Shown: positions 1 to 53,184, counted from the whole stretch's first letter. The stretch is 53,184 nt of DNA, filler included, from Basidiobolus ranarum (GCA_040143965.1; 2 parts of 2 records of this genome joined end to end with filler, not necessarily neighbours in it); one strand, 5' to 3'. Notes: generated from the sequence alone by a model not told the origin. Translations and numbers: made by a program.

Positions 1-124
1 TTACTTATTGTTCTAAAGAAAAGATGATTGCTGATATATTAACCAAACCATTAGCTAGGCAGAGATTTGAGAAATTTAGACCTTCCTTGGGATTAGTTCA
101 TATGACTGTTTAGTTGAGGGAGAG
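1..124 (+). mobile_element. 3' end of Ty1/copia LTR retrotransposon pol (RNase H C-terminus) plus polypurine tract
   Basis: Frame from nt 3 reads TYCSKEKMIADILTKPLARQRFEKFRPSLGLVHMTV* (stop 111-113), containing the copia RNase H ADILTKPL motif. Purine tract GAGGGAGAG (116-124) directly precedes TGTTG. Confidence 0.92.
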
Positions 125-630
125 TGTTGAAATTAGCATTTTCTAAACATCTATATAGTCATGTATAGCTTAGTAAATAGTCATCTTATATTTCACTAAG
201 ATATCACCCATTATTTGCAATTGGAATTTACTTTGAAGTTCTCAGATATATAGATTTTCAAGCTTATGCTGGAGGTCCCAAACTTTGCACACATCTTTCT
301 GGGACCTTCCTCAACATATTCCATCTATTATATTGCGTACATCTTGACAAAACTATAAATGTCAACTTTCAACTAAATAGAACAATAAGTGAAAACCACC
401 AATTTCTCTATTTCTCCAAACCACTTCCAACAGGCTTCCAAAATACTTTAACATACCTAATATATAGAATATGCTCAAAGTTTGGGGTCTCAGACAAATT
501 TGAGAAAACCATACAGTCTTCAAACTTCCAAGTTGGTCTCAATACTTTTAGTAAATTCCTTGTGAAGATATTGAAGAGTAACATAGTGAAATTTAGGTAG
601 CAAGATGCTTAAGCTGTGTCATTTTCAACA
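125..630 (+). repeat. 3' LTR of the copia element (right end ambiguous: 432 or 630)
   Basis: Starts TGTTGAAA right after the PPT. TTTCAACA ending at 630 is a perfect 8-bp inverted match and TTCCAACA ending at 432 is a 7/8 match. TATAAAT near 354. Confidence 0.7.
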
Positions 631-1025
631 GTAATATCACTTAACTACTCACATGCTTTTAATATTGGTATTGCATAGTGGTCATTATTATCAAAGTCAG
701 CCTATTTGTTAGAGATTTTATTAACTTCAGAAACTACTGCAAGAGTGGATAGTTATCTCTAATCAACTTAGTTGATGTCACAAGCCGGGTCTCTAATTAA
801 TGAAATATATCATTCACATACACAATATTTAGGGTTAGGTTTGAATATCCACTTGATGTATAATACCGCTTGAAGACATCCACTGCAGCAACCAGGATAC
901 ATGTATAGATAATTGAATGTTGGATATTATAGCAGAAGAACAGCTTCTAGTTGAACAACTGTACATCTTTTTATTTTTTAGATATCCATCGTGGGTAACG
1001 GGTACTGGGGGTACTGGGTAAATAA

Positions 1026-1780
1026 TTATGCTGATTTCTTAAGATAAAGAAGGTTTTTACGCATAGCATAAGCATCTTCTCCATCAGCGTAATAACTTTT
1101 CTCGATTTCGTTGATTTCGAACTTGAGTGATTCTTTGTAAAGGTTCAAAGCGGCACGGTTAGTCTTACGAACGTGAAGGGAAACGTAGTGAGCTCCGTAT
1201 ACTTCAACCATAGATTTTTCTAGATAAAATGGTCAAGTAATATATATTAATAATAATAATCATAATAAAGATTAAAAAGTAGTGAATTTACGTGATTGAG
1301 TCATAAGTTTTTCAGCTAATCCTAAACGACGGAAGTTTCTCATCACTGAAAGTGAGGTGATATGTCCGTGGGGAGCATCTCCAGGCTCTTCTTCCCTACA
1401 ATATTCCTAAAGTTTAGTAAAGGAGGCAAGAGAAATCTATATGAAACTTCGTTATTTACATCTTGGCAAGAACGTAACCAACGATACGGCCCTTATGATC
1501 TTCAGCAACATACGAAAGTTGAGGCCAGGACAAAGCGTGGTAAAAGTCTATTATTCAAGCAAAGCTTAGTTTACCGAATAGAACTTCGAATACATATATA
1601 TATAACCTACAATATTTCATTTGATAATTCTCTGGAAGATTATTCAGGTTGCAGTTCTGCATACCTAGCAAATCGTCAACCTTTCCGTTTCAAAAGAAAA
1701 GAGTACATAAGTAAACGACTAAGAAGGATCTTATTTAACAGATTATCTGGATTATCTACCGTGGCTTGTCTAATGTTCAT
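1026..1780 (-). CDS. NAA10: NatA catalytic subunit, N-terminal acetyltransferase Ard1/Naa10 (multi-exon)
   Basis: Spliced reading [30 protein letters not shown]...[23 protein letters not shown]...[16 protein letters not shown]...[11 protein letters not shown], with GT-AG introns. Confidence 0.95.
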
Positions 1781-2042
1781 CTTGTCGGGTGATGCTGAGT
1801 AATAGGGCAGCAAGTATGCTGAGAGTAGCGTTCAAAAACGATGTAGGTATTATGAGAAAAAAAAGTGTCATCAATCTCTGCATCTACGATTAATTGGAAC
1901 AGACTGCTCTAGAAAATCATTTACGAGAACACACTATGATACAACATTACTATCCCATCAACTGTTGGCTATATTCGAATTAAATAACAAAACAACAAGA
2001 TTATATAATAATCGTTGTCTAGTAAAGATTAACAGTGTTAAC

Positions 2043-3469
2043 ATGAGAGCAGCTAATAGTAACGTAGTAACATTCAAAGAAATTCCACACACTCTAGTTC
2101 CTTCTCGATTACTTGAGGACAACCCGGGGTTTGCAGCTCTTCTAGAGGACCTCGAAAACAACTACCTTACACCCACTGGGGGAAGCAAAGAGTTTAATTC
2201 GGCCCCACTGGTAATAAACCATTTGCAATTTACTATCTCCTCTACTTACTAAACCAATAACCAATCAGGAGCAACTCAGCAAGTCTAAAAAGAACTACTT
2301 TGAGGGTCTTTCAATATATCAAGAATTTATACAATTACTCCAAGATTCCAACGAAGCTCTACCAATCCAGGTAACTTACTTAAGTGACTTTTTTCGAAAC
2401 TTTTGTTTAAACTAAGCAATATATATACAGGTTTTCCAAACGGTCAGTGATGCCTTTCACGAGTCCGAGGGCAATCGTTTCATATTGGAGACTTTTCCTG
2501 AGGAATGTTCACTTTTAGGACACGGAAGAAACGGCTTAACTTCCTCCATGAAGGAGTTGGACAGAGAGGTTCCTAATTTTTCAATTATTCCTTCACCAAA
2601 AGTATAGTTGCTAACCTACATAATACAGAGTGTCCGTGAGAATATTGTGCCAGCTATCAAACAACGACTTCAACATAAATTGGATGAAATAGCAAGCTTT
2701 TACTCAGCTGACCACGGTACTTATATACAACGTCGATAGCAAACTGTTCAAGATTAACCCATTCTCGTTGTAATAGATACCCCGATAACTCATAATGAAG
2801 AATTACTAAGAGACATCGTAAAGCAGCAATCAATCCTCGAGGAACTTTCAATTAATGTACATCAAAAAGACATCAGGATCCTGAACTATTTGGAAGCGTA
2901 CCAGATGGTATTTAGAGACTTCTATAATGCATTATAATATCCATGGTATCAGTAATACTAATGCCACTAATAGATTCTGCGTTCATGCATTCCACCGTTA
3001 TGGGAGCTTCTTGAGCATTACAAGCTCCGTGACGGAATTACCAAACAAGTTGCTACAGACGACTGGTTAGAACTGAATTGGGATCATATTGGACAAAGAC
3101 TTCGGTGATTACATGTCGATAGTTTCTATTACACCCATTTAGATACTAACTTGCAAATAGATTATTACAAGTGGAAACTGAATCAGAGATCACTAACCCA
3201 AAGATCTACAAGTGCCTTGTTCACATTCGGTAAACGAATGATCATATAACGTTTCTTGGATGATTTGGAGAACTAATATCGCTTTATTTAGCCGTAATCT
3301 AACCGACGCCTCCACAGCTGTCCACAAGTCTATCAAGCAAAGTGAGACCCAGTTACAGCAGTACTCTGCATTAGGTGACGAGTTTCAACGTGTGGTTAAA
3401 AATTATCAAGCCATCCAAGAAAAGATTCTAAAGATAATGGAGGATATAAGAACTCTATCCAAACACTAG
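2043..3469 (+). CDS. HAUS4: HAUS augmin-like complex subunit 4-like protein (multi-exon)
   Basis: N-terminal LLEDNPGFAALLEDL and C-terminal LQQYSALGDEFQRVVKNYQAIQEKI resemble the conserved ends of HAUS4 (LLQNPYFSKLL...; YEVLGEEFDRLVKEY, recalled). Several short introns; internal exon limits not fully resolved. Confidence 0.7.
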
Positions 3470-3705
3470 ATGAACCGAGCATTTATGGTAGCATGTATGG
3501 GATGTAAAATGCACTTCTTCACTTCCTCCAAAGAAATTTCATTGTCCCCTTAATCAGATAAACTGTACAGACCAAATCTACATTTACGAGCTTTTATTTA
3601 TTGACAAGTGTTTATATCTTAACACAGAGTAACTCAACAAGCTTTGAGCAGGTGAAGTGAAAAGTGGTAGTACTATAATGTAATGACATGGGAAAATGAG
3701 TGGAA

Positions 3706-6700
3706 TTAATCATGGTGAGGTTTGGTATTCTTGATAATCTCTCTCAGAGCAGGTGGAATAGGGTCACGCTTGTTAACGTCAGTTGATGATTGCGCGACGG
3801 AATTAGCCACCCGATCTGACATCTCCACACGTTGACAAAAATGCTGGTAGAGGGCCTCTGCTCTACAAAGAGTGGCCTCGAGATCAATATGCATAGATTG
3901 GTCGTTTGCCCACTGTGTAAAATATTCAAAACCCTGATTAGCGTGTAACTCTGTACATTCGGTAAACAAAAACATTACCTTCAAGATCTCATCAAATGCT
4001 GTGAGCTCTTCTAAGATAACTCGGCGGTTCTGATTGATAATAGCGAGGGCTACGAACAAGTGGAAGTCCTTGGAGATGTGGTCGGTCCATAAAACTTCCC
4101 ACAATCGCATAACATTCTCATATTCAAACTCTCGTTTAAACCATATGAGCAGCCAACGGAAGCAAAAGAAGAGATTCGAAGAATCAGTTTTTTCTAAATG
4201 ACGATACATTGGAGGGTCCATAATTCGAATCAACGCCTCAAGGGTACGTAATTGCTTGTTCATTCCACTCTGATCAGCGTAAAAGTTCACTTTCTAAATC
4301 GGATTCGAAAAGCACAACAAAATATTGCAGATTGGGTTACTTCAAAGTCAAGCCAATGGACGCTAAAATTGATTTATCCTACCATTCGTTCCATGAAGTT
4401 AGTAAAGCACCAGAATGTCTCAACTTCATCCTGCATGACTACAAATAGTGGTGCAAGCAAGTCACTCATTCCTTGGACATATCCTACATCCAGTGGTTAG
4501 ATTATTTTCAATGCTTGGTGTATAATGCTCAGGTACAAACCTAGATCTTTGTTATAATAATTATAAGTAATGAGGATGTGTTTCAGCACCTCTAGGTTGG
4601 AATTTGTTCCGGGAAGCCCTGTTGCCGACAAAGCATCTATACCCCCTTCTAACCCCTCCTCTTCCAAAAACAATGGATTTGTTCTATCTGTTCTCAAAAC
4701 ATCCTTCTCTATATGTGTGAAAGAGAAGATCAGTTTAGGTTCTCGGAAATGAAATGGATAAAATCAATCCTATACCAATTTGATGTTTTTGTTCTTGGAA
4801 TTTTGTATCCTCTTTAAGCTCTGGATGGTCCAACCAAAGGCTTTTCAGGCGCTTATACTCTGCTCTTTATCATCGCAAAGAGTGTTACCGACGGTTCATT
4901 AATGTTATATATCCAAAGTGAGCCCCTTACTTATTACTCTCGCTAATTTCCTTACGCTGAGCTTCAGTCGAATCCCAAGGATATATGCCTAGAAGATATT
5001 TCCAAACAATTGGTCGGATCTTGTCCTCAACTCCCTATTATTAGCAACATGTGTAAGTTTTGTTCACCGTGAGGTGAACTCCATATAACAAAATATATAA
5101 AATAATCATCAGCATACCCCTGAAAATATAGAACTTTTAATATCTTCTTCGCGCATCAACAAACGGCCATCAGTGCTTTCTTCGGTCGACCCTTCGAAAT
5201 ATCTATACCAAAGATCGGCAGTAATAGGCGAGGTTCTCAAAGACTCTTTAGACTCATAAGAGAAATCCTGGTAATAAGATCAATATAAGTAAACAGGTAT
5301 CTAAAATATAGCTCATTAGGTTATATACATACACTCAATACTTCAAAGGTTCCGAGATCAGTTTCCTCCAAAAAGTCTTCGTCAACATGGTACTCTAAAT
5401 CTTGCCCAGATTTGTGATGATTTTTGGCCTTTTGGACAACACCATTCGCCCATTTATAAAGGTAAAGTTTAGCCACCTCATATTCTTCCATAACGTCTTG
5501 AGCAGCTGGTGATGCTTCAACGACTTCTACAAAACCAGGGGGTAAGAAAGGTACCAAAGGACGACCAAGTGGATGCTCAAGGATTTGGGCTACAAAATAA
5601 AGAACATCAGCATTTCTAACAGACAGAATTACGTAGAGGAATAATGAAGCGGGCTTCAACCTGCTGAATGCTTGGTAAATTGAGTGACTTTTGAGAACCT
5701 CTCTAGCATCGACCATTTGAACTCTTGCGCTGCCTGTCAGTTTCCAATAAATTGTAAGCTTCCAGCAAAGTACGAAACAATTAATCAATAAAGATATTGT
5801 ACTAACATTTCTCAATGAATCTTTGTTGTGTGGATCGAACAGACTGAGTCCTTGGTTGAACCCTTGGTTAAAGATTTGAGCAGCGGTGGGTCGTGGACTG
5901 TTTCCATTAGAGTTCACTTGCTCACTGTTCAATCGATTCCCATTACGTTGTTCACTCTCCTTATTCAGATAGAATAGGTTTGGATTGGTTTTAGATCTGT
6001 AAAAGTCATTAGTATTGCACATTTGGGACGCTTGTATGCTTAATCATCTAGACTTACTCGGTAAGATTTCCTAGCTGGCATAGCCACGCTAAAAACTCAT
6101 CACCACCCCATAATTGAGGATTCATTTCGTCATTATGGAACCATAAAGGTGGTAGTGATACCTCATTCTTTAAAGAAAGGATAATAGATCCATGCCATTC
6201 GGTGATTAAAGGTGGTTGGATCAGTATAGAATCGATTTCTCGAAGACTAAACCAGCAAGAAAAGTCGGAAAGGGAGGTTGCTTCGGTATATAATTTGGGT
6301 GAGGGTACGTAAATTTCGGCTACAGAAGAGGAGTTTTACTACGGATTTTAGCATTAGAAAATATTGGGCTCACTATTCCAAACATACGTTTAATAATTGT
6401 TTTTCCCTCAATGGCAAGTAATTGAACTTGAGGATTCTGCTCCACTTTCTTATAAATTTCTTGTTGTTGTTCGGGAATGGAATGTTCAGGAGTCCAAATC
6501 AAAGCATACTCTCCAGTTCCCTAGTATTATTAAATCTTAGAGGGTGAACGCTATATAATCTGAGACAAAAACTCACCTCTTCTACAAGGCATAAATACCC
6601 TCTTATCTTATCCTTGGGTGAGCCAGACTTATACACATGAACATTGGTTTTGCAGAAGAGAAGTCCAAGCTTGAGGATGTCAGCCATATCATCCTTAGAG

Positions 6701-6811
6701 AAGAATTCATGAGTAAGAAATCTCATCATGTATTAACATTAGGATACTTACTGGTACTTCAGAGAGTTGAAGGACATCCCAATCGATCTCATTGGGATCC
6801 TGGTTTGACAT
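3706..6811 (-). CDS. GYP7: TBC-domain Rab GTPase-activating protein, Gyp7/TBC1D15-17 family (multi-exon)
   Basis: TBC motifs EKDVLRTDR, GYVQGMSDLL and FFCFRWLLIWFKREF...RLWEVLW; N-terminal LLFCKTNVHV typical of Gyp7. First exon reconstructed as MSNQDPNEIDWDVLQLSEVP|DDMADIL. Confidence 0.92.
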
Positions 6812-7467
6812 TGATTGTATGCAAGTAGGTGAAGCTTTCGAATTAATGACTAGTTATTCTTCACAATATCTGGGTGTTGTAACTGTATTATGTGTTCCGA
6901 TCAATGCTCACGTGAAACATCATGAACTCTTGGCACCTAACTGTGATCATTTCTCGCCGTTTTTGGACTGCGCATTTTAGATTCAATTAGACTGAATATA
7001 CATGCGGAAATCACGTGTTCTATGAACTAGAGTCAAAGTAAAGGAGACCTTGATCTACCCTTTGACTGCATACTTGAAAGATTCTATCGTCTCTTTCCCT
7101 CTGTTTCAAATGAATGCGAAGGTGTGGCTGCCAAAAATACACATCTGGAGCGATGTGTAACATTCATGAGTAAAAAGTTTCGACTGGAGCTGTGAACGTC
7201 TGTGATCTATTGGGTTTAATGAAAGTAGGACTGCGAGGTGATTGTGAGGTCTAAGAGTTTGGTAGCCTATACAATTTGTTTACCTGGTAGGGAGGGAGTG
7301 AGCATCATATTTTATAAGCACCTATTATATGCTTGTGAGTCACTAATTTGATTCAGGGATGATCACTACGATTGGCTTATTCAATATCACTGTTGGAGGG
7401 TCTCTACCATTTAAAAGCGCACTTGGATTAATTGCTACCAACTAATTGATAGCAGGCTGTAAGAATA

Positions 7468-8418
7468 ATGAACGAAACTGACTCCATATTCACTCAAGTC
7501 TCTACGAACTTTGTCAATTTCCCTGCTATCGAATGGGGTCCTTATTTCCCTGTCCCAATTGTAGCGACACTACATGCCGCTAGAGTTGCTTACGACTTGA
7601 GAAAAGCATTGCCTAAAGATGGGCAAATGCCTTGGTTCCAAGCATTGTTCACTTTTTACACTCTATCATTTGGAGGAACAACAACATCGGGTAAATATAT
7701 TCTTGCGACAGTGGTTAATAACATCTTGTCTAATTCTGTCGATATGCAGCTATACTTCTGGCGAGTCCCCCCGGCTGGTTGGCTTCAAATACTGTCCTCC
7801 CTCTTTACACGTAAGCCTACTTGCTTTCTGTATGTTGATATAGGTCCAGATTCTCATAAATAATTTGCCTTTAGATTGATCTACTTTGCCATGTTCAAAA
7901 GCCCATTTGATTTTGTGTTCCGTTTCCTATCTTTCCTTGGACCTATTACTGAGCTCACTCTTAATGTCGGTGATTGTATCTCTCGTACTTTTGCCATCAC
8001 AAACATGGGTGTAGAAGCAGTTCGTTTAAATAGTCAAGGCTACGTATCCAACTCCTACGTTGGTATGTTGATATGCGGTACTCTCTCTGGTTGTGGTGGA
8101 GGTATATTCACCGATGCATTCCAACTCACACAACGTAACTGGGCCTTCCGTACCCCCACCGTATTCACTGCTCTTGGTTTTGATATGAAGCTATGCTTCA
8201 GTGTAGCTTCAGTATATGTGTTGACTACATCACCCATCACGTGGGCTAAATACCTTGTTTTAATCGGTCTTGATGAATCATGGATTCCTCAGTTATCAGG
8301 CCATGAAGCTAAGACTGTATGTTGGTCAATGCTTCTTGGTACCATGCTTTATCGTAAGTTCTTTGCGTCCACTTCACCCATTTTAAAAGCTCAGAAAAAA
8401 GTAAAGAAAGAACAATAA
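7468..8418 (+). CDS. TRIC/TMEM38-family trimeric intracellular cation channel homolog (2 introns)
   Basis: Multipass hydrophobic protein with the two Gly-kinked repeats SFGGTTT...LLASPPGWL and GTLSGCGGGIF; Lys-rich C-terminus KKVKKEQ. Confidence 0.75.
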
Positions 8419-8797
8419 AGTACTGTGGCATATTTCCAAGGAAGTTGCTTCAGCGCCTTATGTAGGCCTTTTTTCAATCATGCTATTCGTTTTTTCTGTT
8501 ACCTATAATAAAGCAAAAAACCCATATTTTATAGCAGATTTTAATGAATGTTGGACCAAAGCTGCGCCCAATAGTATTTAATTATAGAGTGGAGAATGAT
8601 GAGGATGCTCGACACTAAATATGTATGGAGAGGAATGCACAAAGTGATTATTATATCTATGAAATTTTTTGTGTGTCACTAAATGTAATCACTATGCTAT
8701 TATCAAGTTGATCCAATTTTGTGGAACAGTAATGGGCATATTTAGTCAATTCTAAATAAATACGTACATCTTTTACTTAGTCTTAACTCTTACTAAA

Positions 8798-11149
<2,352 letters not shown>

Positions 11150-11805
11150 ATGATATTTAACAAGATTGATGGAACAATGATTCCAATACAGTCCCATTAA
11201 ATTCATATGATTAAATTATATATTTAGTTGAGTATATTTTATTTGTTTCTTTATTTCTTTCTTTCGTTTTCAAACAATATTCGAACAGGATATGGTGGTG
11301 AGGGGAGTTTTTTTTGTCAAAGGTGAAGACATCATTAAATAATCAAGGGAATTTACTTCTCCTCGCTTATATGGTTCTCTCTTTCATCATTCATTTCTTT
11401 ATTATACTTGACATCCCTTTCATTTCTCTTGATTTAATTCTATTCAAACTTTTATTGGTGGAAAAATGCATGAACATTCGATGAATCTCCATAAAATTTG
11501 GGAACTATTTGATGAATCCCATGATATTCAAGTCGAGGGTAGGATAGAGTAAAGGTTAGGTGAATTAAAGTGAATCTTTATGTGGTGAGGTGAAGTTTAC
11601 ATAGAGTTGGATGAGATTCAGGGGAAAGTGTAGTCAAAATATTAGGAAGGTGTGGGGGTGGGGTGAGAGTGTGAACAAAGCAGATTTTAACAAAAATGGA
11701 ACATATGATGAGGATTATTAAAAGCTAAGAAACGAAAGTGAAGTGAAATAGGTTTATCAAGAATTTTACAGATGAACGCTAATATGAAGGGAGAGGGGGT
11801 TGATC

Positions 11806-13363
11806 TCATGCAAATTTCAACTCCAATAACGCAAGAAGCATATCCTGTAGCACATGAATGATCACTAGTACCATGACCACTACAATCTCTGGGTACCTTA
11901 GGAAGTCCTGGGCTGCCTCACGGGTGATACTATGGTTGAAGAATTTCTTAAAGCTTAATCTAGTAAAGTAAGAGGAGACGATCTCACAACCCCATACAAT
12001 AGTACTGGCCCACAAGGTCATATCCCAATTATAATCACCATTCTTTCTAAATTGTAGATATGGATAGAGCTTGGCATTGGGACCGAAGTTGAGGATTATC
12101 ACCCAACCCAGAAACGCCATCATGGTTACATTCTCAGCGATATTTCGAATGAAAAATGCCCTTCCAACATTCTTGATGTACTCTTCATAGCTTCGCTCCA
12201 TTCCAAAGAATCGTACCAACATTCGATGAAAGAATCGGGACATACGGAATGGATAGTTAACAACCACCCATATGGAAGAGGACAATTGAATCCAGAAGAT
12301 CTGGTCCATCGACCGAAGACGAGCAAATAGATTCCGGTAGAATATGAAATAAATCATGTAGAAATAGAGTCGAAAGATGTAACACAATGCCCAGGAACGG
12401 ATCCTGGTCTCTACTATATACTCTGTTATCCAGTCTAGAGTATACACCGTAATAACCCAAGAGTATACATACACTACGCCTGCTGCCCAAGATTGTTCAT
12501 GTGTCTCGGGAAATCTATGGGCATATGCTTCACCCAAAATGAAGCAGAGTAAAGTTATAATTAAAGTAACACAAAACCACAAATATCGACGATAAGATGA
12601 AGGCATCCGTGAATCTATTTCGTGTAGAAAGGTCTTCTGTGCTACTGTTAATGACTTTCGATATCGATTACGTTGTTGTGAACGCAACAAAAACAATGCA
12701 ACCACCATTGGGAAAGCCATAGTGAAGAAAGTGAGCAAAACCCATGTCATACGATATTGCTCCAGTCCAGTAAAATAGTATATCAACGTTCCAACTCCAA
12801 TTGAAAATAACCAAGAGACTATATAGGAGAGAAACCCGCCCAGAGAACGTGGCCACCAGTTTAGAGAGTATAAAATGAAGATTTGTGTAATGAATATAAG
12901 AGCAACTGCGTTGTAAAAGCCATAGTAGAAAAGCAAAAAGAACCAAAAGTTCATTTCGCTACCGTCCTCAGTTCCAGAAGAATCTTTAGATTTTACGACT
13001 GGAAGAGGAACAGCACACCATAAAAGCGTCTATTTCAAGGTAAACCTCTTGGTTAGCTATCGTCCAACGCAAAAGACTAGTAGAAAAGCAACTTACTACT
13101 ACAACTGGAAATATGATCAATATAAGGAACCTCCTCCACATAGAATTTGTCCATTCTGCCAACGTTCGATAAAATGTTTGTTTGTCGCCAGCGGTATTGA
13201 TGGCCAACAGGGCACTAGCCTCGTCGTAGCCACCGTCAGATGTGATGGATATAGTGCGGTTCCTAGTGGTTGAGGCACTAGTTTGTCGAAAGGTGAGCAT
13301 ATCGTCCCACCTTGGTAAATAGTCATTTTCGAGTTCCTCGATAGGATTCTGAGTGTAGTGCAT
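11806..13363 (-). CDS. Uncharacterised multipass membrane protein (one intron, 13030-13096)
   Basis: Splicing joins IFPVVV|TLLWCAVPLP in frame to the 382-aa ORF, which has roughly ten hydrophobic segments. No functional family recognised. Confidence 0.8.
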
Positions 13364-13951
13364 TTATTCTAGTGATTATTATTTTACATTACTATTTGAA
13401 CAAGTTAGTATAGGGTTACTGAAACCTGAATAGTTAACAGCAGGTTTAACAGTGAAGTGAAGAGATGGGCGAACAGAGCGTGGAGGTGGTTTGTAACTCA
13501 ACTATAGAAGTAGAGAGAGTAGTAAAATGCAGTGGAAAGGACCGGGTTGCTGATATAATGGAGCTTTAAAGCACCTAACCGTTACTTTTAATGATTTTCC
13601 GGTTTCATCATTTTGTTGCAGAGTGAGTACACTTTAAGTAAATTTTTATATTAAGACTTACATTAATTAGCTGTTCAATGCTTTCAAAAGAGCCTTACAT
13701 TAATTAGCCATTGCTTCCAATATGTGATCATCGGATAATTTTTAATTTGAGTCAGCTGTACATGGATGGGCCAAGGATCAGGGTAATATTTTATTAGTCC
13801 GGGATATTTTGTTTGACGATAAGGATGGCAATTGCTGATAGGGAGAGGAGACAAGAAGTATCCATCGACTAGGGTTTTGGTAGCACCTAATCCTGGGCAC
13901 GTGATTTTGGCAAAATATAAGTACGTATGAATGATGTTATGAACGGGTGTT

Positions 13952-14254
13952 ATGAATGCTGGTATTATGGATACTCAAGGTGATACAAATATTCAGGATA
14001 GTGATGTTTCGTCAGAGTCATCATATGTTGGTTCGGTTAGCGAGCATGAAAGTGACCTTGGATTAGACCTGATAAGTACAACTGGATTTGGGCTGTTCTT
14101 GCGGGAAAAAAGGCTCGACTATCCACAGGAGGAATTACCAAGAATATCCATGAAATTGAAGGACGTCTGGATGTCACTACCAGCAAGAGAGCGAATTATT
14201 TATGACGAGCGCGCTAAGCTTCTCGACAAACATGAGAGTAAAAAAGCTCAATAA
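13952..14254 (+). CDS. Small single HMG-box protein (divergent)
   Basis: TGFGLFLREKR...ISMKLKDVWMSLPARERIIYDERA fits the HMG-box helix pattern (F..F...R; W..L...E+..Y...A). Acidic/Ser N-terminus; intronless. Confidence 0.65.
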   Translation: MNAGIMDTQGDTNIQDSDVSSESSYVGSVSEHESDLGLDLISTTGFGLFLREKRLDYPQEELPRISMKLKDVWMSLPARERIIYDERAKLLDKHESKKAQ

Positions 14255-14333
14255 TCTATTTGTTCAGTGCCGTACTCGCAGATATTTCATTTTATTAGCA
14301 CAGAAGCATATTTACAAAAGTCAACATTCAAGA

Positions 14334-15060
14334 TCAATAATCATATTCAAGTACTGAATCCATTCTATTGACCTCATTGGGTTCTTCGGAGTCAAAGTAT
14401 TCAGCTTCCAAATCTTCACCAACCTGCTTTAGATCGTCATATTCCTATGATAGAGCGGGTCAATTCATGAACTATTCCTCACATAATAATGCTTTAAATA
14501 TACCTCATTGTTGTCTACTTTAGAATAATCAAATTGCCTCTATTGAATTTGAAATATGTTAAATCTCTTCCAAGATTATGGATGGTTTTTACTTGACTTA
14601 CATCGTCGCCAGACAAAAACTTGTGTTTCATTAGATCTTTAAACTCTGCAATTAAAGACTCGCGTTCTTCAGGATCTATACTCTCTTGTATTTTTTCGGT
14701 ATTTTCTTCTTCCATACCGTCTGCCTCTTTCACTTCTTCCATATCTTCTCTTTCCTCCTCTTACTCCTCCTCTTCTTATTCTTCTTCTTCCTCCTCAGGT
14801 GCTTCATCTAAGAAATTATCCAGAGCTTGTTGGAACCTTAATTCATCGATATTATGATACATTCTATCGACCAAAGACATATTTGGCCCAAAAGGAGCAT
14901 TTTTTTCCTTTTCAGTACGAAAACGGTCGACCAGTTCAAAATACAAACTTGGTTCTCTTAGTTTCATTTCCTCCAAAGAAAAGTAAGAACTATCCTTTAA
15001 AAAGTTCTCGAAATAGAAGTATCTTCTATTTTGAACGGGTTTCGAAGGTTTCCTTGACAT
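14334..15060 (-). CDS. CCDC97: CCDC97-like (DUF2052) protein (multi-exon; start uncertain)
   Basis: NRRY...YFSLEEMKLREPSLY, an acidic tract, EFKDLMKHKFLSGDD, FDYSKVDNNE and YDDL...EYFDSEEP match the recalled CCDC97 motifs. Confidence 0.85.
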
Positions 15061-15657
15061 GGTTTGTTATAGTTAGAACTAGTCAAGTAGAGGCATCAAG
15101 AAGTATCAAGTCATTCATGAAATCATCACATTTGGGAAATGGGCGATTTTCATCTTAATTCAGAGATGAATCCAATTGGTTTATTTCAATGGATATTCTC
15201 CTCTAAATCAAAGAAATACCATGATTGATCGAGTACAATCAGACAATCAAAGTTCGAATGTTAACTAAGGAAACTCATCAAAAGAGTATAAAGGATCGTA
15301 TAGATATATGTATTGAAATACCGAGTTCCAATGGAGCTTGAATCTCGCAAAACTAAATGTTTGTACAAAAATAAAAATAATTGGAGATCAGAAGCATTCA
15401 CCACTTCCATTAGCGTGACAATAAGTGGTCTAAATGACGAAGAATAAAAGATGAGAATTCACAATAACCAGGGTTAAGAGGGCATGAATGAATTCCGAAT
15501 ATGGTAGAGGGTAGGGTTATTGAATGCGGGTTAACATGCATCGGTCAAGCGAGCAAAAGAATGGCGGATGTACGGAAGGTGTGAGATGGGTAGTCAACGA
15601 AGCACTCGGTAGATGGGTTAAACACCACGGAATGCCTCTTTGCATCTCGTGGATGTT

Positions 15658-17044
15658 TTACATTGAGTAGCGACGAATTCGACGACGGCGCAGGGGTGTT
15701 TCGACCTCAGAATCCTCTGATTGGTATTCAATTTCACGAGTTTCCTCATCGTCAGACTCTGCGTCTGAGAGCTCCGTAAACTCCACCTGACGATCAGGTG
15801 AAATGTGCTCCATGGCATTAGCGACTTGGGCGCTTGCAAGCTCTATGAGGTATCTATCCAGTAGTAATGCCCCCAAGGTGAAAAGCAAAGTCCAATAAAT
15901 CATCGAAATGACCGTCTTACTTTGATCGTAGATGCCAACTGTTCCCTCTGGTTCAGTAAGACTCACCTGTCCACCATTATCATCTGCAGAAGTAAAAGAA
16001 CGCATGGATTGAGTGGAGTTTCTCTTACGCGGAGTCAAGGTTGGCAACACCAATTTACGTTGGATCTGGTACGGCTCTTGCTCTTGGCCCTCGCTAACTA
16101 CCTGACACCAAAACCTCAATTCTGTTGTATTCTTTTTCACTGATTTATCTGGCAAAGGAGGTTTAAAGCTCGTCACTTGAGACGACGCCTCTAATTGCTC
16201 CTTTTCAATTTCCTCTCTCAACTTTTGACGAATTGGTGTAATAAGGGAAGCCGAAGATGCCAATTCTTCGTCTAGATCTTCTGAATAACTAACCTCCAGC
16301 GGTGGCTCTGTACTGATAGCCGCCTTAGCATCGTTCAAGAGGTGATCAAGCATGTCACAAACACGACCATAACCGGTATCTTCCCCGCTGGATTCCTCAA
16401 AGGAAGATTCGACAACTTCCTCACAATTTGGTTCCAAGATAGAAGAATTTTCAAGTAACTTCATAAAAGAAATAAGTATTTCATAAAGTTTGAGAAAATC
16501 TACATATAGCTAACCATACCAGTTCATTCGACTTTTGAGATGCTTGAGGGGTTGGAGTACTCGGAGGACTTGGTTCCCGAACATCCAAACGATTGATAGA
16601 TTTATTGATTCTAAAGCAAAAAAATGTTATTTTTTTTCAAAAACAGTAAAGGCCATATTAAAAGGGACGATGGTGTACTCTGATAAATGTGTTTTCACAT
16701 CCTTGTAAGCAAATGTTTGAAACTCTAGCATAGTTTGCATAGAAGAGCACAGGCTTTCCAAATGAACCATCTAAAATGAATAAAAAAACATATTGGTTAA
16801 ACTAGAAAATTCAATAAACGTTATGATTTTGTTCACAACACAATAGAACTAAACTTACCTTATCCAACATTAGAGTATCCTTCACTGGAGTTTCTGGATG
16901 GTTCCTTTTGGGAGTAGTGGAAAACGTTTCCAGAGTCTCTAGGCCCGCTTTGCGGTCGCTAACTACAGTCGAATACGGTGGTGGTGACTCTACAATAGGC
17001 TTGTTGATGTCATTGAGCAACTCGTTTATTCTATCGACGTTCAT
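15658..17044 (-). CDS. Unknown protein with N-terminal PPPY motif and a C-proximal transmembrane segment (multi-exon)
   Basis: 77-aa first-exon ORF with GTAAGT donor, small internal exons, and a 268-aa terminal ORF with hydrophobic MIYWTLLFTLGALLL. Confidence 0.65.
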
Positions 17045-19117
17045 GTGAGTAGATAATTATTAGACAAGAACTAAAGTGGTTTCCAACTATCAATAATATT
17101 GTGGAGGTAGAGGGGAACCAAACGAATAACTGAAGAAACTGAAGAAAAGTTAAGGAATAAAGGTTTAAGAAATCAGACTGCCCATACTCCCTAAAATTAA
17201 CGTTAAATATCCATGGCTCCAATACAACATGATCGAAATGATCGTTAAATACTTATGGCTCAATAGAATTTGCTATTCTCACCTAAAAGCGTAATATGAA
17301 ATTGATTGGAATTACTGAGTTGTTGGATCGACATCATTATTTGTGACGCCCAAATAAGTGAGTGATAGTTTTACATTCATAACAATCGAAACTCTTAAAC
17401 GACTCAAAACAACGAACTCTACACCTCACTTTGCAAAACAATCCAAGATCAATCGTTGGATCTGTAAAGGCAGTTTCAAGTATTTTTAAGTTGCAATCGG
17501 CCCAATGCAAATATTATGATTTTTATGCATAGATTTGCCGAACTTGGCACAGGTTAATCAAATTCAAGCTCTCTTAAATACAACTTAATCAAACCCTTAA
17601 ATACACTTAGTCAACCTCCTAAACACTCCTTAATCATTTTCTTCGTAAATGAAGATGCAAGTTAATCAAATTGCTCTTAAATGAACAACAAGTAAAAACC
17701 TGTACTACATCCCAACTAACCCTAAGTCTTCTAAACGAAGTTTGCATAACGGTGACTTAAACTAGTATTAGGCTAAGTAGGTGAGCACAAGAAACGAATT
17801 TTTATAACTAACCCTAGATTTCTTCTAACCCTAACCCTAATGCTTTCCCACATTCTTGGTATAAACTTGAGAATAATTCAACCACGACTTAGACAACTAA
17901 CTCTTGCGCCTACTCACTACGTCATTCTAACTTTAACTAAACAGGCAAGGCTTCAAGCATCCCAGAAATGCTATGTGGTACCAAATTAAAACTCATGTGT
18001 CAAAGACTCCATCGACAAGTGTATATCGACCATCAAAGGCTCGATTATCAAATGTATGTATGCACGCTATACAAATCACTCGGCTACAAGTTACCGGGAG
18101 AGCATGATTGGGTTGTTTACTGCATCTTATATGTCTAATCTCAGGAATAATAAAATAGATCTTGGAAGATAGGGTCGGCTCTGAACTAGCACTTGCATTC
18201 ATACCAAGAATGTACTTCTATATCTGGCTTGGATTATTTAGGAATGAGTGGCATGTGAAAGATAGGATCGTCTAGACATGATTGATTAAAGGGTACAGGG
18301 TAAGTACAAGGCAAAATAGACACTGTCAACAGTAGCAGTGTTTGGAGAAAGCAGGAAAAGATGGCACAAATGTACTAGGTGGTGAACGTGGTGAATATGG
18401 GGAGGGTTAGGTGAGAGCGATCATGATAAGCAACACCTTTAGAAACCACCTTTTCCAATCAATTTTAGGGCAATAAAGCGGGTTTTATTAGCACTCAGAG
18501 ATGCAGTTGAATGTTACTCAGGAATAATGACAGTGGTACATTTGTATGTAACCTAATCTTCGGTGTATATTTGTATTGATTTGTATTCGCTGGACTTGTG
18601 CTGGTATTTGTAACTACTTTCGAGTAGTTAGCAGCAGGCGCCTATTGGCTGATGGCCGATATACGGTCAACATAATATGGTAATGTGCCGAGACGTGCGC
18701 ACAACCATTCACATACGAAATCATTATATATCTGGCATAGCTTGCCTTGTCGATACCTATTGGTGCCAACCAATGTTACATACTATATATGGATGATATC
18801 AGTTCTATTCTATCGGGTATTATTAAGGACAGGTAGAGTGATAAACACATAGTATAAGGATATGGAAAATCGGCAGTGTTTACATTAAATATTGTGATTT
18901 GGGGGGGTGAAGGGGTTTCTCTGACAATATATATTACTGAACTGCCCAGACTTGATCGCGTTCTTTGTCCGCACAAGCGGTTTTTGAGCCTCCTTCACAC
19001 TCCACAGGATTTCTTCCCGACTAGTACTCGCCACACTTCTTTGGATTTTACTCTTCTATTACTCGCCCGTGTTACCGTGACAATTAAATATTGTCCACTT
19101 CATTTACTCTGACCATC

Positions 19118-19588
19118 ATGTCCGCTGCGCGTTCTCTAAATTCCGATCCACAGACCTATCTACCCTTACTATGTTTGGCACTTCTGCCTCTTCTAATCTT
19201 GGCCTCATGTTACCAAACAAATCCAAGTTACATAGTGGTTGGTGGGAATGAATATACGCCAAAGACCAACATAGAGTTAATCCTTGATAATTCCACATCA
19301 TATGACACATTTGCTTACGCCCCTAAAGCCAATCCTTTCAGAAGCATTCACACTCACTCGATCGATCAAGCCCTAATCCAACTTCGCCTTCTAAAAGGAC
19401 GAGAAGCCTCGGAATCACTTGACTATTACCACGCAAAACGTATGAATCCCCCTCAAATCAGTGTGCAAGTAGTGAACTGGCTTGGTAGCTTTTTACCTTC
19501 CAAGCAGACACAAAGTATGATGTTTACTGCAGCCAAGTATTGCGGTATTGCCATGTTCTTGGTGGTTATCAAAGAGGCCATATATTGA
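19118..19588 (+). CDS. Small unknown protein with N- and C-terminal hydrophobic segments
   Basis: 156-aa ORF from the first ATG; LPLLCLALLPLLILASC and YCGIAMFLVVI. Confidence 0.6.
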   Translation: MSAARSLNSDPQTYLPLLCLALLPLLILASCYQTNPSYIVVGGNEYTPKTNIELILDNSTSYDTFAYAPKANPFRSIHTHSIDQALIQLRLLKGREASESLDYYHAKRMNPPQISVQVVNWLGSFLPSKQTQSMMFTAAKYCGIAMFLVVIKEAIY

Positions 19589-20881
19589 AAATGACCACCA
19601 GATACGACGACAGATATCCTCGACTTAGACTACTATATGACTTTACTTCGTTTAATAACTTATTTTCACATCTTTTCTTTTTTTACTTGCATCCTGATCC
19701 ACAGGCATGTTTTGATTCACTACTACTGGGATTTTCTTTATTTGACCAACGTTTTTGAGCATAGGCACCCATCAGCACCCACCCGCATCCTCACACCCTA
19801 TTTGTATGTATAAAAAGAATGTACAGCATGATTCTCTTTTACTCCACCTGTGGATGTTTTTGAACTAATTTTCAACATTCACCCCTATTCACGTGACATC
19901 TACAACATTAATTCCATTTCCTGAATAAAAACCATCTCAGTCAATTCAAGTATTCGGTACTAGTCAGGGTGAGGGTAGGGCGAGGGCGTTATCAGCACGT
20001 TTATGGGCATTCGCGTGTTTTCACTGTTCTAGAACACTGGTACCCGAGTCTCATATATGATTCTAGAAAATCCAGCCAAGTCCTGAATCATGTAAACATT
20101 CATTGATTGGGTGAAAATTCTCCTCAAAAAGGGACATTCAAATCAGTGCATACATAATGGTCACTACCCTAAACAAGTATCTTTCTATTGTTTAGATTGT
20201 TCCTAGCTGGTCGTTGTTTCAGTTGGAAGGATTAACAGTGACCCATTCGATTATAATATCCCCCGACGTATTTCAGAATACAATATTTCGAAATGCTGAT
20301 GTAGGATAAGCAATTCTCAACTTGCTTACCCTAGATTCCTCCATTACATGACCGACTGCGGCATTGAAATGTTGGAACATGGATATGGGATCGGAGTCAT
20401 GAGGGAAACAGGCAGAAGAATCATCTACATCATTCCAGCACGTGATTCCTATTTCTGCGTCACAAGTTGTTACGAAGTAAACAAGAGTTCATTGGCCAAG
20501 GTGAAGCAGAATGTTACCACTCAGCTACTGTTACAGAACTCAGGTAATAAATAATTTGTTTACATCAAAGTTTCAACAAATCAATGAATTAAAAAATATT
20601 CCACACCAAACAGATTAACTTCTTTCAATATTAGTATTCATCCAAATTTTCCATATTCTTGTTTACTCTTCTCACTTCCCAGTTGAATTTTTCGTTTTTC
20701 GTTTTTCGCACTTTACCTTTTTATCCACTTTATCTAAAAGGAAAATTTCATTGACAATATATTTTACTTTTTACACTATTAATTTCAAGTTCGATCTATC
20801 CATTTACCACCACATTCCCTTCATAACTTTATTTTGTGAGGATTTGAAAAGTCATTTTATTATATACACATTTTCAATCTA

Positions 20882-22528
20882 ATGGCTGCTTGTGCTTCAT
20901 ACCGTCCACACGACAAATCCACAAAGATAGATGCGGGTTTATCTTCGGAAGAAGATAATAAACATTCATATGATCGTCATTCGATAACTTCCGAAATGGA
21001 TTCTGATGAAGATATACTGAAAACCCCCAAACCACTTCGTACTTCTGAAACCAACAAAACTCCCGATTCAACACGTAAACGTAATAATGGACGTTCAAGT
21101 GGACGTACTAAACGTAAGAAGCTTAACAAACCACGTTGGCATACACAAATGTACATAATGTTTTTGGCTTTACGTCAACACCCAAAAAGAGAAGCTTCAA
21201 GAACGGAACTTATTAAAGCGGCAGTTAGTTTAGATAAGAAAATTTCGGAAGAACGAAATTTACCTAGGGTTTTCACTGGAAAAGTAAGTATTTTACTACC
21301 TTCTCTTTTCTTCCCATACATTCTTGTGTTTCCTTTTTTTTCTTTGGAACTAATCAATGTTTATGAAAATTCTTGTTTACTTTAGACTCCAATGAATAGT
21401 GCTAGTGCTTGTTTGACAACAAATGGTGATAAATACTTTATTCCTTTTAAACCAGAGGGGGCCAAATCTACCCACTTCCGTTTGGCTTATGAACCAGGAA
21501 ATTTTGAAAGTGCTCGTGCAGAATATAACAAATGGATGGATAAATTAATTAAACACGACTGGCCAGTTTGCTTTGGTAAACGAATGGAAGATTCTATAAA
21601 TGAAAGAACTAGAGTGGAAGAATCTGTTGTGGAGGATACTAAAGTTGAGGAATTAATGGATGAAGAGATCAAGGTGGATGAATCAATTGATGAGAAAGTT
21701 GATACTGATGGATCTATCGTGAAGAATATTATTACCGAAGAGTCTATCTCGGATAATTTGGAAATCGTAGAGTCTATTCCCACTGATATCACCATTGAGG
21801 AATCAACTAGTGAAGCTATCAAGGTTGAAGAGATCGTTATCGAGAGCACCAAGACGGTGGAGTCGAGCACTCAAGGTGTCAATATCGAAGTGTCCAGTAC
21901 GGAAGTTGAACGCACTACTATCGAGAAGACCGAAAGCGATGAGTTAGTAAAGACAGAAACTAATGGAAACTCAGAAGCAGCTTTGACTTCCGAAGAAACT
22001 CCAGTTGATAAACTTGACGAAAATTGTATCGAGAAACCCAGAATCAAGCTCAACTGTCCAACTAGGTTGGATGAGATAATTGAAGTGAGAGACTCCTCTA
22101 TTCCTAATGCAGGCCGTGGTTTATGGGCAGTGCGTTTCATTCCAGCCTGGACACCACTAGGCTTCTATTTCGGTGTTCCGATGACTGAAGATGAGTTTGA
22201 TTCTTTAAAAGATGGGGTTGGACTTGCCTCTCATTACTCTATTATGTATCGTCGTACTGTCTTGGATGCAACCGACGAGAAAGGCATGCCCTTCACGGAT
22301 CCTAACGGACCCATCTGGTGTCCATATCATTTCATGAACGAAGATGTTAGACGTGGTAATGTTGCCTTCTTAGAAGGTTACATCGTGAATCAGATAATAT
22401 GTATGACCACGCGTGACGTCGAAGTTGGTGAAGAGTTATTCGCATACTACGGCTCTGAGGTCGATCGTGGAAATTGGAAAAAAGACTCGACAGATGTCTC
22501 TCAATCAGAACCAGACTCCGAGCCATAA
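20882..22528 (+). CDS. Putative winged-helix (HARE-HTH-like) + acidic repeat linker + SET domain protein (intron 21284-21385)
   Basis: Splice gives ...RVFTGK|TPMNSASACLT; C-terminal SET motifs SSIPNAGRGLWA, FMN and RDVEVGEELFAYYG; basic NLS-like RTKRKKLNK. Confidence 0.85.
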
Positions 22529-22962
22529 AAATATACTTAGTAAAGGGAATTCGCACACTCGATTTAGCTTCACCTCATTTCATCTTGATTCCAACACCAA
22601 CGTTTATATGTATGTTGACGGTGTAGATTATGAATACTCCCCTATCGGACTTTGTACAGGATAAATCACTTCATTGAAATAAATGACCCCATTTTCATTT
22701 GATGCTAGTATTGATGGATTTATAGATAAGCAACAGCACGTGAAAGTATGTTTTGGATTTTCTTTATTCTATACACTGGCAACTATACAATGGTTCAGAT
22801 TGAATAGCCGAAGGTTAACAAAGGGGGAAAGAAAGAAAAGTTCTATAGTGCGTGTTGCAGTGCATCATTTAACCACAGATATATATTTGAGGCCTCAGCA
22901 CCTTAATTATTATAAGGGTGTTACTTCGGCAATACGTAAACTCTATGGAATATGAATTTGAT

Positions 22963-23343
22963 TTAGATGAGGAGTTTCTCGATTTGAAGCTTGAGGGTTT
23001 GGATTTGGGGCTTCAAGTCGGAACCTTCGTTGGTGGTAACGGAGCAGGCAACGACTGGTCTGGAGACACCACAGGCACGGCCGAGGGCAACCTTGGAAGG
23101 AACGAAGACGTAAGGGACGTTCTTATCTTCGCAAAGGAGAGGAAGATGGAGAAGGATTTCAATGGGCTCAGTATCGGCGGCCATGACAATGAACTCGGAG
23201 ATACCACGATTTAAGGTCTTGGTAGCTTCATTAGCACCCTTCTTCAATTGCTTGTAGTGGGAAGCTTGTTGAACGAGATCAACAATGGTGTTGCTGAGAG
23301 CAGCATCAGCAAGAGGGAAAGCCTTGGGGTTAGGAGTGGACAT
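22963..23343 (-). CDS. SNU13: Snu13/15.5K kink-turn RNA-binding protein (L7Ae family), intronless
   Basis: NPKAFPLA...[53 protein letters not shown]. Confidence 0.98.
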
Positions 23344-23734
23344 ATTCGATTGAAAGGTGAGTTGAAGAACGATTAATCTCGAAAACTCAACTACTAATAA
23401 ATGCTCGTAATGGGAAAAAAAAAGGCTTGGAAAAAAAAAATACTAAAAAAAAAGAATATTACGGAAAACCATCATCCTACTGATTGGTAGAGTGATTAGT
23501 GGAGTAACTTGAAATTGGTGCAATACTCGACTTAAACAAAAATTACCATTCCAACCATTACTTCACACGTACCCAATGATACTTCACCATTCTCCACAGC
23601 CATTAACAGCAACAGTCAGGGAATGAAGGGATAAAACTGATCGAACTCAATATTGCGCATAAATATGTGACATGTGACATTTGGTTGAGCTCTTCTTATC
23701 ACCAAGTGACTGCTCAAGCGTAAGTGTCGACATC

Positions 23735-24337
23735 ATGGATCGTAGTTCGCAGTACGGCTCGTTTCCCTCAGAAACTATGGATAACCATAAAGAAAGCTTA
23801 CAACAAAGACTAAGCGAGAAACTCGAGAGTAAAGCCTCTCATTTGTTTATTCTTTTTTTAGTGTTTTTGGACTTGTGTATTGTCTTGGTAGAGATTAGTA
23901 TCACTTTGTTGGAGCAAGAGGAACTTGAAGAACTTGTTATTATCGACATATTATCATATATATCCCTTGCCATTCTTACTATTTTCATTCTGGAAAACGT
24001 ACTTAAACTTGTGGTGTTTGGTCCACTGTATTATATCAAGGGTAAACATGGTTGGCTTCATGCGCTTGATGCTATAATTGTGGCGACATCTTTCATCTTA
24101 GAGCTTACCCTTAAAGGGAGACAAAGGGAAATCGCCTCACTACTTATTCTGTTTCGTTTTTGGCGTATCTTGAGAGTCATTGATGCTGTGGCTATCTCCG
24201 TTGACCTAAACAACGAAAGAAACATTCGTCAACTTGAAGAGCAATGTGCGCTACTAGAAGAGAGACTGAAAGACCAGGAAGAAGAGAACATGATTTTAAG
24301 AAAAGAACTTCAGATGGAAAGAAGACGACGCCAGTAA
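23735..24337 (+). CDS. HVCN1: Voltage-gated proton channel Hv1
   Basis: Four TM helices with no pore domain. S1 Asp (LVFLDL), S2 IFILE, S3 LDAIIV, S4 signature RxWRxxR (FRFWRILRV), then a C-terminal coiled coil. Confidence 0.92.
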   Translation: MDRSSQYGSFPSETMDNHKESLQQRLSEKLESKASHLFILFLVFLDLCIVLVEISITLLEQEELEELVIIDILSYISLAILTIFILENVLKLVVFGPLYYIKGKHGWLHALDAIIVATSFILELTLKGRQREIASLLILFRFWRILRVIDAVAISVDLNNERNIRQLEEQCALLEERLKDQEEENMILRKELQMERRRRQ

Positions 24338-24815
24338 ACGTATCCTGTATCTCGTATCTCCAATACCTACTACATCGTGTGCATGTATCAAAGCCTTCGA
24401 AATCAGTATTAGCCTATGTACTATAAATAGCATATTTATCGCTTAATTCACTACAGTCTGATGATTAATTTAATCAGACATATAAACATGTTTATGCCAA
24501 TAGTTGGGGAAGTTGTTTTTATGTTAGATCCGCACCCTCACGTTCACGCTTCATTAATTAATTTGTCGGAAAAAAATAGAATCAATGTATGATTTTATGT
24601 ATTAATTGGTTAAACTGGAGATTGGAAGGGCGATGGCTATTTTTTTTTTCTGATTATGAGAGTTTATTTCATAGTTGATTGGATGGGTGTGATTTACGAG
24701 TGATTTGGTGATTATTCTCCTTGAAAGACACGAGGGGTATTCCAAAGAGTTTAAGCTATTCTCAAATCTCAGTACTTTTAGCACAAAGTTACCCAAGAAA
24801 GCTTGCAAAATAAAC

Positions 24816-26149
24816 ATGTCTGCGCTCAACGGCAGTATCACAATAGCAACTGAGTCTTCTTCTCCTCTAGCTGTTCATACACAACCAGCTGAGGAATTGC
24901 AAACTGCTGTCGCGCCTACAGCTACTGATTCACTAACCGATCTTAATATCACTCCCGTTTTCCCCACTGGTGAGATGAGTTTATGTGAAGTTCATGAAGA
25001 TTCTATCAAGTCACTCCAAACCTCTTTTGCTCCTGAAGAAACACAAGAGGCTATACCACAGGTTGTTCATACTGTGGAGTCTGTGCAGGAACAAGTGGAG
25101 CATACTTTAGAGCAAGTTGAGCATTTCGCGAACTTGGAACGTATGGAGGAGGAAGCACATCAACTTCAAGAGATGCAGGTTTTGCAGGGTGAGGTTGTTC
25201 CACAGCAAATAAAGAACGAGGTTATCCAGACCGCCCCTCACGCTGAACCAGTTCAGAATATGGATTATTCACTAACTCCTGCTTCAACTATTGAAGAGAA
25301 TAGTCCTACGCGCGAAGTCTCTACTCCTTCCTATATGGATAAGTCCAACAAAGAGAGAGAGCTGTCTGCTTCTTCGAAACGCGAGCGTTCTGAAAATTGG
25401 CAACATTCTGAGACCAAGCTTCTTCTCAAATTGTGGGAAAAGTATTACAATGAACTTAAAAAATATAAGCGTAATTCTACCGTCTGGGATCGTATTGCTG
25501 AGGAGCTTCGGGCAGCAGGCTTTGATCGTAACGCTGCTCAATGCAAGAGTCGTGTTCGTGTCTTGATGGCTAAATATAAGGTGAGTTTTTATCGAGTTAA
25601 GTTTGTTTCTACTTCTTCTAAAGCAAATCATTAACATAGGCTTGTCTTGTTGACGACATGGAGGATGTTGAAGCTGTTGAAGGTTTTGATTACTATAATG
25701 ACCTCAAGAAGCTTGTATCTGGCAACTTCACTCATATCGGTACTCCTGACCACAAGGATTCCAAGTCCTCATCGCCCAACCCTTTCAATATAATGCGTAC
25801 TACCAACGGAGCCCTCACATTAGGAGACGATTCTATGATTGATGAGGACGAGCATGAACACGACTCCACCGGTGCTCATTCACAAAAGAAGCGTAAAATG
25901 ACCGACCAGCTTTGTGAGCTTGTCACCTACCTCATTCAACGTGACGAAAAGCGCGCCAAGGAACGCGAGGAGGAATTACAAATTCGCCAGCAAAGACATG
26001 AAGCCAAACTGAAAGAACGTGCAGAAAAAATTCAACGACGCGAGGAACGTGCGAGAGCCAGAGAACAAGAGATGCAGCGAGTGTTCAACACCCAACTTGA
26101 ATTGATGAAATCCCTTGTCGATACTATTAACCGGCCTGCGGAGCTTTAA
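24816..26149 (+). CDS. Trihelix / Myb-SANT-like DNA-binding (GT-factor-like) transcription factor (intron 25581-25639)
   Basis: NWQHSETKLLLKLW...RNSTVWDRIAEELRAAGFDRNAAQCKSRVRVLMAKYK...FDYYNDL, followed by a C-terminal E/R-rich coiled coil. Confidence 0.88.
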
Positions 26150-26525
26150 TTTCTTATTTACACTCCTGCCGTTCTTTTATGATAGAATTTTCTTGATATT
26201 TTTATTACATCTTCTTGTATTCTTTAGTGAGATTGGGTAAATTATTACCGGTGTGTTCTTAACCAATTCAGTATCTAAAAAGTTACTTTCACATCACATT
26301 CTTGCCAGCCCAATGGCCCAACCTTACATGTTCTTTTCATGCGCTTTGAATGTCACAATAGATGTCGATTCTTGATCAGATCAGGTTCGTTAGAATATAA
26401 CTCAACGTTCAATATGTTAGGGTTAGACTAAGGTATTGGATTGGCAAATTCAAGCATAAAAAGTAAAGCCCATATTTTCGAAAATAACATCGCTGGATTT
26501 GAAAACCACAGATCGAAGGATTTTA

Positions 26526-26657
26526 TTATCTTTTGGCAAGTGGAATGTTGAGATCTTCTTCATCCTGAAACTCGACTTCTTCAGGAAGTTCTTGATCCGC
26601 AAGCTCCTCTTCCTCATCTTCATCATGATACTCATCCTCAGAGTCATCATCTGAGTA
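26526..26657 (-). CDS. Acidic C-terminal fragment of a gene cut by the contig end
   Basis: Reads YSDDDSEDEYHDEDEEEELADQELPEEVEFQDEEDLNIPLAKR* from the N-run; this frame is not the one in the ORF track. Confidence 0.6.
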   Translation of the reverse strand, partial: YSDDDSEDEYHDEDEEEELADQELPEEVEFQDEEDLNIPLAKR

Positions 26658-26757
26658 NNNNNNNNNNNNNNNNNNNNNNNNNNNNNNNNNNNNNNNNNNN
26701 NTTAATTAATTAANNNNNNNNNNNNNNNNNNNNNNNNNNNNNNNNNNNNNNNNNNNN
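26658..26757. other. Artificial contig-joining spacer
   Basis: 44 N + TTAATTAATTAA (26702-26713; stops in all six frames) + 44 N, 100 nt in total. Confidence 0.95.
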
Positions 26758-26925
26758 CCCACTCCACTTAACAGTGTCTTAGATTCTACTGACTTAACTT
26801 TTCTGCTTTGCAACATTCATACAAATACTCCAGATCTCCATACATTAGTTAAGAAATTACAAAAGTAGTTATGGCTTCTTTGTTTTGTTTGAAATAAAGA
26901 TTTCGCCTTTTGGTGACTGTCTCCC

Positions 26926-27002
26926 CCCTAACCCTAAATTAGTATTTAAGCTAAATAAAGTCCACACCATCTGGTGCTTTTCATCCCCCTAACCCTAACC
27001 CT
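26926..27002 (+). repeat. Two short (CCCTAA)2-3 telomere-type tracts near the contig start
   Basis: CCCTAACCCTAA at 26926-26937 and CCCTAACCCTAACCCT at 26987-27002. Confidence 0.8.
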
Positions 27003-28534
27003 TTTTATACATTTCTCTGGAGCATGTCAGTGGTAATTAGAGTTGTTCAGCAACAGTGGTGTATGGAAGTTACAGTCAGCAACACAACCAGAATAAATAT
27101 CTGAGTGCTTGCATTGGGTACTTGCATTGTCCATCTCAACAGAGCACCTTTGGGCTGTAAAGCTTCATAAACAATTTAGGAGCCCAGTTGAAGACTTGAA
27201 ACAGTTGTCAACAATTGCCTTGAACTTCTACTACCTGATCTGTTAAAGATAATAAATAGTAGTAGTGTGAATGTAAACATTGGCTCCCTTGCTCAGCAAA
27301 TGTGAGTGATGTTAAAAATTACTAAGACTGCTTGCTTAGAGAAATCATCTGAACAAGTTGTTATTCTACCACTTCTTAAGCTCTAGCAAAGAGCATGCAC
27401 AACACGGGGTCAAAGATATTAATATATCACTTTCAAATATTTCACTGAATAGAATTTTGCAGATTAGCACAAAATGTGAAGTTTTTTATGTCTTTGTATA
27501 GATACTTAATTGAATAGCTATTGAGTTATCCATAATATTAATGTAAGTATATTGTATAAAAGTTGTATAGAGTCTGTAGCTATTTATGCTAATGAAGAGC
27601 AATTTCAACTATGATTAACTACAAAATATATAAATAAAGAATTTTTTCAGTTCCAAAATCGATTCTTTTGAATACGTTTCTGTTCTTTTTTGCAGAAACA
27701 ATGTACTACTGCCTAAGTTGCGCCAGCCTTAACCCATACCTAAGTACATATAGAGAAAAACTCCAGGTTCAAGAGAGTTGTTCGGTCCAGACAAACATTG
27801 AAATTGAGCTATTACATGATACTACTATGTTGAATTAGGTCTTTGACTTGGACAACTGAATGAAATCTTGTAAAGATACACCTTGTTGTAACCCTATATA
27901 TACTAAGGCACTAGTGATGTGTATTAATGAAATATACTCTGAGACAGTGCATTGATTGTGACGCCGTGATTAAGAAATTAACTTGACATATAATTGAGTA
28001 TGTTGTTTACATAAACTATCTGGAATGTATAGTATCTAATTGTTGAGGTAAGAATTTGCATTTATGTTAGATAATACTCATGCGTGCGTTCATCTAAGCC
28101 CAATACATAATTGCAAGGCATAACTGAATGGCTGATATATATTTTCACCATATGGTGGATGTTACGCTGTTTGGACTCGTTCAACCATTTTAGAGTGAAC
28201 CATCTATTAATTAGATAGGTTTTGGTAGTTAAAGTTTTATTATATTTATATTCATCATGCCCCACTGCACCTCACTTTACGTAACATGGATTGTAAACAG
28301 GCGAGTAGTAATACGACGCAGATCTTGCTTCTCTAGATATCGGGATATTTAATTTGACTCCATGGCTGGTAAGGGATCGGTATAGGTCGGTATGGTATGG
28401 TATGGCATGTTAATATACAGAGTTTGATCGGAGGGCTTAGAGTTTAGGTGCTTGCTGTATCCAAATGGGCGGTATAAGCAGCTGAAATTCGTAAGTGATT
28501 GTAGCGGCATATCTGAATAAGCATAATAACAATA

Positions 28535-28607
28535 AGTGATAGTGATAGTGATAGTGATAGTGATAGTGATAGTGATAATGATAATGATGATGATGTGATA
28601 GTGATAC
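28535..28607 (+). repeat. Compound microsatellite (AGTGAT)n grading into (AATGAT)/(GAT)n
   Basis: Directly visible; about 7 AGTGAT units. Confidence 0.95.
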
Positions 28608-28760
28608 TTTTCCAAGGAGAGAAAGCTTAGGGTTTTCTATTCGACTAATATATATCGTAGGGTTAGGGCTAACTAACCATTGAACTATGTGCGTAATCAT
28701 ATAAAATTAAGCCTTGTGCAATATCTTGTCCAATACAGACCTGTCAGTGATGCTTATAAC

Positions 28761-29045
28761 ATGAACTTTGCTGAACGTATCATGGAACTAGCTAAGGAAA
28801 ACGTGAGAAATGGTGGTCGTCCATTTGTCAGTTCAAAATGGGGGATTGTCGTGGAGAGTTCTAATCTTGTAGCTCAAATCCATGATCCTACAGCTCATGC
28901 AGAAATACTTGCTGTAAGAACCGCTTTACCTACTACTAAACAGCCTATTAACATGCAAAAGAGATCAGTAACTTTGCGAAAGAGATTAATAAGCAGCAGA
29001 ATCCTAATTGCTAACCTGAGTTCCATGGTTGAAGAGGGAATTTAG
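28761..29045 (+). pseudogene. Truncated CDA-fold nucleoside/guanine deaminase (GuaD-like) relic
   Basis: MNFAERIMELAKENVRNGGRPF...IVVESSNLVAQIHDPTAHAEILAVRTA has the HAE motif. The segment after GRPF is shortened, and no PCxxC zinc motif was found downstream. Confidence 0.8.
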
Positions 29046-29368
29046 TGTGTATATGAAGGCATTGTAGCTGGAAGTAATATTGACCAAGTTGTTTGTTATT
29101 TCGCTATTCTTCTCATCAATATTATGATATAATAGAATGCCACTTAGTAAATAGATGTCAGTAATAATTGAGTTTATGTATTCCAAATTGATCATATAAA
29201 TTACTTAAATCAACAGGAATAATATTCCTAAAAGGAACTTGAAGAAAGTGCAAACATATTAAATATTATTTTTAAATACATTTATTAACTATTGAATGGT
29301 TTGATTTTATATTTTTAAACACAGTTAGTGATGTTGTTAATTAATATCAAATGTGACTTATTTTGTGG

Positions 29369-30655
29369 CTATTTCTTCGCGGAATCACTTGATATTCCAC
29401 CTTCGTTTCTGTTGTCAAAATCTTCTGGAAGTACAATCTTGCTTCCTGATTTTGATCCGTGGTCACTGCAGCTTAGATTCTTTTTCTTTATATAGCAGTC
29501 ATGATTTTCATCTTCAGATCCAGATGATAAACCACTCCCATATGAAACATCACTACTTCTTTCATCAAGTCTAGGCTGCGATTTACCTTTTGACCGAAAT
29601 CCACAATTTCTTCTTTCACATCTTAATGGGCTTCTATTCTCTGGTTGCTCGTCGCTGTGTTTTCCTTCACGTTTAGAGAGAGATTTGTCCTCATATCTAT
29701 GCGGGGGCTTACTTTTCGATTCACTGCTCCAATGTCGACCATGTTTACGGTAATATTTGTCTTTAGGTCCACCATACGAGTATTTTCTTTCATGTCTAAG
29801 CCAATAGCTATCCTCGTTTTCACTATCCCAGTTACTTCCATCCCGAAGTAAGAATCTGTCATCTGGTGCAGTACCCCAAACTCGTCCACCATGTTTAGGT
29901 GGGAATCTGTCGTCAATTTCGCCACCCCAGTGTCTAGCATGCCTAGGTGGAAATGAATTATTTGGCTCCATACCCCAATGTCGTCCACCACTCCTGAGCG
30001 GGAATCCAACATCAGGCCCTAAACCCCAAGGTCCTCCTCCTTGCCTAAGTAGAAATCTGTCGTCGATTTCGCCACCCCAGTGTCTAGCATGTCCAAGTGG
30101 AAATGAATTATCTGGCTCCATACCCCAATGTTGTCCATCACATCTGGGCGGAAATCCAGCATCAGGCCTTAAGCCCCAAGGTCTTCCTCCCGGTCTGAGT
30201 GGAAATCTGTTATGAATTTCACTACCCCAGTGTCTAGCATGTCTAGGTAGGAATCTATTAACAGGTCCCATACCCCAATGCCATCTACTACATCCGAACG
30301 GAAAACCAATATCAGGATCACTACTCCGAAGTCCACCATCACGTCTAGGTGGGAATCCATCGGGGCCAAAACCCCAGCATTTGCCACCCTTCTTTGTTGG
30401 GAAACTACCTGAAGGTTGATCATGAGAGTGTATTTTGTCCTTAGGATTACAATTACAGCGGCCTCCATCATAACTAAGAGGTAATTTTATTTCAGGTTCA
30501 CAATTACATGTAGCTTGAGGATTATTTTCAACAATGAACGAGGAGGTTGATGAAATAACAGCATCACATCTTTCACATGACAAACCAACATCAGGTGTCA
30601 ATTTCGGCATGGAATCACAACGAGACTTACGGTATACTGAACACTTTGAAGGCAT
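29369..30655 (-). CDS. Unknown protein: Cys-rich N-terminus, WG-containing 16-17-aa tandem repeats, basic/Ser-rich tail
   Basis: Uninterrupted 428-codon ORF from the first ATG, GC-richer than its flanks; 150-bp DNA periodicity at 29901/30051/30201. Confidence 0.8.
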   Translation of the reverse strand: MPSKCSVYRKSRCDSMPKLTPDVGLSCERCDAVISSTSSFIVENNPQATCNCEPEIKLPLSYDGGRCNCNPKDKIHSHDQPSGSFPTKKGGKCWGFGPDGFPPRRDGGLRSSDPDIGFPFGCSRWHWGMGPVNRFLPRHARHWGSEIHNRFPLRPGGRPWGLRPDAGFPPRCDGQHWGMEPDNSFPLGHARHWGGEIDDRFLLRQGGGPWGLGPDVGFPLRSGGRHWGMEPNNSFPPRHARHWGGEIDDRFPPKHGGRVWGTAPDDRFLLRDGSNWDSENEDSYWLRHERKYSYGGPKDKYYRKHGRHWSSESKSKPPHRYEDKSLSKREGKHSDEQPENRSPLRCERRNCGFRSKGKSQPRLDERSSDVSYGSGLSSGSEDENHDCYIKKKNLSCSDHGSKSGSKIVLPEDFDNRNEGGISSDSAKK

Positions 30656-30810
30656 TGCTAAGTAGTTTAATTGATAATTGGAAAGTTGGATCACACTCTT
30701 TTATATTTGAATATCTAATCACGTGCTTCCGTAATCAGTCGGACTCGAACTCCGCAGTTCCAAAAATAGAATCCGCAAGTGACTACGGATATTTCTTTCT
30801 TGGACTTTAT

Positions 30811-30892
30811 CGAAGTAAATGGCATATCAAGTATTCGAAGTAAATGGCATATCGAGTGTTCGAAGTAAATAGCATATGCAAATGGCATATCA
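30811..30892 (+). repeat. 25-bp tandem repeat (about 2.7 copies plus a partial) upstream of the WG-repeat gene
   Basis: CGAAGTAAATGGCATATCAAGTATT / CGAAGTAAATGGCATATCGAGTGTT / CGAAGTAAATAGCATAT...AAATGGCATATCAA. Confidence 0.9.
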
Positions 30893-32765
30893 ACTATTAT
30901 TGGCAAAACTTTGAAATATGAAGAGAGTTCGCGTCTAAATAAATTGTCCCCTATTTAGAGTAATACAAATTGGTTGAAAATGAGTTGATATAAACATAAT
31001 GCTCTGCGAATCACACTCTATATGTGCTTCATATCTCTCTCTGACTAAGCTCAAGTTAACAACTGAAACATTGAGTACATAGTATCAGTGATTAAGCAGC
31101 AAAGAAACGTTCAATGGAAGTAGTAGGTTCCATTGTAGATCTGTAATAAGTAATAAATGATGTTTAGTTGTGTCTCATGATATTCACTCTTTACTGTCAA
31201 CTTGCTGTACCAATATTCGCAGCCATTTAATTAATATTACCATAGTAAATGTAGCTCAAACCTTGAGTAAAGTTTAGTTATTTTCCAAATCTTGTATATC
31301 TAACTATTTTATATTTCATATCTAATTTAACGTATTTATTTAGTCGATTATTACTTGGTTCAAAATTGAAACACACATTTAAGCTATATATGCGTTATCC
31401 AAGAGTTGGCAAAGCTGAGCATGGAATTTCATGTTATAAACATAGCTTTATTATTTTTTAGCGTTGCATTCCAAAATATGAATTAACATATATAAATTAA
31501 CATCTCCAACTAGGAATAACTTCAAACTCTCACAACATATTTGCGAGAGTAATGGGATATGGGAATACGAAAGCTAGATAGAATGCTTATATAACCAAGA
31601 TGCGACCTGTGCAGTGATATACTCGAAAGTCAAGCCATTCGGTGAAATGTCGAAATTGAATAATATTTGTAGTTGCATATTGTTTGTAGATTAAGAATTT
31701 TCGAAATATAATACATTATTCAATTCATTGGTATGTTGTTTCTAATGGTAATGATTACCTTTACTTATTAACAACCGATAGTACCATGTTATTAGGCCAT
31801 CAAACTCAATAGGAGTTGCATTACGTAGTAACTTCGACCACATCTGCCAACAAAAAGGCCAGAAATTCATTCAAAGTTCTGAGATGCCGTGAGCAAAGAA
31901 TAGTACAACTATATTCATCTATTTGCCATTCATCCAGAGATAAATTGACATTGTTCAGAGGGGGATATTGGAATCCTTTCTTCTTCTTCAACATCTATAC
32001 CTATTCCTTGATACCTTGGCAGTGATGAAATTTGTCCTCTTTACAATGATAACTACTGGTCCCATTATCAAGGAGTTAGACTGAGGTTGTAACTCTTCTT
32101 TTACAGTCAGAATGCTTAACATTAATAGCAGTATCAAGGATCGAATCCTAGTCAGCTTATACTTACACTCACTTTTTTTTCTAAACTTCTCTGATTGAGA
32201 GTACCGAGGTATATATTGATACTATTTAAGAGACAGCCTATAAGCTGACTACATTTTCTAAACACGTAACTTGTAGGTCTCTTCAGTTACGGCTGAATGC
32301 ATTAACAATTAATCGATTTGGATTTGTTTGGTCTGATTCATTGATCATTGAAAGCGATATACAAACTAGTGATTTGGTAAGCTTATTCAGTTAGTATAGG
32401 TGCCCTTAGCCACTAGCTTATATTAACTAGCATCCGGTACACAGATGTTGCTCTTAATTTTACTACCATGTAAGAAATTCAATTGAGTAACCGTCGGCGT
32501 CTGGAGTGTTAGGGTCGGTGTACGTGATGTGAATAAATGGATCATGCCACAAGGCTTGATTTGGTAATTGATAGTCTAGTGACGAAATAGCCTCAGACAA
32601 TCAATCTTGGGAAAAAGCACTGTTTAGTATTTCTAAAGATATTTGTGAACCATGTTGGCGTCAAGTTTCTGCACAACTAAAAATAGACCAAAGAAGATTC
32701 AACATAAAACCAGCATAGTGTTGAGATGTAGCATTATCCACACTTCCTCTTTTACTACTATCAAA

Positions 32766-33221
32766 ATGAAATCTTTCTTTACCACACTTGCTTTGGGTAC
32801 CTTGATTTCCATGGCCTCTGCTCTTCCCTCCAACATATCGAACCAGTGCGATGGTTGGTCCGTAGCACCGTTAGAGCACACTTCTGGTGTTCAGGACGCT
32901 TTTGCCGCTAAAAATAAGGTTACTTTGAAGTGGAGCATCGACAATTCAAAAGTCAAATACATCAGAGAGATTGATCTAGTGAGCGCAAAATCTGGCGAAT
33001 TTCTTCACACACAACTCCGCCGTTATCCTGGTTTAGAAGCCACCGATGAGCAGGTATCTTTCACACTCTCCGTACCTCTTTGCTTGCAACGGGAGGGTGA
33101 GTATTACCTAGAGGTCTTCGCCAGCACCCCTGGTAATGAGGCTGATTGCTCTTTGAGAACACCTACCTTCAAAATAACCCCAGACCCTAATGGCGATTAT
33201 AGCATCTGTGAATCGCAATAA
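32766..33221 (+). CDS. Small secreted protein, 4 Cys, probable beta-sandwich
   Basis: Signal peptide MKSFFTTLALGTLISMASA; strand-like patterns KVTLKW, IDLV, VSFTL, GEYYLEV, TFKI; intronless. Confidence 0.8.
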   Translation: MKSFFTTLALGTLISMASALPSNISNQCDGWSVAPLEHTSGVQDAFAAKNKVTLKWSIDNSKVKYIREIDLVSAKSGEFLHTQLRRYPGLEATDEQVSFTLSVPLCLQREGEYYLEVFASTPGNEADCSLRTPTFKITPDPNGDYSICESQ

Positions 33222-34742
33222 TCTATTTCTTTCTAATTCCTATCTGTGAGATCTAATTATTTCTAATTCTATAATATTTTATTCTCAACCTCGACTTACT
33301 GTATCCTAATCCAAAAGGTATATATATCTTCCATATGTCTTACATTTAATAAAACGTAGCTAATTCTGGTCAGTAACAAATCACATGTGATCGGAAATTA
33401 TTATTGATTCTCTCTTTTAAAAGAAAGCCTTTAAAAGGAAGCCTCATCACAAATTACCATCTCATATGCTTATTGTAATAAGTTAGCATTATCCGGTTTT
33501 GGACTTCCTATAGTTGAATCACGTAAACAGACACTCCAACTCATGGTATAGGCAAATGTTTACTGGGGATATAGATGTAACACAAAAACTCTTGAATTTA
33601 TTGAAATGAACGCGTTTAGTGGAGGCAATCAAATGCCTTTTGGTAGCAACAACAATCTCTTGTATACTTTATCCTTTATTTCCTTACTGAATATGTCTTT
33701 CCAGTTTTTGTTTTACTTTCCATTTCTCATGTGTGGATAGGGTTTTGCTACAGTAGCTACATACTGGCTTATAATTAGGTCAATTGTGAGGGCACCTTAA
33801 GTAACTATTTAAGAACAATTTGATCAACTCCCTCCAACAGTTTATCTTGCTGTAGCAAATATTCCGCATCATAATTCTCTTGGCAAAAATTGTCGTAGGT
33901 GGTACACATGAGAGAAGCACAAATAATACGTATGTTTGGTTTATATTTCATTTCCCGTACTTATATAGTTTGCTATTCATTTTTTTTCTGCTTTGTACTA
34001 TCTGCAGTCAGTCCAGTTGTATCGGAGTCTGTTATTTATCCAGATCCTTATTCTACTGCAGTAGCAGGCTCTATGTTGTGCATATATGTACATTAAAGTT
34101 CACAGGTTGTATTAGGCTTTCATGTTCAATCACTCTTTTCAGCAACCTTAGCTTAGATCTAACAGTCTCAACTCTAATAGACCAGGATTAAAGAACTCTT
34201 GAGAGTATCTCTGGCCAAGTGGTCATTCAAGTATTTGGGCTTTGCACACTCATTTAATTACATGAAGCTCTGGTTTATTTTATTTGAAGACAGTCACAAA
34301 TGATTGAAAAAGGGTAAAACATCTCCAATATCAAAGTTATTATGAAGTGGGAGAAAATTGGAATGTAAGTGCTAATGACAGCTTATAAGCTCCATGTCAT
34401 GAATGGTAATATGATCACAAGATGATTTGGATTATTTCTACTTTATAGATTAGCACCAACTCAAAGACACTGACTAATCACACCATATAAGTTAGGGGAA
34501 CTTTATTGAATGTATTTTCAACCTATTTCCCCTCTGTTAATCATCTGGTCCATATCTTCATTGGACTTATCTCGCGACTGCCTCATTCCATTGTGTTGAC
34601 TTTAGTCTTACTCTCCACTATGTAATTTATGAAGGAGAAATAGAAATAAGCCTAATGGCGATCAATATCTCACGCTATCAGGGGATTTAACTATATCAAC
34701 CTATGTATTTTGGATAAATGGCCTTTTGGTTGTAGTTTACGG

Positions 34743-34876
34743 TACCTTATCACACACTTGGTATAGCCCAAAAGCACAGTTGGGTTGGGCCTGTCGCCAT
34801 AAGCTAGCGTTTACCGACAGCGGTTTCTCCTCAGAACTCTCAAATTCCCACTCATCAACGGTCCAATGATGCGACC
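34743..34876 (-). pseudogene. Relic of an alkyl/aryl sulfatase (SdsA1/BDS1 metallo-beta-lactamase family) N-terminal region
   Basis: Manual translation gives GRII/(1-nt frameshift)/WTVDEWEFESSEEKPLSVNASLWRQAQPNCAFGLYQVCDKV, matching the family motif GRVVW...TVNPSLWRQAQLN...GLFEV.D.VYQVRG (recalled). Stops on both sides. Confidence 0.75.
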
Positions 34877-36129
34877 TTCAACAATAGGAAGTCTTGCGGT
34901 AATAAGATGGCCCGTTCATTGCTCCTACAACTATTTGAGGATTATATTTATCACTGACCATTTATAGATCTCTTCTTACATCATGAATCAGCTACCCCAG
35001 CTTAAGTACATACTGGGTATAGCATTTGGGTTCTAATTGATGAACCTTTCAGTTACTAGGCGGGATTCACATTGATATTAATACAGGGACTTTGTGCCTA
35101 CAAACAATTCACCATGCTTCAAGCGCTAAGAATCTTTGTGTGACTGTGTTTGAATTCGAAAAATCACTATATCTGTGTAAAATATCTCCCGCGTTCGGTA
35201 CGATCGTCAAATGGTTGTAAGTCAGTGAGTGAGTGAAAAACGCACTATATGATAGCGTGAATACGCTTGACGCATGAGTATTGAACAACTCCGTGTGTAA
35301 TAGACAGCTCTTGATCATCTTTGCATTGAAATTTGCAAGCTCCTCTAATTATTATTGATAGAGACGTGCAATATAATATTATAAAATGACAGCTAACACT
35401 GTGGCAGCTTTACATAAGAGGAAGCACTGGTAGTATAACTATTTTTGACGACTATGTTGCCATACTAAGTACTAATATCAGGTCTAAATGGATTAAAGGT
35501 ATTGTAAGATATGGTACAACATAGGCATAGAATCAGGTGAGGGTACGAATAACTCCTTCAGTAATGTAAATAGACAGTACTGCATCTAAAGGAATAACGT
35601 AAACTATATGACCGCCACTACCACTGTAGATTTCTTACTATGTATGATATACAAGATGGAAGTTATGTCTTTTACAGAGTGTATGTACATATATTGAAGA
35701 ATCTAACACTCGGATACAAGATCATATGGAGCCAAAGTAGAGGTTCAATCATCATTATATTCAAATTGGACATTCTTGCCTCTGTTACCATCGTACTCAT
35801 ACTTTGTGTTCAAGGATCGCCACCCTATGATCCTAAACATACTCATATGTAATAACACAATTGCAATCGGGCTTCGAACTATCTGAAATCCTACGAATAG
35901 ATAGAATTAATTTATTAAGAAGTCTGACCAATGGGTATAGTAAATTGAATAGGAAATCCATTCTTCACATCCTACGAATAGATGAAACCTTGACCGCAAA
36001 TTTTACCAGCCATTATGCAATACAATCAAGTTTCTCCAAAATGGTAAGACAGCGTTGCCATTCTCTGTTCTATGCTCCGTTCTATGAACTTATAAATATC
36101 TCGTATATAGATTTGGTTTCTCCATAATC

Positions 36130-37095
36130 ATGAGTCTCTACAAGCTGGTTGGCATCCTCTGCTCCGCCTCCCTAATTTATGCCGCCCCATATGGAAACGC
36201 AGAGAAGACGCTAAATCGTATCAAGACAATCGTTGTATTTGGGGATTCTTACAGTGACACTGGTAACGTATTTAAACTCACCAACAAGACCTACCCACCC
36301 CCTTACTACTATGATGGTCACTTTTCCAATGGTCGCATGTGGCCTGAGTACCTTCAAGAAATCACACATTGGAAGGTGATAAACTATGCCTATGGGGGAG
36401 CGACAGGCAAGTGAATGTTTTGAATTTAGTTGGAAGTTAGCTTGGAAAGTTATCTAACACCACTTCATGTAGTTAACAACAAGGTCATCCAAGGATACAC
36501 GGGTCCTGGCAATGATATTCCAGTTCCTAGCATTACTGACCAGATTGAGACACATAAGAATTTCCTCACCAGCAACCCAAATGAGTCCAACCCTAGCTCA
36601 ACCTTGTATGTAATTGAACCAGCAGGAAACGATTATTTCTACGGGGGACTTTCTATCTTACCTCAATCAGTAGCCATGAATATTTACAAGGCCTCCCAGG
36701 TGCTCTTTGAGCCACCATTTTCTGGGGAACACTTTTTGTACTTTAACGTTGCATTGGATCATCTACCATATTACTTGGACAACTCAAACGTTACAGTTAG
36801 AAACCACGCACGCAACGATCGAATCACGCACAACAAAGTTTTGAACGACTTAGTCCGCAGCAATTCTAGAGTGAAGGGCAAAGTGTTTGATTTGAATAGA
36901 TTCTTGCAGAAGGAATTGATCACCCCCAAGTATGTAGACCCTGAGATCCCCTGTATCAAAGACTCCAGTACACCTAATGGAGCGCCGGAAATATGCGAGA
37001 ATCCTGAAAAGAAAGTCTTTTGGGACTTGTATCATCCAACCACCACCGCTCACCAAATGATGGCAAAGGCCATCATTAATACCATTGCGCATTAA
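36130..37095 (+). CDS. Secreted GDSL/SGNH lipase-esterase (GC-AG intron 36407-36472)
   Basis: Signal peptide; block I VVFGDSYSDTGN, FSNG, block II YGGAT|V, block III GNDY, block V FWDLYHPT. Confidence 0.93.
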
Positions 37096-37155
37096 CTTCA
37101 CAAAAAGCTATCATTAATACCATTGCGCATTAACTTCACAAAAAGCTATCATTAA
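37073..37155 (+). repeat. Perfect 38-bp tandem duplication spanning the GDSL stop codon
   Basis: TCATTAATACCATTGCGCATTAACTTCACAAAAAGCTA x2 (37073-37110, 37111-37148) plus TCATTAA. Confidence 0.95.
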
Positions 37156-37634
37156 CTTCATTAATAAAATGCGGGTGTTACAAACCACAGTACTATTGAT
37201 ATACATTAAGAGGCTATCTATTCATCTCCGACAAATGAAACTTCTCTTAGAATGCACGAACATATGATAACGAACGAGAACTAGATAATGGCGCTTAACT
37301 CAACTACATGATCAACAGAATGATGATATAATGTTAGTCATTCGCCATGTAAATTTACTACTTTTCTCCATCACTCTTTTTAAGCTACAACTCTAACCTA
37401 ACTGCTATTTACTGTATCTTTCATCAAAACTTACATAAACTATATTACCATGATGGAAGGATGAAATATATTAAGATACAGCATTTCGATTCCTTCGTGT
37501 CGTATTGAGTCTCGAAGAGTTGTTACTCCACTTGTTCAACAACACCAACAGTGAGGCTGGTCGAAAGAATCAATTGAAAGTTGCTTTATTTCCAATTAAT
37601 AACTGTGATAAATTTGAGCGATTGATTATCAGCC

Positions 37635-38738
37635 CTATTTCTGTAACGCATTCTCCACAAAAGTCCATATACGATTAGCAAATTCTATTGCAAACGGGTC
37701 TTCTTCACCAGGTTTCACATCATCTGAATCAAAACCATGATCATAATCACCCTCTACGATCCAAAGGTCATGTGAAAATCCTTTCTTTTGGAGTGCCTCT
37801 GCGACATCAACTGACTGAGCGTAGGGAGTATACCGGTCATTACGTGTATGAATGAGTAGGGTAGGAGGGTAGCTATTAACTGACGCTATAACATGGGGTA
37901 TCACCCATTTACGTTGAATTTCCTCTATTGGGGTGTCTTCCCCATATACGTATTTCAAGTAGGTGCCTTCCTGTGCCATGTAAGAAAACGCCTTGGCTCT
38001 ACCTTCGAATTGGGTAGCTTTGATGTTGAGTCCTAGGCTAGGGTGTGAGGAAGGAACACTCTTCTCATCCAAGTACTGAGCAACCTCTTCGAATGGTATT
38101 AAGCTATCCCTACCAAGTGGTGGATTTGGCTTAGTTGCAGTGTTTACGTTAGGATGAGTGGGGTCAGCCATAGGATATAAAGCTATGATAGCTTTTGGTG
38201 GGGGATCCAAATAGAGGCCAGTAAGTAGGGCTAAGTATCCACCTATATAAACATTCATTTAACGCTTTGTGAGTTTATGAATTTGGTGGTGAAAATTACT
38301 TGAAATTCTCTTACCTGAACTTCCACCTGCGATAACAATACTTTCGGTATCTACTTTTTCAGGGCCAATCTGTTGGGGTAATTCGGACTTTGCCCACTCT
38401 ACCACATCTTTTACGTCTTGGAAAATCTCCTCTATCTTGACCTGTGGGGCCAAACGATAGTCAGCATTAATGACAATCATTCCACGCTTCGTAGCCTAGA
38501 AAAGAAATTCCAATTTAACCGAAAGTCATGTACTAGATTAAAGATATGTAGTTACAGAATAGAACACATGCTCTCCAACGTTATGTCGATTATCAAAAAC
38601 CAGGGCACCGAGATGAAAGAAAATTAACACCGGTGCTTTTTTACCAGTAAAATTTGGTAAATATACATCAGCGGCTACTTCACAACCTTTAGAATCTACC
38701 TTGTAGATGTAAGTTTTTGCTTCTGTAGTTGGAGGCAT
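37635..38738 (-). CDS. Alpha/beta hydrolase fold-3 (HSL-like) esterase, 2 introns
   Basis: PVLIFFHLGAL, ADYRLAPQ, nucleophile AGGSS|GGYLA, PPTLLIH...D, DHGFD. Confidence 0.9.

Positions 38739-53184: not shown

Follow-up and report, generated by a model that had tools for sequence, protein, structure and literature searches.

The window analysed here, a stretch of 53,184 nucleotides from Basidiobolus ranarum (GCA_040143965.1) in which two parts are joined by filler, consists of intron-rich fungal DNA with a GC content of about 38%. On its minus strand lies a single-exon, stop-free open reading frame (29369..30655) encoding a protein of 428 aa, P0001, without a signal peptide or transmembrane stretch. 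Every one of 2,000 base shuffles of this frame contained at least 12 stops. A TATA-like box is located about 45 nt 5' of the ATG (30698..30705, minus strand) and AATAAA, a possible polyadenylation signal, about 83 nt past the stop codon (29281..29286, minus strand); both are putative transcript signals recognised from their sequence. The N-terminal segment (residues 1-52; 30500..30655, minus strand) contains six Cys (C5, C13, C27xxC30 and C50xC52) that are conserved in alignment with a relative and could form a Zn knuckle or serve as acylation sites. The repeat array occupies residues 93-312 (29720..30379, minus strand), and residues 313-428 form a Ser/Lys/Asp/Glu-rich disordered C-terminal tail (29372..29719, minus strand), in which 56 of 107 aligned residues are identical in the relative. 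A hydrophobic N-terminus resembling a signal peptide was looked for in P0001 and not found, the highest 19-residue hydropathy window reached 0.75, and the four candidate pairs of upstream exon and acceptor were neither signal-peptide-like nor convincing. Since signal peptide, membrane helix and convincing upstream exon are all absent, we infer that the protein is intracellular.

The array comprises 14 units of 16-17 aa with the consensus [HP]-W-x3-P-[DE]-x2-F-P-P-R-x-G-G-R. In its core (residues 126-275; 29831..30280, minus strand) W and F alternate, and successive units of 16, 17 and 17 aa, visible as a W-to-W spacing of 16/17/17, build a higher-order period of 50 aa. The core contains 18 aromatic residues, and all 17 gaps between them measure 8 or 9 residues. 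Ten WG dipeptides are present, at residues 94, 127, 143, 160, 177, 193, 210, 227, 243 and 260, while 100,000 shuffles of residues 93-262 averaged 2.1 and never exceeded 8. These data confirm the roughly 14 units with ten WG in an open frame that a previous, sequence-only reading of the window had described, and place them on the minus strand. Tandem Repeats Finder detected a period of 150 with 2.8 copies, 80% matches and no indels at 29904-30316; the triplet HWGM/HWGG(S)/PWGL, formerly read as occurring three times at 150 bp, thus retains its period, but its third copy ends in VWGT, which leaves 2.8 periods. Units 2 and 12-14 lack WG at the unit position, and unit-like remnants can be recognised by eye at residues 76-92 and 333-349, where HMM scores are not significant. 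The two youngest 50-aa periods, residues 159-208 and 209-258 (29882..30181, minus strand), are mutually identical at 36 of 50 aa and differ by 22 nt per 150. In composition the array is 17% G, 12% R, 11% P, 8% D and 6% each of W, H and F, with a net charge of +5 in 220 residues. Its units contain 2-3 Pro and 3-4 Gly apiece and few aliphatic residues. No second DNA copy of the array occurs within the window.

On the plus strand, the frame in which third codon positions coincide with those of the array (29808-30419) resembles truncated plant-type LRR motifs, W-G and F-P being the antisense image of P-Q and G-N. As a coding frame it was rejected: nine stops interrupt it over the ORF, Pfam, PDB-LRR and NCBIfam searches gave no match, and the W and F codons are invariant at positions that would be free to vary in it. 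An antisense origin of the array from an LRR fragment is conceivable but unsupported.

A search with P0001 against 5.8 billion proteins yielded one match among 2,689 candidates, namely KAK9761898.1 (P0002; E 3e-102), an unannotated hypothetical protein (K7432_012856) of 428 aa from Basidiobolus ranarum. It is 55% identical to P0001 end to end, beginning with five identical residues, and has homologous flanks, the same 16/17/17 period and the six N-terminal Cys; on the basis of this end-to-end similarity we regard it as a putative ortholog. It differs in having only three WG, in apparently possessing one extra N-terminal period and in lacking the latest duplication. Identity amounts to 58% in the N-terminal region, 58% in the array and 52% in the C-terminal region, the array being no better conserved than its flanks. 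Neutral mutation of the P0001 frame to three divergence levels (56-63% identity) introduced 9-11 stops on average, and none of the 3,000 simulations at each level remained free of stops. Because a 55%-identical relative of the same length exists where about ten stops would be expected neutrally, we conclude that P0001 is a real gene, the frame of which has been kept open by selection and not by drift. The neutral minisatellite ORF that the sequence-only reading had raised against its own proposal is not borne out.

Conservation between the two proteins is uneven along the unit. The F column is kept in all ten aligned units (F in nine, Y in one; neutral P 0.002-0.006) and the W column in eight of ten (neutral P 0.02-0.09); the residue following W is identical in six of ten units, and G in five of nine, which equals background. 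Outside the array, the first six Cys (C5, C13, C27, C30, C50 and C52) are all kept, compared with none of the eight further Cys in the alignment (Fisher P=0.0003; the split was picked after the alignment had been inspected). The Cys-rich region noted earlier ahead of the array is present with its CERC, CNC and CNC motifs, but the second CNC (C67, C69) has been lost in the relative. A ZZ-finger origin of this region was considered and rejected, as Pfam gave no ZZ match and only DUF5947, with E=0.23, in the relative. Raw Nei-Gojobori dN/dS between the periods was 0.22-0.40, the lowest of the six frames, a signal that is inflated by transition bias and weaker in a corrected simulation. In the latter, the deficit of amino-acid change among the three periods had P<0.001, 0.014 and 0.38, so that purifying selection among repeats, for which dN/dS had been suggested as a check, is clear in one of the three pairs but not in the other two.

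In amino-acid autocorrelation 50 aa is the top lag in both P0001 (0.47) and the relative (0.41), and the 50-aa period therefore predates the split between the window species and the relative. Residues 159-208 and 209-258 fit the last period of the relative (31/50 and 34/50) better than the collinear one (24/50), and residues 109-158 match the preceding period of the relative at 26 of 50 positions. The two youngest periods probably arose by a duplication or conversion specific to the lineage of the window. In the simplest reading, which we consider likely, one period was gained C-terminally and about one was lost N-terminally with the length unchanged; the optimal global alignment of the two proteins stays collinear, and the shifted-period register is likely rather than proven.

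An exhaustive phmmer search over 1.84 billion representatives returned three matches, KAK9761898.1 and two proteins from B. meristosporus: ORX86091.1 (P0003; 841 aa, with FAS1/fasciclin domains; E 1e-25) and ORX93008.1 (P0004; hypothetical, 376 aa; E 5e-7). Both contain the 17-aa unit, in which W, F-P-P-R and G-G-R keep their register, but their flanks cannot be aligned with P0001, and the arrays alone align. ORX86091.1 has approximately 11 nearly identical units in which W is followed by acidic residues, with WG absent and a net charge of zero, and ORX93008.1 approximately eight degenerate units. A profile built from P0001 and KAK9761898.1 only scored these arrays at 227 and 119 bits, compared with maxima of 22.5 and 19.2 among 500 shuffles each, and the five single units tested from the two proteins each beat 40,000 of 40,000 permutations against the same profile. 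As the arrays and the single units outscore all shuffles, the match reflects residue order and not composition. The unit common to the four arrays, compiled from 35 units, is x-W-x3-P-[DE]-x2-F-P-P-R-x-G-G-R, in which W and F are fixed by the choice of rows, the pattern having demanded W and an F-like residue. Only 14 of the 35 units have G after W, the residues at this place varying among carriers between G, N, S, D or E, and WG occurs 10 times in P0001, three times in KAK9761898.1, three times in ORX93008.1 and not at all in the array of ORX86091.1. From these comparisons we conclude that a W-x7-F-P-P-R-x-G-G-R unit has spread among three otherwise unrelated genes.

In ORX86091.1 the array interrupts the second FAS1 domain, with H1/YH-like motifs at residues 379-416 and the H2 motif at 811; residues 426-810 are a very long insertion in that domain, which includes the array and its 19 KR/RR sites. 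Residues 1-56 are a Skp1 fragment, which the public gene model has probably fused to a tandem FAS1 gene. Fungal FAS1 proteins are described as GPI-anchored, vacuolar or membrane-bound in the accessible part of PMC6032426, and ORX86091.1 would be lumenal or extracellular, as is normal for fasciclins.

Outside these four proteins the unit was not encountered. Pfam contained no family for P0001 at E ≤ 1 and NCBIfam none; among PDB sequences the array profile had no match at E ≤ 10 and P0001 one chance match (E=1.7). Profile searches directed at proteins of greater and of similar length, which scored the best 7,999 and 8,000 candidates, recovered the three input relatives only. None of the pattern matches in metagenome contigs (596 and 131), prokaryote genomes (156) or viral contigs (31) was confirmed as a relative. 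The earlier statement that no family could be recognised holds for Pfam and NCBIfam, but three relatives do exist within Basidiobolus. In the searches made the unit is confined to this genus, which we take as weak evidence for its absence elsewhere because the profile searches covered the best 8,000 or so candidates. No description of P0001 or of the unit was found in the accessible Basidiobolus literature, to which subscription papers and further supplements may add, and the unit appears to be undescribed.

The array is predicted to be intrinsically disordered. AlphaFold2 gave a mean pLDDT of 31 for the whole of P0001 (alignment of two sequences) and 41 for the array (four sequences), with a pTM of about 0.1, and the charge-hydropathy plot places each of the four arrays on its disordered side; disorder and AlphaFold models were among the checks suggested in the sequence-only reading. 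A high Pro and Gly content disfavours amyloid, and the 11-13% Pro and 17-18% Gly observed here speak against the amyloid that had been listed among the options.

We favour, with a probability of roughly 0.45, the interpretation that P0001 is a Basidiobolus-specific, intracellular, disordered sticker-and-spacer scaffold that self-associates via W, F and R contacts. Each unit of 16-17 aa would contribute a Trp and, half a period away, a Phe, together with Arg, and the stickers would be separated by Gly/Pro/Asp spacers in a chain of near-zero net charge. With approximately 24 aromatic stickers at even intervals and 27 Arg, the chains could then enter multivalent pi-pi and cation-pi contacts with one another, giving rise to a dense liquid or gel phase, possibly together with RNA or other unit-carrying proteins, and the conserved N-terminal Cys cluster, as a metal knuckle or a lipid anchor, might position the scaffold. 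According to the accessible parts of the respective papers, aromatic residues, with Trp the strongest, and Arg act as stickers (PMC12002312), and an even spacing of stickers is said to promote liquid condensates rather than aggregates (PMC8638251). The aromatic gaps of P0001 have a coefficient of variation of 0.05 compared with 0.86 when shuffled, and none of 5,000 shuffles was as even, an evenness that follows automatically from being a repeat; the relative is less regular (0.52), and in ORX93008.1 the evenness does not reach significance (P=0.09). The free variation between stickers and the gain and loss of whole periods are as expected if valency outweighs the exact motif.

Single-chain coarse-grained simulations are consistent with this interpretation. 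They used the functional forms of CALVADOS 2 (PMC10450847, in part), with four stickiness values confirmed in that text and the others, the bead sizes and the fixed prefactor of 0.68 nm assumed, in runs of 6-11 ns that were noisy between blocks and included no positive control. With these mostly assumed parameters, the apparent scaling exponent nu was 0.43 and 0.40 for the array of P0001, 0.47 and 0.42 for that of the relative, 0.42 for the fasciclin array and 0.45 for that of ORX93008.1; a 2-ns trial run had given 0.43. Three control disordered regions of the window had values of 0.53, 0.55 and 0.49 in short runs, and lowering the stickiness of W and F, again in a short run, gave 0.49. Fits with a free prefactor ranged from 0.27 to 0.45 for the arrays and from 0.51 to 0.54 for the controls, with 0.46 after W/F lowering. 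For human disordered regions, a nu of at most 0.477 marks the most compact 5%, as stated in the available part of 10.1101/2023.05.08.539815. When full-length P0001 was simulated, the array mainly contacted itself. Because any chain rich in W, F, R and G would collapse in this model, the simulations indicate a capacity for self-association and not its use in the cell. The condensate protein that the sequence-only reading had offered as a candidate is the best fit among its options; the expression, phase separation, partners and cellular role of P0001 we infer.

With about 14.5% aromatic residues, 12% Arg and 17% Gly, a low net charge, regularly spaced aromatics and predicted compaction, P0001 resembles the low-complexity domain of hnRNPA1, the RGG domain of LAF-1 and the N-terminus of Ddx4. 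It differs from these in having no RNA-binding or helicase domain, in having Trp as a main sticker and in its strict 17/50-aa periodicity. In place of RGG, which does not occur, it has R-x-G-G, and the comparison with all three is one of a similar way of working, with no sequence homology shown.

Against the scaffold interpretation, three unrelated genes preserve the exact W-x7-F-P-P-R order, an observation that a specific binding motif would explain just as readily. Conservation of the array moreover does not exceed that of its flanks, and the fasciclin carrier may occupy another compartment. It is possible, if unlikely, that W-x7-F-P-P-R is a tandem short linear motif that binds many copies of one folded domain other than Argonaute, making P0001 a multivalent adaptor. 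The order-specific scores of the five single units from unrelated carriers and the complete retention of F would agree with this, and the same conservation is explained by either interpretation; the two can be separated at the bench only. However, P0001 as a whole contains neither WxxxF/Y nor [WFY]xx[LIV], the residues beside W shift from G to D/E between carriers, the carriers may sit in different compartments, and common descent of the repeat also accounts for the shared order. The uniform identity of 52-58% over the whole protein, and the clear deficit of replacement changes in a single pair of periods, could also mean that the array is filler of little function, a coding minisatellite within an orphan gene whose frame is maintained for reasons unrelated to the array. 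We consider this improbable, given that all 12 unit Trp codons are TGG and all 11 Phe codons TTY in the array, that F is kept 10/10 between species and that the unit has been retained in three gene backgrounds. About equally improbable is a folded solenoid or fibril in which the stacked units form a 17-aa coil with ladders of W and F. The strict unit length of 16-17 aa and the maintained W/F register would suit such a fold, and in the ESM Atlas, which contains the exact P0001 sequence, the model of this protein can be aligned over residues 88-311 to an unnamed bacterial cluster (TM 0.71) and to an LRR cluster (TM 0.56). That model is of low confidence (mean pLDDT 0.42, pTM 0.28), both TM values lie below the naming bar of the tool, and the Atlas model of the fasciclin array has no such match (best TM 0.23). 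The AlphaFold2 values, the 2-3 Pro and 3-4 Gly per unit with few aliphatic residues, and the absence of a PDB sequence relative also argue against a fold; among folded-repeat families, including Pfam WG_beta_rep and LRR, there was no profile match, nor was any confident repetitive fold obtained (pLDDT 31-42).

The remaining alternatives start from single features of the unit. The sequence-only reading had proposed an Argonaute hook, that is, a WG/GW platform scaffolding RNAi effectors, and P0001 does have ten WG in a predicted-disordered and presumably intracellular protein, with W kept in eight of ten units. It shares disorder, a richness in Trp and multiple WG with the hooks of the NRPE1 CTD, SPT5L/KTF1 and GW182/TNRC6. 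We applied the dos matrix of Table 1 and the extension rule of PMC2910046, the matrix being derived from plants; on the parts of that paper available, three of ten WG-centred fragments exceeded the cut-off of 6.99 (7.57, 7.64 and 10.29), but the whole array scored -118 half-bits, with a mean of -0.54 per residue as opposed to +0.58 in the reference set, and the extension rule split it into ten pieces of 2-19 aa. According to the same parts, published WG/GW domains span 92-654 aa, four table rows score 64-108, and in true hooks only WG/GW is conserved. The composition of P0001 is the reverse of that of such domains, its array containing 24.5% of C/F/H/M/Y/I/L where the reference set has 4.9%. 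WG is moreover not the conserved element, with 10, 3, 3 and 0 per array: F is best kept, G after W stands at background, the repeat is strictly positional and the unit exists without WG. The hook proposal is hence not supported, on grounds of both conservation and composition. Argonaute pockets bind Trp side chains, Gly not being strictly needed, and because binding through Trp alone would be compatible with these data we still grant a hook a small chance.

Copper binding in the manner of the prion protein, the other comparison drawn earlier, fares less well. In this proposal His/Trp units would bind Cu or Zn, and the Cys cluster would provide a further site. The arrays do combine His, Gly and Trp: His makes up 6-7% of three of them, the array of P0001 has seven HW dipeptides, 7 of 11 His are kept in the relative and the six N-terminal Cys are conserved. 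The motif of the octarepeats is His-Gly-Gly(-Gly-Trp). His-Gly-Gly occurs once in P0001 (1 of 14 units), three times in the relative and in neither of the other two carriers, the retention of His equals background (58%) and the fasciclin array has just 3.5% His, making a PrP-like metal repeat very improbable. Least probable, and close to negligible, is a precursor cut into repeat peptides, either a Kex2-processed repeat protein or a RiPP, for instance a dikaritin precursor. Its cores are repetitive, the fasciclin array has 19 KR/RR sites, and B. meristosporus is the strain richest in Kex2-processed repeat proteins, with 43, in the accessible part of PMC7329392. P0001, however, has no ER signal peptide and a single KR/RR site in its array of 220 aa (two in the relative), and Pfam revealed no tailoring-enzyme cluster among the 22 ORFs of the window. 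In the tables of PMC7329392 that were accessible ORX86091.1 and ORX93008.1 are absent, although the model of ORX86091.1, which has no proper N-terminus, would have been filtered out of that survey.

P0001 is the product of a real orphan gene and belongs to a familiar class, the disordered aromatic/Arg repeats, with a unit that appears to be undescribed and is restricted to one genus in the searches made. Lineage-specific disordered repeat proteins are common, and the finding opens no long-standing question. What we regard as most notable is the reuse of the unit in three unrelated genes and the strict W/F periodicity: a coding repeat spreads among unrelated genes, including a fasciclin, and its 50-aa period turns over between species with the W/F register held. 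Should the protein phase-separate, the rules of stickers and spacers could be tested on a natural sequence of unusual regularity with Trp as sticker; Trp stickers are poorly captured by current models according to the available part of PMC12002312. A bolder and rather doubtful extension is that Basidiobolus possesses, in the 17-aa W/F/Arg unit, a portable coacervation module specific to the genus, which it has transferred between unrelated genes and tuned by compartment. If so, it would be Gly-rich and near neutral in the intracellular proteins and a charge-block polyampholyte in the fasciclin loop, and would represent a natural periodic polymer with Trp stickers, serving a material peculiar to the fungus such as a spore, wall or adhesive matrix. 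For sequence scans the array holds a caution, namely that a disordered reading frame does not become an Argonaute hook by containing ten WG.

The neighbouring genes are ordinary and encode a Myb/SANT factor, a SET protein, an ion channel, a GDSL lipase, an S9-type hydrolase, a GH31 glucosidase and a phosphoesterase; Rfam gave no matches in the window. Convergent with the repeat gene is an intronless fragment resembling cytidine/adenosine deaminases (28764-29045, plus strand; Pfam PF00383, E 0.004; TadA model, E 0.0008), in which the similarity ends after about 57 codons and is followed by stops; it looks like a decaying gene. Non-coding tandem repeats are found at 28535-28606 (a 6-bp microsatellite with 12 copies), at 30810-30877 (25 bp, 2.7 copies, some 155 bp 5' of the P0001 start codon) and at 37065-37155 (38 bp, where the GDSL lipase gene ends). 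Runs of N and a short stop-codon linker occupy 26659-26758, where an acidic ORF (26450-26705, minus strand) is truncated, and since this gap cuts the ORF the gene order across it is unreliable. Two small single-exon genes on the plus strand (32769-33221 and 39165-39542) have signal-peptide-like starts and no significant Pfam family, the former with a weak Ig-like match (E 0.0007). A large gene with long exons (46388-49283, minus strand) combines tectonin (beta-propeller lectin-like) repeats with a class 3 lipase domain, which is an unusual architecture.
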